Shown: in pieces, positions 1-64,000 of the stretch
Numbering within the stretch: the stretch's first letter is position 1
Layout of the letters: the number at the start of each line of letters is the position of its first letter
Assembly (NCBI GenBank): GCA_017461055.1
Contig: JAFTZI010000005.1
Location: 2,557 to 66,556, forward strand
DNA length: 64,000 bases
DNA from: Clostridia bacterium
Lineage (GTDB): Bacteria > Bacillota > Clostridia > Oscillospirales > CAG-272
Direction of reading: 5' to 3'
Program-made: the position numbers and the translations under genes
Notes under the pieces: generated by a model
What the model was told of the DNA's origin: nothing
The model's input: only the letters and a program-made list of their open reading frames with translations
The model's database searches: none

Positions 1-1584
1 TACGTCACCGTAATACCAGCCTGCGAAAATATACTTTTCTCTTGTTGGCTCTGAAATAGTATATTCCTCACCCAACTGAACTCTTAGTGTTTCTGTATCA
101 CACTGACCGCCATTAGCATCAAGTGTAACATTTACATATTTATCCCATTTAGCATAAAGAGTGATGTCCATGCCAACCATATCACTTGTAATATGGGTAA
201 TTTTGTACTCATCTGCCAAGCTTGGATTTGTATACCATCCAACAAATTCATGGTTATTATCAAATGTTGGAGGCAACAACTCAATATTTCCATCCTCTAT
301 GTCAAATGATGTTGGGTTGTTAGCATTATTTTCAGCGCCAACGCCGTTTAAAACATATTCAATTTTGTTTTGACGCGGAATCCAGCTTGCAGTAAGCACT
401 ACATCCTCGGAAATTGACCAAACACCACTATTTTTGATTTTGTTCTCACCATTATACCAACCATCAAAAATATAGTTTTCTCTGGTTAGATTGTCAGGAA
501 GAACGTAAGCATTACCTACTGTGAACAAATCTGCGGTTTTGTCTAATTCCCCGCCATTAGCGTCGTATGTAACATTTGAATCAATACGCCATTGAGGATA
601 CAACACAAGAGTGTGATTTTCACCGATTGTTTCAACAAGCTCAATATCAATTGACTCAATAATGTTTTTACCCATTTCATCTGTGCTCCATCCGATAAAG
701 ACAAAGTTAGAGGATTTGTGAGTTGGGTTTTTAAGAACTATTTCAAATTCTCCACTGTCAGTTACAATAGTAAATGTATTAACATTTTCAGAACTGTTTG
801 TGATAGACTCTTTGTCGTGAATTACGTACTGAATTGCATACTTAATAGGCTCAAAAACAGCAACTATTTCAATTTCAGTTTCATTATAATCGTAAGGCTT
901 TGTTACGTCAAAGCTAATGTCTCCGTACTTCCAGCCGGCAAATTCGTATCCAAATTTACTTGGAACGGTAATTTCGCTTGGAACAGTACCAAACACAAGC
1001 TCGTATCTGGTCTTTTCTCCGTCAACATTAGTTGTAATAGCGCAATCGTAAGGTGTCCAAATGGCATTGATTGTAACATCTGAATTAACAGGTGTTTTAA
1101 AATCGTAATCCCAGCTTAAGCTATAACCTGCTCTATCAGCATTTGGAGCGGTAACAACTGTACCTTCCTCTACAACAACTGTGTTGTTAGCCATTACGCC
1201 ACCGTTTACATTGTATGTTACAGTAACCATTTTCTTTCTGTAAATGTTAAATGTATAGGTGCTTTCGAACTCGTTATCATCAGTAACCTTAACATAAATA
1301 AGGTTGTCACCGGGATTTAAGCTGATTTTGCCATCGCTAAATGTCTCGGAAAAGCTTTCATTTTTTGATAAGATATAAGAAGCATCCTCATTAAAAGTGA
1401 TTTTTGACAATAAATCAAACTCGCTTGTTGAATTTGGTACTATCACCTTGAAAACACCGTTTTCAGCTAAAAACCCCTGTGTTTCAATACCGGTTTTATC
1501 AGTATCATCGCCACAGGAAACAATAGCTAATGACATTACCAAGACAGCAAGTACAGCTATTATGCAAAATAAACCTTTTTTCAT
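1..1584 (-). CDS. Surface lipoprotein with Listeria-Bacteroides (InlB B / Flg_new) repeats; its 3' end runs off the window
   Basis: Absent from the ORF track because there is no stop in the window. ATG at 1584-1582 is preceded by AAGGAG. Translation starts MKKGLFCIIAVLAVLVMSLAIVSCGDD (signal peptide plus lipobox IVSC). The frame stays open to nt 1. Hand translation shows repeated VTY(D/N)xNGG...(Y/F)xFxGW modules. Confidence 0.75.
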   Translation of the reverse strand, partial: MKKGLFCIIAVLAVLVMSLAIVSCGDDTDKTGIETQGFLAENGVFKVIVPNSTSEFDLLSKITFNEDASYILSKNESFSETFSDGKISLNPGDNLIYVKVTDDNEFESTYTFNIYRKKMVTVTYNVNGGVMANNTVVVEEGTVVTAPNADRAGYSLSWDYDFKTPVNSDVTINAIWTPYDCAITTNVDGEKTRYELVFGTVPSEITVPSKFGYEFAGWKYGDISFDVTKPYDYNETEIEIVAVFEPIKYAIQYVIHDKESITNSSENVNTFTIVTDSGEFEIVLKNPTHKSSNFVFIGWSTDEMGKNIIESIDIELVETIGENHTLVLYPQWRIDSNVTYDANGGELDKTADLFTVGNAYVLPDNLTRENYIFDGWYNGENKIKNSGVWSISEDVVLTASWIPRQNKIEYVLNGVGAENNANNPTSFDIEDGNIELLPPTFDNNHEFVGWYTNPSLADEYKITHITSDMVGMDITLYAKWDKYVNVTLDANGGQCDTETLRVQLGEEYTISEPTREKYIFAGWYYGDV

Positions 1585-1620
1585 TTTTTACTCCTTGATT
1601 TTGTTTTATTTACAGAAATA

Positions 1621-1649
1621 ATTTTATCACATATATTTGTTTTTGTCAA
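1621..1649 (-). promoter_or_regulatory. Sigma-A-type promoter of the lipoprotein gene
   Basis: Minus strand: TTGACA (1649-1644), 17-nt spacer, TGaTAAAAT extended -10 (hexamer 1626-1621). Confidence 0.45.
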
Positions 1650-1660
1650 GGAGTAAAGGT

Positions 1661-2746
1661 TTATAATATGTTACTTAATAAATTATATATAGTTTTGTTG
1701 GCATCTTTTTTTGAGTATTCTCCTATATTACTTTCAAGCAGTTCTCTTTCTCTCTCATTTTCAATTAAGCCTTTTACTACGTCAATTAATGTATATAGCT
1801 TATCTTCGGTAATGAGAATTGCAGCACCTGATGCTTCCAATGCCTTAGCATTTAAGTATTGATGATTGTTGGTAACATTTGGTGACGGCACTAAAATTGA
1901 AGCTTTTTTACAATGTGCAAGCTCAGATATTGTCATTGCCCCTGCGCGCGAAATTACTAAATCGGAACTTGACATAATTTCAGGAATATTCTTTATATAA
2001 TCGGTGACAATCAAATTTTTAACATTATTCAAATCTCTTTTTGAAATCATATCTATCACATTGTTATATTCGTTTTTTCCTGTTGACCAAATTAACAATA
2101 TATCTTTCCTGTATCTGACAAAGTTGTCGACAAGCTCAATTGCCGCATTATTTAACCGTTGTGCTCCCAAAGAACCGCCTATACACAAAACTACGTATTT
2201 TTCTCTAATTCCTAAGCTTTTTTTGATTCTTTCCTTGCTTTCGTGTTCAAATCCGTTTCTTATTGGGTTTCCAACATGTAAAAGCTTATCCTTTTTCTTA
2301 AAATACTTTTCGCTTTCAGAAAAGTTAAGCAATATTTTGTCGGCTTTGCTTTGCAAAGTAAGAATAGCCTTGCCCGGTATAACATTTGATTCGTGCAATA
2401 TTACCGGAATTCCTAATTTTTTCGCAGCAATTACAACGGGCACCGTTGCGTAGCCACCTGTTCCAAATACTATATCGGGACGAAACTCGTTAATTATTTG
2501 CTTGCTTTTCTCAATCGCTTTAATTTGTTTCTTTAAAAAAGAAAAATTTTTAAGAGTTAGCCTTCTTTTAAAACCTATTACATCTATTTGATATTTTTTA
2601 AACGATACCAACTGATTTTCTATTCCATTCAAGGTAACCACATATGCCACCTTGTTTTCAGTTGAATTGCGCATTACCGTTTGTGCTACTGCAATTGCCG
2701 GATTTACATGCCCTGCTGTACCGCCACCGCAAAATAAAACTCTCAC
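1661..2746 (-). CDS. murG: UDP-GlcNAc:lipid I N-acetylglucosaminyltransferase MurG
   Basis: N-terminus MRVLFCGGGTAGHVNPAIAV. GTG start overlaps the ftsW stop by 4 nt. Sits in dcw synteny. Confidence 0.95.
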   Translation of the reverse strand: MRVLFCGGGTAGHVNPAIAVAQTVMRNSTENKVAYVVTLNGIENQLVSFKKYQIDVIGFKRRLTLKNFSFLKKQIKAIEKSKQIINEFRPDIVFGTGGYATVPVVIAAKKLGIPVILHESNVIPGKAILTLQSKADKILLNFSESEKYFKKKDKLLHVGNPIRNGFEHESKERIKKSLGIREKYVVLCIGGSLGAQRLNNAAIELVDNFVRYRKDILLIWSTGKNEYNNVIDMISKRDLNNVKNLIVTDYIKNIPEIMSSSDLVISRAGAMTISELAHCKKASILVPSPNVTNNHQYLNAKALEASGAAILITEDKLYTLIDVVKGLIENERERELLESNIGEYSKKDANKTIYNLLSNIL

Positions 2747-3894
2747 CTCTTACACCTTGCCCTTCTTGAAATTGATAATAATATGCCCATTTCTGCAAGT
2801 AGTATTACAAGAGAGCTACCGCCATAAGAAAAAAACGGTAATGAAATTCCTGTATTTGGGATTAAATCCGAGACAACAGCCATATTTAAAAACGCTTGTA
2901 TACCAATTTGGCTTGTAATTCCAAATGCAGTTATTGATGAGAACATATCATCGCTTCCCAGCGCGATTTTATACCCTCTTTGAATAAGAAGAAAAAACAG
3001 TGCTATTACTAAAATTGCGCCAATATACCCAGTTTCTTCACACCAAATAGTAAAAATAAAATCATTTTGAGGCTCGGAAACATAGCTGTATTTTTGAATA
3101 CTGTTGCCTATTCCTCTTCCCCAAAGTCCTCCTGAACCAATAGCATATAGGCCCTGTGTTGTCTGCCATTTATCACTAAGTATATCCGCATTAGGATTTA
3201 AAAAGGACTCTATTCTTTTCATAGCATAATCGTTAGTTAATAAAAACACAGAAGCTCCCGCAAGACCTGTTATACCATAAGCTAATAACATCTTTTTTAT
3301 GCTTGTACCGCAAATAAACAGTATACTTAAGCCAATCATTGCCAGAATTATTGTGCCTGACAAATGCTTTTCCAACAAAACCAAGCCACACGCTAAAAAC
3401 AAAAATACTCCCGGCAAAATAATTTCATTCTTAAAGCTTTTTTTGGACTCTTTGATTTTGTTTAACCACCATCCCAGCATAAGGATAATTCCTAATTTCA
3501 TTAATTCAGATGGCTGAAAGCTTAAGGGTGTTCCCGGTATTCCGAGCCAGCGCTTTGCAAGCCCCTCCGAAAAGCCACCGATTAATACCAAAACAAGCAA
3601 TAAAATGCAAACAATATAGAATATAGGTGCAATTTTTTTAAGAATTTGTATGTTTAAACGACTCATAACATACATTGCAATCAATCCAATTGCCAAAAAT
3701 ACGGCTTGCCGTTTCAAATAATAATATCCATCTCCGTAATGCGATAAGGCATAGGGATAGCTTGCACTAAAAACCATAATTGTACCTAAGGTCAGCAGGC
3801 AAATTGTAAGAAATAACAGTTTTTTGTCAACCTTGCTTTTTGAATTATTTTTTGTTGCTTCTCTTATTTTTCCATTATTGATAAGAGCTCTCAT
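2743..3894 (-). CDS. ftsW: SEDS-family lipid II polymerase/flippase-like protein FtsW/SpoVE
   Basis: Polytopic membrane protein with the C-terminal motif SLPFFSYGGSS. Lies between mraY and murG. Confidence 0.9.
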   Translation of the reverse strand: MRALINNGKIREATKNNSKSKVDKKLLFLTICLLTLGTIMVFSASYPYALSHYGDGYYYLKRQAVFLAIGLIAMYVMSRLNIQILKKIAPIFYIVCILLLVLVLIGGFSEGLAKRWLGIPGTPLSFQPSELMKLGIILMLGWWLNKIKESKKSFKNEIILPGVFLFLACGLVLLEKHLSGTIILAMIGLSILFICGTSIKKMLLAYGITGLAGASVFLLTNDYAMKRIESFLNPNADILSDKWQTTQGLYAIGSGGLWGRGIGNSIQKYSYVSEPQNDFIFTIWCEETGYIGAILVIALFFLLIQRGYKIALGSDDMFSSITAFGITSQIGIQAFLNMAVVSDLIPNTGISLPFFSYGGSSLVILLAEMGILLSISRRARCKR

Positions 3895-3895
3895 A

Positions 3896-4891
3896 TTATT
3901 CCAATCCTAAAAAAGCAATTACGCAAAACATCGCATTTATTATGCCAAAAATCGCTACGATTTTCATTTCACTATATCCGCTTTTTTCTAAATGATGATG
4001 GAGCGGTGCCATTTTAAAAAGTCTCTTTCCTTTAGTTAGCTTGAAGTATAACACCTGTAAAATGTCAGATACAGCCTCTATCATAAATATAAAACCGTAT
4101 AAGACTACTATCAAAGGATTGTTAAATATAAAGGCTGTACCTACTACAATAGAACCTAAAAACAACGAACCAGTGTCACCCATAAATATTTTAGCAGGGT
4201 GAAGATTAAAAATCAAAAATCCAAGTGTTGAACCAATTAAAATTGCTCCAAAGAATACTGCAGCATTGCTTTCTGATTTCAAAAATCCCACAAAGCTCAA
4301 AAATACTCCAACCGTTAATACACAGGTTGATGCCAATCCGTCTATTCCATCTGTTAAATTTACTGCATTAACTGTTCCGCATAACAGAAAAAAAGATATA
4401 ACGTAATAAAAAATCCCTAAATCTATTTGTAAATCTGTAAACGGTATTTCAACAGCTGTCGATAAGCCTACCGTTATTTTCATTGATATCAAGAAAAGCC
4501 CAGCCAAAATCCCTTGAAAGGCAAGCTTGGCTTTTGGTGTAAGACCTTCATTTTTGGATTTCTTGATTTTTGATATATCATCAATTACTCCAACCAAGCA
4601 ATTTAAAAGCCCGTAAACGAAAATGTTAATAATTGTCAATATTTCTCTTTTATCGATTTCACTATTAAATATGGGCAGTGTTAGTAAAACAGAAACAATG
4701 GCTGCAAACAGAAAGGCAATTCCACCCATTGTCGGTGTTCCTTCCTTCCCCTTATGCCAATTTGGTCCAATTTCAAGAATTGTTTGTCCTATTTTCTTTC
4801 TCGTTAAAACAGGAATAAGCTTCTTAGTAATAACTACCGTTAAAATAAACGTAATAACCAAAGACGTAAAATACATTTTATTATTTATCAT
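3896..4891 (-). CDS. mraY: Phospho-N-acetylmuramoyl-pentapeptide transferase MraY
   Basis: Motifs NAVNLTDGIDGLA and MGDTGSLFLG. dcw synteny. Confidence 0.95.
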   Translation of the reverse strand: MINNKMYFTSLVITFILTVVITKKLIPVLTRKKIGQTILEIGPNWHKGKEGTPTMGGIAFLFAAIVSVLLTLPIFNSEIDKREILTIINIFVYGLLNCLVGVIDDISKIKKSKNEGLTPKAKLAFQGILAGLFLISMKITVGLSTAVEIPFTDLQIDLGIFYYVISFFLLCGTVNAVNLTDGIDGLASTCVLTVGVFLSFVGFLKSESNAAVFFGAILIGSTLGFLIFNLHPAKIFMGDTGSLFLGSIVVGTAFIFNNPLIVVLYGFIFMIEAVSDILQVLYFKLTKGKRLFKMAPLHHHLEKSGYSEMKIVAIFGIINAMFCVIAFLGLE

Positions 4892-6203
4892 TTTTTATTT
4901 CTCTCATTTGTTCAATTATTTTCTCAAAATTTATAGAATTGCTCGCTTTTACCAGCAAAACGTACGTTTGATCCAACTCTGTAGATAGTTTACTCGGAAT
5001 TTCATTAAATTCTTTATACTCCAAGCCACCATTAAACCCTCTTATATAGTATCTTGCAAAGTTCCCGTACACAAATAATTTGTCAATCTTTAACTGCTTA
5101 CACAAGCGTCCTATTTTGAAGTGAAATTTATTTGATTTTTCTCCCAATTCAAGCATATCTCCTAACAAAACTGCAATTCTTTTGTTTTTAAATTGCGCTT
5201 TTATGGAGAAAATTGCGTCTCTCATGCTTTCGTAAGAAGCATTGTAGCAATCACTTAATATTAAAAATTTGTTTACTGCTATAATTGTTCCTCGATTTTT
5301 CTCTTTCTTAAAGTTTTTAAATCCCTCTTTAATTTGATTATCGTCTAACTTAAATAGCCTTCCTATCGAATAAGCAATCAGAGCATTGTTAATATCGTGC
5401 ATGTAAATACTGTCAATTTCTATACTTTTACAGCTGTCAATATCAAATCTTATAGAACTCTCGCACCTATTTATATTTTTCACCTTATGCTTTTTATCAA
5501 TGTAAATTCTTTCAATACCATCATTGTTAAGCTTTTTAAATCTATTTTCATTAGGTAAAATCGCATATTCTTTCACATACTTCAGTAATTCCGTTTTAGC
5601 CTTAAATATGTTTTTCCTACTCCCCAATTTTTCTATGTGCGCTGTACCGCAGTTTGTAATTACACCAACATTCGGCTCGGCTATATATGAAAGCCATTCT
5701 ATTTCACCAAGTGCGCGCATTCCCATTTCTACAACACAAAAATCTTCTTTTTTAATTGATAATAGAGTTAGTGCTGTACCTATTTCATTATTTAAATTTG
5801 CAATTGTTCCGGTTACGGTATATTTAGTTTTAAGTATTGATATGACCATATCTTTAGTTGTAGTTTTTCCATTACTGCCGGTTATAGCAATAATCTTTGT
5901 CTTGCCCTTATGCTTTTTAGCTAAAAGCCCTAAGGCTTTCACAACATTTTCAACATAAATCACTGTAACCGAAGCATTAATTTTTTCTTGCGTTACTATT
6001 AGCCTTGCCCCATTTTTTATGGCTTCATCTATAAAATCTGCTCCGTTAAACCTTTTTCCGTTAATTGCAAAGAAACAAGACGGTGCTTTAGAATGCTCCT
6101 TGGAATTAATTGTTATAGCCTCAATTTTTTCATCTTTTCCAATTAGCTTTCCGTTTATTGCCACAGCTATTTCACTGCATAAGTAATTTATACCTTCAAT
6201 CAA
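4881..6203 (-). CDS. murF: UDP-MurNAc-tripeptide--D-Ala-D-Ala ligase MurF
   Basis: Mur ligase P-loop ITGSNGKTTTK. Position between murE and mraY. Confidence 0.9.
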   Translation of the reverse strand: MIEGINYLCSEIAVAINGKLIGKDEKIEAITINSKEHSKAPSCFFAINGKRFNGADFIDEAIKNGARLIVTQEKINASVTVIYVENVVKALGLLAKKHKGKTKIIAITGSNGKTTTKDMVISILKTKYTVTGTIANLNNEIGTALTLLSIKKEDFCVVEMGMRALGEIEWLSYIAEPNVGVITNCGTAHIEKLGSRKNIFKAKTELLKYVKEYAILPNENRFKKLNNDGIERIYIDKKHKVKNINRCESSIRFDIDSCKSIEIDSIYMHDINNALIAYSIGRLFKLDDNQIKEGFKNFKKEKNRGTIIAVNKFLILSDCYNASYESMRDAIFSIKAQFKNKRIAVLLGDMLELGEKSNKFHFKIGRLCKQLKIDKLFVYGNFARYYIRGFNGGLEYKEFNEIPSKLSTELDQTYVLLVKASNSINFEKIIEQMREIKNDK

Positions 6204-7666
6204 TTTTGAAACACCTCGTCTAACACTTCTCTTTCATCAAAATGCTTTTTCCCGCTTGACGTTATTTCATATGCTTCATGCCCTTTGCCCAACAACAAAA
6301 GAATCTCATCTTTTTTTAATTTTTTCGCAATATATTTGATTGCTTCCTCGCGGTTAACAATCACTGTGTATTTTCTATTAGGTAATACGCCCTTCAAAAT
6401 GTCTGCAATTATTTCCTTTGGGTCTTCACCTCGGGAGTTATCCGATGTTATGACCGTAAAATCAGCAAGCGTTGTGCTTAAATTTCCCATTTCCGACCGT
6501 TTTTCTCTGTCACGCTCCCCACCGCATCCGAACAAAACGGTTAACTTTTTTTGAGGCTCTATTTCTTTAAAAAGCATAATGACTTTTCTCATTGCATCAG
6601 GAGTGTGAGCATAATCTATGTATATATTTTTGTTTTTATACCTCTCTAATCGACCTTTGATTTGATTAATTTCTTCAATGCCCTGCTTGATATATTTATT
6701 ATCTATTCCTAACAGTTTGGCACACGATGCAGCCAACATTGAGTTATATATGTTAAAGTTTCCTAAAGTCTTAGTAGTGATTCGAATGCTTTGGTTTTTA
6801 TAATTCAAGCTATACCTACAGCCTTCTAAATTTACTTTACACTCATTAGCATAAAAATCCGCAAAGTTGTTCAATGAAAAGGTAACCGATTTGTAGGAAT
6901 ATTTTTCGGCAAGCGATTTACCGTACTCATCATCAGCATTAATCACACATAATTTGCTTTTTTTCATTAGCTTTTCTTTGGCGTTAAAATAATCATCTAT
7001 ATTTTTGTGATAATCCATATGCTCACTCGTTAAATTTGTAAATGCACCGATTTCTATTTCAATTCCATCAAGTCTGTTTTGCTCTAATGCGTGAGAGGAA
7101 GCCTCCATAACTACTATTTTTACACCCCTGTTTCTCATTGCGCCGTAAATTGAATACAAGCTTTCCGGGTCAGGTGTAGTCATTGCCGAATTAATATCCG
7201 ATACAGAGCATTCGTTTGTCCGATATATTTTTTCTCCATTTGCTAAGCACTCAATCGTTGAAATTAAGCCGCAAGGAATTTTCGATGATTGCAGAATACT
7301 GTATAAGAAGTATGCACTTGACGTTTTACCGTTAGTTCCGGTTATAGCTACTGTTGTAATATCTTTTGCTGGATTATCATAATAATTCGACCACATTTTG
7401 GCTATTGTACTTCTAACATTATCAACTAATATGTAGGGTATTTTTCCGTCGCAACTATCTTTTTCCTGCGTTACTATCGCTACTGCTCCTTTTTCAAGAG
7501 CTAAGCTTATGTAGTCAGCCCCGTTTCTGTTTTGTCCCTTAATTGCGACAAAAATATAATTCTGCCTTACCTTGCGGTGATCATTGGTTATATATGCAAC
7601 CTCACATTCAAGGTTTGTGTTGGAATTAATAACTTGTATTCCATTGAAAAGCTCACATAATCTCAT
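6200..7666 (-). CDS. murE: UDP-MurNAc-L-Ala-D-Glu--2,6-diaminopimelate (or L-Lys) ligase MurE
   Basis: ITGTNGKTS P-loop and DNSRGEDP near the C-terminus. Overlaps murF by 4 nt. Confidence 0.93.
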   Translation of the reverse strand: MRLCELFNGIQVINSNTNLECEVAYITNDHRKVRQNYIFVAIKGQNRNGADYISLALEKGAVAIVTQEKDSCDGKIPYILVDNVRSTIAKMWSNYYDNPAKDITTVAITGTNGKTSSAYFLYSILQSSKIPCGLISTIECLANGEKIYRTNECSVSDINSAMTTPDPESLYSIYGAMRNRGVKIVVMEASSHALEQNRLDGIEIEIGAFTNLTSEHMDYHKNIDDYFNAKEKLMKKSKLCVINADDEYGKSLAEKYSYKSVTFSLNNFADFYANECKVNLEGCRYSLNYKNQSIRITTKTLGNFNIYNSMLAASCAKLLGIDNKYIKQGIEEINQIKGRLERYKNKNIYIDYAHTPDAMRKVIMLFKEIEPQKKLTVLFGCGGERDREKRSEMGNLSTTLADFTVITSDNSRGEDPKEIIADILKGVLPNRKYTVIVNREEAIKYIAKKLKKDEILLLLGKGHEAYEITSSGKKHFDEREVLDEVFQN

Positions 7667-7668
7667 AA

Positions 7669-9891
7669 CTAATCCTTTTCATCAGTAAACAATACCTTAA
7701 TTGTTATAATAGTGCCTTTGTTCAAGCTTGTGCCTTCGGCATAATTCTGCGAGATAACAATTGCACCTTGACCGTACTTAAAATTGCTTGCTCCCTCTAT
7801 TTTTACATTAAATCCCTTTTCTAGTAAAATCTCATTTGCCTCCTCTACGGTTTTACCAATAACATTTGGTACTGTTGAGGTTCGACTTTCATCCTTACCT
7901 GTATATAAAATTATTTTTCCGTTTTGCTTGTAAATTTTACTGCCTGAATGAGGCATTTGTGAGCTTATTACCTCACCGTTACCGATAATCTCATAATCAA
8001 CCTTGTTTTCTTTCAAAATTTTAATCGCTTCATCTATTTTTTTATCAACCATATCTTCAACTGTATATTGCTCATATTCTTCATTTTCACCGTAGTTTGG
8101 CTCAACGCCCATATAAGGTAAAATTGATTCTAACAGTTTAGAAACATAAGGTGCGGCAACTACGCTACCGTATTTACTGCCAACACTTGGCTCATCAACC
8201 AAAATAATAACTGCTACCTGTGCATCCTCAGACGGTGCATATGCAATACATGAAGAAACTCTATAAGATGTATTTCCGTTTTCATCGTATTTATCCTTTT
8301 TTTCCGACGTTCCTGTCTTTGCAGCAACACTGTAGCCTGCTACGTAAGCATTTTTGGCGCCACCTTCACCGTCTACACCCTCTTTTAAAATTTGGGATAT
8401 TGTTTTCGAAACTTCGCTACTGATAATCTGATTGCTTTTTTGAGTGCTTGCCTCATAAACTATATTTCCGTTGTTATCGACTATGTTTTTAATAAAATGC
8501 GGTGTAACTAAGTAACCGCCATTTGCTACTGCACTAATAGCTCTGATTTGTTGTATAGCAGTTGTTTTAAAGGTTTGACCAAATGAATACACTGCAAGAG
8601 AAACGTTTGAAAAATCAGAAAACTGATGATAGTAACCATTAGATTCAGACGGTAGATCTACTCCGGTTTTAGTTGTATATCCAAACCTTTGAAAATAGTT
8701 GTAAAATTTTTCTTTGCCAATATTAAAAGCAAGCTTCATCATTGAAGGGTTGCAGGACTGTTGAAGCGCTTCTGCAAACGTAATAGTTCCATGACCTGTC
8801 CTTTTATGACAGCTTATTGCTCTGTAAAAGCCATCTACCTTTAATGCTCCCGTGCAAGTAAAGCTACTACTCAGTGATGCAGCTTTTTCCTGAAGCGCTA
8901 CTGAGGTGGTAATTAACTTAAATGTAGAGCCCGGCTCATAAAGCTCAGTTACAGCTTTATTATTCCACATTTTAAACAATAGATTTAAGTATTCATTTTT
9001 ATATTCGGCAGTGCCCTTTTCGTATTTATCAAGCTGTTTTTGTGAATCCGGATCCAAGGTATATGGGTCATTTAAATCAAAGCTTGGATATACTGCCATT
9101 GCATATACTTCACCTGTTTGAGGATTCATTACTATTCCTGCCGCTCTGTTTTGAGCCCCTGACTCAATGGCAGCTGTTTTCAGCTGTAGCTCTAACTGAT
9201 ATTGAATGTACAAATCAATCGTTGTTGTAAGATTATAACCATTCTCATCTTCAATATATTCTTCGAATTGAAATGGCATATCCCCACCCTGTGCATTTTG
9301 CGCAGTTATATACTTTCCTGTCGTTCCCTCTAACACATTATTGTATGTCTTTTCCAACCCATAAATCCCCACTCCATCGGCATTAACAAAGCCAAGTGCA
9401 TGTGATGATAAGGTAGAAAAGGGATAATACCTCTCTGTGCTTGCTTTTAATTGGATTTGTTCAGTCAAATTATTATCGTCAATAAAAGCTCGTATTTTCT
9501 TAACAACTTCATCATCCAAATCAGTATCAATAATTTGATATTTATAACCGATTTTTTTAGCTTTATCTAAAATCAAGTCATAATTTATGCCTAATATTTC
9601 AGATAAGCCTTGTGCAATTTTACTTGGCTCTTTTATATTTTGGGGTAAAAGATATAATACCCAAACCGTTTTGTTATTAGCCAAAATCTGTCCGTTTCTA
9701 TCGTAAATGATTCCTCTGTTTGGGTTTACGTTTGTTTCAACCGTTAATTGATCGATCACCTCGTTTTGATACTCATCATAACCCAATATTTGCAACTTAA
9801 AAAGCTCTGCAACAATTAATGAAGCTATCAATGCAAATACAACAAGCATAATTACACTTCTTTTTATCATCTTTGTAGTTAATTTATCCAT
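7669..9891 (-). CDS. Class B penicillin-binding protein (PBP2B/SpoVD type) with two C-terminal PASTA domains
   Basis: N-terminal TM anchor. Motifs STFK, SCN and KTGT. Two PASTA-like segments near the C-terminus. Confidence 0.9.
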   Translation of the reverse strand: MDKLTTKMIKRSVIMLVVFALIASLIVAELFKLQILGYDEYQNEVIDQLTVETNVNPNRGIIYDRNGQILANNKTVWVLYLLPQNIKEPSKIAQGLSEILGINYDLILDKAKKIGYKYQIIDTDLDDEVVKKIRAFIDDNNLTEQIQLKASTERYYPFSTLSSHALGFVNADGVGIYGLEKTYNNVLEGTTGKYITAQNAQGGDMPFQFEEYIEDENGYNLTTTIDLYIQYQLELQLKTAAIESGAQNRAAGIVMNPQTGEVYAMAVYPSFDLNDPYTLDPDSQKQLDKYEKGTAEYKNEYLNLLFKMWNNKAVTELYEPGSTFKLITTSVALQEKAASLSSSFTCTGALKVDGFYRAISCHKRTGHGTITFAEALQQSCNPSMMKLAFNIGKEKFYNYFQRFGYTTKTGVDLPSESNGYYHQFSDFSNVSLAVYSFGQTFKTTAIQQIRAISAVANGGYLVTPHFIKNIVDNNGNIVYEASTQKSNQIISSEVSKTISQILKEGVDGEGGAKNAYVAGYSVAAKTGTSEKKDKYDENGNTSYRVSSCIAYAPSEDAQVAVIILVDEPSVGSKYGSVVAAPYVSKLLESILPYMGVEPNYGENEEYEQYTVEDMVDKKIDEAIKILKENKVDYEIIGNGEVISSQMPHSGSKIYKQNGKIILYTGKDESRTSTVPNVIGKTVEEANEILLEKGFNVKIEGASNFKYGQGAIVISQNYAEGTSLNKGTIITIKVLFTDEKD

Positions 9892-9971
9892 AAAAATTCC
9901 ACCGTGCTTTTTATTATAAATATATTGACAAAGCCTCGCGGTTATGAATAAAGACTTGGAATGGAATATAT

Positions 9972-10027
9972 AAAAAAATCCACTCGCAATTATGCAGAAC
10001 CTATAAAGGTACGCAATGCAAGTGGAT
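9972..10027 (-). terminator. Long hairpin terminator downstream of the small membrane protein/HIT genes
   Basis: Arms ATCCACTCGCA (9978-9988) and TGCAAGTGGAT (10017-10027). A-run 9972-9978 gives a U-tail on the minus strand. Confidence 0.5.
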
Positions 10028-10053
10028 TGTTTTTCCAGTATAAATCTAAAAAT

Positions 10054-10293
10054 TCAAATATTTGCTACAAATGAAAGTATTATTGTTGCAACGGTAAAAA
10101 TAGAGCTTAAAATAGTATACGCAAAAATGCGCCTTCTCTGTTTTTCGATAATAGGCTCTGCCTTCTCATATTGATCTTCTGTAATTAATGAAAAAAATTT
10201 TTTAATTTTAAAATGCATTATTGCGGTTACAAGTGCAAAAAACAAAGCACAACATCCGCAAAGCAAACCAATTATTTGTATAGTATCCATCAT
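10054..10293 (-). CDS. Small two-TM membrane protein, unknown function
   Basis: 79-aa ORF with two hydrophobic segments. Overlaps the HIT gene stop by 4 nt. Confidence 0.5.
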   Translation of the reverse strand: MMDTIQIIGLLCGCCALFFALVTAIMHFKIKKFFSLITEDQYEKAEPIIEKQRRRIFAYTILSSIFTVATIILSFVANI

Positions 10294-10628
10294 CTGATAT
10301 GCTCCGGTAACTTTTCACCACCAAGAATATGAAAATGCAAGTGCATTACACTCTGGCAAGAATCAAGTCCACTATTGGTTATTACTCTAAATCCATTAGT
10401 AATTCCGGCTAAAGAAGCGATTTGTGGAATTTTTTCAAAAATATATGCAACTTCATTGCTATTCGTTTGGTTTATTTCACTGGCGCTTTCAATGTGAGCC
10501 TTGGGAACAACCAAAACGTGAATTTTAGCCTCCGGATTGATATCATAAAAAGCCAATATTCTTTCATCCTCATAAACCTTATTTGAAGGTATTTGACCGT
10601 TTACAATTTTACAAAAAAGACAGTCCAT
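10290..10628 (-). CDS. HIT-family (histidine triad) nucleotide hydrolase
   Basis: MDCLFCKIVNGQIPS start and HLHFHILGG histidine triad. Start moved to the ATG at 10628, which has AAGGAG upstream. Confidence 0.85.
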   Translation of the reverse strand: MDCLFCKIVNGQIPSNKVYEDERILAFYDINPEAKIHVLVVPKAHIESASEINQTNSNEVAYIFEKIPQIASLAGITNGFRVITNSGLDSCQSVMHLHFHILGGEKLPEHIR

Positions 10629-10700
10629 ATTTTTCTCCTTGACCTTAACTAAATATTGTGATACAATTATACAATACAAAACAAAAAAAATCAAGGATTA

Positions 10701-11801
10701 ATGATGAAAACCTACAAAAACATAATTTTTAATACATTTGTTGAAGATGCTTGGCACACTCTAAAAAATAGCAATAAACCAATTCTGATTTACGGTATGG
10801 GTAACGGTGCGGACAAGATTATTTCAGCTTTCAACAAATATGAAATCGAATATTGTGATGTATTTGCAAGCGATGGATTCGTACGCGGTCACAGCTATCG
10901 CGGAAAAAGAGTTTTATCGTATTCGGAGGCTTGCGATAAATATGTTGATTTTGATATTGTAGTTTCCTTTGGCTCAAAGCTGCCTGATGTGATTGAGCGC
11001 ATTTATTCATTAGAGGAGCGACACAATGTATATTCGCTTGATGTCCCTGTTTGTGACGGAGAGCTATTCAATAAAGAATTCTTTGACGTTCACCAAGAAG
11101 AGCTGTTAAATGCAAGGGAGTGCTTTTGTGATGAAAAATCCAAATTAATTTTTGATGACATTATAAGATACAAGCTAACAGGAAAGCTTTGCTATCTTAA
11201 ATCCACAGCCTGCAACGAATCGGAAGCCGACAATTTATTAAATCTGAATGACTATAGAACTTTTTTAGATTTGGGAGCATATAATGGCGATACAATTAAA
11301 AAATATATGGCTCTTTGCCCGAATCTTCAGGAAATTTACGCATTTGAGCCGGACAAGCGCAACTTTAAAAAGCTTTTAAAATACTGCGAGGAAATAGACA
11401 CACCCAAAATTTATGCTGTTAATTATGCCGCATATAGCTCTGACACGGAGCTCAGCTTTTCTTCCTCGGGCAACAGAAACTCCTCTGCTGCATCCTTGGG
11501 CTCGTATCAACACACCACTAACACTACTGAAGCAAAAGCTCCGGAGAATATAGTTAAAAAAGCTGACTTTATTAAATTTGACGTTGAGGGAATGGAGGCA
11601 GATGCTCTGCTTGGGTGTTCAAGACTTATTGAACAAATTCAGCCGGATATGCTTGTATCAATGTATCATAAAAGCGAAGATATGTACACCATTCCTTTAC
11701 TCGTGAAAAAGCTAAATTCTAATTATGCTCTTTACTTGCGCAGACTTCCATACATACCTGCTTGGGATTTGAACCTATATGCTATAAAAACCGTTAGTTG
11801 A
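10701..11801 (+). CDS. FkbM-family SAM-dependent methyltransferase
   Basis: LDLGAYNGDT SAM-binding motif, FEPD, and the FIKFDVEGME motif typical of FkbM-type enzymes. Confidence 0.75.
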   Translation: MMKTYKNIIFNTFVEDAWHTLKNSNKPILIYGMGNGADKIISAFNKYEIEYCDVFASDGFVRGHSYRGKRVLSYSEACDKYVDFDIVVSFGSKLPDVIERIYSLEERHNVYSLDVPVCDGELFNKEFFDVHQEELLNARECFCDEKSKLIFDDIIRYKLTGKLCYLKSTACNESEADNLLNLNDYRTFLDLGAYNGDTIKKYMALCPNLQEIYAFEPDKRNFKKLLKYCEEIDTPKIYAVNYAAYSSDTELSFSSSGNRNSSAASLGSYQHTTNTTEAKAPENIVKKADFIKFDVEGMEADALLGCSRLIEQIQPDMLVSMYHKSEDMYTIPLLVKKLNSNYALYLRRLPYIPAWDLNLYAIKTVS

Positions 11802-11807
11802 CTTTCA

Positions 11808-12239
11808 CTAACGGTTTTTTGTATTTAATTGACTAGTAAGCTTTCGTGCTTGTTTTTTTATTATTATGATCACAATGATACAAATTATAAAATACGTTAA
11901 AACGAATATTCCTGTAAATGCTCCTATAAAAATCCAATTAAACGGAATCCAAGAGTTAACGAGATAACAAACAATATATGCTATGTAAATTGAAATAAAA
12001 TGGAAGAAAAGCGATTTTGCAATGCTCCAGCTTTCAATTTGATTAAAAACACTTGATCCTGCTTGAATAAAAGCTAATAAGTACGTAGAAATGATTGCCA
12101 AAAATACTTCATTTCCCGTTAAAGCAAAGCCTTCTATTGAATTTGATAAAATTAAATAAACTATTCCTAAAATAATCGGACCAAATCCCGAAAATATCAG
12201 GCCTCGTAAAAAATACTGCTTTATGTACAAATTTTTCAT
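11808..12239 (-). CDS. DUF3021-like four-TM membrane protein, partner of the LytTR regulator
   Basis: 143 aa and almost entirely hydrophobic. 4-nt overlap with the upstream LytTR gene. Confidence 0.6.
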   Translation of the reverse strand: MKNLYIKQYFLRGLIFSGFGPIILGIVYLILSNSIEGFALTGNEVFLAIISTYLLAFIQAGSSVFNQIESWSIAKSLFFHFISIYIAYIVCYLVNSWIPFNWIFIGAFTGIFVLTYFIICIIVIIIIKKQARKLTSQLNTKNR

Positions 12240-12670
12240 ATTAGTCCCAGCCTTTCCTTAACCGCTTTCAGACGCCTGCGGGAAACGTAGTCCTTATATC
12301 CGTTTTTAAATGCTATCATAAGTGCTCCGCCTACCGAGGCTTCAAATTTGTCAATCATATTTAAATTTGCAAGAGTTGATTGGTTCACCTTAATAAATCC
12401 GTTGTCCACCTGCGTTTCTATTTTATAAAGACGGTCTTTGATTTGGTAGCGGTCCTTTAGAGTGTATGCAATAAGCTTATTGTTTTCAACCGTGAAGCAG
12501 CAAACCTCACTGAGTGCCAGCTTAACAATTTCATTGTCCTTATAGCCTATCACATCAATTTTTACTTTATTTACAATTCTTTCGATTTCCTTGACAGTAT
12601 CGGTAATTTCGTGAGAATATACAACTACTTCTTCCTTGTGGTTTTTATCTAAAATCAATTTAAAGTCCAT
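12236..12670 (-). CDS. Stand-alone LytTR-domain DNA-binding regulator (no receiver domain)
   Basis: 144 aa. LytTR-like C-terminal half (FIKVNQSTLANLNMI...YVSRRR). Confidence 0.75.
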   Translation of the reverse strand: MDFKLILDKNHKEEVVVYSHEITDTVKEIERIVNKVKIDVIGYKDNEIVKLALSEVCCFTVENNKLIAYTLKDRYQIKDRLYKIETQVDNGFIKVNQSTLANLNMIDKFEASVGGALMIAFKNGYKDYVSRRRLKAVKERLGLI

Positions 12671-12770
12671 ATAATTCCCCCCTTTTTACTTAGTTTTGCA
12701 TAGAATTACGAAAATTTCAAGTCCTTTTATGTATTCGGTTTATTTTTTTGCGTGTTTGGAGCTTTTTTAT

Positions 12771-12805
12771 CAAAAAAGCAAGAAATCTCTAAGAAATTTC
12801 TTGCT
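12771..12805 (-). terminator. Rho-independent terminator after the carD-like gene
   Basis: Arms AGCAAGAAAT (12777-12786) and ATTTCTTGCT (12796-12805). A-run 12772-12777 gives a U-tail on the minus strand. Confidence 0.5.
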
Positions 12806-12810
12806 GATTT

Positions 12811-13329
12811 TTAATTAAGTTTTCTTGCGCATTTGATTTCACCCAAAAGATATGGCAAAAGCTGTTCCTGTGTAATTATTAAAATGTGTGAAAGCTCCAT
12901 AAACAGGATTTGTAAAGCTTTTTTTAAAAATTCCTCATCCATTGTGTATAGCTTCTTAACATTTGAATTTTTGCCATCCTTTATTTCACAAAGCATTTTT
13001 ACGGTAGCGATAATTTCTTCTCTATTGTAGGTGCTTAACAATTCTTTATATAGCTTATTTCTCAATTTATTGTCACTTATCCATTCACCCCTACAAGTAT
13101 TATGACAAATTAACTGCTCAAGAGAATCAAAATCCAACAGCTTTTTAATTTTACTACATAAAATATCATTATCTACGGGAACATATAGTCTGCTGCTTTT
13201 ATTTTCCTTGGGTTCTAAAATATAATAAGTTTTAATGTCACTCATTCCCCGAAAGCCTTGTGTACTAATATCTAATACCTCGCAAATTCCCTCAGCTCCA
13301 TATACAACTAAATCACCTTTTTTAAGCAT
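12811..13329 (-). CDS. CarD/CdnL-family RNA-polymerase-binding regulator
   Basis: MLKKGDLVVYGAEGICEVLDI N-terminus. Start set at the ATG at 13329, which has GAGGTG upstream. Confidence 0.8.
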   Translation of the reverse strand: MLKKGDLVVYGAEGICEVLDISTQGFRGMSDIKTYYILEPKENKSSRLYVPVDNDILCSKIKKLLDFDSLEQLICHNTCRGEWISDNKLRNKLYKELLSTYNREEIIATVKMLCEIKDGKNSNVKKLYTMDEEFLKKALQILFMELSHILIITQEQLLPYLLGEIKCARKLN

Positions 13330-13469
13330 ATTACACCTCAATTAAAAATATGGCGTGTAATTTGGTCGGAAGATTCCATAAACTACACGCCTCTTTATTT
13401 AATTTTAACACATTTTTTCAAAAAAGTGTAATAGGCAAATTCAAAAAAATTTATTTTTTTCTTGAATTT

Positions 13470-14225
13470 TTACACAGAAAATATCCTTGAACAAAAAACT
13501 TCAGTTTTTATTTCTTTGCAAATTGACTCGATTTCGCGCTGAAGCACACTGCAAACGGGTTGCTCAGTAAAATAGTGTCCTGCCTCAACAATATTGATAC
13601 CCATATCGCAAGCATCAATTGCAGTATTATAGCTTGCTCTTCCTGTTAATATAGTATCACATCCTTGAACAAGGGCACAAGAAATTAAATCCTTGCCATC
13701 ACCGCCTACAACATATACCTTATTAACTTGTTTGTTTCCATTATAAAACACGATTTTGGAATTCAGAGCAGCTTTAACATTTTCGGCAAACGTCGATAAT
13801 TCGATTTTTTCTTTCAAATAACCGATTCTGCCAATTGGATCATAAGTGTCCACTTGAACATCACATAATCCTACCAATTTTGCCAATTCATCGTTAACAC
13901 CACCATCGGCTGCGTCTAATCTTGTATGAAATGACATAACGCCTATGTTATTTTTTATCAGGGAAATTAACTTACTCTGAGTATAATTTAAGGGACATAA
14001 TGACTTTTGGGGCTTAAAAACCAAAGGGTGATGTGAAACAATTAAGTCAAAACCGTTTTGAACGGCATAATCAATAGCTTCCATTGTTACATCAAGAGAA
14101 ATTAAAACCTTTTTAACCTCTTTATTTACATCATCAATGCACATTATACCATCATTATCCCATTCACAGCTAAGCTCTTTAGGATACAGCTTGCATAAAT
14201 TTAAATATAATTCATTAAACGTCAT
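13470..14225 (-). CDS. Nif3-family dinuclear metal centre protein (YqfO-like)
   Basis: LIVSHHPLVF and SFHTRLD motifs. Adjacent to trmK, as in other Firmicutes. Confidence 0.85.
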   Translation of the reverse strand: MTFNELYLNLCKLYPKELSCEWDNDGIMCIDDVNKEVKKVLISLDVTMEAIDYAVQNGFDLIVSHHPLVFKPQKSLCPLNYTQSKLISLIKNNIGVMSFHTRLDAADGGVNDELAKLVGLCDVQVDTYDPIGRIGYLKEKIELSTFAENVKAALNSKIVFYNGNKQVNKVYVVGGDGKDLISCALVQGCDTILTGRASYNTAIDACDMGINIVEAGHYFTEQPVCSVLQREIESICKEIKTEVFCSRIFSV

Positions 14226-14898
14226 TTTTAAGTTTCTCCAATTCTAATATTTCAGCCTCAACTTCACTTGTGTCGTATCCGCCGACCTTTAAACCGTTAA
14301 GTCTTTTTATCTTTTTGTCTATTGCGAGATTTAACAAAGAAATAAATTCTTCTCCCTTATTTTTAATGTTTAGCTTACCAAGTTCTAATTCCGGTCTTGA
14401 ATATTGGTGCTTTTTTCCGTCATATTCAACGCACATTACTTGATATAGCTTATTATCTTCACGCACGATATTTTCGGCAATTGTAGAAAACCCATTGGAA
14501 AGATATTCTCTGAGTTCATAAATACTTGTCATAGGCTGCAAAATCAAACGAATATTTTTGCTTTTTATGTAACTTGACGAGTCTAATATTTTTGCTATTA
14601 GCTCTCCACCCATTCCGCAAATCACTATATCAGTAGGGTTATATTTCTCTATCTTATCAAGACCGTTTGCAATTTCGGTATAGATTTTATCAGTCAAATC
14701 ATACTTCAAAATATTTTCTTTTGCCTTTAATATAGGGCCTTCGTTAATGTCCGAAGCGAGAGCTAGCCTTGCTATTCCATTTGAAACTAAATATATTGGA
14801 AGATACGCATGGTCCGTGCCAATATCAGCAACAAATGCACCGCTACGTACATATGAGGCAGCGGTGCTTAGTCTTTTGCTTAATTTTAAATCACTCAT
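14215..14898 (-). CDS. trmK: tRNA (adenine22-N1)-methyltransferase TrmK
   Basis: MSDLKLSKRL...VADIGTDHAYLPIYL. Start moved to the ATG at 14898. The longer track ORF overlaps the upstream gene. Confidence 0.8.
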   Translation of the reverse strand: MSDLKLSKRLSTAASYVRSGAFVADIGTDHAYLPIYLVSNGIARLALASDINEGPILKAKENILKYDLTDKIYTEIANGLDKIEKYNPTDIVICGMGGELIAKILDSSSYIKSKNIRLILQPMTSIYELREYLSNGFSTIAENIVREDNKLYQVMCVEYDGKKHQYSRPELELGKLNIKNKGEEFISLLNLAIDKKIKRLNGLKVGGYDTSEVEAEILELEKLKNDV

Positions 14899-15097
14899 TG
14901 GTTGATGCAAGAAAATCGTTAAGCTTCTTAACAAGTGCATCGGCATCTGTTCCGTGAACTGCACATGCGTCCTCTATGGATTCGCCTCTTGAATGAGGGC
15001 AACCAAGACAGTGCATACCGATTTCAAAGAAAAACTGTGCTGTTTCTCTGTTATAATCAAGAACATCACCAATTAAAGTTTGTTTTGTAACTACCAT
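14891..15097 (-). CDS. DUF1858 / hybrid-cluster-protein-associated redox disulfide domain protein
   Basis: 68 aa with GMHCLGCP motif. Confidence 0.7.
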   Translation of the reverse strand: MVVTKQTLIGDVLDYNRETAQFFFEIGMHCLGCPHSRGESIEDACAVHGTDADALVKKLNDFLASTNE

Positions 15098-15101
15098 TTT
15101 T

Positions 15102-16355
15102 TCAATCTCCTTTAATCAATTTAATTTTACCACCGATATTAGCTATTTTTTCAACAATATTCTCATAGCCTCTAACGATATAATTAACATTATTAATTTC
15201 GCTTTTACCCTCAGCGCCTAAAGCAGCTGCAACAAGTGCTGCGCCTGCCCTTAAATCAGTTGCATCCAGCATAGCGCCCTTAAGGTCAGCATCCCTTATG
15301 TATACGGTGTTTCCGTGCCTTTTAATGCATGCACCCATTTTTTCAAGCTCTTTAACATATGCAAATCTTGTAGGAAAAACAAGCTCCTTAATAGAACCAC
15401 CACCATTTGCATAGCACAGTAAGGCAGCAAATTGCGGATGCAAATCCGTAGGAAAACACGGGTATGGCGATGTGACAACGTCTGCTCCGTTGATGACTTC
15501 AGCCACTACTCTTAAACGGCTTTGTCCCTCGAATATTTTAAATCCCATTCCTCTGAACAGCTTAATTTCATTAGATAAATGCTGTGTGTTAACTCCTGAT
15601 ATATCAATGCTTCCCTTACAAATACCAACATAGGTTATATAGGTCAAAGCTTCGATCATATCGGGAAAAATTTTGTATTTAGTACCGTATAAGCGCTTAA
15701 CACCCTTGCAAATAATGACGTTTCCATATCTGTTTATACAAGCACCGCACTTATTGAGAAATGAAATTAAATCTTCAACATGCGGCTCCATAGCACAATT
15801 GCTTATAACAGTTACACCGTCGATAAACACAGATGCAAGCACTATATTAATTGTAGCACCAACAGAAATTTTGTCAAGTATTATTTTATTACATTTAAGC
15901 TTTTTATTGGAAAATATTTTAATTTTTTCATCATTTTCCTCACAAATTGCTCCCAAGCCGGAAAATCCTTTTAAATGTAAATCCAAGGGTCGCACGCCGA
16001 AGTTACAGCCTCCCGGCATGGGTATTTCTACACTTCCGAATCTTGAAAGCATCGCACCCATAAGATATGAGGATGCGCGCATTTGGCAAATCAAGCTTGT
16101 TTCCTTTATTGACTCTTTGGCATTCTTAGTGTTTATTATCACGGAATGTTGACCGCAAAACTCAGCCTTAGCACCCATCGAATTTAAGATTTTAAGAGCA
16201 TTGGATACATCACTGACTCTTGGAACATTATCAATAATACAATCTTCGGGAATCAGCAGACAAGCAAAAATTATCGGTAAAGCTGAATTTTTCATTCCGC
16301 TTACTTTTATACTGCCCTCTAATTTTTCTTTACCATATATAACTATTTTTTCCAT
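15102..16355 (-). CDS. murA: UDP-N-acetylglucosamine 1-carboxyvinyltransferase MurA
   Basis: 417 aa. N-terminus GSIKVSGMKNSALPI, active-site-loop region PGGCNFGVRPLDLH. Confidence 0.93.
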   Translation of the reverse strand: MEKIVIYGKEKLEGSIKVSGMKNSALPIIFACLLIPEDCIIDNVPRVSDVSNALKILNSMGAKAEFCGQHSVIINTKNAKESIKETSLICQMRASSYLMGAMLSRFGSVEIPMPGGCNFGVRPLDLHLKGFSGLGAICEENDEKIKIFSNKKLKCNKIILDKISVGATINIVLASVFIDGVTVISNCAMEPHVEDLISFLNKCGACINRYGNVIICKGVKRLYGTKYKIFPDMIEALTYITYVGICKGSIDISGVNTQHLSNEIKLFRGMGFKIFEGQSRLRVVAEVINGADVVTSPYPCFPTDLHPQFAALLCYANGGGSIKELVFPTRFAYVKELEKMGACIKRHGNTVYIRDADLKGAMLDATDLRAGAALVAAALGAEGKSEINNVNYIVRGYENIVEKIANIGGKIKLIKGD

Positions 16356-16413
16356 AACAGCCTCGAATAAAAATCGCTATTATAATCTTATTCAAGACCG
16401 AGGAAAATAGTGA

Positions 16414-17523
16414 CTATTTAGTTTTGTTCAATAAATAAGCAGTAACTATTTCAACAATCATACCATATGATTTAGTTCCCTGTGTTTGACCGTTAGCCTG
16501 TAAATATGAATCGTTCATGCTGTCCGCAACCTCAGATGCCTTGGAATCAGCATATTTTTCAAAAAATTTGCTATAGCTCTGTCTATCGCCAATTACTCTT
16601 TTATCAAGCTTAGATGCTACCTGGAAATATAATTCAGGTGACTCACCGTACAAGGCGTTGACGATGTTGGCATACACGTCCAAGTAGGCGCTGTATTTAA
16701 GAAACGGATCGTCCGATTCAAGCAAAACAGCGAAGGAAATGAAGTTACATTCATCCTCTCTTGCAAAACCGCGCTGGTGTGCCATTTCATGAGCCGATGT
16801 AGATGCAATTACAAAATCAGGGTAATTTACATTTACGTTTGCTTCACCGGTCATAAAGGTATATATGCCGGAAATATGCGTATATGTCATTGGCTCACTT
16901 AAAATGATGGGCTTAATTTTGGAATAGTATGTTCTCAAAACAGGATATTTGTCTACAAAGCTTTCGTATGCCTTACATATCTTTTCGCTCATCTCTGAGT
17001 AAGAATACGGCATCTTTGATGCTCCGTTTTCATCAAATTCTACATATTCTACCAAACTATTCAGTTCTTTTACGATTATTTCAGATGCGTTATATAACTC
17101 CTCTGCCGTTAAGTCGCCCCTGTCCAAATTCATCTTGTCTTCAATTTTAGAAATATGAAAGCCGCTTGAATATGTCCACACGTACAATATAAAAACAAGG
17201 CAAAGAATAGATAAGATTACCATTAAATATTTTATACTTGCTTTTTTCCCGCGCTTTCCGTATTTAAATGCTAATAAAATCAAGACAATTAATATTAACG
17301 GTGATAAAATCAGTGCTACCTCTGCAATCGAAAACGGAAGTATAACAGTTACCCAAGAAATAGCCACTCTAATCGGAAAAGATAAATTGTAATTGAAAAA
17401 ATCAGCAAAGCTTACATTGTTAAGTATAATGATGTAAAGAATGAGACTGATTATCGTCAAAGAAAAAACCACTAAAGAAAATAATGGTATGTATTCTCTT
17501 GTTTTAGAAAGGAATTTCTTCAT
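16414..17523 (-). CDS. DUF3810-family membrane protein with HExxH zinc-protease motif
   Basis: N-terminal TM helices and HEMAH motif (SAHEMAHQRG). Confidence 0.7.
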   Translation of the reverse strand: MKKFLSKTREYIPLFSLVVFSLTIISLILYIIILNNVSFADFFNYNLSFPIRVAISWVTVILPFSIAEVALILSPLILIVLILLAFKYGKRGKKASIKYLMVILSILCLVFILYVWTYSSGFHISKIEDKMNLDRGDLTAEELYNASEIIVKELNSLVEYVEFDENGASKMPYSYSEMSEKICKAYESFVDKYPVLRTYYSKIKPIILSEPMTYTHISGIYTFMTGEANVNVNYPDFVIASTSAHEMAHQRGFAREDECNFISFAVLLESDDPFLKYSAYLDVYANIVNALYGESPELYFQVASKLDKRVIGDRQSYSKFFEKYADSKASEVADSMNDSYLQANGQTQGTKSYGMIVEIVTAYLLNKTK

Positions 17524-18388
17524 TTTTAAAATATCTCCTTAATAATTCTAACATATCACCGGGTAATGGCGCACAAAAGCTACCAATTTCACCTAAATTC
17601 ATTTTGTAGCAATGCAGAGCCTGCCTCGAAATAAAATCGCTCTTTTCACAATATAAATTATCTCCTATAATTGGGTGACCGATATAAGCCATATGCACAC
17701 GAATCTGGTGTGTTCTTCCGGTTTTGGGCTTTACTAATAAAAGACTTGCCTCATCTGTTGAAAGTAGGCTTTCGTATTCTGTAATTGCTCTTTCTCCGTC
17801 CATTCTGACAACGCGTTTAATTATGCTCTCTCCGATTCTGTCAATTGGAGCATCAATAATTCCCATTCCCTCTATTTTGCCCGAAACGATTGCTATGTAT
17901 TCCTTATAAACATTACCTTTTTTAATCTTATCTGAAATCAATGAGGCGTAGTATCTATTATTAGCGGTTATTACAAGTCCGCTCGTGTCCTTATCCAATC
18001 TGTTTGATGCTCTAAATACATATGGCTTGTTTAAATATCTGAATTTTAATGCATTAGCCAAGGTATTACCATGATTGTTCATTGATTGATGAGTCGGCAT
18101 TCCGCTCGGCTTGTTGACCACTGTAATATTTTCATCCTCATAGATAATTTTTATAGGCAGGTCAACAGGCTCCAAATACTCATTTGTATCATCGTCAAAA
18201 TCTGTAATTATAAGCTTCAATATATCGTTTTCCTTTAAACGATATGTTACATTTTGATGTTCAGAATTTACCGTGATACCGTTTTCGATTTTTTTAAGTC
18301 TTTTTAAAAGCCCTGCCGAAATACCTCGTTCCCTTAGGAAATCTTTTATCGTCTTATTCGAATCTTCTTTTTTAATTTCATATTTCAT
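17504..18388 (-). CDS. RluA/RluD-family 23S rRNA pseudouridine synthase
   Basis: S4-like N-terminus. HRLDKDTSG-type motif (NRLDKDTSG) and GRTHQIRVH. Confidence 0.88.
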   Translation of the reverse strand: MKYEIKKEDSNKTIKDFLRERGISAGLLKRLKKIENGITVNSEHQNVTYRLKENDILKLIITDFDDDTNEYLEPVDLPIKIIYEDENITVVNKPSGMPTHQSMNNHGNTLANALKFRYLNKPYVFRASNRLDKDTSGLVITANNRYYASLISDKIKKGNVYKEYIAIVSGKIEGMGIIDAPIDRIGESIIKRVVRMDGERAITEYESLLSTDEASLLLVKPKTGRTHQIRVHMAYIGHPIIGDNLYCEKSDFISRQALHCYKMNLGEIGSFCAPLPGDMLELLRRYFKNEEIPF

Positions 18389-18461
18389 GTATTTATTTTA
18401 ACATATATGCTCGGTTTTTTGAGTACTAAAAATTAATTTTTTATAAAATTTTATAAAACAC

Positions 18462-18490
18462 TTGCTAAATTGGAAATTTTAGGCTATAAT
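18462..18490 (+). promoter_or_regulatory. Sigma-A-type promoter of yajC
   Basis: TTGCTA (18462-18467), 17-nt spacer, TATAAT (18485-18490). Confidence 0.5.
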
Positions 18491-18522
18491 AGTATAGAAA
18501 TTTTTATCTATGGAGGTCCATA

Positions 18523-18978
18523 ATGGATTATATTGAAACAATATTAATGGTTGTTCTTCTTGTAGGTGTTTTTTATATGATGTACAGATCAAATAAAAAG
18601 CAGGAAAGAGAAACAGCAGAAATGCGTAACAGCTTGGAAATCGGAGACGAAATCACGACTATCGGTGGTATAATCGGTGAAATCGTAAGAATCAAGGAAG
18701 AGACTGTTACAATAGAAACAGGTAAAGATAGAACTAAAATCAGAATTTTACGTTCCGCAGTTCGTTCTGTTGATGTACATGCCTACGAAAAAAGAGGAGA
18801 TGGCAAAAAGCCTGAGCCACCTGTTACAGAAGAACCTAAAAAGACACGCAGACTTTTCGGCAAAAACAAAGTTAAAAATGCTGAAAATCAAACCGAACAA
18901 GTTGAATCAAATAACAATGCTTATGTTATCTCTGATGACGCTAATGAAGCTGCTTCCGTTGAAGAAAAAGCTGAGTAA
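18523..18978 (+). CDS. yajC: Preprotein translocase subunit YajC with a long charged C-terminal extension
   Basis: TM helix followed by LEIGDEITTIGGIIGEIV YajC core. About 70 extra C-terminal residues. Confidence 0.8.
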   Translation: MDYIETILMVVLLVGVFYMMYRSNKKQERETAEMRNSLEIGDEITTIGGIIGEIVRIKEETVTIETGKDRTKIRILRSAVRSVDVHAYEKRGDGKKPEPPVTEEPKKTRRLFGKNKVKNAENQTEQVESNNNAYVISDDANEAASVEEKAE

Positions 18979-19048
18979 TCTATATTTTATTTCATAATTT
19001 TCGCTCCTCACAAATATACTGTAACATAGTATGTTTGTGAGGTTTTTT

Positions 19049-19492
19049 ATGAAAACACTAAATCGTAAAAAAAGATTAGCTTTCCAAAGCGACGAAAACA
19101 AATCAATATTACAAATTTTAAAATACTGTATTGTTTTTACCTTGTTCTTCTTCGCTTCGTCTTTACTTATTGTTCTTTTAGCATCATTAGCTTTATTTAA
19201 TACAGGCGATCCGTCAAAATATTTAAGTATAGTGTTAAAAATTGTACTGTATTCCTCTGTCTTTATCTGCTCACTTGCACTTGTAAAAAAGCTAAAGCAA
19301 AGCTATTTTATAACCGGACTTATTTTTGGATGCATAATATCCATTCTGCTTTTCATTTTATCTAAAGCAAGCGGTGGTGGGGGTTTATTAATATGGTATG
19401 CACTCATACCTGTATTTTCTGTTTTTGGAGCTCTTTCAGGAATTAAAAGGGAGCCAAAAAGAGGAAAAAGGAGACACAAGCATATAAATTAA
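19049..19492 (+). CDS. Multi-TM membrane protein, unknown function
   Basis: Start moved to ATG 19049 (MKTLNRKK) because the first 18 nt of the track ORF lie in the yajC terminator hairpin. Four hydrophobic segments. Confidence 0.5.
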   Translation: MKTLNRKKRLAFQSDENKSILQILKYCIVFTLFFFASSLLIVLLASLALFNTGDPSKYLSIVLKIVLYSSVFICSLALVKKLKQSYFITGLIFGCIISILLFILSKASGGGGLLIWYALIPVFSVFGALSGIKREPKRGKRRHKHIN

Positions 19493-19521
19493 AAAGGAAC
19501 TCAGTTTTGAGTTCCTTTTTA
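19491..19521. terminator. Bidirectional terminator between convergent genes
   Basis: AGGAACTCA (19495-19503) and TGAGTTCCT (19508-19516), flanked by an A-run and a T-run. Confidence 0.6.
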
Positions 19522-19537
19522 ATTCATCAAATTTTGA

Positions 19538-19879
19538 TTAGTTAAGTTCCTTAACCTTTGAAGCCTTACCTACTCTATCACGGAGATAGTAGAGCTTAGA
19601 TCTTCTAACCTTACCAGCTCTAACAACTTCAACATTAGCAACGTTTGGAGAATGAAGTGGGAATGTCTTTTCAACACCACAACCAGAAGCAACTCTTCTA
19701 ACAGTGAATGTCTCAGAAATGCCACCATTGTGCTTTGCGATAACTGTTCCTTCAAAAATCTGAATTCTCTCTCTTGTACCCTCTTTAATGAGATTGTGTA
19801 CCTTTACGGTATCACCAATGTTAAACTGAGGTACATTTTGCTTTAACTGCTCACTTACAAAAGCTTCCATTTTATTCAT
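19538..19879 (-). CDS. rplS: 50S ribosomal protein L19
   Basis: 113 aa. Motifs [10 protein letters not shown] and [17 protein letters not shown]. Confidence 0.95.
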
Positions 19880-19969
19880 AATAAGCCTCCATTACTTAGG
19901 ATGTTCGTACAGAGCAACGCAGAGGACCACCCTTTTATTTGCGTACGCATACACATACGTTCAGTATTA
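19880..19969 (-). promoter_or_regulatory. rplS promoter (TATAAT at 19969-19964) plus a candidate L19 autoregulatory leader
   Basis: The 5' UTR of about 80 nt is locally GC-rich. It contains complementary segments CGUAC/GUACG and ACGCA/UGCGU, and a CCUC tract that could pair with the SD. Confidence 0.3.
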
Positions 19970-20121
19970 TAGCATAGCTTTTCGGGTTTTTCAAGAGTTT
20001 TATGAAAAATTTTGAAAATATTTTTATACCAATATAAATATATTAAAAAAGTATTGTTTAAAAAATTTTTTTGTGGTAAAATATAGTGAATAGTATTAAA
20101 TATGCTCAGAAAGGAAACCAA

Positions 20122-20883
20122 ATGTCAAACGATAATCAATCTTTTTCTCAAGATAATGTGTCATTAATTGTAGATGGCGAAGATTTTTCAAAGCCGGAAT
20201 ATCGCGCAGGCAAAGCTTTTAAAAGCTTTTTTGATGTTTTAGAATCATTTATTTATGCAGTCATTGCTGTGTTGATTATATTTACTTTTTTCGCACGACT
20301 TACTGTAGTTGATGGCCCATCGATGAATAGTACCTTAAATCACGGCGACTACCTAATAGTTACAAATGTGTTCTTTACTTACGAGCCTGACAACGGCGAT
20401 ATCGTTGTTATTCACGGTGACTTTGAAAATTATTACGAAAATAAATATGAAGGTTATAATCACGTTTTGAACTATAACTACTCTGCTCCGATTGTTAAAA
20501 GAGTTATTGCGACAGAGGGACAAAAGGTTACAATAGACTATAAAACCAATGACGTGTTTGTTGACGGTGTTAAATTAGATGAAAGCTATGCACAGTATAT
20601 CGAATATTATCGTACTGCAATCACGCTTGGCGAATACAGATACGACGAAAATGGTGAGGTTATCAAGGACACTAACGGAGACCCTATATATTTTCCTTTA
20701 TTTGACGAAGGCAGCGGTGTTTTTACAGCGACAGTCCCTGAAGGATGTGTGTTTGTTTTAGGTGATAACAGAGACCATTCTGCGGATAGCAGATTAAATG
20801 AAATTGGATTTATCCCAAAAGAATTTATTATTGGAAAGGCAGTTTTCAGACTTGCCCCGTTTTCTAACATGGGTGGTTTGTAA
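20122..20883 (+). CDS. lepB: Signal peptidase I
   Basis: GPSMNSTL (catalytic Ser) and GDNRDHSADSR motifs. Start set at ATG 20122. Confidence 0.88.
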   Translation: MSNDNQSFSQDNVSLIVDGEDFSKPEYRAGKAFKSFFDVLESFIYAVIAVLIIFTFFARLTVVDGPSMNSTLNHGDYLIVTNVFFTYEPDNGDIVVIHGDFENYYENKYEGYNHVLNYNYSAPIVKRVIATEGQKVTIDYKTNDVFVDGVKLDESYAQYIEYYRTAITLGEYRYDENGEVIKDTNGDPIYFPLFDEGSGVFTATVPEGCVFVLGDNRDHSADSRLNEIGFIPKEFIIGKAVFRLAPFSNMGGL

Positions 20884-20894
20884 AAAAGGTTATT

Positions 20895-21767
20895 ATGCAA
20901 TCTGATGTTATACAGTGGTTTCCGGGACATATGGCGAAGACTCGTCGTCTAATATCCGAAAACCTTAAAGAAGTTGATATTGTTATTGAAATTCTTGATG
21001 CAAGAATTCCATATAGCTCAAAAAATCCTGAAATTACCAAATTGATCGGCGAAAAGCCATCTTTAATTATTCTGAACAAAGCCTCTCTCGCTAACAAATC
21101 CTCTACTAAAAAGTGGATTGAGTATTACTCAAAAATCGGAAAAAGGGCTATAGCTATTGACTGCATCAGCGGCGAAGGCTTTAATCTTCTCGCACCCACT
21201 ATTAGAGATATTCTATCATTGAAGCTTCAAAGATACGAAGAAAAAGGTATGCAGGGCAGAAAACTAAAGGCAATGTTCGTAGGTATACCGAATGTGGGAA
21301 AATCATCATTAATTAACAAGCTTTGCGGCTCCAAAAAAGCTAAGGTTGAAAACCGTCCCGGTGTAACATTAAACAAGCAATGGATACCAACAAGCATAGG
21401 ACTTGATTTAATGGATATGCCAGGGGTTCTTTGGCCAAAATTTGAAGAAAAAACAGTTGGTGAAAATTTGGCAATTACAGGTGCCATTAAGGATGCAATT
21501 TTAGATACGGAATATATTTCTGTTGTTCTCTGCTCTCGACTTAAAGTAATCGCTCCTGAGCTTCTTATGACTCGTTATAAAATTACAAAGGAAGAGCTTG
21601 ACAATTGTGAAATGGACTATGAGATTTTTGAGCTTATTGGCAGAAAACGTGGATTTTTGATTTCCGGCGGTGAAATAAATACGGAAAGAACCGCTGCAAC
21701 GTTACTTGAAGAGTTCAGAAGTGCAAAAATCGGTTGTGTTACTTTAGAGTTACCCGAAACAGTTTAA
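20895..21767 (+). CDS. rbgA: Ribosome biogenesis GTPase A (YlqF/RbgA), circularly permuted GTPase
   Basis: LDARIP and ILNKASL precede GIPNVGKSSLIN. Confidence 0.9.
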   Translation: MQSDVIQWFPGHMAKTRRLISENLKEVDIVIEILDARIPYSSKNPEITKLIGEKPSLIILNKASLANKSSTKKWIEYYSKIGKRAIAIDCISGEGFNLLAPTIRDILSLKLQRYEEKGMQGRKLKAMFVGIPNVGKSSLINKLCGSKKAKVENRPGVTLNKQWIPTSIGLDLMDMPGVLWPKFEEKTVGENLAITGAIKDAILDTEYISVVLCSRLKVIAPELLMTRYKITKEELDNCEMDYEIFELIGRKRGFLISGGEINTERTAATLLEEFRSAKIGCVTLELPETV

Positions 21768-21778
21768 AAGAGGTTTTT

Positions 21779-22381
21779 ATGTTAGATTATTCATTTGACC
21801 TGTCTAAAAAAGATGAAAATACAAAAATCGTCTGTGGCGTTGATGAAGCCGGGCGCGGTCCTTTAGCCGGCCCCGTTGTTGCTGCTGCTTGCGTATTACC
21901 GGATGGCGTTATCATTGAAGGGCTTAATGATTCAAAAAAACTATCTGAGAAAAAGCGAGAAAAGCTTTTTGATGAAATAATCGAGATAGCTATTGATTAT
22001 TCAATCGGCTTTGCCACTATTGAAGAAATTGAGGAAATTAATATTTTAAACGCAGCTATGCTCGCTATGAACAGGGCAATAGATGGCTTGAAAACCAAGC
22101 CTGATTTAGCCTTAATTGACGGTAATACTGCAAGAGGATTTACCATAAACACTTTAACGGTAGTAGGCGGAGATGCTATTTCTCCTTCCATTGCTGCCGC
22201 TTCCATTCTTGCAAAGGTTACACGTGATAGAATGTGCTATGAATTTGACAAGGAATATCCTGAATACGGATTCGCAAAGCACAAGGGGTATGGCACAAAG
22301 GTACATATTGATGCTATTAAAGCATACGGTGTTACTCCCATTCACCGCCCAAGCTTCTTAAAGTTTTTGAAAAATGACTGA
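21779..22381 (+). CDS. rnhB: Ribonuclease HII
   Basis: GVDEAGRGPLAGPVV motif. Start set at ATG 21779. Confidence 0.92.
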   Translation: MLDYSFDLSKKDENTKIVCGVDEAGRGPLAGPVVAAACVLPDGVIIEGLNDSKKLSEKKREKLFDEIIEIAIDYSIGFATIEEIEEINILNAAMLAMNRAIDGLKTKPDLALIDGNTARGFTINTLTVVGGDAISPSIAAASILAKVTRDRMCYEFDKEYPEYGFAKHKGYGTKVHIDAIKAYGVTPIHRPSFLKFLKND

Positions 22382-22769
22382 GCTTACTAACTATGATATT
22401 GGCAGATTTGGCGAAGCCTACTGCGCTAAATATTTGAAAAAATCCAAAAAACTAAAGATTATTGGTCGAAATGTAACAATAGGTAAGCTTGAGGTCGACA
22501 TTATTGCTGCTAATTCTACGCATATCATTTTTGTTGAAGTGAAAACACGCAGACAAGATAAAAATAATTTTTTCAGGCCTGCTGACGCTGTGGACAAGAA
22601 TAAAAGAACAAATTTAATTAATTTTGCATATATTTATTGTAAATCCTTGCCTAAAAAGCACCAAGGAAAAATCCCTCGCATAGACGTATGCGAGATTTTG
22701 GTGGCAATGGATAAAAAGCTAAAGGTCTGCGAAATTAACTATATTGAAAACGCAGTTACCAAGAATTAA
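22374..22769 (+). CDS. YraN-family (UPF0102) PD-(D/E)xK endonuclease-like protein
   Basis: GEAYCAKYL...EVDIIA...FVEVKTR pattern. Conserved position after rnhB. Confidence 0.8.
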   Translation: MTELTNYDIGRFGEAYCAKYLKKSKKLKIIGRNVTIGKLEVDIIAANSTHIIFVEVKTRRQDKNNFFRPADAVDKNKRTNLINFAYIYCKSLPKKHQGKIPRIDVCEILVAMDKKLKVCEINYIENAVTKN

Positions 22770-23671
22770 TGATACCGTTATTTGACTTGCATTGCGATAC
22801 TTTTTCAGAAATATTTAAAAATAACTACCGTTTACATGACGCTCCACTACACGTTTCGTTGAAAAAAGCCCAAGGCTTTTCCCCCTATATTCAGGTCTGT
22901 GCTATTTGGAGCGATTATCATTTAAGTAATGACGAAGCATATGAACACTATAAGAAAACCTTAAGTTATATCAAAAACCAAAACATAACTTTATGCAAAA
23001 ATTATCACGAATTTTCTAAGCTTTCCTTTATTCTTGCAATAGAAGATGCTCGTATTTTAAACAATCAATTACAACGCTTAGACGCTTTATACGATAATGA
23101 TGTTCGAGTTATTACCCTAAATTGGAGTGGAGTTACCTGTATAGGTGGCGGATGGGATACTAACGTAGGACTGACTGCTTTTGGTACTTCTGTGATCAAA
23201 GGATGTGCTGAAAAAGGGATAATTGTAGATCTTTCTCACTCATCTGCAAAAACCCAAGAAGAAACATTAAACTTAGCTCAAGAGCTAAAAGTCTCCCCTA
23301 TTTTTTCTCATTCTAATTCTTACTCAATTTGCAAACACGGCAGAAACATTAGTGACGATATTTTTAAAAAGATTGTCAGTCAAGATGGACTTGTCGGCAT
23401 TTCTCTTTACCCGCTGCACTTAAACATTCACGGTAATGCTAACACGGAGTCTATTATATCGCATATTGAGCATTTTTTGAATTTGGGCGGTGCAAAAAAC
23501 ATTTGTCTTGGATGTGACTTTGATGGGATCACTTCTCTACCATACGGAATTACATCCATCTCTAGTTTAGCTTCGCTATATATTTTGATTGAAAAGAAAT
23601 TTTCCGAACAAATAGCAAAAAGAATATTTTTTTATAATGCCTATGAATTTTTTAGTAAAAATTTAAAATGA
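22769..23671 (+). CDS. Membrane-dipeptidase (M19)-like metallohydrolase
   Basis: FDLHCDT N-terminus, VDLSHSS, and later HSN and GCDFDG motifs. Confidence 0.6.
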   Translation: MIPLFDLHCDTFSEIFKNNYRLHDAPLHVSLKKAQGFSPYIQVCAIWSDYHLSNDEAYEHYKKTLSYIKNQNITLCKNYHEFSKLSFILAIEDARILNNQLQRLDALYDNDVRVITLNWSGVTCIGGGWDTNVGLTAFGTSVIKGCAEKGIIVDLSHSSAKTQEETLNLAQELKVSPIFSHSNSYSICKHGRNISDDIFKKIVSQDGLVGISLYPLHLNIHGNANTESIISHIEHFLNLGGAKNICLGCDFDGITSLPYGITSISSLASLYILIEKKFSEQIAKRIFFYNAYEFFSKNLK

Positions 23672-23683
23672 AAGGAGTTAACT

Positions 23684-24412
23684 ATGTCTATTTTTGCAAT
23701 GGCAGACCTGCATCTGTCAAGCTCTGTGAACAAGCCAATGGATATATTCGGTGTCAGATGGACCGATTATATGGAAAAAATTAAAAAAAATTGGTCTTCC
23801 ATTGTAACAGATGAAGACACAGTTATCGTCCCCGGTGATATCACATGGGCAATCGACTATAAAGAGGCTTTTGAAGATTTTAAATTTATTGAAAGCTTGC
23901 CCGGTAAAAAGCTATTAGGCAAAGGAAACCACGATTATTGGTGGGGTACACTTACCAAAAATCGGAATTTTATAAACGGATGTGGCTTTAAAACAATTGA
24001 TTTTTTATACAACAACGCATACAAAGTTGAAGACTATATTGTATGTGGTACTCGTGGATGGTACGTTGACGAAAAGCTTCAAAATGGCAATTCTAAGGAC
24101 GTAGAATATGAAAAAATTGTATTAAGAGAGGCACAAAGACTTAAAATGAGTTTGAATGAAGCAATTAAATTGCGCCTTGATAATGAACAAATTTTAGTAT
24201 TCTTTCACTTTCCCCCTGTATTTAATACATTTGTTTGCGATGAAATAATCGACATATTATTAGAATACGATATTAAAAACTGTTATTTCGGACACATTCA
24301 CGGCACATACAATATACCAAGAAATATTTCATATAAAGGGATCAATTTTTCTATTATTTCTTCTGATTATTGCAATTTTGTCCCTATGATAATAATGCCC
24401 AACGAGTATTAA
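23684..24412 (+). CDS. Calcineurin-like metallophosphoesterase
   Basis: ADLHLS, GDITW, GNHDYWW and GHIHG motifs. Confidence 0.75.
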   Translation: MSIFAMADLHLSSSVNKPMDIFGVRWTDYMEKIKKNWSSIVTDEDTVIVPGDITWAIDYKEAFEDFKFIESLPGKKLLGKGNHDYWWGTLTKNRNFINGCGFKTIDFLYNNAYKVEDYIVCGTRGWYVDEKLQNGNSKDVEYEKIVLREAQRLKMSLNEAIKLRLDNEQILVFFHFPPVFNTFVCDEIIDILLEYDIKNCYFGHIHGTYNIPRNISYKGINFSIISSDYCNFVPMIIMPNEY

Positions 24413-24446
24413 TTTTTATTTAAATTAAATTATTTTCATTTTGATA

Positions 24447-24475
24447 TTGACATTTTTGATTTTATTATATATAAT
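24447..24475 (+). promoter_or_regulatory. Sigma-A-type promoter of tig
   Basis: TTGACA (24447-24452), 17-nt spacer, TATAAT (24470-24475). Confidence 0.55.
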
Positions 24476-24519
24476 ATTATGGAATAAAAAAATAACCAAG
24501 ATTTTTGGAGGAATTTGAA

Positions 24520-25800
24520 ATGGCTTTAAAAAGCACAAATAAGATTGAAACCAATCTTTATGAAATTGAATTCGACGTTGACAAGGCAACCTTTGATGCT
24601 GCTGTTGAAAAGGTTTACCGCAAAGAGGTAAAAAAGATTTCTATTCCCGGCTTCAGAAAAGGTAAGGCTCCTCGTTCAATCATCGAAAAAATGTATGGCA
24701 AGGGTGTATTTTACGAAGATGCAATCAACGAGATTATACCCAATGCATATGAAGAAGCTATGAAGGACACAGAGTTAAAGGTTGTTAGCCGTCCTGAGTT
24801 TGACGTTGTAACAATTGATGATAATGGTGTTGTTCTAAAAGCTAAGTTCTATGTAAAGCCTGATGTTACCCTAAAAGCATATAAGGGCATTGAGGTTACA
24901 AAGGAGCTTAAGGCTGTTACAGAGGACGATATTAACGAGGTTATCAATTCTGACCTCTCCCGTCAATCAAAGACAGTTGATGTTGAAGGCAGAGCTGTAG
25001 AAAACGGCGATATAGCTGTTATTGATTATGAGGGCTTCGCTGATGGAGTAGCTTTCGAAGGCGGTAAGGCTGAAAAGCACAATTTAACTATCGGTTCCGG
25101 CAACTTTATTCCCGGCTTTGAAGAACAGATTATTGGTCATAATGCAGGTGAAGAATTTGATATTAATGTTAAATTCCCGGAAGAATATCATTCCGCTGAT
25201 TTAGCCGGCAAGGATGCAATATTCAAGATAGTTCTCCACTCTATCAAAAAGACTGAGTTACCAGCACTTGATGATGAGTTTGCTAAGGATATGGGATTTG
25301 ACAATCTTGATGCATATAAGAACGATGTTAAGGCAAAAATCGAATCAAAGAATGAAAAGGCTGCGGACAACTCAGTTGAAGAGCAAATCATAAATGCTCT
25401 TATAGAAAATCTTGAGGCTGAAATTCCAAATGCAATGTTTGAAAGCGAAACCGAGAACTTCGTTCGTGACTATGATTCAAGACTTCGTATGCAAGGCTTA
25501 GATCTCAACACATTCTTAAAATATACAGGTCAAACTCTCGACGGCATCCGCGAACAGTTTAAGCCAATGGCTGAAAGACAGGTTAAAACACGTCTTGCCC
25601 TTGAGAAAATTGTTGAGCTTGAAGGCATCGCTGCTACTGACGAGGAGGCTGAAGCTGAATATGAAAATCTCGCTAAGGCTTATGGCATGACCGCAGATGA
25701 TGTTAAGAGCTACGTTGAAATTGATGCAATCAAGACAGATCTTTGCGTTAAGAAGGCTGTTGATTTCGTTAAGGAAAACGCTTCAATTACTACAAAATAA
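24520..25800 (+). CDS. tig: Trigger factor
   Basis: GFRKGKAP ribosome-binding signature. FKBP-like middle region. tig-clpP-clpX synteny. ATG 24520 follows GGAGG. Confidence 0.93.
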   Translation: MALKSTNKIETNLYEIEFDVDKATFDAAVEKVYRKEVKKISIPGFRKGKAPRSIIEKMYGKGVFYEDAINEIIPNAYEEAMKDTELKVVSRPEFDVVTIDDNGVVLKAKFYVKPDVTLKAYKGIEVTKELKAVTEDDINEVINSDLSRQSKTVDVEGRAVENGDIAVIDYEGFADGVAFEGGKAEKHNLTIGSGNFIPGFEEQIIGHNAGEEFDINVKFPEEYHSADLAGKDAIFKIVLHSIKKTELPALDDEFAKDMGFDNLDAYKNDVKAKIESKNEKAADNSVEEQIINALIENLEAEIPNAMFESETENFVRDYDSRLRMQGLDLNTFLKYTGQTLDGIREQFKPMAERQVKTRLALEKIVELEGIAATDEEAEAEYENLAKAYGMTADDVKSYVEIDAIKTDLCVKKAVDFVKENASITTK

Positions 25801-25857
25801 TTATTACTTAATTACATTTTGTAATGCACGTATAATTTACGTTAACATATTCTCTTT

Positions 25858-25888
25858 TACCGCTGCTTACAAACGCAGCGGTAATTTG
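25858..25888 (+). terminator. Hairpin after tig
   Basis: TACCGCTGC (25858-25866) and GCAGCGGTA (25875-25883). Weak U-tail. Confidence 0.45.
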
Positions 25889-25946
25889 AATTAAGCTTAA
25901 TTTGACAAAATTCGCTAAAATATTTAATATTAGGAGGATAAATATT

Positions 25947-26531
25947 ATGGCATTAGTACCAGTTGTTGTAGAACAAACAAATAGGGGGGAGCGCTCCTTT
26001 GATATCTATTCAAGACTTTTAGAGGATAGAATAGTTTTTCTTTGTGATGAGGTCAATGATACAACTGCTTCTTTAGTAGTTGCACAGCTTCTTTTCTTAG
26101 AGGCTAAGGACCCTGATAAAGATATTAATTTATATATAAATAGTCCGGGTGGAAGTGTAAGCGCCGGTTTGGCGATTTATGATACAATGAATTTCATCAA
26201 ATGCGATGTTTCTACCACTTGTATCGGTATGGCTGCAAGCATGGGAGCTTTTCTTCTCTCCAGCGGAGCTAAAGGAAAAAGGTTTGCTCTTCCTAATAGC
26301 GAGATTATGATTCACCAGCCACTTGGTGGAGCCAAGGGTCAAGCAAGCGATATAAAAATTCACGCTGAGCACATTTTAAAAACAAGAGACAAGCTCAATA
26401 AAATTCTTGCTTCTAATACCGGAAAGCCATTAGATGTTATTGAGAAGGATACCGAGCGTGACAATTTTATGAGCGCTGATGTTGCTTGCGAATACGGTTT
26501 AATCGACAAAGTAATTGATAAGAGAGCTTAA
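25947..26531 (+). CDS. clpP: ATP-dependent Clp protease proteolytic subunit
   Basis: [11 protein letters not shown] and [11 protein letters not shown] (catalytic Ser). ATG 25947 follows AGGAGG. Confidence 0.95.
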
Positions 26532-26536
26532 ATACA

Positions 26537-27805
26537 ATGGAAAATAATACTAAATGCTCATTTTGTGGGCGAGGCGAAGGCGATGTTGAATTTTTAGTGC
26601 CCTCACCGGATGGGAAGGCATATATTTGCCCTATGTGCATAGAGCTTAGCTCTCAAATAATTGATGAATATGATGAGGAAGCGCGTCTTGCTGCTTCTGA
26701 TGCCGCAAGTGACAAATTAACATTAAATTCAATTCCAACACCTAAAGAAATCAAAGAAATGCTCGATCTATACGTAATTGGTCAAGATAAAGCTAAAGTT
26801 GCACTTAGCGTAGCGGTGTATAATCACTATAAACGCTTAATCTACAACGAAAGCATCAAGGATGGCGCCAGTGACGTAGAAATTCAAAAAAGTAACATTC
26901 TTTTGATTGGCCCTACCGGTGTAGGTAAAACATATTTAGCACAAAATCTTGCAAAAGCGCTTAAAGTGCCTTTTGCAATTGCGGATGCTACTACTCTTAC
27001 CGAAGCCGGATACGTTGGTGAGGATGTTGAAAATATTCTTTTGAGATTAATCCAAGCTGCCGATTTTGACATTAGTAAAGCGGAACGCGGAATCATTTAC
27101 ATTGATGAAATTGACAAAATATCACGTAAAAGCGAAAATCGCTCAATAACTCGAGATGTTTCTGGCGAAGGAGTGCAACAGGCACTGCTCAAGATCCTCG
27201 AAGGAACGGTGGCTAATGTTCCCCCTCAAGGCGGCAGAAAGCACCCGAATCAAGAGTTTATTCAAATTAACACCAAGGACATTCTATTTATTTGCGGCGG
27301 TGCTTTTGATGGATTACAAAGCATCATCGAGGGCAGAAAAGGCAAACAGCTTATGGGCTTTGGCGGTGAGGTTAAGAGCAAGCTCGGTATTAACAACACA
27401 AAGATCTTCGAAGATGTATGCGCTCACGATATAGTTAAATATGGATTGATTCCGGAGTTAGTTGGTCGTTTACCTGTAATTGTTGGTCTGGATGATTTAG
27501 ACGAGGACGCGCTCGTTAAAATCCTGTCATTGCCTAAGAACTCTATTGAAAAGCAGTATAAAAAGCTTTTCGAAATAGATAACGTCGAGTTAGAATTCAC
27601 CCCAGATGCTTTAATTGCTGTGGCTAAAAAAGCCATTGAACGTACAACCGGAGCTCGTGGCTTGCGCTCAATTATGGAAGAAACGATGACGAATATCATG
27701 TTTGAGTTGCCGTCAAATAAAAATATTAAAAAAGTCATTATTCACGATAAATGCATTACTAACAACGAAAGTCCTTCCTTAGTGTACGTTGACTCAGCAG
27801 AATAA
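26537..27805 (+). CDS. clpX: ATP-dependent Clp protease ATP-binding subunit ClpX
   Basis: N-terminal zinc ribbon CSFCG...CPMC, Walker [18 protein letters not shown]. Confidence 0.95.
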
Positions 27806-27812
27806 CATACTA

Positions 27813-27844
27813 AAGCCGAAAGACACATAGTTCTTTCGGCTTTA
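27813..27844 (+). terminator. clpX rho-independent terminator
   Basis: AAGCCGAAAG (27813-27822) and CTTTCGGCTT (27833-27842), followed by T-rich sequence. Confidence 0.65.
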
Positions 27845-27853
27845 AACGTAAAA

Positions 27854-28000
27854 TAAGGGGCTGACACATAGCATTAACAAATTGTGAACACTATGTGCAA
27901 TAATAACAAAAAATCAAGGTTTTCCAAAGGAAACGCCTTGATTTTTTGTTGACTTTGTATAGGTAACGACCACAAAAAACTAATTTGTGTCAGCACCTTA
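27854..28000. repeat. 147-bp unit bounded by 15-bp inverted repeats
   Basis: TAAGGGGCTGACACA (27854-27868) against TGTGTCAGCACCTTA (27986-28000), complementary at 14 of 15 positions. Confidence 0.55.
27908..27947. terminator. Bidirectional terminator, 3' end of the McrBC-like operon
   Basis: ATCAAGG (27913-27919) and CCTTGAT (27936-27942) with inner TTTCC/GGAAA pairing. A6 on the left, T6 on the right. Confidence 0.6.
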
Positions 28001-28006
28001 TTAATT

Positions 28007-29140
28007 TTATAAAGCTTTTATCAACTTTGCAATTTGTTCATCTACATCCTTATAACCAATGTTCAAAACACCATCTAAAACATTAGTTTCAGCAGAAAGA
28101 TATGCAACATAAATTTTTGAGAATGCGTTCTGTGAATCATATTTTACAATACGCTCAGAGTAATCAGAATTAATTTCCTTAGCATTTTTCAGCATAGATT
28201 TAGAGAAATCGATGTGTACACAGTTATTTGAAGAACTCAAGTTTACACCGTTTGCTGTTGGTTTAATTTCAATCCTTTTTTCACCATCAAATATTACACT
28301 TTCAATAAAGAACTTACCAGTTACAGCAATATGTAGGTTGGAATCTAAAACAGAATAACCCAACTTGTAAATGTTATACAATAACTTAATTAAAGCAAAA
28401 TTATGATATAAAACGCGAAAATCACTTGTTACGTTTTTACTGAATTTTTGTTTCTTTGTTAATTTACCAAAAAACTTATAACAATAATTATATCTCTTAT
28501 CAGATGCTAAAGTATCAGTAACAAATATATTTGTTAAATCAATTACACGACTGCTATTTTCAGAAAAAATTCTTTCCTTAGAGAGTCTTTCAAGCTTCTT
28601 TATGTATGAACACAATGTATCATAGAAACTACTCTGCTCGTCATTAAGTTGACTTGAAATATCCTTCGAAAAATCAATACCAAAGGAACGAAGTGATGTT
28701 AACTTAATTGAACTCAAACGTGCGATAAGTAATTTAATAAATTGATATATGAAAGCATTTTCATAGTTAATGAAAACATCCTCACTTACAACCGAATATG
28801 CATTTTTGGGGGTTACTTTTCCGTCATTTAATGACCACAAAGCAGCATCTTCAATTGTCAACTTTACTGAATCCTTGTTAGCGTTTTTTGCTTGTGAAGC
28901 AGGCATTATCTCCTGTCTTCCCTCAACGACAACGTAAGGATTGGAAATGATTTTTTTAATAACAAAAATACACTTTCCAACTTCTTCAAGAAAGTCTTCC
29001 ACAGCAAAATCCGTCGGACTCAATTTAAGAGAACCATTATCAATGTTTTCAAAAACAGATACTATTGATGAGTTGTTGGAAATGATATTCCTTAGCTCAT
29101 TATTAAACTCATAGAGAAAATCTCTCTTGATATCTGTCAT
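28007..29140 (-). CDS. McrC/DUF2357-like partner protein with a possible degenerate PD-(D/E)xK core
   Basis: 377 aa. GGGAGG RBS, start 12 nt after the upstream stop. Landmarks INYENAFIYQFIKLL (124-138), RYNYCYKFF (216-224), LYHNFALIKLLY (244-255), FFIESVIFDGEKRIEIKP (277-294). These occur in the same order as the McrC landmarks I recall. Confidence 0.5.
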   Translation of the reverse strand: MTDIKRDFLYEFNNELRNIISNNSSIVSVFENIDNGSLKLSPTDFAVEDFLEEVGKCIFVIKKIISNPYVVVEGRQEIMPASQAKNANKDSVKLTIEDAALWSLNDGKVTPKNAYSVVSEDVFINYENAFIYQFIKLLIARLSSIKLTSLRSFGIDFSKDISSQLNDEQSSFYDTLCSYIKKLERLSKERIFSENSSRVIDLTNIFVTDTLASDKRYNYCYKFFGKLTKKQKFSKNVTSDFRVLYHNFALIKLLYNIYKLGYSVLDSNLHIAVTGKFFIESVIFDGEKRIEIKPTANGVNLSSSNNCVHIDFSKSMLKNAKEINSDYSERIVKYDSQNAFSKIYVAYLSAETNVLDGVLNIGYKDVDEQIAKLIKAL

Positions 29141-29152
29141 GAAAGCCTCCCA

Positions 29153-37231: not shown

Positions 37232-39448
37232 TTATCTTGTACCAATCACTCTTGTTACTCTTATTACGTCTTTAATTCCTCTAATTCGATTAAGTATCGA
37301 ATTAAAATGCTCAATATCTCTGCAAGAAATAGTCATACTGATAATTGTTGTATCTTCTACGTTTTTCGTGTTAATTGATACTATGTCGACTCTTAGCTCC
37401 GAAAGTGCCATGGAAATTTCAGCAAGAATTGACATTCTGTTTGTAACTAAAATCTGAATTGATGAATCATATGCTGACTTATAAGAGCCGCTTGAAGGAG
37501 TATCCCATTCTGCCTTAACAAAACGTGTTGCGTTTTCTTCGTGAGAATAAGCATTTTTTACATTGGGGCAATCTGCTTTATGAATCGAAATGCCATATCC
37601 CTTTGTAATAAAGCCAATAATATGCTCTCCGGGTAAAGGATTGCAGCATTTAGCGAACTTAACAACGCAGCCATCTTCACCGTCAACAATAACACCACCG
37701 GTTGACTTTTTCTTTCGCTTGTTGGTGCTTGGCTCGACAAAGGAAAACGGTATTTCCTTTACCTCTTTGTCTTTATAGATTTTTTCGTATTCATCCTTAA
37801 TTTTCGTTGTTACCTTAGAAAGAGCTAATCCTCCATACCCAAGTGCATTGTAGAAATCATCAACATCATTCATATTAAAGCGCTTTGAAACACTGAGAAT
37901 TATACTGTTCATTTCTTCCTCTGTGCAATTACGCTTTATTCGCGAAAATTCTTTATCAATTATTGCCTTACCAACAACAATGTTTTCGGCTCTTTTTTCC
38001 TTCTTAAACCACTGTCTAATCTTATTACGCGCCTCACCGGTCTTTACAATGTTAAGCCAATCTCGGCTAGGTCCTTTTGAAACATTAGATGTAATAATTT
38101 CAACAATATCACCGTTTTTGGGCTCTGAATCAATTGGAGCTATTCTTCCGTTTATTTTAGCCCCAACCATTTTGTTACCGACACCTGTGTGTATAGTGTA
38201 AGCAAAGTCTATCAATGTAGCTCCCTTAGGCAGCGTAATTACATCGCCTTTTGGGGTAAAAACAAAGGTTTCATCGTGGAAAATATCAATTTTGAATGCG
38301 TGCATAAAGTCTTCAGCATCTATCGCTTCGTTCTCTATGTCAATAAGCTTAGAAATCCAATCAAGCTTATCATCAATTTCGCTACTTGATTTTTCTCCAC
38401 TCTTATATTTCCAATGCGCAGCAATGCCGTATTCGGCTATTTGGTGCATCTTTCTTGTTCTTATTTGAACTTCAAAGGGAATACCGTCTTTACCGATAAC
38501 CGTTGTATGTAATGACTGATACATATTAGGTTTAGGTGTTGAAATATAATCCTTAAATCTTCCAGGTACCGACTTGAACATCTCATGGATTAAACCAAGA
38601 ACAGTATAACACTCTAATTCAGTATCAACTATTATTCTAAGAGCGTAGAAGTCATAAATTTCATCAAAGCTCTTGTTTTGATTGTACATCTTACGATATA
38701 CACTATAAACGGTTTTTACACGACCGCCCAAACTAAAAACAATATTGGTTGATTTAAGCATCTCGGAAACCTGAAGCTTAATATTTTCGATAAAGTTTGC
38801 ATTTTCACCGTACTTCTCTTCAATATGGCTCTTTACCTCTTCATAACCGAACGGATCCAAATATTGAAGCGCATATGATTCAAGCTCCTGCTTAAGCTTT
38901 TGCATACCGAGCCTATGAGCAAGTGGCGCATAAACGTGCATTGTCTCAAGAGCTGTTGCTCTTCTTTTCGCATCCTTTTTAACGTATAGAGTACGCATAT
39001 TATGCACTCTGTCGCAAAGCTTAATAAAAATGACTCTTATATCCTTTGACATAGCAAGAAGCATTTTTCTGATGCTTTCAATTTGTGCTTCTTCCTTGTC
39101 CTCAATATTAATTGACTTGATCTTAGTAACACCGTCTACCAAAAGAGCTACATCAGAGCCGAAAAGTCTAGTTATTTCCGTTAAATCTGTCTTGTCGGGA
39201 CAATCCTCAACCGTATCGTGCAAAAAGGCTGCACAAATTGAGTCGGTATCTAAGCCCAATCCAGCGACGATTTCTGCCACATTAACAGGATGCATAATGT
39301 AAGGCTCACCACTTAATCTAACCTGACCCTCGTGCATTTCCTTAGCATATAAAAACGCCTGTTTAATTTTATCAACATCATAGCTTCTGCCGGTTTTACC
39401 TAATATCTCTAAAAGCGGCTTGATTTCTATATATTTTTCCTCTTCCAT
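37232..39448 (-). CDS. relA: Bifunctional (p)ppGpp synthetase/hydrolase, RelA/SpoT homologue
   Basis: HD domain HDTVEDC. Synthetase region YRSLHT-like (YQSLHT). TGS and ACT regions. 738 aa. Confidence 0.95.
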   Translation of the reverse strand: MEEEKYIEIKPLLEILGKTGRSYDVDKIKQAFLYAKEMHEGQVRLSGEPYIMHPVNVAEIVAGLGLDTDSICAAFLHDTVEDCPDKTDLTEITRLFGSDVALLVDGVTKIKSINIEDKEEAQIESIRKMLLAMSKDIRVIFIKLCDRVHNMRTLYVKKDAKRRATALETMHVYAPLAHRLGMQKLKQELESYALQYLDPFGYEEVKSHIEEKYGENANFIENIKLQVSEMLKSTNIVFSLGGRVKTVYSVYRKMYNQNKSFDEIYDFYALRIIVDTELECYTVLGLIHEMFKSVPGRFKDYISTPKPNMYQSLHTTVIGKDGIPFEVQIRTRKMHQIAEYGIAAHWKYKSGEKSSSEIDDKLDWISKLIDIENEAIDAEDFMHAFKIDIFHDETFVFTPKGDVITLPKGATLIDFAYTIHTGVGNKMVGAKINGRIAPIDSEPKNGDIVEIITSNVSKGPSRDWLNIVKTGEARNKIRQWFKKEKRAENIVVGKAIIDKEFSRIKRNCTEEEMNSIILSVSKRFNMNDVDDFYNALGYGGLALSKVTTKIKDEYEKIYKDKEVKEIPFSFVEPSTNKRKKKSTGGVIVDGEDGCVVKFAKCCNPLPGEHIIGFITKGYGISIHKADCPNVKNAYSHEENATRFVKAEWDTPSSGSYKSAYDSSIQILVTNRMSILAEISMALSELRVDIVSINTKNVEDTTIISMTISCRDIEHFNSILNRIRGIKDVIRVTRVIGTR

Positions 39449-39458
39449 GTCACTTCAC

Positions 39459-41630
39459 CTACTTTTTTGGGTACATAGATTTAAGTTTTTTTAGTATGTT
39501 AGATTTTTCAAGATTAGTTTTATTCTTAGCAAAGCCGATATGAAACGCAAAGGTTACATCATCAAGCTCTTCTATGTTAATTATATTAAGCTCTCTGAAA
39601 ATCTTAATAATGAACTTTAGCTTAACGTAGTTAATACTCGAACTTGGCTCTTGTCTTAATATATCGGTTAATAGTCTTGAAATTCTATAAGTTTCCTTGC
39701 CCATTCTTGCACTTGATAACAAGAGGCTATATACTTTGACAAAGTCATCTCTTGAAGGAATGATGTACTCGGGAGCAAGTAAGGATTCGCCGTTCTTAGC
39801 GCTTTCATACGCCTGTTCATTAACAAGCTCAAAATGAATATTCCTTTCGCTTGGTCTTATGTCCTTTATGCTGATTTGAACACTTGAAACACCGTTAAAT
39901 TCATTGATGTCAAGATTAAACGCTAAATCCACCTCATCACCAACAGAAAAACCAAACTCTTGCGGAGTAGTAGAAAAAAGCATTGCAGTAAAGACATAAC
40001 CGTCCTTCACTATACTCAGCTTTAAATGTCTGTTCAAGCCAACGGGCGTAATTTCACTTAGCAGTGTGTTTCTCAGTGCAAAGACAGGAGTTGGATTAGA
40101 AACGCCATACGGCTCTAAGCAACAAAGCTCTTCAGCAAAAGCGATGTTAATATCGCTTGTGTCAAGCTCGTAATCTATTTCCAAAATTTGCTCAGGCTCT
40201 GAGCCTGCAAAGCACTTTTTGGCATATGCTTCCATTCTGGATCTGAACTCATCCAAATTTTTTCTTTTTATACTCAACCCGGCTGCAAGCTCATGTCCAC
40301 CGAATTTTTCAAGCAAATCATCGCACTCGGATAAAGCGTTAACCAAATTCATACCACTAACGCTTCTTCCTGAGCCTTTTCCCATAGCTTCCATATCATT
40401 AGGATCATCGTTTCCCTCGAAGGAAATAAGTATGGATGGCACTCCATATCTATCGGAAACCCTTGATGCCACTATTCCTATTACACCGTGGTGCCAATCA
40501 CACTCATCAAGAACTATTACACTTTTGTCGGAATAGCCTCTGCTTTCTACAAGCTCATATGCCTCCTCGGCAATTTTATTCTCGGTGGCTTGTCTTTCGC
40601 GGTTAATTTCACAAAGCTGCAATGAATAATCATTAGCCTTTTTTTCATCCCTTGCCAAAAACATATCAACAGCTATGGATGCTGAGCTAATTCTGCCGGC
40701 GGCATTAATACGCGGGGCTAATGTAAATCCGACAAAGCCGGATGAAAGCTTTTTCTTCTGCTTGTATTTAGATGTAGTCTTTCCTTCTCCGTTTCTACAA
40801 TTGTTTATCAAAGCCGCTAATCCGATTTTATCAGTATTCTCAGCCCTGTTCAAGCCCAAAGAAATAAGTATTCGGTTTTCGTCAACAACAGGCATAACAT
40901 CGGCAATAGTTCCAATGGCTGTTAAATCGGAATATTCATAAGCTACGCTTCTTACAGCATCAATCAGCTCGCATTTTTTAAGCTTATTTTCTATGGCACA
41001 TAACAGTTTAAATGCAACACCAACTCCTGATAAGCTTGGAAACGGATATGTAGTATCGTGTCTTTTTGGATTGATCACAGCTATCGCACGCGGCAATGTG
41101 TCAGTACACTCATGATGGTCAGTAATAACCATATCTACGCCTAAAGAAGACGCATATTCGGTCTCAGAAATAGCAGTGACACCTGTATCAACAGTAATAA
41201 TTAGTTTAGTGCCATTACTGTGAATTTTATCAATAGCACCGCAAGATACACCGTAACCCTCACCTTTTCTGCAAGGAATATAATAATCAACGATAGCTCC
41301 TGCTTTTTCAAGATACAAGTAAAGAATGCTGACAGATGTTACACCATCAACATCATAGTCACCGTAAACGGTAATTTTTTCTTTGTTATTTATAGCCGAG
41401 ATTATTCTGTCAGATGCAATATCCATATCATTTAATAGAAATGGATCGTGTAAAATCTCTTGACTTTTTTTAATAAATGCTTCTGCTTTTTCAACAGAAT
41501 CATATCCTCTGTTAACCAAAATCGCAGATAATGGTAATGAAACACCAAGTCCACATGATATATCGTTAACAAGGCTTTCATTTTGCGAGAAGCCCTTTAC
41601 GTTCCACTTTTTGTTTAGAGTATTAATCAT
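39459..41630 (-). CDS. recJ: Single-stranded-DNA-specific exonuclease RecJ
   Basis: DHH motifs GDYDVDGVTS, DTGV and VITDHH. DHHA1 motif GGHELAAG. Confidence 0.93.
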   Translation of the reverse strand: MINTLNKKWNVKGFSQNESLVNDISCGLGVSLPLSAILVNRGYDSVEKAEAFIKKSQEILHDPFLLNDMDIASDRIISAINNKEKITVYGDYDVDGVTSVSILYLYLEKAGAIVDYYIPCRKGEGYGVSCGAIDKIHSNGTKLIITVDTGVTAISETEYASSLGVDMVITDHHECTDTLPRAIAVINPKRHDTTYPFPSLSGVGVAFKLLCAIENKLKKCELIDAVRSVAYEYSDLTAIGTIADVMPVVDENRILISLGLNRAENTDKIGLAALINNCRNGEGKTTSKYKQKKKLSSGFVGFTLAPRINAAGRISSASIAVDMFLARDEKKANDYSLQLCEINRERQATENKIAEEAYELVESRGYSDKSVIVLDECDWHHGVIGIVASRVSDRYGVPSILISFEGNDDPNDMEAMGKGSGRSVSGMNLVNALSECDDLLEKFGGHELAAGLSIKRKNLDEFRSRMEAYAKKCFAGSEPEQILEIDYELDTSDINIAFAEELCCLEPYGVSNPTPVFALRNTLLSEITPVGLNRHLKLSIVKDGYVFTAMLFSTTPQEFGFSVGDEVDLAFNLDINEFNGVSSVQISIKDIRPSERNIHFELVNEQAYESAKNGESLLAPEYIIPSRDDFVKVYSLLLSSARMGKETYRISRLLTDILRQEPSSSINYVKLKFIIKIFRELNIINIEELDDVTFAFHIGFAKNKTNLEKSNILKKLKSMYPKK

Positions 41631-43200
41631 ATTTTCCTTTATTCAAAATTGATAATGCTATATTAATGCCATCAATGGCGGCACTCATTATTCCGCCGGC
41701 ATAGCCTGCACCTTCTCCACCGGGATAGACATTTTTGTCGTTCAGCATGTTATATCCCTCGGTTCTAAGAATTCGTATAGGAGCTGAGGTTCTTGTTTCT
41801 ACACCGGTCAATATTGCATCATTAGCATTAAAACCTTTTATTTTTTTACCGAATTTTTCAAAGCCAAGCTTTAAATAATCACTAACTAAGCTTGGAAGCA
41901 CCTTGTTTAAGTCACAAAGCTCTGTATAGCCATTCATATATGTTGGCAAAATCCTGCTTGGCTCACTTTTCACTTCTCCCCTGTAAAAATCACCAAGAGT
42001 TTGAACAGGCGCTCTATAAGTTTTACCGGTCAAAGCAAAAGCCTTTTTTTCAAGATTTTTCTGAAAAGCTATTGCATCTTTTGGAGTGTTACCATAATCC
42101 TCACGATTAATTTGAACTGCTATTGCAGAGTTTGAGTTAATGCCGTTACGTGAGTGGTGACTCATACCATTAACTACTATGGACTCCTCTTCGCTTTGTG
42201 CAGCTACCACCTCTCCACCCGGACACATACAGAAGGAATAAACTCCTCTATCCCTTTCTCTGTACGAAACATTGTAGCTTGCTGCCCCTAATCTTGGATC
42301 ATTGGCACTTTCGCCATACATAGCTTCATTAATATCAGCCTGCAAATGCTCAACTCTTACGCCAACAGAAAAGGGTTTAGGCTCAATAGCAACTCCTCTT
42401 GAAAGCAAATAATCATATGTGTCTCTTGCACTGTGTCCAATAGCTAATATAAGAGAGGAATACGCAAAATTACCGTTATTTGTAACAGCTATTCCGTTTT
42501 CATATGATATAAGCTGTGTGTTATAATGTATTTCTCCACCCAGGCGCTCTATTTCACTTGCAATGTTCTTAATAACATTTCTTAACAAATCCGTTCCTAT
42601 GTGAGGCTTAGCATTATACATAATGTCATTTGGAGCACCAAACTCACATAAGGTTTTTAACACAAAAGCACATTTGGGATCATTAATTCCGGTAGTTAAC
42701 TTTCCGTCAGAAAATGTTCCTGCACCGCCTGCACCAAACTGAATATTAGTTTGCGATGACAACACTTTAGTTTTATAAAATTCATCTATTGCCTTTACTC
42801 TTGCATCAACATCTCCGCCACGTTCCAAAACAATAGGGTTAAGACCTGCTCTTGCAAGCCCTAAGGCACAGAACATTCCGCAAGGTCCGAAGCCAACAAC
42901 TACGGGAGGATTTTGAGGTTTTTTTCCTTTTACGGAAAACTCAACCTTTTCTTCGTTGAATAGCTTAATACCAAATTTGCTAAAATCAATTTCTTTTCCC
43001 TTGCTTTCAACCTCGGCACATACAGAACAAACAAATTTTATACTCGGCTTGTGTCTTGCATCAATAGACCTTTTATAAATATAAATTTCACCGGAAATTG
43101 AAAGGGCACGCGTCTTTTTAATACGTGCCCTTGCAATATCAAATATTTCTTCATCTAATGCAGTTGATGGTACTATTATTTGTTCAACTAATATTTTCAT
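41623..43200 (-). CDS. COG2509-type FAD-dependent oxidoreductase-like protein
   Basis: VVGFGPCGMF dinucleotide-binding motif and GAGGAGTFSDGKL. 525 aa. Confidence 0.8.
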   Translation of the reverse strand: MKILVEQIIVPSTALDEEIFDIARARIKKTRALSISGEIYIYKRSIDARHKPSIKFVCSVCAEVESKGKEIDFSKFGIKLFNEEKVEFSVKGKKPQNPPVVVGFGPCGMFCALGLARAGLNPIVLERGGDVDARVKAIDEFYKTKVLSSQTNIQFGAGGAGTFSDGKLTTGINDPKCAFVLKTLCEFGAPNDIMYNAKPHIGTDLLRNVIKNIASEIERLGGEIHYNTQLISYENGIAVTNNGNFAYSSLILAIGHSARDTYDYLLSRGVAIEPKPFSVGVRVEHLQADINEAMYGESANDPRLGAASYNVSYRERDRGVYSFCMCPGGEVVAAQSEEESIVVNGMSHHSRNGINSNSAIAVQINREDYGNTPKDAIAFQKNLEKKAFALTGKTYRAPVQTLGDFYRGEVKSEPSRILPTYMNGYTELCDLNKVLPSLVSDYLKLGFEKFGKKIKGFNANDAILTGVETRTSAPIRILRTEGYNMLNDKNVYPGGEGAGYAGGIMSAAIDGINIALSILNKGKYD

Positions 43201-43643
43201 TTTGCAGCCTTAACGTGAACATTTACCTTTATCAATTGGGGATTTTTCACCTCAACTGAAATATCGTCATCAACATATACCTTATGCGCCATAACCGTAT
43301 AATCGCCGCTTTTTTCGATTTTTTCAGCATCAATCTCTACGATTATATCATTTTTTTCAACATCCACTAATTGACTGTTAGTTCCTGTTAAAACAACGCT
43401 TACATTATCAGCAGTAATATTAAATTGTTCGGTAGCATTAACAATATTAACTTGAATATCATTAAATTCCTTATCAATCTTTGTTTCGTCAGTTTCGGTA
43501 ACATATAACCACAGGGTCACCGATAGGAGCAAGGAAATTATGATAGTAATTATTCTTCCAGCCTTGCTTTTTTGAGGAGGCTCCTCCTCAATTAAGTTCA
43601 TATTGGAAATATCTATTTCAGTAGTTTTAGTAAACTTATCCAT
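43197..43643 (-). CDS. Short membrane-anchored YbbR-domain protein (CdaR-like)
   Basis: One TM segment and one YbbR-like beta-rich domain. Directly downstream of cdaA. Only 148 aa. Confidence 0.55.
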   Translation of the reverse strand: MDKFTKTTEIDISNMNLIEEEPPQKSKAGRIITIIISLLLSVTLWLYVTETDETKIDKEFNDIQVNIVNATEQFNITADNVSVVLTGTNSQLVDVEKNDIIVEIDAEKIEKSGDYTVMAHKVYVDDDISVEVKNPQLIKVNVHVKAAK

Positions 43644-43651
43644 ATTTCTCC

Positions 43652-44488
43652 TTAATCTGAGTTCTTAGAATTAAATTTAACCTTTTTCTTGGAATCACTT
43701 GAACCGTTAATTAAATATTCCTGTAAAGTGTTCTTCATAGATGTCTTAGTGAAGTTTCTGTAAATGTTTCCTTCATGCGCTATAGAAACAATTCCTGTTT
43801 CCTCAGAAACAACAACAGCAACACAGTCGCTGATTTCACTGATGCCTATAGCTGCTCTATGTCTTGTACCAAGATCTCTAAACAAGTCTCTGTCAGGCTC
43901 AAGAGGTAAAATACAAGCAGCAGAATGGATACGATTATTTCTTATAATAACAGCTCCATCGTGTAATGGCGCCTTATTAAAGAAGATACTTTTTAAAAGG
44001 TTGCCGCTAAATTGAGCATTAACAACTGTGCCTGTTAAGATAATATCGCCAAGCTTGGTATTTCTTTCAAAAACAATTAATGCTCCTGTTTTTGTTTTTG
44101 CAAGATCGAAAACAGCCTCGGTAAATTCTTCAATTAAAGCACCCGTCAATGTTCCGTTTCTCTCGCTAATATTCTTAATACCCTTAATAGAGGTACCTCC
44201 AACCTTTTCAAGAGCAGAACGAAGCTCGGGCTGGAATATAATTGCTATTATAAGAATTCCGGACCTAAAAAGGTTATTAAAAATGAATTGCATTGCATGT
44301 AGATTCAACGCCTCGCAAATAATTAAAGAAACAAACAGCAAGCCGACACCAAGCGCAAGCTTACCAGCGCGTCTTTCCTTAATAAACTGATAAACACTGA
44401 AAATTACAATTGTAAGACAAGCTATATCTAAAAAATCAAAAAAATCAAAGACAGTGAAGAGTCTTAATATATGCTTTAACCACTCCAT
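43652..44488 (-). CDS. cdaA: Diadenylate cyclase CdaA
   Basis: Three N-terminal TM segments. DAC motifs DGAVII and RHRAAIGISE. Confidence 0.93.
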   Translation of the reverse strand: MEWLKHILRLFTVFDFFDFLDIACLTIVIFSVYQFIKERRAGKLALGVGLLFVSLIICEALNLHAMQFIFNNLFRSGILIIAIIFQPELRSALEKVGGTSIKGIKNISERNGTLTGALIEEFTEAVFDLAKTKTGALIVFERNTKLGDIILTGTVVNAQFSGNLLKSIFFNKAPLHDGAVIIRNNRIHSAACILPLEPDRDLFRDLGTRHRAAIGISEISDCVAVVVSEETGIVSIAHEGNIYRNFTKTSMKNTLQEYLINGSSDSKKKVKFNSKNSD

Positions 44489-44541
44489 ATGAATGCTCCT
44501 TAAAAATTTAACAGAAAATCACTAAATTGTGATACAGATTT

Positions 44542-44570
44542 AGTATATCACACATTTTTAATCTTGCCAA
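44542..44570 (-). promoter_or_regulatory. Sigma-A-type promoter of cdaA
   Basis: Minus strand: TTGGCA (44570-44565), 17-nt spacer, TATACT (44547-44542). Confidence 0.45.
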
Positions 44571-44653
44571 GAGTTTTTTATTTATTTTTAAATAAATAAT
44601 TGAAAAAACAGTCTTTTTTTCAAAGGCTACAAAAATTAAAGCCGAATTTTATG

Positions 44654-45346
44654 TTAAATCAGCTTAATTCCGCCAAAATCGAACACTCCCCCAAGGGAAA
44701 TTTGCACAACATTAAAATTCAAGCTCGAAATCAAGCTTTTAATTTTTTTATAATCCACAAGCTTGTTAAGTTCGCCGAAAATGTAAATTTTATTACCGCA
44801 CACACCTGTTGCACCACCAATAAAACCGCAATTATAGCCTTTCAATTCTATGTTACTATTATCTATAAGCAATACATTTTTACCTATTTTCCTCATTGCA
44901 TTAAAAACTGACGCATCTGATGTTATTGCGTCATTTTCGTCAAGTACGAGTGTTGAACAAGCAGAATAGCCCTGTTTTACATTTTGAACCATATATCCGT
45001 GTGCATCGGCATACTCTAATATTTCTTTTGCAACATATTTTTTATTGCAAAAAATGGTTTTTCCCATAACTAAAGCATTTAAGGAAACATCATAAGGGTA
45101 CTCTTTTTTGCACGCTGCCGAAACAAAACACACATTATAATCTAAGTCTTTTAAAATGTCAAAAATATGGTTGCATTTTACATAATCTTCATAACAAAAA
45201 ATAGTGTTATCTAATATACAAAACAGCATATCTGCATGCGAGGACACAGGAGTGTCAAGCTTATAATAAGAAGGTAGTGGAATAACCTTTATGCCCGTTT
45301 TCAGCTCAAATTCATTTGCAATTTCGCTACTAATAAGCGCCTTCAT
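44654..45346 (-). CDS. Conserved hypothetical protein (possibly a DUF6873-like fold)
   Basis: 230 aa. AAGGAG RBS. SSHADMLF motif. Family assignment is from memory only. Confidence 0.4.
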   Translation of the reverse strand: MKALISSEIANEFELKTGIKVIPLPSYYKLDTPVSSHADMLFCILDNTIFCYEDYVKCNHIFDILKDLDYNVCFVSAACKKEYPYDVSLNALVMGKTIFCNKKYVAKEILEYADAHGYMVQNVKQGYSACSTLVLDENDAITSDASVFNAMRKIGKNVLLIDNSNIELKGYNCGFIGGATGVCGNKIYIFGELNKLVDYKKIKSLISSLNFNVVQISLGGVFDFGGIKLI

Positions 45347-45407
45347 AGCTTCTCCTTAATAATATGAAAAAAGACCGTTAATTTTAACGGTCTTGGTTTT
45401 CAAAAGA

Positions 45408-45596
45408 TTAGATAGCACGGGTAACCTTGCCTGAACGAAGACAACGAGAACATACATTAACTGTCTTGTTTGTGCCGTTAACTACCGCTTTAACTTTTCT
45501 GATGTTTGGTTTCCAAACTCTGTTTGTTTTGCGATTTGAGTGAGAAACGTTGTGTCCGAAAGAAACACCCTTTCCACATACTGAACAAATAGCCAT
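45408..45596 (-). CDS. rpmB: 50S ribosomal protein L28
   Basis: MAICSVCGKGVSFGHNVSHSNRKTNRVWKPN. Confidence 0.95.
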   Translation of the reverse strand: MAICSVCGKGVSFGHNVSHSNRKTNRVWKPNIRKVKAVVNGTNKTVNVCSRCLRSGKVTRAI

Positions 45597-45697
45597 CCTT
45601 TACACCTCCGTTTAAGTAGATATAGTTACTACCAAAATTCACGTTTTGTATTATAGCATAGTATTTTTTTAATTGCAATAGCAAAAGTAAAATTTTT

Positions 45698-47293
45698 TTA
45701 TTTTTTTCTAATTTTTTTCATTATATGCTCATAAGATATACCGTATTTGTCGGCAATATCCTTAGCATAGCTCTTACCATCGGGTTTTTGACGAATAATT
45801 TTAAAGCTTCTCTGCCCTTCCTCAATACCGGCAACAAGAGTGTCGATTTTTGCACCGCCGTTTTTTTGGCATCTTTCGTTAATATCATCTATCATAGCGG
45901 AAAGCTCATGTAAGTGAGTGGAAAAAATGCCTCTGCATCCTACCATAGATATACCGCTTAGAATTTCTGATGCTATGTAAGAAGCCTCGTATGAGCCGGT
46001 AGAGGACAAGGACTCATCAAGTAAGACTAAGCTATGTTCGGTTACATAGTCAAATATCTCGTCAAGTCTTGCACACTCTTCTCCTAAACGACCTTTATCA
46101 ATTGTGTCGTCTGCGCCGGATGGGAAATGTGTGTAAATACCGTCAACAGGGCTGATAATTGCGCTTTCACAGGGCACGCACAAGCCAAGCTGACAAAGCG
46201 CAAAGGTCAAACCAACAGCACAGGTAATTACCGATTTTCCTCCACGGTTTGGACCTGATAAAACATAAAAGACGCCATCATCATCAAAAGCAAAGTCATT
46301 TTGTATCATTTGCTCCTCGACTCTTGTTGCAACTGCCGGATTATAAATACCCTTAACATCAAAGACCTTATTTTCCATAGGCATAATTACAGGATAGCAC
46401 ATTGGATTAGCTTCGGTAAGCAATTTAATTAACTCAACACCCTTAACTAAAAATTCAATTTCCGGCATAAGCTTAATAAGAAAATCCGCATTTTCAAGAA
46501 TATAGGTATGCACAACACTTTTCCAAGAGCGCATTGATGATTTAAATACAGTATTCAGAGCATTATTAAACGCGTTAGATAATGCGCTTTGCTGATTATC
46601 AGATTGTCCTTTTTTAAATGGGACAAGTGATGCTATACAAGTATATTCATTGCTTTTAAAATCAAGCCTTAAGATCTTTTGTAACAGTTCACCCGACTTA
46701 AAATACTCGTTATTTACGCTCAACACACCTGCTGACTCAGGGTGCAGCCTACCGTCAAGGTTTACGCCGATAGTGACGCTTTTAACCTCTCTTACTCTTG
46801 ATGTCAGCTCTTTTAAGCGTTGATTTAGCTCATTATAGTAGTCACTTTCTGTTAGTTCAATTACCAAATTGGCAAGCTCATTAAATGCCTTGCTCTTAAG
46901 GGTTGACATTAGCGGCTTCAAGCCATCATACAAAAGCTCCAAGCAAGATACATAAAGCTCTATTTCAGTTATGCTATATAGGTATGTATCAGAGGTTTCA
47001 TTATCAATAGTCAGACGACGGAGCTCGGAAATGTCGCTTAAAATGGGATTTACCTTAATCAGAAGCTTACATAGCTCATCATTTTCAAGCAAGTCCTTGA
47101 AAACCTCTTGTCTATATTCAATAACAGCCTTATCTGTTGTAAAAAAATCGCAAAGACGGCTGTTTTTCAAATTCAAAATTGAATTCAGACCTAATTCTTC
47201 CAAGACCTCGTCAGATATATTAGGGTTACCCTGACAATTATTCTCTTGCATTTGCGGATCAGGGTAAATTAAGCTAATTTCTCTTTTTTGCAT
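45698..47293 (-). CDS. MutS-related ABC-type ATPase lacking mismatch-binding and Smr domains
   Basis: Walker A GPNRGGKS, LLDESLSSTG, STHLHEL. 531 aa. Confidence 0.8.
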   Translation of the reverse strand: MQKREISLIYPDPQMQENNCQGNPNISDEVLEELGLNSILNLKNSRLCDFFTTDKAVIEYRQEVFKDLLENDELCKLLIKVNPILSDISELRRLTIDNETSDTYLYSITEIELYVSCLELLYDGLKPLMSTLKSKAFNELANLVIELTESDYYNELNQRLKELTSRVREVKSVTIGVNLDGRLHPESAGVLSVNNEYFKSGELLQKILRLDFKSNEYTCIASLVPFKKGQSDNQQSALSNAFNNALNTVFKSSMRSWKSVVHTYILENADFLIKLMPEIEFLVKGVELIKLLTEANPMCYPVIMPMENKVFDVKGIYNPAVATRVEEQMIQNDFAFDDDGVFYVLSGPNRGGKSVITCAVGLTFALCQLGLCVPCESAIISPVDGIYTHFPSGADDTIDKGRLGEECARLDEIFDYVTEHSLVLLDESLSSTGSYEASYIASEILSGISMVGCRGIFSTHLHELSAMIDDINERCQKNGGAKIDTLVAGIEEGQRSFKIIRQKPDGKSYAKDIADKYGISYEHIMKKIRKK

Positions 47294-47398
47294 TTTTCCT
47301 CCTAATATGAATGAATACGTTATTATAATAACATAAAATTGTTGATTTGAAAAGTAGAATTTGTTAAATAAATTAAAAAGCCGTTAAAAAACGACTTT

Positions 47399-48508
47399 TT
47401 AATCATTGTTCGTATTTTTTTTGCTTGAATCCTTTTTAAAATATTTTTCTTTAATCAATTTATTAAGAATATTAAAAAAGGTTTTCTTGGTCTTATCATC
47501 AGTTTTTAAAACGCCCTTTAAAAAGCTCTTTTTATCAGATGCGATATCAGTTAAGGTAGCAGTATCATTTGCAGTCAATATTTTATATAATGCCTCCACA
47601 AACTCTACTCTTTCTTTGTCTGTAAGCGTTCCAACCCAGCTATTTAATGTGTCATGAAAATCAACTGATGCTTTAGACGGATTTAATGCGTCGACGAATT
47701 TCTTGCCTAAAACCTCCCACGTAAAAGCATCATGCTGATATAAGCCTTTTGCATTGCTTTTAACGTACATCATATTTTCCATTGAATCAAATATAGCACC
47801 TATAATTGCGCCTTGCGGGCAAATTTTATAGAGCTTGGGAGCTATCGGATTGCTTTTTTCTGCCTCCAAAAAGCTTTGTCTAAAGCCCGGGCCGTCAAAA
47901 TTGTAAACTGCTTCAATTTTATTTTGTTGCTTTTTGTCTACCTTTAATGATGAATATGCTGCAAGATTACCGCCTTTAGAGTGTCCGCAAACATAATAAT
48001 GCTCTTTGTTACCTCTCGAAATTACCGAGGAAAGATAATCTACTGCTTGCTTTTGCGCAGGAATTGGAGTAAAGAAAGCCATATTAAAGTCTTCCTTCCA
48101 TCCTATAATTGTATCATCAGTGCCTCTGAACGTTATTACAGTTGTACTTTTACCTATATCAAAGCACATTGCCGAAAACTGTTTTTCGGCTTTTATGTCA
48201 ATTTCGTTAACAAAGCCCCTTGCTAACACTTCAGCAAATCTATTTGATGATGCAGATAATCTGAACAATTCTAAAATTGATTCGGTAGGTATGATTGCGC
48301 CTAATTTATTACTATCATAATGTAATGAAAAATATTTTTCTGCAAGTACAGACAGAGGAATTCCCTTAGAGGCAATGGATGCAGGAACTAAATCCTCAAA
48401 CGGAACATATGAAAGCTCTGCAAAAATCAGTGCATCTATTTCATTAAATGAGCAATCACTAAAGGAAATATCTCCTCTCCATTTTACATAATCAATTATA
48501 TTAGCCAT
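47399..48508 (-). CDS. DUF2974 (Mbeg1-like) alpha/beta-hydrolase-fold protein
   Basis: GHSKGG nucleophile elbow. 369 aa. Confidence 0.7.
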   Translation of the reverse strand: MANIIDYVKWRGDISFSDCSFNEIDALIFAELSYVPFEDLVPASIASKGIPLSVLAEKYFSLHYDSNKLGAIIPTESILELFRLSASSNRFAEVLARGFVNEIDIKAEKQFSAMCFDIGKSTTVITFRGTDDTIIGWKEDFNMAFFTPIPAQKQAVDYLSSVISRGNKEHYYVCGHSKGGNLAAYSSLKVDKKQQNKIEAVYNFDGPGFRQSFLEAEKSNPIAPKLYKICPQGAIIGAIFDSMENMMYVKSNAKGLYQHDAFTWEVLGKKFVDALNPSKASVDFHDTLNSWVGTLTDKERVEFVEALYKILTANDTATLTDIASDKKSFLKGVLKTDDKTKKTFFNILNKLIKEKYFKKDSSKKNTNND

Positions 48509-48656
48509 TTTATCACCTCTTCAACTATATTATACTAACTCGAATTTTCAAAGTCAACATTTTTAAGTATTTTTTAAGTTTTGTTAATATAATTGACTTA
48601 TATGCACAAATAAACATAAAAAATCATTGTAAATAAGTATAAATTGCCCAAATCAG

Positions 48657-48685
48657 TTGACAAAAATGCTGAATTGTGTTAATAT
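48657..48685 (+). promoter_or_regulatory. Sigma-A-type promoter of the VTC/DUF4956 operon
   Basis: TTGACA (48657-48662), 17-nt spacer, TGtTAATAT (hexamer 48680-48685). The track ORF start at 48657 is this -35 box. Confidence 0.5.
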
Positions 48686-48713
48686 TATAAAAGAAATAAG
48701 AAGGGGGGATTTT

Positions 48714-49505
48714 ATGGCTTTCGGTGTTACGTTTAAACGATATGAGAAAAAGTATCTTATAAACAGTGAGCAATATGAAGCTTTAAAAATCGAAATAGAT
48801 AAGCATTTCGTCCCCGATGAATATGGTGAAACTAAAATTTGCAATCTTTATTATGATACACCAAATTATCTGACTATCAGAAGGTCGATTGAAAAGCCTG
48901 TCTTTAAGGAAAAGCTTCGCTTAAGAACCTACGGTGTTCCGAATGATACAACCACCGCTTTTTGTGAAGTAAAGCGAAAATTTAAGTCAGTTGTCTATAA
49001 AAGACGCATACATTTGCCATATGTTGATGCTTTAAAGTATTTAAATAAAAATTATGATAAATTTGATGACACTCAAATTTCAAGAGAAATTAAATATTTG
49101 CTTGATTTTTACGGTACTTTAGAGCCAAAATTTTACATTTCTTATGATAGGTGTGCTTACTTTTACAAGGAGACGAGCGACATTAGAATTACATTTGACA
49201 GAAATATCACTTGGCGTTCAAACGATTTAGATTTAAGGCTTGGCTCATACGGTGATCAGCTTTTACCGCAGAACTACACTCTTATGGAAATTAAAGTACC
49301 GAATACGGTTCCTCTGTGGCTATCACAGTTAATGTCACAGTTGGGTATTAGGGCTTCGTCCTTTTCTAAGGTTGGAAATGCTTATAAAAAAATGCTCCGT
49401 TCTGACTATGATATAAGGTTAGGACATACAGTTGTTTTGGATGAACAGCTGTTCGAGGATGCATTTGATGAAAACGAATATATTGCGCAAGGAGTAGATG
49501 AATAA
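48714..49505 (+). CDS. VTC-domain (CYTH-like, polyphosphate-polymerase-like) protein
   Basis: FKRYEKKYLI, RLRTY and MEIKV pattern. ATG 48714 follows AAGGGGGG. Confidence 0.8.
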   Translation: MAFGVTFKRYEKKYLINSEQYEALKIEIDKHFVPDEYGETKICNLYYDTPNYLTIRRSIEKPVFKEKLRLRTYGVPNDTTTAFCEVKRKFKSVVYKRRIHLPYVDALKYLNKNYDKFDDTQISREIKYLLDFYGTLEPKFYISYDRCAYFYKETSDIRITFDRNITWRSNDLDLRLGSYGDQLLPQNYTLMEIKVPNTVPLWLSQLMSQLGIRASSFSKVGNAYKKMLRSDYDIRLGHTVVLDEQLFEDAFDENEYIAQGVDE

Positions 49506-50206
49506 TGGATTTTATAATTAAAACGATTTTTGACCAAGAATACGTTAACGGTGAGTTAACAACTAAGCTAAAGCCATCTGATGTATTTATTTGTGTCGGT
49601 ATTGCAATTGTACTTGGTTTAATAATTGCAGGCTGCTATATGTTCAGGAATGAATATTCAAGAAACTTGATTATTTCAGTATCAATTATGCCTGTTATCG
49701 TGACAGTTTTAATTATGCTTGTTAGTGGCAGTATCGGCGCTGCAATTGCTGTTGGCGGTGTATTTGCACTTACAAGATTCCGTTCTGCACAGGGTACATC
49801 AAGAGAAATCACGCAAATTCTCTTGGCAATGGCTACCGGTTTAACTCTTGGATTAGGTTATGTGTATATTGCAATTATTCTTGTTGTAGTAGTTGAAGTT
49901 ATGTGCATTATATTCAACCTAACTAAATTTGGAGAAGCAAGCTCCAAAAGAAGAACCTTGAAGATTACTATTCCTGAGGAGCTCGACTATAACGAATTGT
50001 TTGACGATTTGTTTGAAAAATATACAAACAGAGCTACATTAATTAAGGTAAAGCTTAAAAATCTTGGTACACTCTTCCAGCTTACATATGATATTATGTT
50101 AAAGGACGTAAAAACTGAAAAGCAATTCATCGATGAATTAAGAGTGAGAAATGCTAACCTTGACATTCTCTGCTCAAGAGTAATTACAGGCTCTGATGAG
50201 CTTTAA
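49505..50206 (+). CDS. DUF4956 membrane protein
   Basis: Three or four TM segments plus a soluble C-terminal domain. Start overlaps the VTC gene stop. Confidence 0.7.
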   Translation: MDFIIKTIFDQEYVNGELTTKLKPSDVFICVGIAIVLGLIIAGCYMFRNEYSRNLIISVSIMPVIVTVLIMLVSGSIGAAIAVGGVFALTRFRSAQGTSREITQILLAMATGLTLGLGYVYIAIILVVVVEVMCIIFNLTKFGEASSKRRTLKITIPEELDYNELFDDLFEKYTNRATLIKVKLKNLGTLFQLTYDIMLKDVKTEKQFIDELRVRNANLDILCSRVITGSDEL

Positions 50207-50207
50207 T

Positions 50208-50248
50208 AAAAAAGCAATCAACTATGCGAAGTGGTTGATTGCTTTTTA
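50208..50248 (+). terminator. Terminator of the VTC/DUF4956 operon
   Basis: AAGCAATCAAC (50212-50222) and GTTGATTGCTT (50234-50244), followed by a T-run. Confidence 0.65.
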
Positions 50249-50265
50249 TTACTTCACTATATAAT

Positions 50266-50295
50266 AGCAAAAGCCCACCAAAGTGGGCTTTTGCT
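50266..50295 (-). terminator. Terminator downstream of the 45-aa sORF
   Basis: 13-bp stem AGCAAAAGCCCAC (50266-50278) and GTGGGCTTTTGCT (50283-50295). Confidence 0.6.
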
Positions 50296-50314
50296 ATTGG
50301 TTAAAATAGAAAAC

Positions 50315-50452
50315 TTATGCTTCTTCTTCGGGCAAACCACCGATAGTACCGTCATCGTATACGTTTCCACCAGTGTTTCCACCAGTAGAAGCGAGGATTA
50401 CATCATTTGTCTCTATCTCTACTGTATTGAATTCAGGTGCAAAATACTTCAT
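50315..50452 (-). CDS. Untracked 45-aa sORF: MKYFAPEFNTVEIETNDVILASTGGNTGGNVYDDGTIGGLPEEEA
   Basis: ATG at 50452-50450 lies 8 nt after GGAGG. TAA at 50317-50315. Terminator 20 nt downstream. Sits 45 nt after the stop of the 1698-aa gene. Below the length cut-off of the ORF track. Confidence 0.45.
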   Translation of the reverse strand: MKYFAPEFNTVEIETNDVILASTGGNTGGNVYDDGTIGGLPEEEA

Positions 50453-50497
50453 CGAAAATTACCTCCTTTTTTTATTTATATTAACAACCACCTAAGG

Positions 50498-53400
50498 TCA
50501 GTTATTAACGTATGCAAGAGCAGATTCACCGTACTGATACATAGCTCTTAAGAAATCCTTTGTAACAGCATCGCTAACATCTTGATTTGAATATAGATAT
50601 GAGTTTACAGAATAGTAGTACTCTCTACCTATCTGCTCGCCATTGTGTAAAATCACACCGGTAACTGTCTTGCCATAAGCAGAAACGTTCATATTTGTAA
50701 ATTCAATCACGTATCTGTCTGTATAGCCAGCCGCTAATTTCAATTCGCTCGCCTTGAACTCTTCACGTCTATAGCCTGCTTCGCCCTCTGTTCCTAGGGA
50801 CAATACGATTACAACGTTATCAAGTTCAGACTCTGCTACCTGTACTGTATACCTAATAGTTGTTGCGTTACCAACCAACAATGTCATTGTCTTCCAGTCT
50901 GCAACTGTGCTCTTTTCGCCAATATAGCCCTTTACATTCTCTGATGCATCAACACCGTCAAATGTAGAAGCTGTAAGGTTTGTTACATCAGCTGTCATTA
51001 AGCTGTCTGTCTTATAGTTTGCATAAACCTGAGCCTTATCGCCTAATACGAGAAGGTCTGAAATCATTGTCTTGAACTCAGCATCAGTAGACTTACCGAG
51101 CTGGTTAACTATGTATTGCTTAACACTATATGTTGGATATGAAGACACTGCTTCTAAGCCACTTGCTGTCTTTGCATAGATCGTTGCTTCAATATTATCA
51201 GCCATAAACTGCAATCTTACACCTTCAAATGTGAAGCAATATCTACCTTTTTCGTCTGTTTCATAATCAGTTACAGTATACTCAAGATCTCCATCTGCTG
51301 TATTAAGCTTAAATACAACATATACATCTGTATAGTCACTTCCAATAACATTCTTGTACACTACGTTAATATTTTCACCAAGTGTCAATGTAAGTGCGCC
51401 TACCTTTAATGTATCATATACAACTTCTTCTGGAGCAACTATCACTTCGCCACATTCTGAGCATTCAACTCCTGAGGTCCAACCCGAGTTCGCCTTTGTT
51501 GCAGGTACTGCTGGGATTTCTACTTCGGTGTGAACATGTGGATTAGCATCTTCAAGAGTAAGAACTACCACTTCATAATCTACAGAGAAGCTGCTTGTGC
51601 CAACAACAAATGTTACTGTTTCGCCTTCAGCTACTGTGAAGCTGTATGGAAGTTCGATCATTTCTGATGAATACTCATCAAGAAGAATTGATACATTTGC
51701 ACCGTTTGGAGCAGAAAGAATATAATCACCAGGTGTAGAGATTGTTACCTTTGTGCCCTGTGATGTAGCATCAATATTGTTATCGCCAAGAGAAAGAACC
51801 GGTCTTTCTGTTGCTACAAATGATACATTGAAGGACTCTACGCCCGCTGATACTGCAAAGTAGCAAACATTATTAACGAGATTGTCAGGTTCTACAATAA
51901 ATGTATACTCTGTTGCGCTTGTTTGGAACATCATTCCACGCATAAATACCATTAAGCTTTCTGAGTAAATTACTGAACCATTGGTTTCAAATGTAATTAC
52001 AAGCTTACCGTAGCCGGAAGCTGTGTACTGGTAAATAACACCGCTTGCATTTGAATCATAAAGCACATATGTATTTGCACCATCTACTGCAGTAACAGGT
52101 TCGTTTACTGTTCCCTTTGTGATTGTTTCTTGTGTAGCTCCACAAAGTTCACATGTCTGTACATAACCTGTGTCAGCTTCATTTCTTACACTTTCATCGC
52201 CCCATGCGTGTCCGTACTCTGTGTCAATCTCATAGTTAACTGTGAAGCTTTCTCCGCATACTGAGCATTTGTCAGACGCATAGCCTGCTTCTTTACATGT
52301 TGATGATACGTATACATAATCATCGCCATATGTGAATGAGTGAGCGCCGGCTGCATCAACTTCATCAGTTGTGTAGCTGTCGCCACATGAGCATTCATGT
52401 AATGTATAACCGTTTGTTGTACAAGTAACATCTACAACTGTATCAACATAGCTATGTTCATGCTTTGTAATAGTAAGAGTTACTGTTTCAGCATATGGAT
52501 AAATAAGGATGTAAACTACCTGGTCCTCTGCAAATGTGAACAATGTGTCAGCATAAGCAGTTGTTGAACCATATGCATCTAATACGTATACATCTGCTGC
52601 GTCTGCTGTGAAGTAGTACATGCCCGCAGTAGCATTAAACTGTACCTTTGTCTGAGCAGCACCGGTCTCAACTGTATTTGCACCAACAACTACTGTTGCA
52701 GGTGTGATTGTTTCGTATGTAATTGTAATAGATGGAGCCTCTGTTGCTGTTGCATCAAATGATGGAATCAAAATATATGATGTGTTGAATCCATCAGCAT
52801 TTACAATTATAGGATCGGAAACGAGCTGAGCAGGCATACGTGGATTTGTCATCATATAGCATGCTGAGCCCTCGCTTGATGTTAATGTGAGCTTACCATA
52901 TTCAGGTGTATCAACAGTTATAACATTCTGGTATGCCATGGAATTGAAGCCTGCTGTTGCTGTTGTTCCATCTACTGTTACAGTTGCAACCAAGCCACAA
53001 TCGTATGAACAAGCAATGGAAATTACATTGTTCTCTGTTGTTGCATTTGCTAAATCATAGATATGCTCGCCAAGTGCTTCGCCTTCTGTTGCTGAGCATA
53101 CGGAGCATGTCTTAGCAGTTGTACATGTTGCATCTACCCATGTATGTCCAAGCGCTTCGCCTTCTGTTTCTGAGCATACAGAGCATGTCTTAGCAGTTGT
53201 ACATGTTGCGTCAGTCCATGTATGACCAAGTGCTTCGCCCTCTGTGTAGTCGCATCTTGAGCAGCTCAAAGGAGTTGTACAAGTTGCTGCAACGGACATA
53301 TCGTGACCGAGAGGATCACCTGAGGTAGCAGAGCATGTAGAGCAAGTCTTTGCTACTGTACATGTAGCATTTACCCAAGAGTGACCTGTTTCTCTTACGA

Positions 53401-55594
53401 TATCGCCTTTTTTAGTTGCACCACAATCACTACATGTGTAGATTGTATAACCAAAGTCATCACAAGTAGGAGCTACTACTTCGCCCGCAACCCATGTGTG
53501 ACCGTCAGCAACCTCTTGCATAGTGGAACCAGTAACCTTTGCCTCATAAACAACACCGTTATATGAACAAAGACCAGGACCTCCACCATTAGAGCCACCA
53601 TTTGAACCACCAACATAAATCATAATTTCAGATGTATATACGGGTTCGCTAAGCTCTAATGTATATTCATACTTAGTTCCCTTGTAAGTAGCAGGTGTTG
53701 GTGTCTTTCCTCCCACTTTCCACTCATCACTACCAGGGTCCTTATAGTAGAATATCAACCAAGCAGAGTTACTACGAGAATCGCTGTATTCTTCAAGACC
53801 AACCCATACAGTTACACTAGAAATGTAGTAATTCATATCAAGCTTTGTGGCAGATTGAGCAAACCAGCCACCGCCAACCATTAAACGCGTATTTAGGTCA
53901 TTATCAAATAATGCATGTGCTATAGGATTCCAACCACCTATACCATCATTAGCAACGTCAGCAATGTTAATATACTCTGTAACATCATCAACGTTTACAT
54001 TTCTTTCGACAGTTTGACCACATCTTATACACTCAAACTCTATTACTGGGGCAGTAATGCAAGTAGCAGGAGTTTTAATTCTGTACTCAGAGAAATCGTG
54101 GTCAAGCGCAGGAATAGACACAGCACCTTCAGGAACACCACATACTGTACAAACATTCTGCTTTGAACCATCTGTTGTACATGTAGGTTCAACTAATACT
54201 TTTTCTTCGAAAACATGATTTTCACATGCAGTTGGTATTCTTTCACGACCAGTGAAGTACACCTCAAGAACAGCAGGTGTCCAGCTCCAGCTTCCACCTG
54301 CATCAGTTATGATAATGTACTTTACAGCCTTATCATCGTCACCATAAGCAAGTCCACTTACGGCTGAACTAAAATCGGTATAAGTAAGTGTTTCAGGCTT
54401 AGAATAGTTAGCTTGGTCTAAGAAATAAATATTGTCACCTGAAAGCCATCCAGAATTTTTCTCACCAAGTAGTGTACCATCAGCGGCATAGAATGAAAAC
54501 TTAATTGCACACCAGTTGGTTGCTAATATTGCTTTAGCTTCTGTAATTTCCCATTCATTCTTAAGAGTAATTTTAATAGCACTGTCTGTAGGACCACCCC
54601 ACAAGTTGCCAACTACTCCGGCAATGCCATCCAAAACATATTCAGGAGCACCGTTGCCAGTAGAACCAGCTATGAGCTCAACTTCACCTATGATGTCATC
54701 ATATGTGATTGTATCGCCTTCATCGCCTCTTACGAAGCTTGTTAATGCGCTATCAACCCATACGTCACCCTCGGTAGCTCCACAGGTCTTACATGTCTTT
54801 GGAGCTGTGTAGGAAGCGTTCTTCCAAATATGTTTGCTTTCATCAACTTCGCCTTCTGTTGTACCACATACTGTGCAGGTCTTTGGAGCTGCGCAGGTTG
54901 CCTCAACCCATGTATGTTCTGTAGAAACTTCGCCCGTTGTTTCGCCACAGTATGCGCATGTAGCTTTTGTTGTACATGTAGCAGCTGAATAGTTATGGTC
55001 AGCTTCATTTACACAATTGTAGTCGTAGATTTCTACTTCCCAAACACCCATTTCATTGGAGCCACCGTGAACAGTAGCAATCTCTACCTTTGTGATATCG
55101 GAATAAATTACACCACCAAGGTCAAATGTGTAAGTTGTGTAAAGTGTATTGCCTTCATCATCAGTTGCAGCAGCAAATTTGCTTGCAGCAACATTTTCAA
55201 GTGCGTAAATTGCAGTTGATGATGCTGAATTGTAAAGTCTAAGATAAATGTTTGGAAGTGCAGACAATTCAGTATATTCCTTAATAGATTTTGCAACGCC
55301 TTCGCTATCGTAATAAACATTACCTGTACTGTTTACTACAACAACTACCTTAGAAACATTAATGCCATCTGCATAAAGAAAATGGAAGTTAACCCAGCTT
55401 GCAGCAGAGCCACAAGAAGCGGCTGTATTGACATCACCGTCTCTTATCATTTCAAGAGAGGCATCACCGCATCCACCATCTTCAGCAAGAGTAGCATCCT
55501 TTACTACGTTTTCGCTTGTTGCCGCAAAGGCGCTGATTGCGAACATTGCCATTACGAGAAGCACAAAGCATAGCAATAAAGAAATTCTCTTCAT
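50498..55594 (-). CDS. Giant secreted modular protein: discoidin/F5-8-type-C-like modules alternating with Cys-rich H-Xn-C-Xn-C-X2-C repeats
   Basis: 1698 aa. Signal peptide MKRISLLLCFVLLVMAMFAISAFA. Three modules ending in EVEIY, LEVYF or YEAKV-like strands. At least 14 H/C repeat units. I see no LPXTG, SLH or C-terminal TM anchor. Confidence 0.85.
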   Translation of the reverse strand: MKRISLLLCFVLLVMAMFAISAFAATSENVVKDATLAEDGGCGDASLEMIRDGDVNTAASCGSAASWVNFHFLYADGINVSKVVVVVNSTGNVYYDSEGVAKSIKEYTELSALPNIYLRLYNSASSTAIYALENVAASKFAAATDDEGNTLYTTYTFDLGGVIYSDITKVEIATVHGGSNEMGVWEVEIYDYNCVNEADHNYSAATCTTKATCAYCGETTGEVSTEHTWVEATCAAPKTCTVCGTTEGEVDESKHIWKNASYTAPKTCKTCGATEGDVWVDSALTSFVRGDEGDTITYDDIIGEVELIAGSTGNGAPEYVLDGIAGVVGNLWGGPTDSAIKITLKNEWEITEAKAILATNWCAIKFSFYAADGTLLGEKNSGWLSGDNIYFLDQANYSKPETLTYTDFSSAVSGLAYGDDDKAVKYIIITDAGGSWSWTPAVLEVYFTGRERIPTACENHVFEEKVLVEPTCTTDGSKQNVCTVCGVPEGAVSIPALDHDFSEYRIKTPATCITAPVIEFECIRCGQTVERNVNVDDVTEYINIADVANDGIGGWNPIAHALFDNDLNTRLMVGGGWFAQSATKLDMNYYISSVTVWVGLEEYSDSRSNSAWLIFYYKDPGSDEWKVGGKTPTPATYKGTKYEYTLELSEPVYTSEIMIYVGGSNGGSNGGGPGLCSYNGVVYEAKVTGSTMQEVADGHTWVAGEVVAPTCDDFGYTIYTCSDCGATKKGDIVRETGHSWVNATCTVAKTCSTCSATSGDPLGHDMSVAATCTTPLSCSRCDYTEGEALGHTWTDATCTTAKTCSVCSETEGEALGHTWVDATCTTAKTCSVCSATEGEALGEHIYDLANATTENNVISIACSYDCGLVATVTVDGTTATAGFNSMAYQNVITVDTPEYGKLTLTSSEGSACYMMTNPRMPAQLVSDPIIVNADGFNTSYILIPSFDATATEAPSITITYETITPATVVVGANTVETGAAQTKVQFNATAGMYYFTADAADVYVLDAYGSTTAYADTLFTFAEDQVVYILIYPYAETVTLTITKHEHSYVDTVVDVTCTTNGYTLHECSCGDSYTTDEVDAAGAHSFTYGDDYVYVSSTCKEAGYASDKCSVCGESFTVNYEIDTEYGHAWGDESVRNEADTGYVQTCELCGATQETITKGTVNEPVTAVDGANTYVLYDSNASGVIYQYTASGYGKLVITFETNGSVIYSESLMVFMRGMMFQTSATEYTFIVEPDNLVNNVCYFAVSAGVESFNVSFVATERPVLSLGDNNIDATSQGTKVTISTPGDYILSAPNGANVSILLDEYSSEMIELPYSFTVAEGETVTFVVGTSSFSVDYEVVVLTLEDANPHVHTEVEIPAVPATKANSGWTSGVECSECGEVIVAPEEVVYDTLKVGALTLTLGENINVVYKNVIGSDYTDVYVVFKLNTADGDLEYTVTDYETDEKGRYCFTFEGVRLQFMADNIEATIYAKTASGLEAVSSYPTYSVKQYIVNQLGKSTDAEFKTMISDLLVLGDKAQVYANYKTDSLMTADVTNLTASTFDGVDASENVKGYIGEKSTVADWKTMTLLVGNATTIRYTVQVAESELDNVVIVLSLGTEGEAGYRREEFKASELKLAAGYTDRYVIEFTNMNVSAYGKTVTGVILHNGEQIGREYYYSVNSYLYSNQDVSDAVTKDFLRAMYQYGESALAYVNN
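53070..53385. repeat. In-frame 78-bp (26-aa) tandem repeat inside the giant gene
   Basis: The CCAAG anchor recurs at 53070, 53148 and 53226, with CCGAG at 53307. Units 1 and 2 differ at about 8 of 78 nt. They encode GHTW(T/V)DATCTTAKTCSVCS(E/A)TEGEAL. Confidence 0.85.
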
Positions 55595-55699
55595 AATTTT
55601 TTCTCCTTTTCAAATTTTTTCGCTTAAATAATTACGTGCTGTGCCTAATATTACCAAGCTTGGGCGTCAGCTTTATAATTTAAAACACTATGCTCCTTA

Positions 55700-55728
55700 A
55701 GTTTATCACAAGGTTTAAATTTTGTCAA
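55700..55728 (-). promoter_or_regulatory. Sigma-A-type promoter of the giant gene
   Basis: Minus strand: TTGACA (55728-55723), 17-nt spacer, TGaTAAACT (hexamer 55705-55700). Leaves a 5' UTR of about 100 nt. Confidence 0.5.
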
Positions 55729-55743
55729 CTTGAACAAAAATCG

Positions 55744-55757
55744 TTTTTTTTTTTTTT
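55744..55757. repeat. T14 homopolymer (A14 on the coding strand) 15 nt upstream of the -35 box
   Basis: Counted directly: T at every position 55744-55757. Confidence 0.9.
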
Positions 55758-55800
55758 GATTTTTGTTTATATTGCACAAATTTTAGGCAATTAAATATAC

Positions 55801-55834
55801 AAAAACGCTCTGTAAACCGAGAGTTTACAGAGCG
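55801..55834 (-). terminator. Terminator of the glycoside-hydrolase-like gene
   Basis: CGCTCTGTAAAC (55806-55817) and GTTTACAGAGCG (55823-55834). A5 at 55801-55805 gives a U-tail on the minus strand. Confidence 0.65.
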
Positions 55835-55926
55835 TTAACGATTATTTTTTTGGTAAAAATGTCAAATAGCACCAAATATGAACAATTTGTAAATTTTGAA
55901 GTTATGATGATTATTTTGTGAAAATT

Positions 55927-55955
55927 TTGAAGAATATTGTGAATTAATGTATGAT
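55927..55955 (+). promoter_or_regulatory. Orphan sigma-A-like promoter facing the GC-rich element
   Basis: TTGAAG (55927-55932), 17-nt spacer, TATGAT (55950-55955). No annotated plus-strand gene lies downstream. Confidence 0.35.
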
Positions 55956-55964
55956 TAATGACTT

Positions 55965-56112
55965 TAAGAGATGGTGATAGTGTCTACACCTCATCCGTCA
56001 ACTGCGTTGCCACCTTCCTTGACGAGAACCCCAAGGCTACTAAAGAGCGCCTTGAGGGTCCCTGATTCCAAGCAAAGGGGAAGGCTGTTTTACTCTCTAC
56101 GTAAGGGGAGAG
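55965..56112. other. GC-rich, hairpin-rich non-coding element; candidate small RNA or gene relic, strand unresolved
   Basis: Clearly more GC-rich than the surrounding spacer. Stems CGTCAA/TTGACG (55996-56001 / 56019-56024), CCCCAAGGC/GCCTTGaGGG (56029-56037 / 56049-56058) and CTCTC/GAGAG (56094-56098 / 56108-56112). Confidence 0.3.
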
Positions 56113-58032
56113 CTAAAAGTTGATTATAATTAGCTTATGGAGCTTTAAGGTGTCTACCTTGAATTTAAGCACTCCGTTTTCCTGTGTATACGAAATCTCT
56201 TCTCCATCGGGCTTAGAAATGACTTGCTTTACATTTTCATTAATTTTAATTGAAACATTTATGTTGTTTACATTTGGAAAATCCTCAAGCAAGCATACAT
56301 TACCACGGTTTACAGGTGGGGCGTACAACAAATGAAGCGCATAAATGCTTTCTTTTGTGCTCTTTCTGATTCTAGCTCTACCGCAAGAAAGGAAATTTTC
56401 GATTTTCAAGCATTTATCATATATGCTCTCTATTGCGTTAATTATGTACTTTTGTAATACATAATTTCCCGACTTGTTATAAGCTTCAAAAATCGGGTGT
56501 GCAAAATACAAAACGTTATTGTTTTTTACAAGTGCAGGGTATGATGCGCCTTCCAATTTATTTGGAGTATTCTTATGTCCGCAAAAATGACGCCAGGTAC
56601 GGTTAAAGTATGGCTCGTACACTTGTGCTAACACTTCTCCGTCAGATTCTACCTTATATGCGTGAGAATATGCAAGGAACGGTGTTGATATATCTTCCAT
56701 ATCGCAACGAATATAATCCACATCGTATTCACTTTCGCCAAGCATATTTATACCAATTTCTTCAAAGCCACTCTTGAAGCTGGCAATTATTTTTCCTCCA
56801 TTATTATTAAATGAAGCAAGAGCCTTTTTATCTTCGTCAGTTGGCTTTACATTATCGGGGAGAATTACGCATTTATATTTTGATAAGTCACTACCGGATT
56901 CAACCAAGTCGTATTCCAGGTGCATTATTTGAAGAATTTTTGAGCATCCCATATCAGAATCAGTATGGCTTATCCAAATTGCAATGTCAGTATATGCTTC
57001 TGTGTTTTCTGAATACTTTTCAATTTTATCAATGTAACGGAAGGCGTGGCCAATTATGTTGTATGTGCTTTTGTCTATTTTTCCACTTGGGTGCAAGTGG
57101 TCACCTACTGACATTGATGCACCTATGCTAACCATATCTGCAAGCTCATATTTTAAGGCATCCTTGTTTTTAAAGCCCCCAAACTCACCCCAAGCATGAT
57201 GGAATTTTCCTGTCATACCTAAAAACAGCTTACCGTACTTTTCAAAATACTTTGCTCTTAATGGCATGAAGTCATAGCCTCCCCAAGCGGTTGGCAAATC
57301 CTCAAGCTCATAGTGGGTCTGATAAGGGTGGTATTCGGGTCTGTTCATATCTGCTCCGCCATTGTAGAAAACGGTAGCGGTTGGACAATATGAATGAACT
57401 ATGCCTGTCAGCTCCTTCATCAATTCTATTCGCTTTTCTCTATAATAGGTTCTTGCATCCTCATAATTTTCAGGATCAAGCCCCTTCTTTCTCATACCCT
57501 CGCAGCAAGCATCGCAAATGCAAGCATCTCTCATAAAGCATATATCATAGAATATGCCGTCAGACACGTCGTAGCTTTCGCATATTTCCTTTGTGATATC
57601 TATGAGGTGGTTCTTGTAATCACCAACGGGGCAAAGAGTTGTCCAAGAGCAATCCCAAATTGGTGAATCAAGATCGCCTCCCGGCTCTGTGCCGAAATAG
57701 ATAGGCTTTTTCTTCCAAAAATCAATATGATGCCATTCCGGATGCTCATCAGCATCCTTTTTGCTCCAGCCCATTGTTATGTAAATAGGAGCTTTTACTC
57801 CTACTGAATGACAGGCATCAATTTCTGCCTTCATTAAATCAAATTTCAGATGCGGATGCATTGTTCCCACCTTTGTCGGATAATAGCAATATCCGTGATG
57901 GCATTTTGCAAATACGGTTATTAAGTCAACCTTTGCTTCTTTCAAGGTGGAAGCAAATTCCTCTTTATTAAATTCTTCTCCTATGCCCTCAATATCAGGA
58001 CTTGTATGAAAATCAAGATGTACGCACTTCAT
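56113..58032 (-). CDS. Putative glycoside hydrolase (GHL6 / GH42-like TIM barrel plus trimerisation-like domain)
   Basis: MKCVHLDFHTSPDIEGIG N-terminus is typical of the GHL6 family as I recall it. 639 aa, no signal peptide. Confidence 0.55.
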   Translation of the reverse strand: MKCVHLDFHTSPDIEGIGEEFNKEEFASTLKEAKVDLITVFAKCHHGYCYYPTKVGTMHPHLKFDLMKAEIDACHSVGVKAPIYITMGWSKKDADEHPEWHHIDFWKKKPIYFGTEPGGDLDSPIWDCSWTTLCPVGDYKNHLIDITKEICESYDVSDGIFYDICFMRDACICDACCEGMRKKGLDPENYEDARTYYREKRIELMKELTGIVHSYCPTATVFYNGGADMNRPEYHPYQTHYELEDLPTAWGGYDFMPLRAKYFEKYGKLFLGMTGKFHHAWGEFGGFKNKDALKYELADMVSIGASMSVGDHLHPSGKIDKSTYNIIGHAFRYIDKIEKYSENTEAYTDIAIWISHTDSDMGCSKILQIMHLEYDLVESGSDLSKYKCVILPDNVKPTDEDKKALASFNNNGGKIIASFKSGFEEIGINMLGESEYDVDYIRCDMEDISTPFLAYSHAYKVESDGEVLAQVYEPYFNRTWRHFCGHKNTPNKLEGASYPALVKNNNVLYFAHPIFEAYNKSGNYVLQKYIINAIESIYDKCLKIENFLSCGRARIRKSTKESIYALHLLYAPPVNRGNVCLLEDFPNVNNINVSIKINENVKQVISKPDGEEISYTQENGVLKFKVDTLKLHKLIIINF

Positions 58033-58063
58033 AATACTTCTCCTTTAATGTTGTACTTATTAA

Positions 58064-58092
58064 ATTTTACCATATCAGCACTTGCTTTTCAA
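58064..58092 (-). promoter_or_regulatory. Sigma-A-type promoter of the glycoside-hydrolase-like gene
   Basis: Minus strand: TTGAAA (58092-58087), 17-nt spacer, TAAAAT (58069-58064). Confidence 0.5.
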
Positions 58093-58124
58093 GGAAAATA
58101 TTCCTTGACTAAAAATATTTTTAG
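58089..58124. promoter_or_regulatory. Two adjacent perfect palindromes, candidate operators
   Basis: TCAAGGAAAATATTCCTTGA (58089-58108) spans both divergent -35 boxes. CTAAAAATATTTTTAG (58109-58124) fills the spacer of the plus-strand promoter. Confidence 0.5.
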
Positions 58125-58133
58125 TGATAGAAT
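58105..58133 (+). promoter_or_regulatory. Sigma-A-type promoter of the SDR gene leader
   Basis: TTGACT (58105-58110), 17-nt spacer, TGaTAGAAT (hexamer 58128-58133). Confidence 0.5.
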
Positions 58134-58139
58134 TAATGT

Positions 58140-58437
58140 GTACACTTTTTTAGCCAAAAAGCACCCATTCGAACGCGGTTTGAAATGATAAATAGCCACA
58201 TATCCTGTGTTAAAAAGGCTTGACAATTTTTAATTGCCTGCACCTTTTCTCCTTGAATATGCGTCTATTTATTCATTTGAAACTGCAAAGCACCTCAAAA
58301 AGCGATATGGCGAGGAGTTTTGGGTACAGAATGGCGCAGTAATATAAAATATTTCAAGGCATTATGTGCCGAAAAGTACCGTCATATCACTTTTTAGGCG
58401 CGTTTGAACGTGTGCTTTTTGGCTAAGGAGAGTATTT
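58140..58437 (+). promoter_or_regulatory. Candidate structured 5' leader of about 300 nt, closed by a long-range helix that reaches the SD
   Basis: TAGCCAAAAAGCACCCATTCGAACGCG (58151-58177) pairs with CGCGTTTGAACGTGTGCTTTTTGGCTA (58399-58425): 24 Watson-Crick pairs, 1 G-U, 2 mismatches. U-run 58146-58150 can extend the pairing over AGGAG (58426-58430). Confidence 0.35.
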
Positions 58438-59175
58438 ATGAGAATTGCTATTATTAGCGGCGCTTCCTCGGGCATTGGAAAAAGCATTGCCAAGGAGATT
58501 GATTTATTACATTTAGATGAAATATGGCTAATTGCAAGGAACGAAACTCGCTTAAAAAATTTGAAATCCGAGCTTAACACTGCTTCAAGATGCTTTCCTC
58601 TTGATTTAAGTCAACATTCATCCTATGATATTCTAAAAGAAGAGCTTTCACACGAAAGCTATTCGGTAGAATATTTAGTTTTGTCCGCAGGAGTTGGCTA
58701 TAACGGAGAGTTTGATACACTTACTCTTGATGAAATAAGAAGTACTGTTGACATAAACTGTTCTGCTTTAGCTATGCTTTCTTCTTTGGTAACACCTTAT
58801 GTTAAGGAAAACGGTAAAATAATTTGCATTGCCTCTGGCGCCGGTTTCTTACCACAGCCTTATTTTAATGTTTATGCTTCCTCTAAGGCTTTTGCGATAA
58901 GCTTTTCTCGTGGTTTGCGTCAAGAATTAAAGAGTAAAAAAATTAGGGTAACTGCGGTTTGTCCCGGTCCTGTTGACACTGAATTTTTTTCAGGGCTTAA
59001 AGATGTTAAGGAATACAAGAAAAAATATTTGATTTCTCCCGAAAGGGTAGCCAAAGGAGCTTTAAGGGCGGCTTGCAAAAACAAAGCTGTTTATTCCCCT
59101 ACTCTTTCAATAAAGCTTGTTCATTTAGCCTCTAAAATTATACCTACATCCATTTTATTAAAGTTCTATAAATAG
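58438..59175 (+). CDS. Short-chain dehydrogenase/reductase (classical SDR)
   Basis: SGASSGIGKS cofactor motif and YASSKAF (YxxxK) catalytic motif. Confidence 0.88.
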   Translation: MRIAIISGASSGIGKSIAKEIDLLHLDEIWLIARNETRLKNLKSELNTASRCFPLDLSQHSSYDILKEELSHESYSVEYLVLSAGVGYNGEFDTLTLDEIRSTVDINCSALAMLSSLVTPYVKENGKIICIASGAGFLPQPYFNVYASSKAFAISFSRGLRQELKSKKIRVTAVCPGPVDTEFFSGLKDVKEYKKKYLISPERVAKGALRAACKNKAVYSPTLSIKLVHLASKIIPTSILLKFYK

Positions 59176-59221
59176 CAAAAAAGGCTTTTCCAATTCGATT
59201 AATTGGAAAAGCCTTTTTTTA
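59176..59221. terminator. Bidirectional terminator between convergent genes
   Basis: 15-bp arms AAGGCTTTTCCAATT (59181-59195) and AATTGGAAAAGCCTT (59201-59215), flanked by A and T runs. Confidence 0.7.
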
Positions 59222-60430
59222 ATTTTCAGTCCATTTTGCTGTAAGCTTAACATGCTTATAGATGCTCCATGTTTCACCTGTTAGCGGTACTGACTGTTCG
59301 CCATAATACCAGCCATCAAAGGTATAGCCCTCACGTGTCGGTGTAGGTAAGCTATACGCTTTTCTAATTGTTACTATTATTCCATCAGAATCATCGGGAA
59401 TTGATCCGCCATTTGCGTCCAGCTTTATATACATCTTTGCCATAGTATATATGGTGTAGCCAAAGGCGGCTCTAATCTGTGTAATGACGTCTATTAGCTC
59501 CCCATTGCCTTCTTCAAGTACAAGATTTTCGCTCCACTCAAAAAGTGTAGCCAAATCTATAATTTCCCTCATTTTTCCCTCATCATTATAGTAGTACAGG
59601 GAAACCTTGATTCCATTGCAATCAGCAAATGCGTTTTTACCGATTTTGTTAACGGTATTGGGCAATAATATTCTTGGGAAGGTAAAGCTGTCCTGGGATA
59701 TTTTAGCGCCTGCGCCTGCAAACAAGTCTTGACCTATTTCCTTTACAGGCTTGCCATTATACTCGGTAGGAACAAATATATCCTTATCAAATGAGCCGGC
59801 ATAGTAAACGACAGCTAAATAATCTCCCTTATCAGAATAATAATAGTTATCTTCTCCAATATAAGAATACTCAATTATATCAATAGCTTCGTCAGAAGCT
59901 CCAAGATTTTGGGTATTATAAGAGATATCATCATTAATAAATAGCTTTACTTGCTGACCGTTTGTGCTTGATATTGCTTCAGATAATTTTGAAAATGCTC
60001 CATCCTTAATGCTCACAACCTTGATAGAATTAAATTCGGTTGGAACAAAAATATTTTCTGTTGCAATGCCTCGATAATCTATAATTGTGTATCCATTTTC
60101 GCCTTGCTCATAAACGAAAGAGTTTTCATCCCTTATTATCCACTCAGCGACAAGAGTCAAATCAATATCGTACTTCCAGCTATCACCAATTGTCTCAACA
60201 TATTCACCGTTATAATACCAACCGCTAAACACAAAGCCCTGCTTGGTGGGAGATGGAAGCTCGTAGCTTGAACCGCATTTTATTCTCACCTGTGATTTTT
60301 CCATTGTTCCGCCATTTAAGTCAAAGGTAACTGTATTCTTTTGCATTTCTAAAATGCCGAAAATTCCGCCTATTATTATACCAAGCAACAATATGGCAGA
60401 AATCAAAATTATTATATTTTTCTTTTGCAC
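59219..60430 (-). CDS. Membrane-anchored surface protein: two Flg_new (InlB B) repeats flanking BspA-type leucine-rich repeats
   Basis: N-terminal TM anchor. VTFDLNGGT...GFVFSGWYYNG and KLDANGGS...GYTFDGWYYG. IFVPTE(F/Y)N...(V/I)K.I LRR_5-like units. Confidence 0.7.
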   Translation of the reverse strand: MQKKNIIILISAILLLGIIIGGIFGILEMQKNTVTFDLNGGTMEKSQVRIKCGSSYELPSPTKQGFVFSGWYYNGEYVETIGDSWKYDIDLTLVAEWIIRDENSFVYEQGENGYTIIDYRGIATENIFVPTEFNSIKVVSIKDGAFSKLSEAISSTNGQQVKLFINDDISYNTQNLGASDEAIDIIEYSYIGEDNYYYSDKGDYLAVVYYAGSFDKDIFVPTEYNGKPVKEIGQDLFAGAGAKISQDSFTFPRILLPNTVNKIGKNAFADCNGIKVSLYYYNDEGKMREIIDLATLFEWSENLVLEEGNGELIDVITQIRAAFGYTIYTMAKMYIKLDANGGSIPDDSDGIIVTIRKAYSLPTPTREGYTFDGWYYGEQSVPLTGETWSIYKHVKLTAKWTEN

Positions 60431-60502
60431 TATATCGCCTTCTTTTCTATATTATCTCTATATATTATAGTGCAATTGCAGTAAAAAGTCAAGCAGTTTA
60501 AT

Positions 60503-60931
60503 TTAAAGAAAGCTTCTCATATCAGTACGCAGCTCCTGCTCGATTGAAATCAACTTATTTGTTATTTCTTTTGAATGCTCATCTGCCGAACCGTATTGAT
60601 TTAAATACTTATACAGGGACTTAATTCCCATATTGCAGCCATCTGTCATTATACTTGCTATTTCGTTATCGGTTCTGTGCATAGTGATTTTCATTCTCGT
60701 TGTCATATCTGACATTGTTTTAGCAATCGGGTGGGGGTCTTTAGTGCTAATGCGTGCATTTTTCAATGCTCTGTGGGTCATATCTCCCAAAACTGCATGT
60801 TTATCTTTGCAAGCGTTCAGTACCTTTTTCAGCTCTTTACTTTTAACATAAGGCATTACGTGATTAATGGAATCTACACCCATTTTAATTCCTGAATTAC
60901 ACTCTCTTAAAAGCTTTTCAGTATCGTTCAT
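60503..60931 (-). CDS. Hypothetical helical protein, about 142 aa
   Basis: Start moved to ATG 60931 (MNDTEKLL), which has GAGGTG upstream. No motif recognised. Confidence 0.4.
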   Translation of the reverse strand: MNDTEKLLRECNSGIKMGVDSINHVMPYVKSKELKKVLNACKDKHAVLGDMTHRALKNARISTKDPHPIAKTMSDMTTRMKITMHRTDNEIASIMTDGCNMGIKSLYKYLNQYGSADEHSKEITNKLISIEQELRTDMRSFL

Positions 60932-60980
60932 TTTATTCACCTCTTTATTAAAAGTATTTTGCAAATTAAGATTTTTATAC

Positions 60981-61008
60981 AAAAAGCGTTGCATTTTTCT
61001 GCAACGCT
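60981..61008 (-). terminator. Terminator after the nucleotidyltransferase gene
   Basis: AGCGTTGCA (60985-60993) and TGCAACGCT (61000-61008). A5 upstream gives a U-tail on the minus strand. Confidence 0.6.
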
Positions 61009-61015
61009 TTAAAAA

Positions 61016-61933
61016 TTAATATAAGGTTTTTGGATAAACGCCATCAGCCTGGAGCTTTAAGAATGCGTCCTTAACAGCATACTTGTCTTCTCCGTATGTT
61101 ACGCCGAACCATTTATCGTTAGTTTCGAGAATTTTAACCGAAGCTTCACCGTTTTCTACAAGCTCACCAATTACTGTTGGAAGCAAGTATTCGCCCTTAA
61201 GCTGATTGAGATTTGGGTTAGATAAGAACTTAACAAAGCCATTTTCCAAAACATCAATAAAGTCGGGAGTTAAGCCCCACATATTCATTGATACGTAGCA
61301 ATTTTCATCAAGCTGGTCAACTGTGCCATCATCATTTGCAATTCCTGCACTGTTACCGTACTTAACTATATTGCTTGTTTCTACAACCTTTGTTAAATAT
61401 CCGTCGTCGTTTGCTTCACAAACTCCTCTTGTTACGCCACCGTTGTCGCTAAGTGTATTCTTAAGAATGAAGCCAGCCATACAGAAATCATATTTCTTAA
61501 CAGGCGCCTTTTCTTCCACCAAAAATTCGTGAATGGACTTGAAAGCCTCTTTTCCGTAATAGTCATCAGCATTAATAACCATAAATGGCTCATTAACTAT
61601 ACCCTTACAGGAAAGAACTGCTTGACCTGTTCCCCAAGGCTTCTTTCTGTCGGGGTGATTTTTAAAGCCTGCCGGAAGCGCTTCCATATCCTGGTATGCG
61701 TAAGCAACCTCGCAAATTCCTGCAATTTTATTTCCAACTACTTCCTTGAAGTAATCTTCCATTTCTCTTCTGATTATGAATACTACCTTATTAAAGCCAG
61801 CCTCAAGCGCATCGTGAATGGAATACTCCATAATTACTTCGCCATTTGGACCAAGTGGCTCAAGCTGCTTAATTCCGCCGCCAAAGCGTGAGCCTATACC
61901 GGCAGCCATTATTACAAGTGTTGTCTTTTTCAT
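61016..61933 (-). CDS. Sugar-phosphate nucleotidyltransferase (NTP_transferase fold)
   Basis: LVIMAAGIGSRFGGGIKQL N-terminal signature (GxGxRf). Confidence 0.7.
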   Translation of the reverse strand: MKKTTLVIMAAGIGSRFGGGIKQLEPLGPNGEVIMEYSIHDALEAGFNKVVFIIRREMEDYFKEVVGNKIAGICEVAYAYQDMEALPAGFKNHPDRKKPWGTGQAVLSCKGIVNEPFMVINADDYYGKEAFKSIHEFLVEEKAPVKKYDFCMAGFILKNTLSDNGGVTRGVCEANDDGYLTKVVETSNIVKYGNSAGIANDDGTVDQLDENCYVSMNMWGLTPDFIDVLENGFVKFLSNPNLNQLKGEYLLPTVIGELVENGEASVKILETNDKWFGVTYGEDKYAVKDAFLKLQADGVYPKTLY

Positions 61934-61957
61934 TATTTATTTCCTCGAATCAATTAA

Positions 61958-63754
61958 TTATTTGTAAAGCGGACCGTATGTAGCGCAAGCACGGTAATCC
62001 TGTCCTTCTTTGTCCATGCCAAAGGCATTCCATGCAGCAGGACGGAAGATCTTGTCTTCAGGAACGTTGTGCATGCATACAGGAATTCTAAGCATAGAAC
62101 ACATTGTAATAAGGTCAGCACCGATGTGTCCATAGCTAATTGCACCGTGGTTAGCACCCCAGTTGTTCATAACGTCATATGCGGACTTGAACGCACCCTC
62201 ACCGGTACATCTTGGAGCAAACCAAGTACATGGCCATGTTGGATTTGTTCTTTCCATAAGTGTGTCGGAAACCTCATCAGGTAACTGTACAGTCCATCCC
62301 TCTGCAATTTGAAGAACAGGACCTAAGCCCTTAACAAGGTTAAGTCTAATCATTGTAGCGGGCATTTCGGCACGGGTTGTAAAGTGGCTTGAGAATCCAC
62401 CACCGCGGAAGTTATCAAAGCCAGCCTCGCACCAAACGGTTGCATCGGTCATCTTCTTGATATCCTCATCTGTTACTTCCCACCACTTTTTCATAATAGC
62501 GTTGCCATTTTCATCCTTGCACTCACCGCAAGCATCAAGGCAAGCAGCGCCGGAATTGAGCAAGTGAATAATACCGCCATTTTCCTTCGCCTTACCTTCA
62601 AGGTCATAACCTGTAACACGCTTTGTAGCCTCGGGTGACCAGAATGTACGAACGTCAGCAAAAATTTGAGCACGGTGTGTAAGCAAACGCATAAACAGCA
62701 TACCAAGGCCGTTTAAAACGTCGTTTTCAGTTGCTAATGTATATGGCTCTCTTGCACCTTGATAGTCAAAGGATGAGCTTAAGAGCGCTTCAGGGTAGTC
62801 ACAGTTTGGCCAATGGTCTGTCCACTGTCTTTGACCCTGGAATCCGCCAACGATAGCATTATGACCAACCATTTCCTCTTCAAAGCCTTCAGGAAGGTTC
62901 TTGTTACCTGCCATTAGGTCCTTGATTATGCAATACATTTTAACTGTGAATTCCCATTGCTTTTCCTTTTCTTCATCACTGAAGCGAACAAAGTCAGGAT
63001 TATCATCACGACCCATTTTGCAATGCTCCTTAGTCCAAGCAAGAGCCTTTTGATATTCTTCTTCATTATAAATGCCTTCTTCCATACGGCGAAGGATTTC
63101 AACCTCATCAACGGACTCAACTCTCATACCAAGATATGACTCTACAAAATCCTGGTCCATAATTGAACCGCCGATACCCATACACTGAGAACCGATTTGG
63201 AGATATGATTTACCTCTCATTGTTGCAACCGCAACCGCTGCTCTACCGAAGCGAAGGAGCTTTTCCTTTACATCCTCGGGAATTTCAGTTACCTGGTCAC
63301 GGTCTTGTACCTCATGACCGTAAATACCGAAGGCGGGAAGTCCCTTTTGCGCGTGAGAAGCAAGAACTGCTGCAAGATAAACAGCACCGGGTCTTTCTGT
63401 ACCGTTAAAGCCCCATACACCCTTAATTGTGTTAGGGTCCATATCCATTGTTTCTGAGCCATAGCACCAACAAGGAGTTACAGACAAGGTAATATCAACG
63501 CCTTCTCTTTTAAACTTATCAGCGCAAGCTGCAGCTTCCGGTACACGACCAATGCTTGTGTCGGCAATTACAACCTTTACAGGATCTCCGTTTGAGTAGT
63601 TGAGATTTTCCTCAAACAATTTCTTTGCCGCTAATGCAAGCGCCATTGTCTGATCCTCTAAGCTTTCACGAAGCTTCATTGGTCCACGACGACCATCGAT
63701 TATAGGACGGATACCGATTACAGGGTACTGTCCAACATATCTGTTTTCTGCCAT
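61958..63754 (-). CDS. fucI: L-fucose isomerase
   Basis: 598 aa. [12 protein letters not shown]-terminus. Length and overall pattern are typical of FucI. Confidence 0.9.
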
Positions 63755-63837
63755 TTTTTAAATCCCCTTTTTGATTTAATTTTTATCATTTTAATTATAA
63801 TATTTTATCTTTACAAAATCAAGGCTTTTTTGATTTT

Positions 63838-64000
63838 TTATTGCTTTTCAAAGTATTTTATTGCAAAATCAATATTTGATGGACCGTGTGGGTGGTGGTC
63901 GACACCGATTTTTTTGTCGAGATAAAGCAACTTTTCCAAGCCGTTTTCTTTGTATGCTCTTTCTATTGCTATTCCGTTTTCTTCATACGGTACGGTTTTG
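63838..64000 (-). CDS. C-terminal fragment of an unidentified protein; the gene continues beyond the window
   Basis: Hand translation gives ...KTVPYEENGIAIERAYKENGLEKLLYLDKKIGVDHHPHGPSNIDFAIKYFEKQ, with stop TAA at 63840-63838. Confidence 0.4.
   Translation of the reverse strand, partial: KTVPYEENGIAIERAYKENGLEKLLYLDKKIGVDHHPHGPSNIDFAIKYFEKQ

Follow-up and report, generated by a model that had tools for sequence, protein, structure and literature searches.

What kind of protein is made by a bacterium that strings clusters of short His- and Cys-containing units between globular modules, and what would hold such units together outside the cell, is the question raised by P0001, a product of 1698 amino acids encoded on the minus strand of the window (the whole stretch of 64,000 nucleotides that was analysed). 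The reading frame proposed in the initial annotation is real and intact, and its parts are listed in Table 1. At a probability of about 0.6, P0001, from an uncultured Clostridia bacterium of gut or rumen type, is taken to be a Sec-exported, very acidic, non-enzymatic binding protein of the surface or extracellular space whose modules are carried on metal-stapled stalks, the five His/Cys clusters being the proposed stalk segments.

Table 1. Features of P0001 and of its flanks (positions in the window; residue numbers refer to P0001).
Feature	Position	Strand	Basis
CDS of P0001, 1698 aa	50498..55594	(-)	intact ORF; GGAG 9 nt before ATG
Sec-type signal peptide, residues 1-24, ...SAFA/AT	55523..55594	(-)	hydrophobicity; cleavage site read by eye from sequence
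Module A1, residues 25-193: galactose-binding-domain-like (CBM32/discoidin-type) beta-sandwich	55016..55522	(-)	AlphaFold2 + Foldseek
Cluster R1, residues 194-275: two short units H-x6-C-x5-C-x2-C and a terminal unit with Tyr262 replacing the first Cys	54770..55015	(-)	pattern, AlphaFold2
Module A2, residues 276-456: beta-rich	54227..54769	(-)	common to only 5 close homologues
Cluster R2, residues 457-530: two long units H-x11/12-C-x9-C-x2-C, conserved Cys457 ahead	54005..54226	(-)	pattern
Module A3, residues 531-696: beta-rich, possibly discoidin-like	53507..54004	(-)	hhalign 25% to A1 family
Cluster R3, residues 697-866: one long unit, four short units, terminal unit without first Cys	52997..53506	(-)	pattern
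Module B1, residues 867-1042: beta-rich	52469..52996	(-)	related only to P0003, distantly to B2
Cluster R4, residues 1043-1155: three long or degenerate units, the last without first Cys	52130..52468	(-)	pattern
Module B2, residues 1156-1348: beta-rich	51551..52129	(-)	common to P0014, P0039, P0007, P0016
R5, residues 1349-1390: single HxH...CxxC unit, two His and two Cys	51425..51550	(-)	pattern, homologues
C-terminal twin module, residues 1391-1698 (halves 50990-51424 and 50501-50989)	50501..51424	(-)	AlphaFold2 + homology
Promoter-like site: TTGACA, 17-nt spacer, extended -10 TG-n-TAAACT	55700..55728	(-)	consensus scan + sequence reading; putative
Terminator hairpin of upstream GHL6-type hydrolase gene	55804..55836	(-)	15-bp stem, then T run
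sORF of 45 aa, MKYFAPEFNTVEIETNDVILAS... and an acidic Gly-rich tail	50315..50452	(-)	45 nt after P0001 stop, GGAGG upstream
16-bp hairpin 3' of sORF	50263..50298	(-)	MFE -27.6 kcal/mol, z=-6.7 vs shuffles

Secretion is predicted from the N-terminus of P0001, MKRISLLLCFVLLVMAMFAISAFA/ATS, which reads as a Sec signal peptide, as had been claimed, and is the sole hydrophobic stretch of the protein (19-residue Kyte–Doolittle window above 1.6 only at residues 1-10). The proposal that the gene has its own promoter agrees with a putative TTGACA/TAAACT site downstream of the strong terminator of the GHL6-type gene, with an A14 tract just upstream of the site (55744-55757), and this terminator marks the 5' limit of the transcription unit. 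On the 3' side, the hairpin behind the sORF is the probable terminator of a unit made up of the giant gene and the sORF; its T run is weak, so that it was missed by a consensus terminator scan. The G+C content of the gene is unremarkable (40.9%; window 35.9%, genome 39.7%). Pfam and NCBIfam returned nothing but sub-threshold zinc-finger-like noise for the whole protein and for ten pieces of it, full-length P0001 had no match in the PDB by phmmer, and no relatives of it were found among species-representative genomes. P0001 is thus far best read as modular and non-catalytic, in keeping with the earlier view that no catalytic motif is present.

The His/Cys unit is the most regular element of the protein. 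The pattern H-x(3-16)-C-x(4-12)-C-x2-C has 10 matches in P0001, whereas 2000 shuffles of the protein gave a mean of 0.07 and a maximum of 2. Five further units are degenerate (residues 255-271, 844-866, ~1044-1070, 1130-1151, and 1350-1381), which brings the total to approximately 15 units in five clusters, where at least 14 had been counted initially. The short units of 26 amino acids are homologous to the long units (hhalign 97.5%, E=8e-12), and in all unit alignments, as well as across 845 short and 286 long units, the His and the three Cys are invariant or at least 90% conserved; the GH-x-W and TEGEAL positions are also conserved, beyond the presumed metal ligands. Cluster R3 contains a 78-bp tandem DNA repeat at 53070-53287 with near-identical units, while the R5-type unit is invariably found directly N-terminal to the C-terminal twin module. 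Structure prediction of the array, suggested in the initial annotation, gave confident mini-hairpins: the R1 units reach a pLDDT of 90-97 in AlphaFold2, with short beta-hairpins or strands flanking the CxxC.

Such units have been found well beyond P0001. A total of 1928 units were identified in 120 proteins, with up to 39 units in relatives, and hundreds of large Clostridia proteins contain the repeat. The same genome has approximately 15 repeat-bearing ORFs, nearly all with a signal peptide or lipobox, and some of these proteins carry lipoboxes or C-terminal TM helices. At the level of the order, 36 of 201 genomes contain the repeat. The suggestion that regular His/Cys spacing is unusual in an extracellular Firmicute protein is contradicted by these counts. 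In a phylum-wide sample, the repeat was present in one of 301 genomes, which is the source genome itself, and it is therefore lineage-restricted. The domains that occur together with it in other proteins include LRR, Flg_new, SLH, dockerin, and CBM26. The His/Cys3 repeat, which P0001 shows in its typical setting, is among the commonest blocks of large surface proteins in this order, whose members are uncultured Clostridia of gut and rumen; Pfam and NCBIfam have no entry for it, and in print it has been noted solely as a domain predicted in a single IgA protease.

This IgA protease, an M64 enzyme of Thomasclavelia ramosa, was reached with profile A5, which is made of 28 double long units and has P0001 residues 458-537 as its first row. 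Against the PDB, the profile matched 9qa6_A (E=1.4e-6) at chain residues 845-882, 922-975, and 1098-1133, which correspond, with the construct offset, to UniProt residues ~874-911, 951-1004, and 1127-1162. With the published domain limits of 879-1008 for ZBD1 and 1101-1171 for ZBD2 (PMC12237041), the second and third stretches lie inside ZBD1/ZBD2, and the first begins approximately five residues ahead of ZBD1. The two domains, named ZBD1/ZBD2 in PLoS Pathog 2025 (PMC12237041) and CTD2/CTD4 in PNAS 2025 (PMC12415215), were presented in these papers as putative zinc-binding rod domains with zinc sites predicted at the interfaces of sub-sheets, and the authors refer to domains of the CTD2/CTD4 type as “metal-associated periscope domains” (PMC12237041; PMC12415215). 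Isolated CTD2 gave SAXS data that were fitted only by an extended rod (PMC12415215), and the ZBDs are dispensable for catalysis while conferring an extended shape (PMC12237041; PMC12415215). By profile comparison, the P0001 repeat is the same sequence family as ZBD1/ZBD2. The possibility raised at the outset that the repeats belong to a well-characterised family of known function thus holds as far as homology is concerned, although that family is itself known from AlphaFold models and SAXS only (PMC12237041; PMC12415215).

Both systems have predicted tandem small beta-sheets, a His/Cys ligand set, and a proposed metal-held rod, and both are extracellular and non-catalytic in Gram-positive gut anaerobes. 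The IgA protease, however, has only five units, all long and mostly with two His and two Cys, placed between the protease head and an LPXTG-type anchor. P0001 has approximately 15 units, mostly His-Cys3 and many of the 26-aa short form that is absent from the IgA protease papers, and these are arranged in five clusters interleaved with lectin-like modules, with neither a catalytic domain nor a sortase signal. A second likeness is with zinc ribbons, C1 domains, and C2H2 arrays, which share the CxxCG knuckle on a beta-hairpin and a period of 26-28 residues. The short-unit profile found only C2H2 arrays in the PDB, such as CTCF (E=4.5e-4), and the Pfam C1_1 model scored 25.6 bits on P0001 against a cut-off of 26.5; all of these matches are below family thresholds or limited to knuckle and linker. 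Unlike these classical folds, the P0001 units are extracellular, lack a helix, and have their own ligand order and spacing, H-x6-C-x5-C-x2-C. Kinship with C2H2/CTCF proteins was rejected, the similarity being confined to the knuckle and linker, and the likeness to all three classical groups is most likely convergent.

The initial annotation had offered metal-binding knuckles or disulfide-stapled mini-domains for the units. Metal-binding knuckles are the most likely of these, given the invariant His/Cys3 set and the confidently predicted mini-hairpins. The rival reading, in which the units are disulfide-stapled or hydrogen-bonded mini-domains and the His is structural or contacts a ligand, is kept but considered quite improbable. 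Cys-rich extracellular repeats elsewhere are usually disulfide-bonded; in gut anaerobes, however, extracellular thiols remain reduced, and three Cys per unit is an odd number that cannot all pair within the unit. Metal has so far been measured in no member of the repeat family and AlphaFold models built metal-free still reach a pLDDT above 90, yet the His matches the Cys in conservation (95% in internal units), CxxCG is the classic zinc-ribbon/rubredoxin element, and the weak PDB and Pfam matches are only to zinc fingers. The IgA protease likewise has 24 Cys, and no disulfides were seen in it (PMC12237041).

How metal-binding units might be joined is suggested by the ends of the arrays. At 306 of the 513 array ends, the terminal unit has the form H...CxxC and is missing its first Cys, as is also the case in four of the five clusters of P0001, and a His is found at the canonical distance after the last short unit in 96% of cases. 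The usual absence of the first Cys at array ends suggests metal sites that are each shared between neighbors, linking unit n with unit n+1. In the proposed model, each unit would be a small hairpin or small sheet of three beta-strands with a CxxCG knuckle at its end, and a single tetrahedral metal, most likely Zn2+, would be bound by one ligand from unit n, its first Cys, and by three from unit n+1, the His and the CxxC pair, a ligand set and geometry deduced from sequence logic and strand topology. The units may thereby pack end to end, as the literature models and the regularity of array ends would have it, and with every joint stapled by metal, the array of P0001 would become a stiff rod. 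One cluster is contrary to the model, since the last R2 unit retains its first Cys (C512) with no unit following. At the other end of the arrays, starts of the type Cys-x-His are enriched 3.5-fold (64 observed, ~18 expected). The idea that a Cys just upstream always completes the first site does not hold in general: a Cys lay at most 8 residues ahead of the first His in 32% of cases versus 31% expected, and only the C-x-H subset is enriched. P0001 provides a testable rule, namely, that a first Cys dispensable in the last unit implies a metal site bridging two units. If zinc stapling is confirmed, it would account for long rigid stalks in strict anaerobes that do not rely on disulfides, and it would tie the architecture of the cell surface in gut commensals to the availability of metal.

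Stalk arrays of this kind recall the G5-E stalks of SasG/Aap, which are also long arrays of small, core-less beta-sheet repeats presenting functional domains off the cell and which also vary in repeat number via near-identical DNA units. Their fold and sequence are unrelated to the repeat, and zinc joins molecules there, whereas an intrachain staple is proposed here. The comparison bears on a different division of labor, in which the arrays are the functional part, acting in zinc-dependent adhesion or self-association or as a surface metal buffer, and the beta-sandwiches are spacers. The approximately 15 putative sites of P0001 and the up to 39 units of its relatives would suit such a role, the conserved GH-x-W and TEGEAL positions could mark a binding face, and the near-identical 78-bp units suggest copy-number change; a SasG/Aap-like role was raised as possible in the PNAS paper (PMC12415215). 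In SasG/Aap, however, zinc is intermolecular, while the full set of four ligands is available here within one chain. The passengers of the repeat are also very different (proteases, LRR, CBM26, and glycosidases), which is the signature of a generic spacer, and the ZBDs of the IgA protease are catalytically dispensable and extended in shape. An array with a function of its own is, on balance, unlikely.

On the stalk reading, the rods would space and project the beta-sandwich modules A1, A2, A3, B1, and B2, of which only A1 has an assigned fold. Foldseek placed the A1 model with APC10, CBM32 (4uap, 4a42), IFT25, lectinolysin, and DDR1 at a probability of 1.0; with the CBM32 structures, the TM score to target is 0.45-0.62 at a sequence identity of 9%-14%. 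The model is moderately confident (overall pLDDT 79.5, parts below 50). In sequence, the A1 profile matched CBM32 4a42 at E=0.07 only, neither whole P0001 nor any of its modules matched PF00754 or PF22633 (F5/8 type C) at the gathering score, and among 16 related modules a single member reached no more than E=6e-4 for F5/8 type C. A1 is predicted to have the same fold as the CBM32 modules of C. perfringens (GH89 CBM32-6, 4a42; GH31 CBM32, 4uap), with which it shares the N-terminal “DG-x-x-x-T” region. Unlike these clostridial modules, A1 is not attached to an enzyme and has no Pfam F5_F8_type_C match at a useful threshold.

Three discoidin-like modules had been proposed in total. The fold is supported for A1 by its model, but A2 and A3 yielded no assignment: A3 aligns to the A1 family at hhalign 25%, in the register expected for the fold, with no relevant match of its profile in the PDB, and A2 aligns at 11%, with no Pfam match and no relevant PDB profile match. 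For B1 and B2, no Pfam or PDB family was found by profile. An assignment to PPC (PF04151) was rejected, as B2 scored 12.6 bits (E=0.27), below the cut-off of 25.9, and no member of the B alignment matched. No paralogues of the globular modules of P0001 were found in its own genome. The beta-sandwich modules presumably bind glycans or other surface ligands, glycans being a guess from the predicted fold.

The C-terminal twin module is confidently modeled, with a pLDDT of 92.5 and a pTM of 0.87 in AlphaFold2, and consists of a beta-sandwich followed by a helical hairpin, twice. The duplication noted initially is borne out by BLASTP (E=0.001), profile–profile comparison (hhalign 98%, E=2e-13), and AlphaFold2 alike. 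The family comprises 9,889 cluster representatives (50% identity) at E<=1e-3, almost all with the module in C-terminal position, as is seen in nearly every one of the best 150 relatives. Pfam, PDB profiles, and Foldseek against the PDB and BFVD returned only generic FnIII/Ig sandwiches (TM ~0.2). A phage tail or receptor-binding origin was considered and is unsupported, with only these generic FnIII/Ig matches. In the proposed mechanism, the twin module would be the constant “base” of a family with freely swapped N-terminal cassettes and may attach P0001 to the cell envelope or to a partner. Small lipoproteins made of the twin module alone also exist (P0153), and the module therefore need not be an anchor.

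Of the usual attachment signals, P0001 has no LPXTG-like motif, no second hydrophobic segment, no TM segment, no lipobox, and no Pfam anchor domain, SLH included. The description of the protein as anchorless thus stands as far as LPXTG, SLH, and TM are concerned, but it carries little weight because the genome, which is 90% complete, has no match to the sortase family PF04203 and no SLH domain anywhere. It is conceivable, though doubtful, that P0001 is released and acts off the cell as a matrix or biofilm scaffold or as a soluble lectin that cross-links glycans, the twin module then being a partner- or self-binding domain instead of an anchor. P0001 lacks each of TM segment, lipobox, LPXTG, and SLH, while other repeat proteins of the genome do have lipoboxes or C-terminal TM helices, and the module-only lipoproteins such as P0153 show the twin module in need of a separate anchor there. 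The echoes of the biofilm proteins RbmA and TasA in structural and profile searches are weak (TM ~0.2; E=0.057) and amount to a generic beta-sandwich. Against release, moreover, thousands of secreted proteins that are not otherwise related carry the module at their very C-terminus, a position more typical of an attachment or sorting element, and stalk repeats are most sensible on a cell-bound protein.

The sORF reported behind the gene is present and is conserved at four related loci, where homologous sORFs lie directly behind related genes, and genes for the twin module often have a conserved sORF of this kind behind them; the source genome has eight copies, and the product has no Pfam or NCBIfam match. 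The twin module probably works with this small, probably co-transcribed peptide. It was further speculated that the twin module and the acidic peptide together make up a so far unrecognised device for surface attachment or assembly in those gut Clostridia that have neither sortase nor SLH, and that the metal-shared stalk joints may make the reach of these proteins dependent on the zinc available in the gut. In such a device, the conserved strand-like head of the peptide (MKY..PE....IE..DVI.AS) would dock onto the twin module; the combined proposal is a long shot. Together with its partner sORF, the twin module makes up a second large family that lacks any annotation, and curating both this and the repeat family would improve how thousands of giant proteins from gut metagenomes, now labeled “hypothetical”, are annotated.

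The neighbors of P0001 act on fucose or glycans (GHL6 and FucI), and GH2, rhaM, and a polysaccharide deacetylase are present at the syntenic P0014 locus. The idea that P0001 lies in a prophage or mobile element was rejected in view of this synteny and of the housekeeping and glycan genes around it. Among relatives, P0002 shares residues 1-846 with P0001 at 76% identity but the C-terminal module at only 41%, whereas the positional orthologue P0014 has only residues 1055-1695 in common with it.

P0001, the protein encoded on the minus strand of the window, is best read as a putative non-enzymatic binding protein that would present lectin-like modules on metal-stapled rods. For this gene, the observations of the initial annotation are confirmed, and its interpretation is partly right. 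The sole hydrophobic segment of P0001 is its N-terminus (MKRISLLLCFVLLVMAMFAISAFA/ATS), and the mature protein is strongly acidic, with 228 Asp and Glu against 85 Lys and Arg. The gene was said to have its own promoter, and a candidate is located beyond the terminator of the upstream hydrolase gene. An A14 tract occupies positions 55744-55757 of the coding strand, 15 nt 5' of the -35 box. The G+C content of the gene (40.9%) is unremarkable beside that of the window (35.9%) and the genome (39.7%). Inspection of the whole protein revealed no LPXTG-like motif, as had been stated; however, the own genome, a metagenome-assembled genome (MAG) of 2.31 Mb in 195 contigs that is 90% complete, encodes no sortase (PF04203) or SLH domain (PF00395), and therefore a missing anchor of either type in P0001 is hardly informative.

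The pattern H-x(3-16)-C-x(4-12)-C-x2-C has 10 matches in P0001, compared with a mean of 0.07 and a maximum of two in 2000 shuffles of the protein. Five further units are degenerate, mostly without the first cysteine (Cys1), which gives approximately 15 units in five clusters (R1-R5), in line with the at least 14 units in five clusters counted earlier. The short class has 26 residues (H-x6-C-x5-C-x2-C; consensus GHxWxDATCTxPKTCxxCGxTEGEAL), and the long class follows H-x10-12-C-x9-10-C-x2-C. The two are homologous (profile-profile hhalign, 97.5%, E=8e-12), the long units having insertions in the His-Cys1 and Cys1-Cys2 intervals. The two near-identical units GHTW(T/V)DATCTTAKTCSVCS(E/A)TEGEAL are encoded by a 78-bp tandem DNA repeat at 53070-53287 (82-89% matches over 2.3-2.8 copies), which indicates a recent unit duplication; from its sequence, the copy number is likely to change here.

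The HMM searches proposed in the initial annotation returned no Pfam or NCBIfam match for P0001 or its pieces; the best sub-threshold score was that of C1_1 (25.6 bits against a cut-off of 26.5), a match limited to the stretch His...CxxC with which this domain starts. By profile comparison, the His/Cys repeat is absent from the libraries, yet not an orphan. Built from 28 double long units, with P0001 residues 458-537 as the first row, a profile matches the IgA protease of Thomasclavelia ramosa in PDB (9qa6_A, E=1.4e-6) at three stretches, chain residues 845-882, 922-975, and 1098-1133. As the chain is an A31-I1166 construct, these correspond to UniProt residues ~874-911, 951-1004, and 1127-1162. 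Of these, the last two are inside ZBD1 (879-1008) and ZBD2 (1101-1171), respectively, and the first begins approximately five residues ahead of ZBD1 (domain limits from PMC12237041). These domains, also called CTD2 and CTD4, brought the repeat into the literature in 2025 and were named "metal-associated periscope domains"; AlphaFold models are all that exists for them, tetrahedral His/Cys sites are predicted where successive three-stranded sheets meet, and metal analysis is not reported (PMC12237041; PMC12415215). The protease has 24 cysteines, yet disulfides were not seen (PMC12237041), and the SAXS data of isolated CTD2 were fitted only by a fully extended rod (PMC12415215).

A short-unit profile also matches C2H2 finger arrays in PDB weakly (CTCF, E=4.5e-4), a match explained by T-x-P-K-T-C-x-x-C and a period of 26-28 residues, which imitate the TGEKP-linker/CxxC pattern. 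The resemblance is probably convergent and could give rise to false annotation. The His/Cys units of P0001 are, judging by their sequences, very probably metal knuckles of the IgA protease type.

AlphaFold2 modeling, also suggested initially, was performed on residues 25-290 with an alignment of 10 homologues and 40 three-unit arrays, and predicted the R1 units confidently (pLDDT 90-97). Short strands flank the knuckle, just ahead of Cys2 and just past Cys3, so that CxxCG would form a hairpin knuckle. In this strand topology, each unit would have its His and CxxC knuckle at one hairpin end, and Cys1 at the opposite end, adjoining the His of the next unit. The topology suggests an inter-unit metal site, a rule that we infer rather than a result, in which Cys1 of unit n would join His, Cys2, and Cys3 of unit n+1; the final unit of an array would therefore need no Cys1. 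This predicted dispensability holds in the sequences: among the 513 ends of arrays in 120 proteins, 306 are H...CxxC units without the intervening Cys, His follows 96% of the last short units at the canonical distance, the usual cap is GH-x6-C-x2-CG, and R1, R3, R4, and R5 of P0001 each finish in a unit without Cys1. C512 in R2, which lacks a partner, is an exception. Some array starts have a Cys one or two residues ahead of the first His, and C-x-H was found at 64 of 390 starts against ~18 expected, with no overall enrichment of Cys within eight residues ahead of the first His in the 120 proteins. In P0001, R2 starts with C457-x2-H460, and the A1/R1 junction has a conserved C194-x5-H200. At this junction (55016-55045 region, residues 185-200), a further His (ATVH185GG) and Cys194 are retained in all homologues; His185 and Cys194 might form a metal site locking the A1 sandwich onto the stalk.

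The repeat was initially considered unusual, but it is a common, lineage-specific stalk module. Of 201 genomes in the order, 36 have short-unit arrays, spread over 28 of 121 genera; of 301 evenly sampled genomes from the phylum, the own genome alone has them. This genome, whose nearest named relatives by MurE (~50% identity) are animal-gut MAGs labelled Oscillospiraceae and Clostridia, has the repeat in approximately 15 ORFs, nearly all with a signal peptide or lipobox and some with a C-terminal TM helix; their anchors are lipoboxes, C-terminal TM helices, or none recognisable. In several, the array starts at the lipobox (...LASCGHEH...), with the first repeat His right after the lipid-modified Cys. 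A search of 5.8 billion proteins identified 579 relatives among 8000 scored candidates, most sharing only the repeat, with partner domains such as LRR (PF13306), Flg_new, SLH, dockerin, CBM26, and glycosidase or transglutaminase-like. The best 120 relatives have 1928 units (median 15.5 and maximum 39 per protein).

Features of the P0001 gene, its partner peptide family, and related loci (C-numbers, contigs of the own genome; L-numbers, loci elsewhere)
Feature	Position	Strand	Remarks
P0001 ORF	50498-55594	-	Intact, 1698 aa
GGAG	9 nt 5' of P0001 ATG	-	Sequence read
Promoter-like site TTGACA-17-TG-n-TAAACT	55728-55700	-	Consensus scan and sequence read
Terminator hairpin of upstream hydrolase gene	55836-55804	-	15 bp; consensus scan and sequence read
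sORF	50315-50452	-	45 aa; begins 45 nt past P0001 stop; GGAGG upstream
Hairpin 3' of sORF	50263-50298	-	16 bp; -27.6 kcal/mol, z=-6.7
Other sORF copies, own genome	C21:5045, C51:54, C75:2840, C78:7745, C138:6535, C153:1462, C154:69467		
sORF copies elsewhere	L054:4366, L056:9462, L059:2429, L063:2429		
Other repeat proteins, own genome	C50:3373 (1596 aa), C164 (737 aa), C94 (810 aa), C138 (637 aa), C114 (434 aa), C2 (599 aa), C136 (966 aa), C182 (1095 aa)		3-11 His/Cys3 units
P0001 neighbours	Window		GHL6/fucosidase-like hydrolase, SDR, Flg_new protein, FucI
P0014 locus neighbours	L056		GH2, rhaM, polysaccharide deacetylase, GDSL lipase

The base of P0001 would consist of a widespread, unannotated C-terminal module and a putative partner peptide. 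Residues 1391-1698 (AlphaFold2 pLDDT 92.5, pTM 0.87) are predicted as a beta-sandwich with a trailing helical hairpin, an arrangement that occurs twice. Homology between the halves, seen in BLASTP (E=0.001) and in hhalign (98%, E=2e-13), bears out the duplication described initially. No specific match was found in Pfam, PDB sequences, or Foldseek searches of PDB and BFVD, where generic FnIII/Ig sandwiches were returned (TM ~0.2). Searching 1.84 billion cluster representatives with a profile gave 9,889 proteins at E<=1e-3, of which 1,709 pass E<=1e-30; among the best 150 of the 9,889, nearly all carry the module up to their last residues. Some members, among them P0153 and P0185, are small and comprise only a signal peptide or lipobox and this module. 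Of 201 genomes in the order, 16 have it, with up to seven copies each, and in the close family, a single HxH...CxxC unit (R5) always precedes it.

The sORF reported behind P0001 was found, and the 45-nt gap and the hairpin 3' of it indicate that the two are probably transcribed as one unit. At least four other loci have a homologous peptide directly behind the related gene, namely those of P0002 (MKYTTPEIQLIAVETEDVILAS...) and P0014 (MKYVAPEFATIVVETEDIILAS...) and two in genomes from other families of the order (L059, L063). In the own genome, three of the eight such sORFs directly follow large secreted proteins. The peptides (33-60 aa) keep the head MK(Y)..P......(I/V)E..D(V/I)I..S followed by a variable acidic tail, have no signal peptide or Cys, and match nothing in Pfam or NCBIfam.

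P0002 shares 76% identity with P0001 over residues 1-846 and 41% in the C-terminal module, with a different middle, while P0014 has only residues 1055-1695 in common. In a related MAG, P0014 occupies the genomic position of P0001 beside DUF4956, VTC, Mbeg1-like, and MutS_V genes, a block that is syntenic between 45698-50206 of the window and 9808-14315 of L056, and its N-terminal half is wholly unlike that of P0001. This points to N-terminal cassette replacement at a fixed site; from the shared parts and position, cassettes appear to be swapped on a base that stays constant, and the repeat arrays lie where the two meet.

Three discoidin-like modules had been proposed, which at the fold level is supported for A1 (residues 25-193), with A2 and A3 as unproven candidates. 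Foldseek matches of the A1 model included APC10/Doc1, IFT25, the lectinolysin lectin domain, DDR1, and the CBM32 modules of C. perfringens GH31 and GH89, all with probability 1.0 and TM to target of 0.45-0.62. The top PDB match of the A1-type sequence profile was CBM32 4a42, at only E=0.07, and A1-type modules miss the PF00754 threshold; A1 is therefore predicted to have a discoidin/CBM32 fold outside Pfam-level membership. A2 and A3 align to the A1 family at hhalign probabilities of 11% and 25%, and had no match in PDB profile searches. B1 and B2 had none in Pfam or PDB family searches, and a PPC domain, considered for both, failed in Pfam and profile searches. The own genome has no paralogue of any of these five modules. 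The gene neighbours suggest a loose glycan context for both the P0001 and P0014 loci. A nearby surface-type protein of 403 aa, encoded at 59219-60430 on the minus strand, contains Listeria-Bacteroides repeats (Flg_new, E=3.7e-21).
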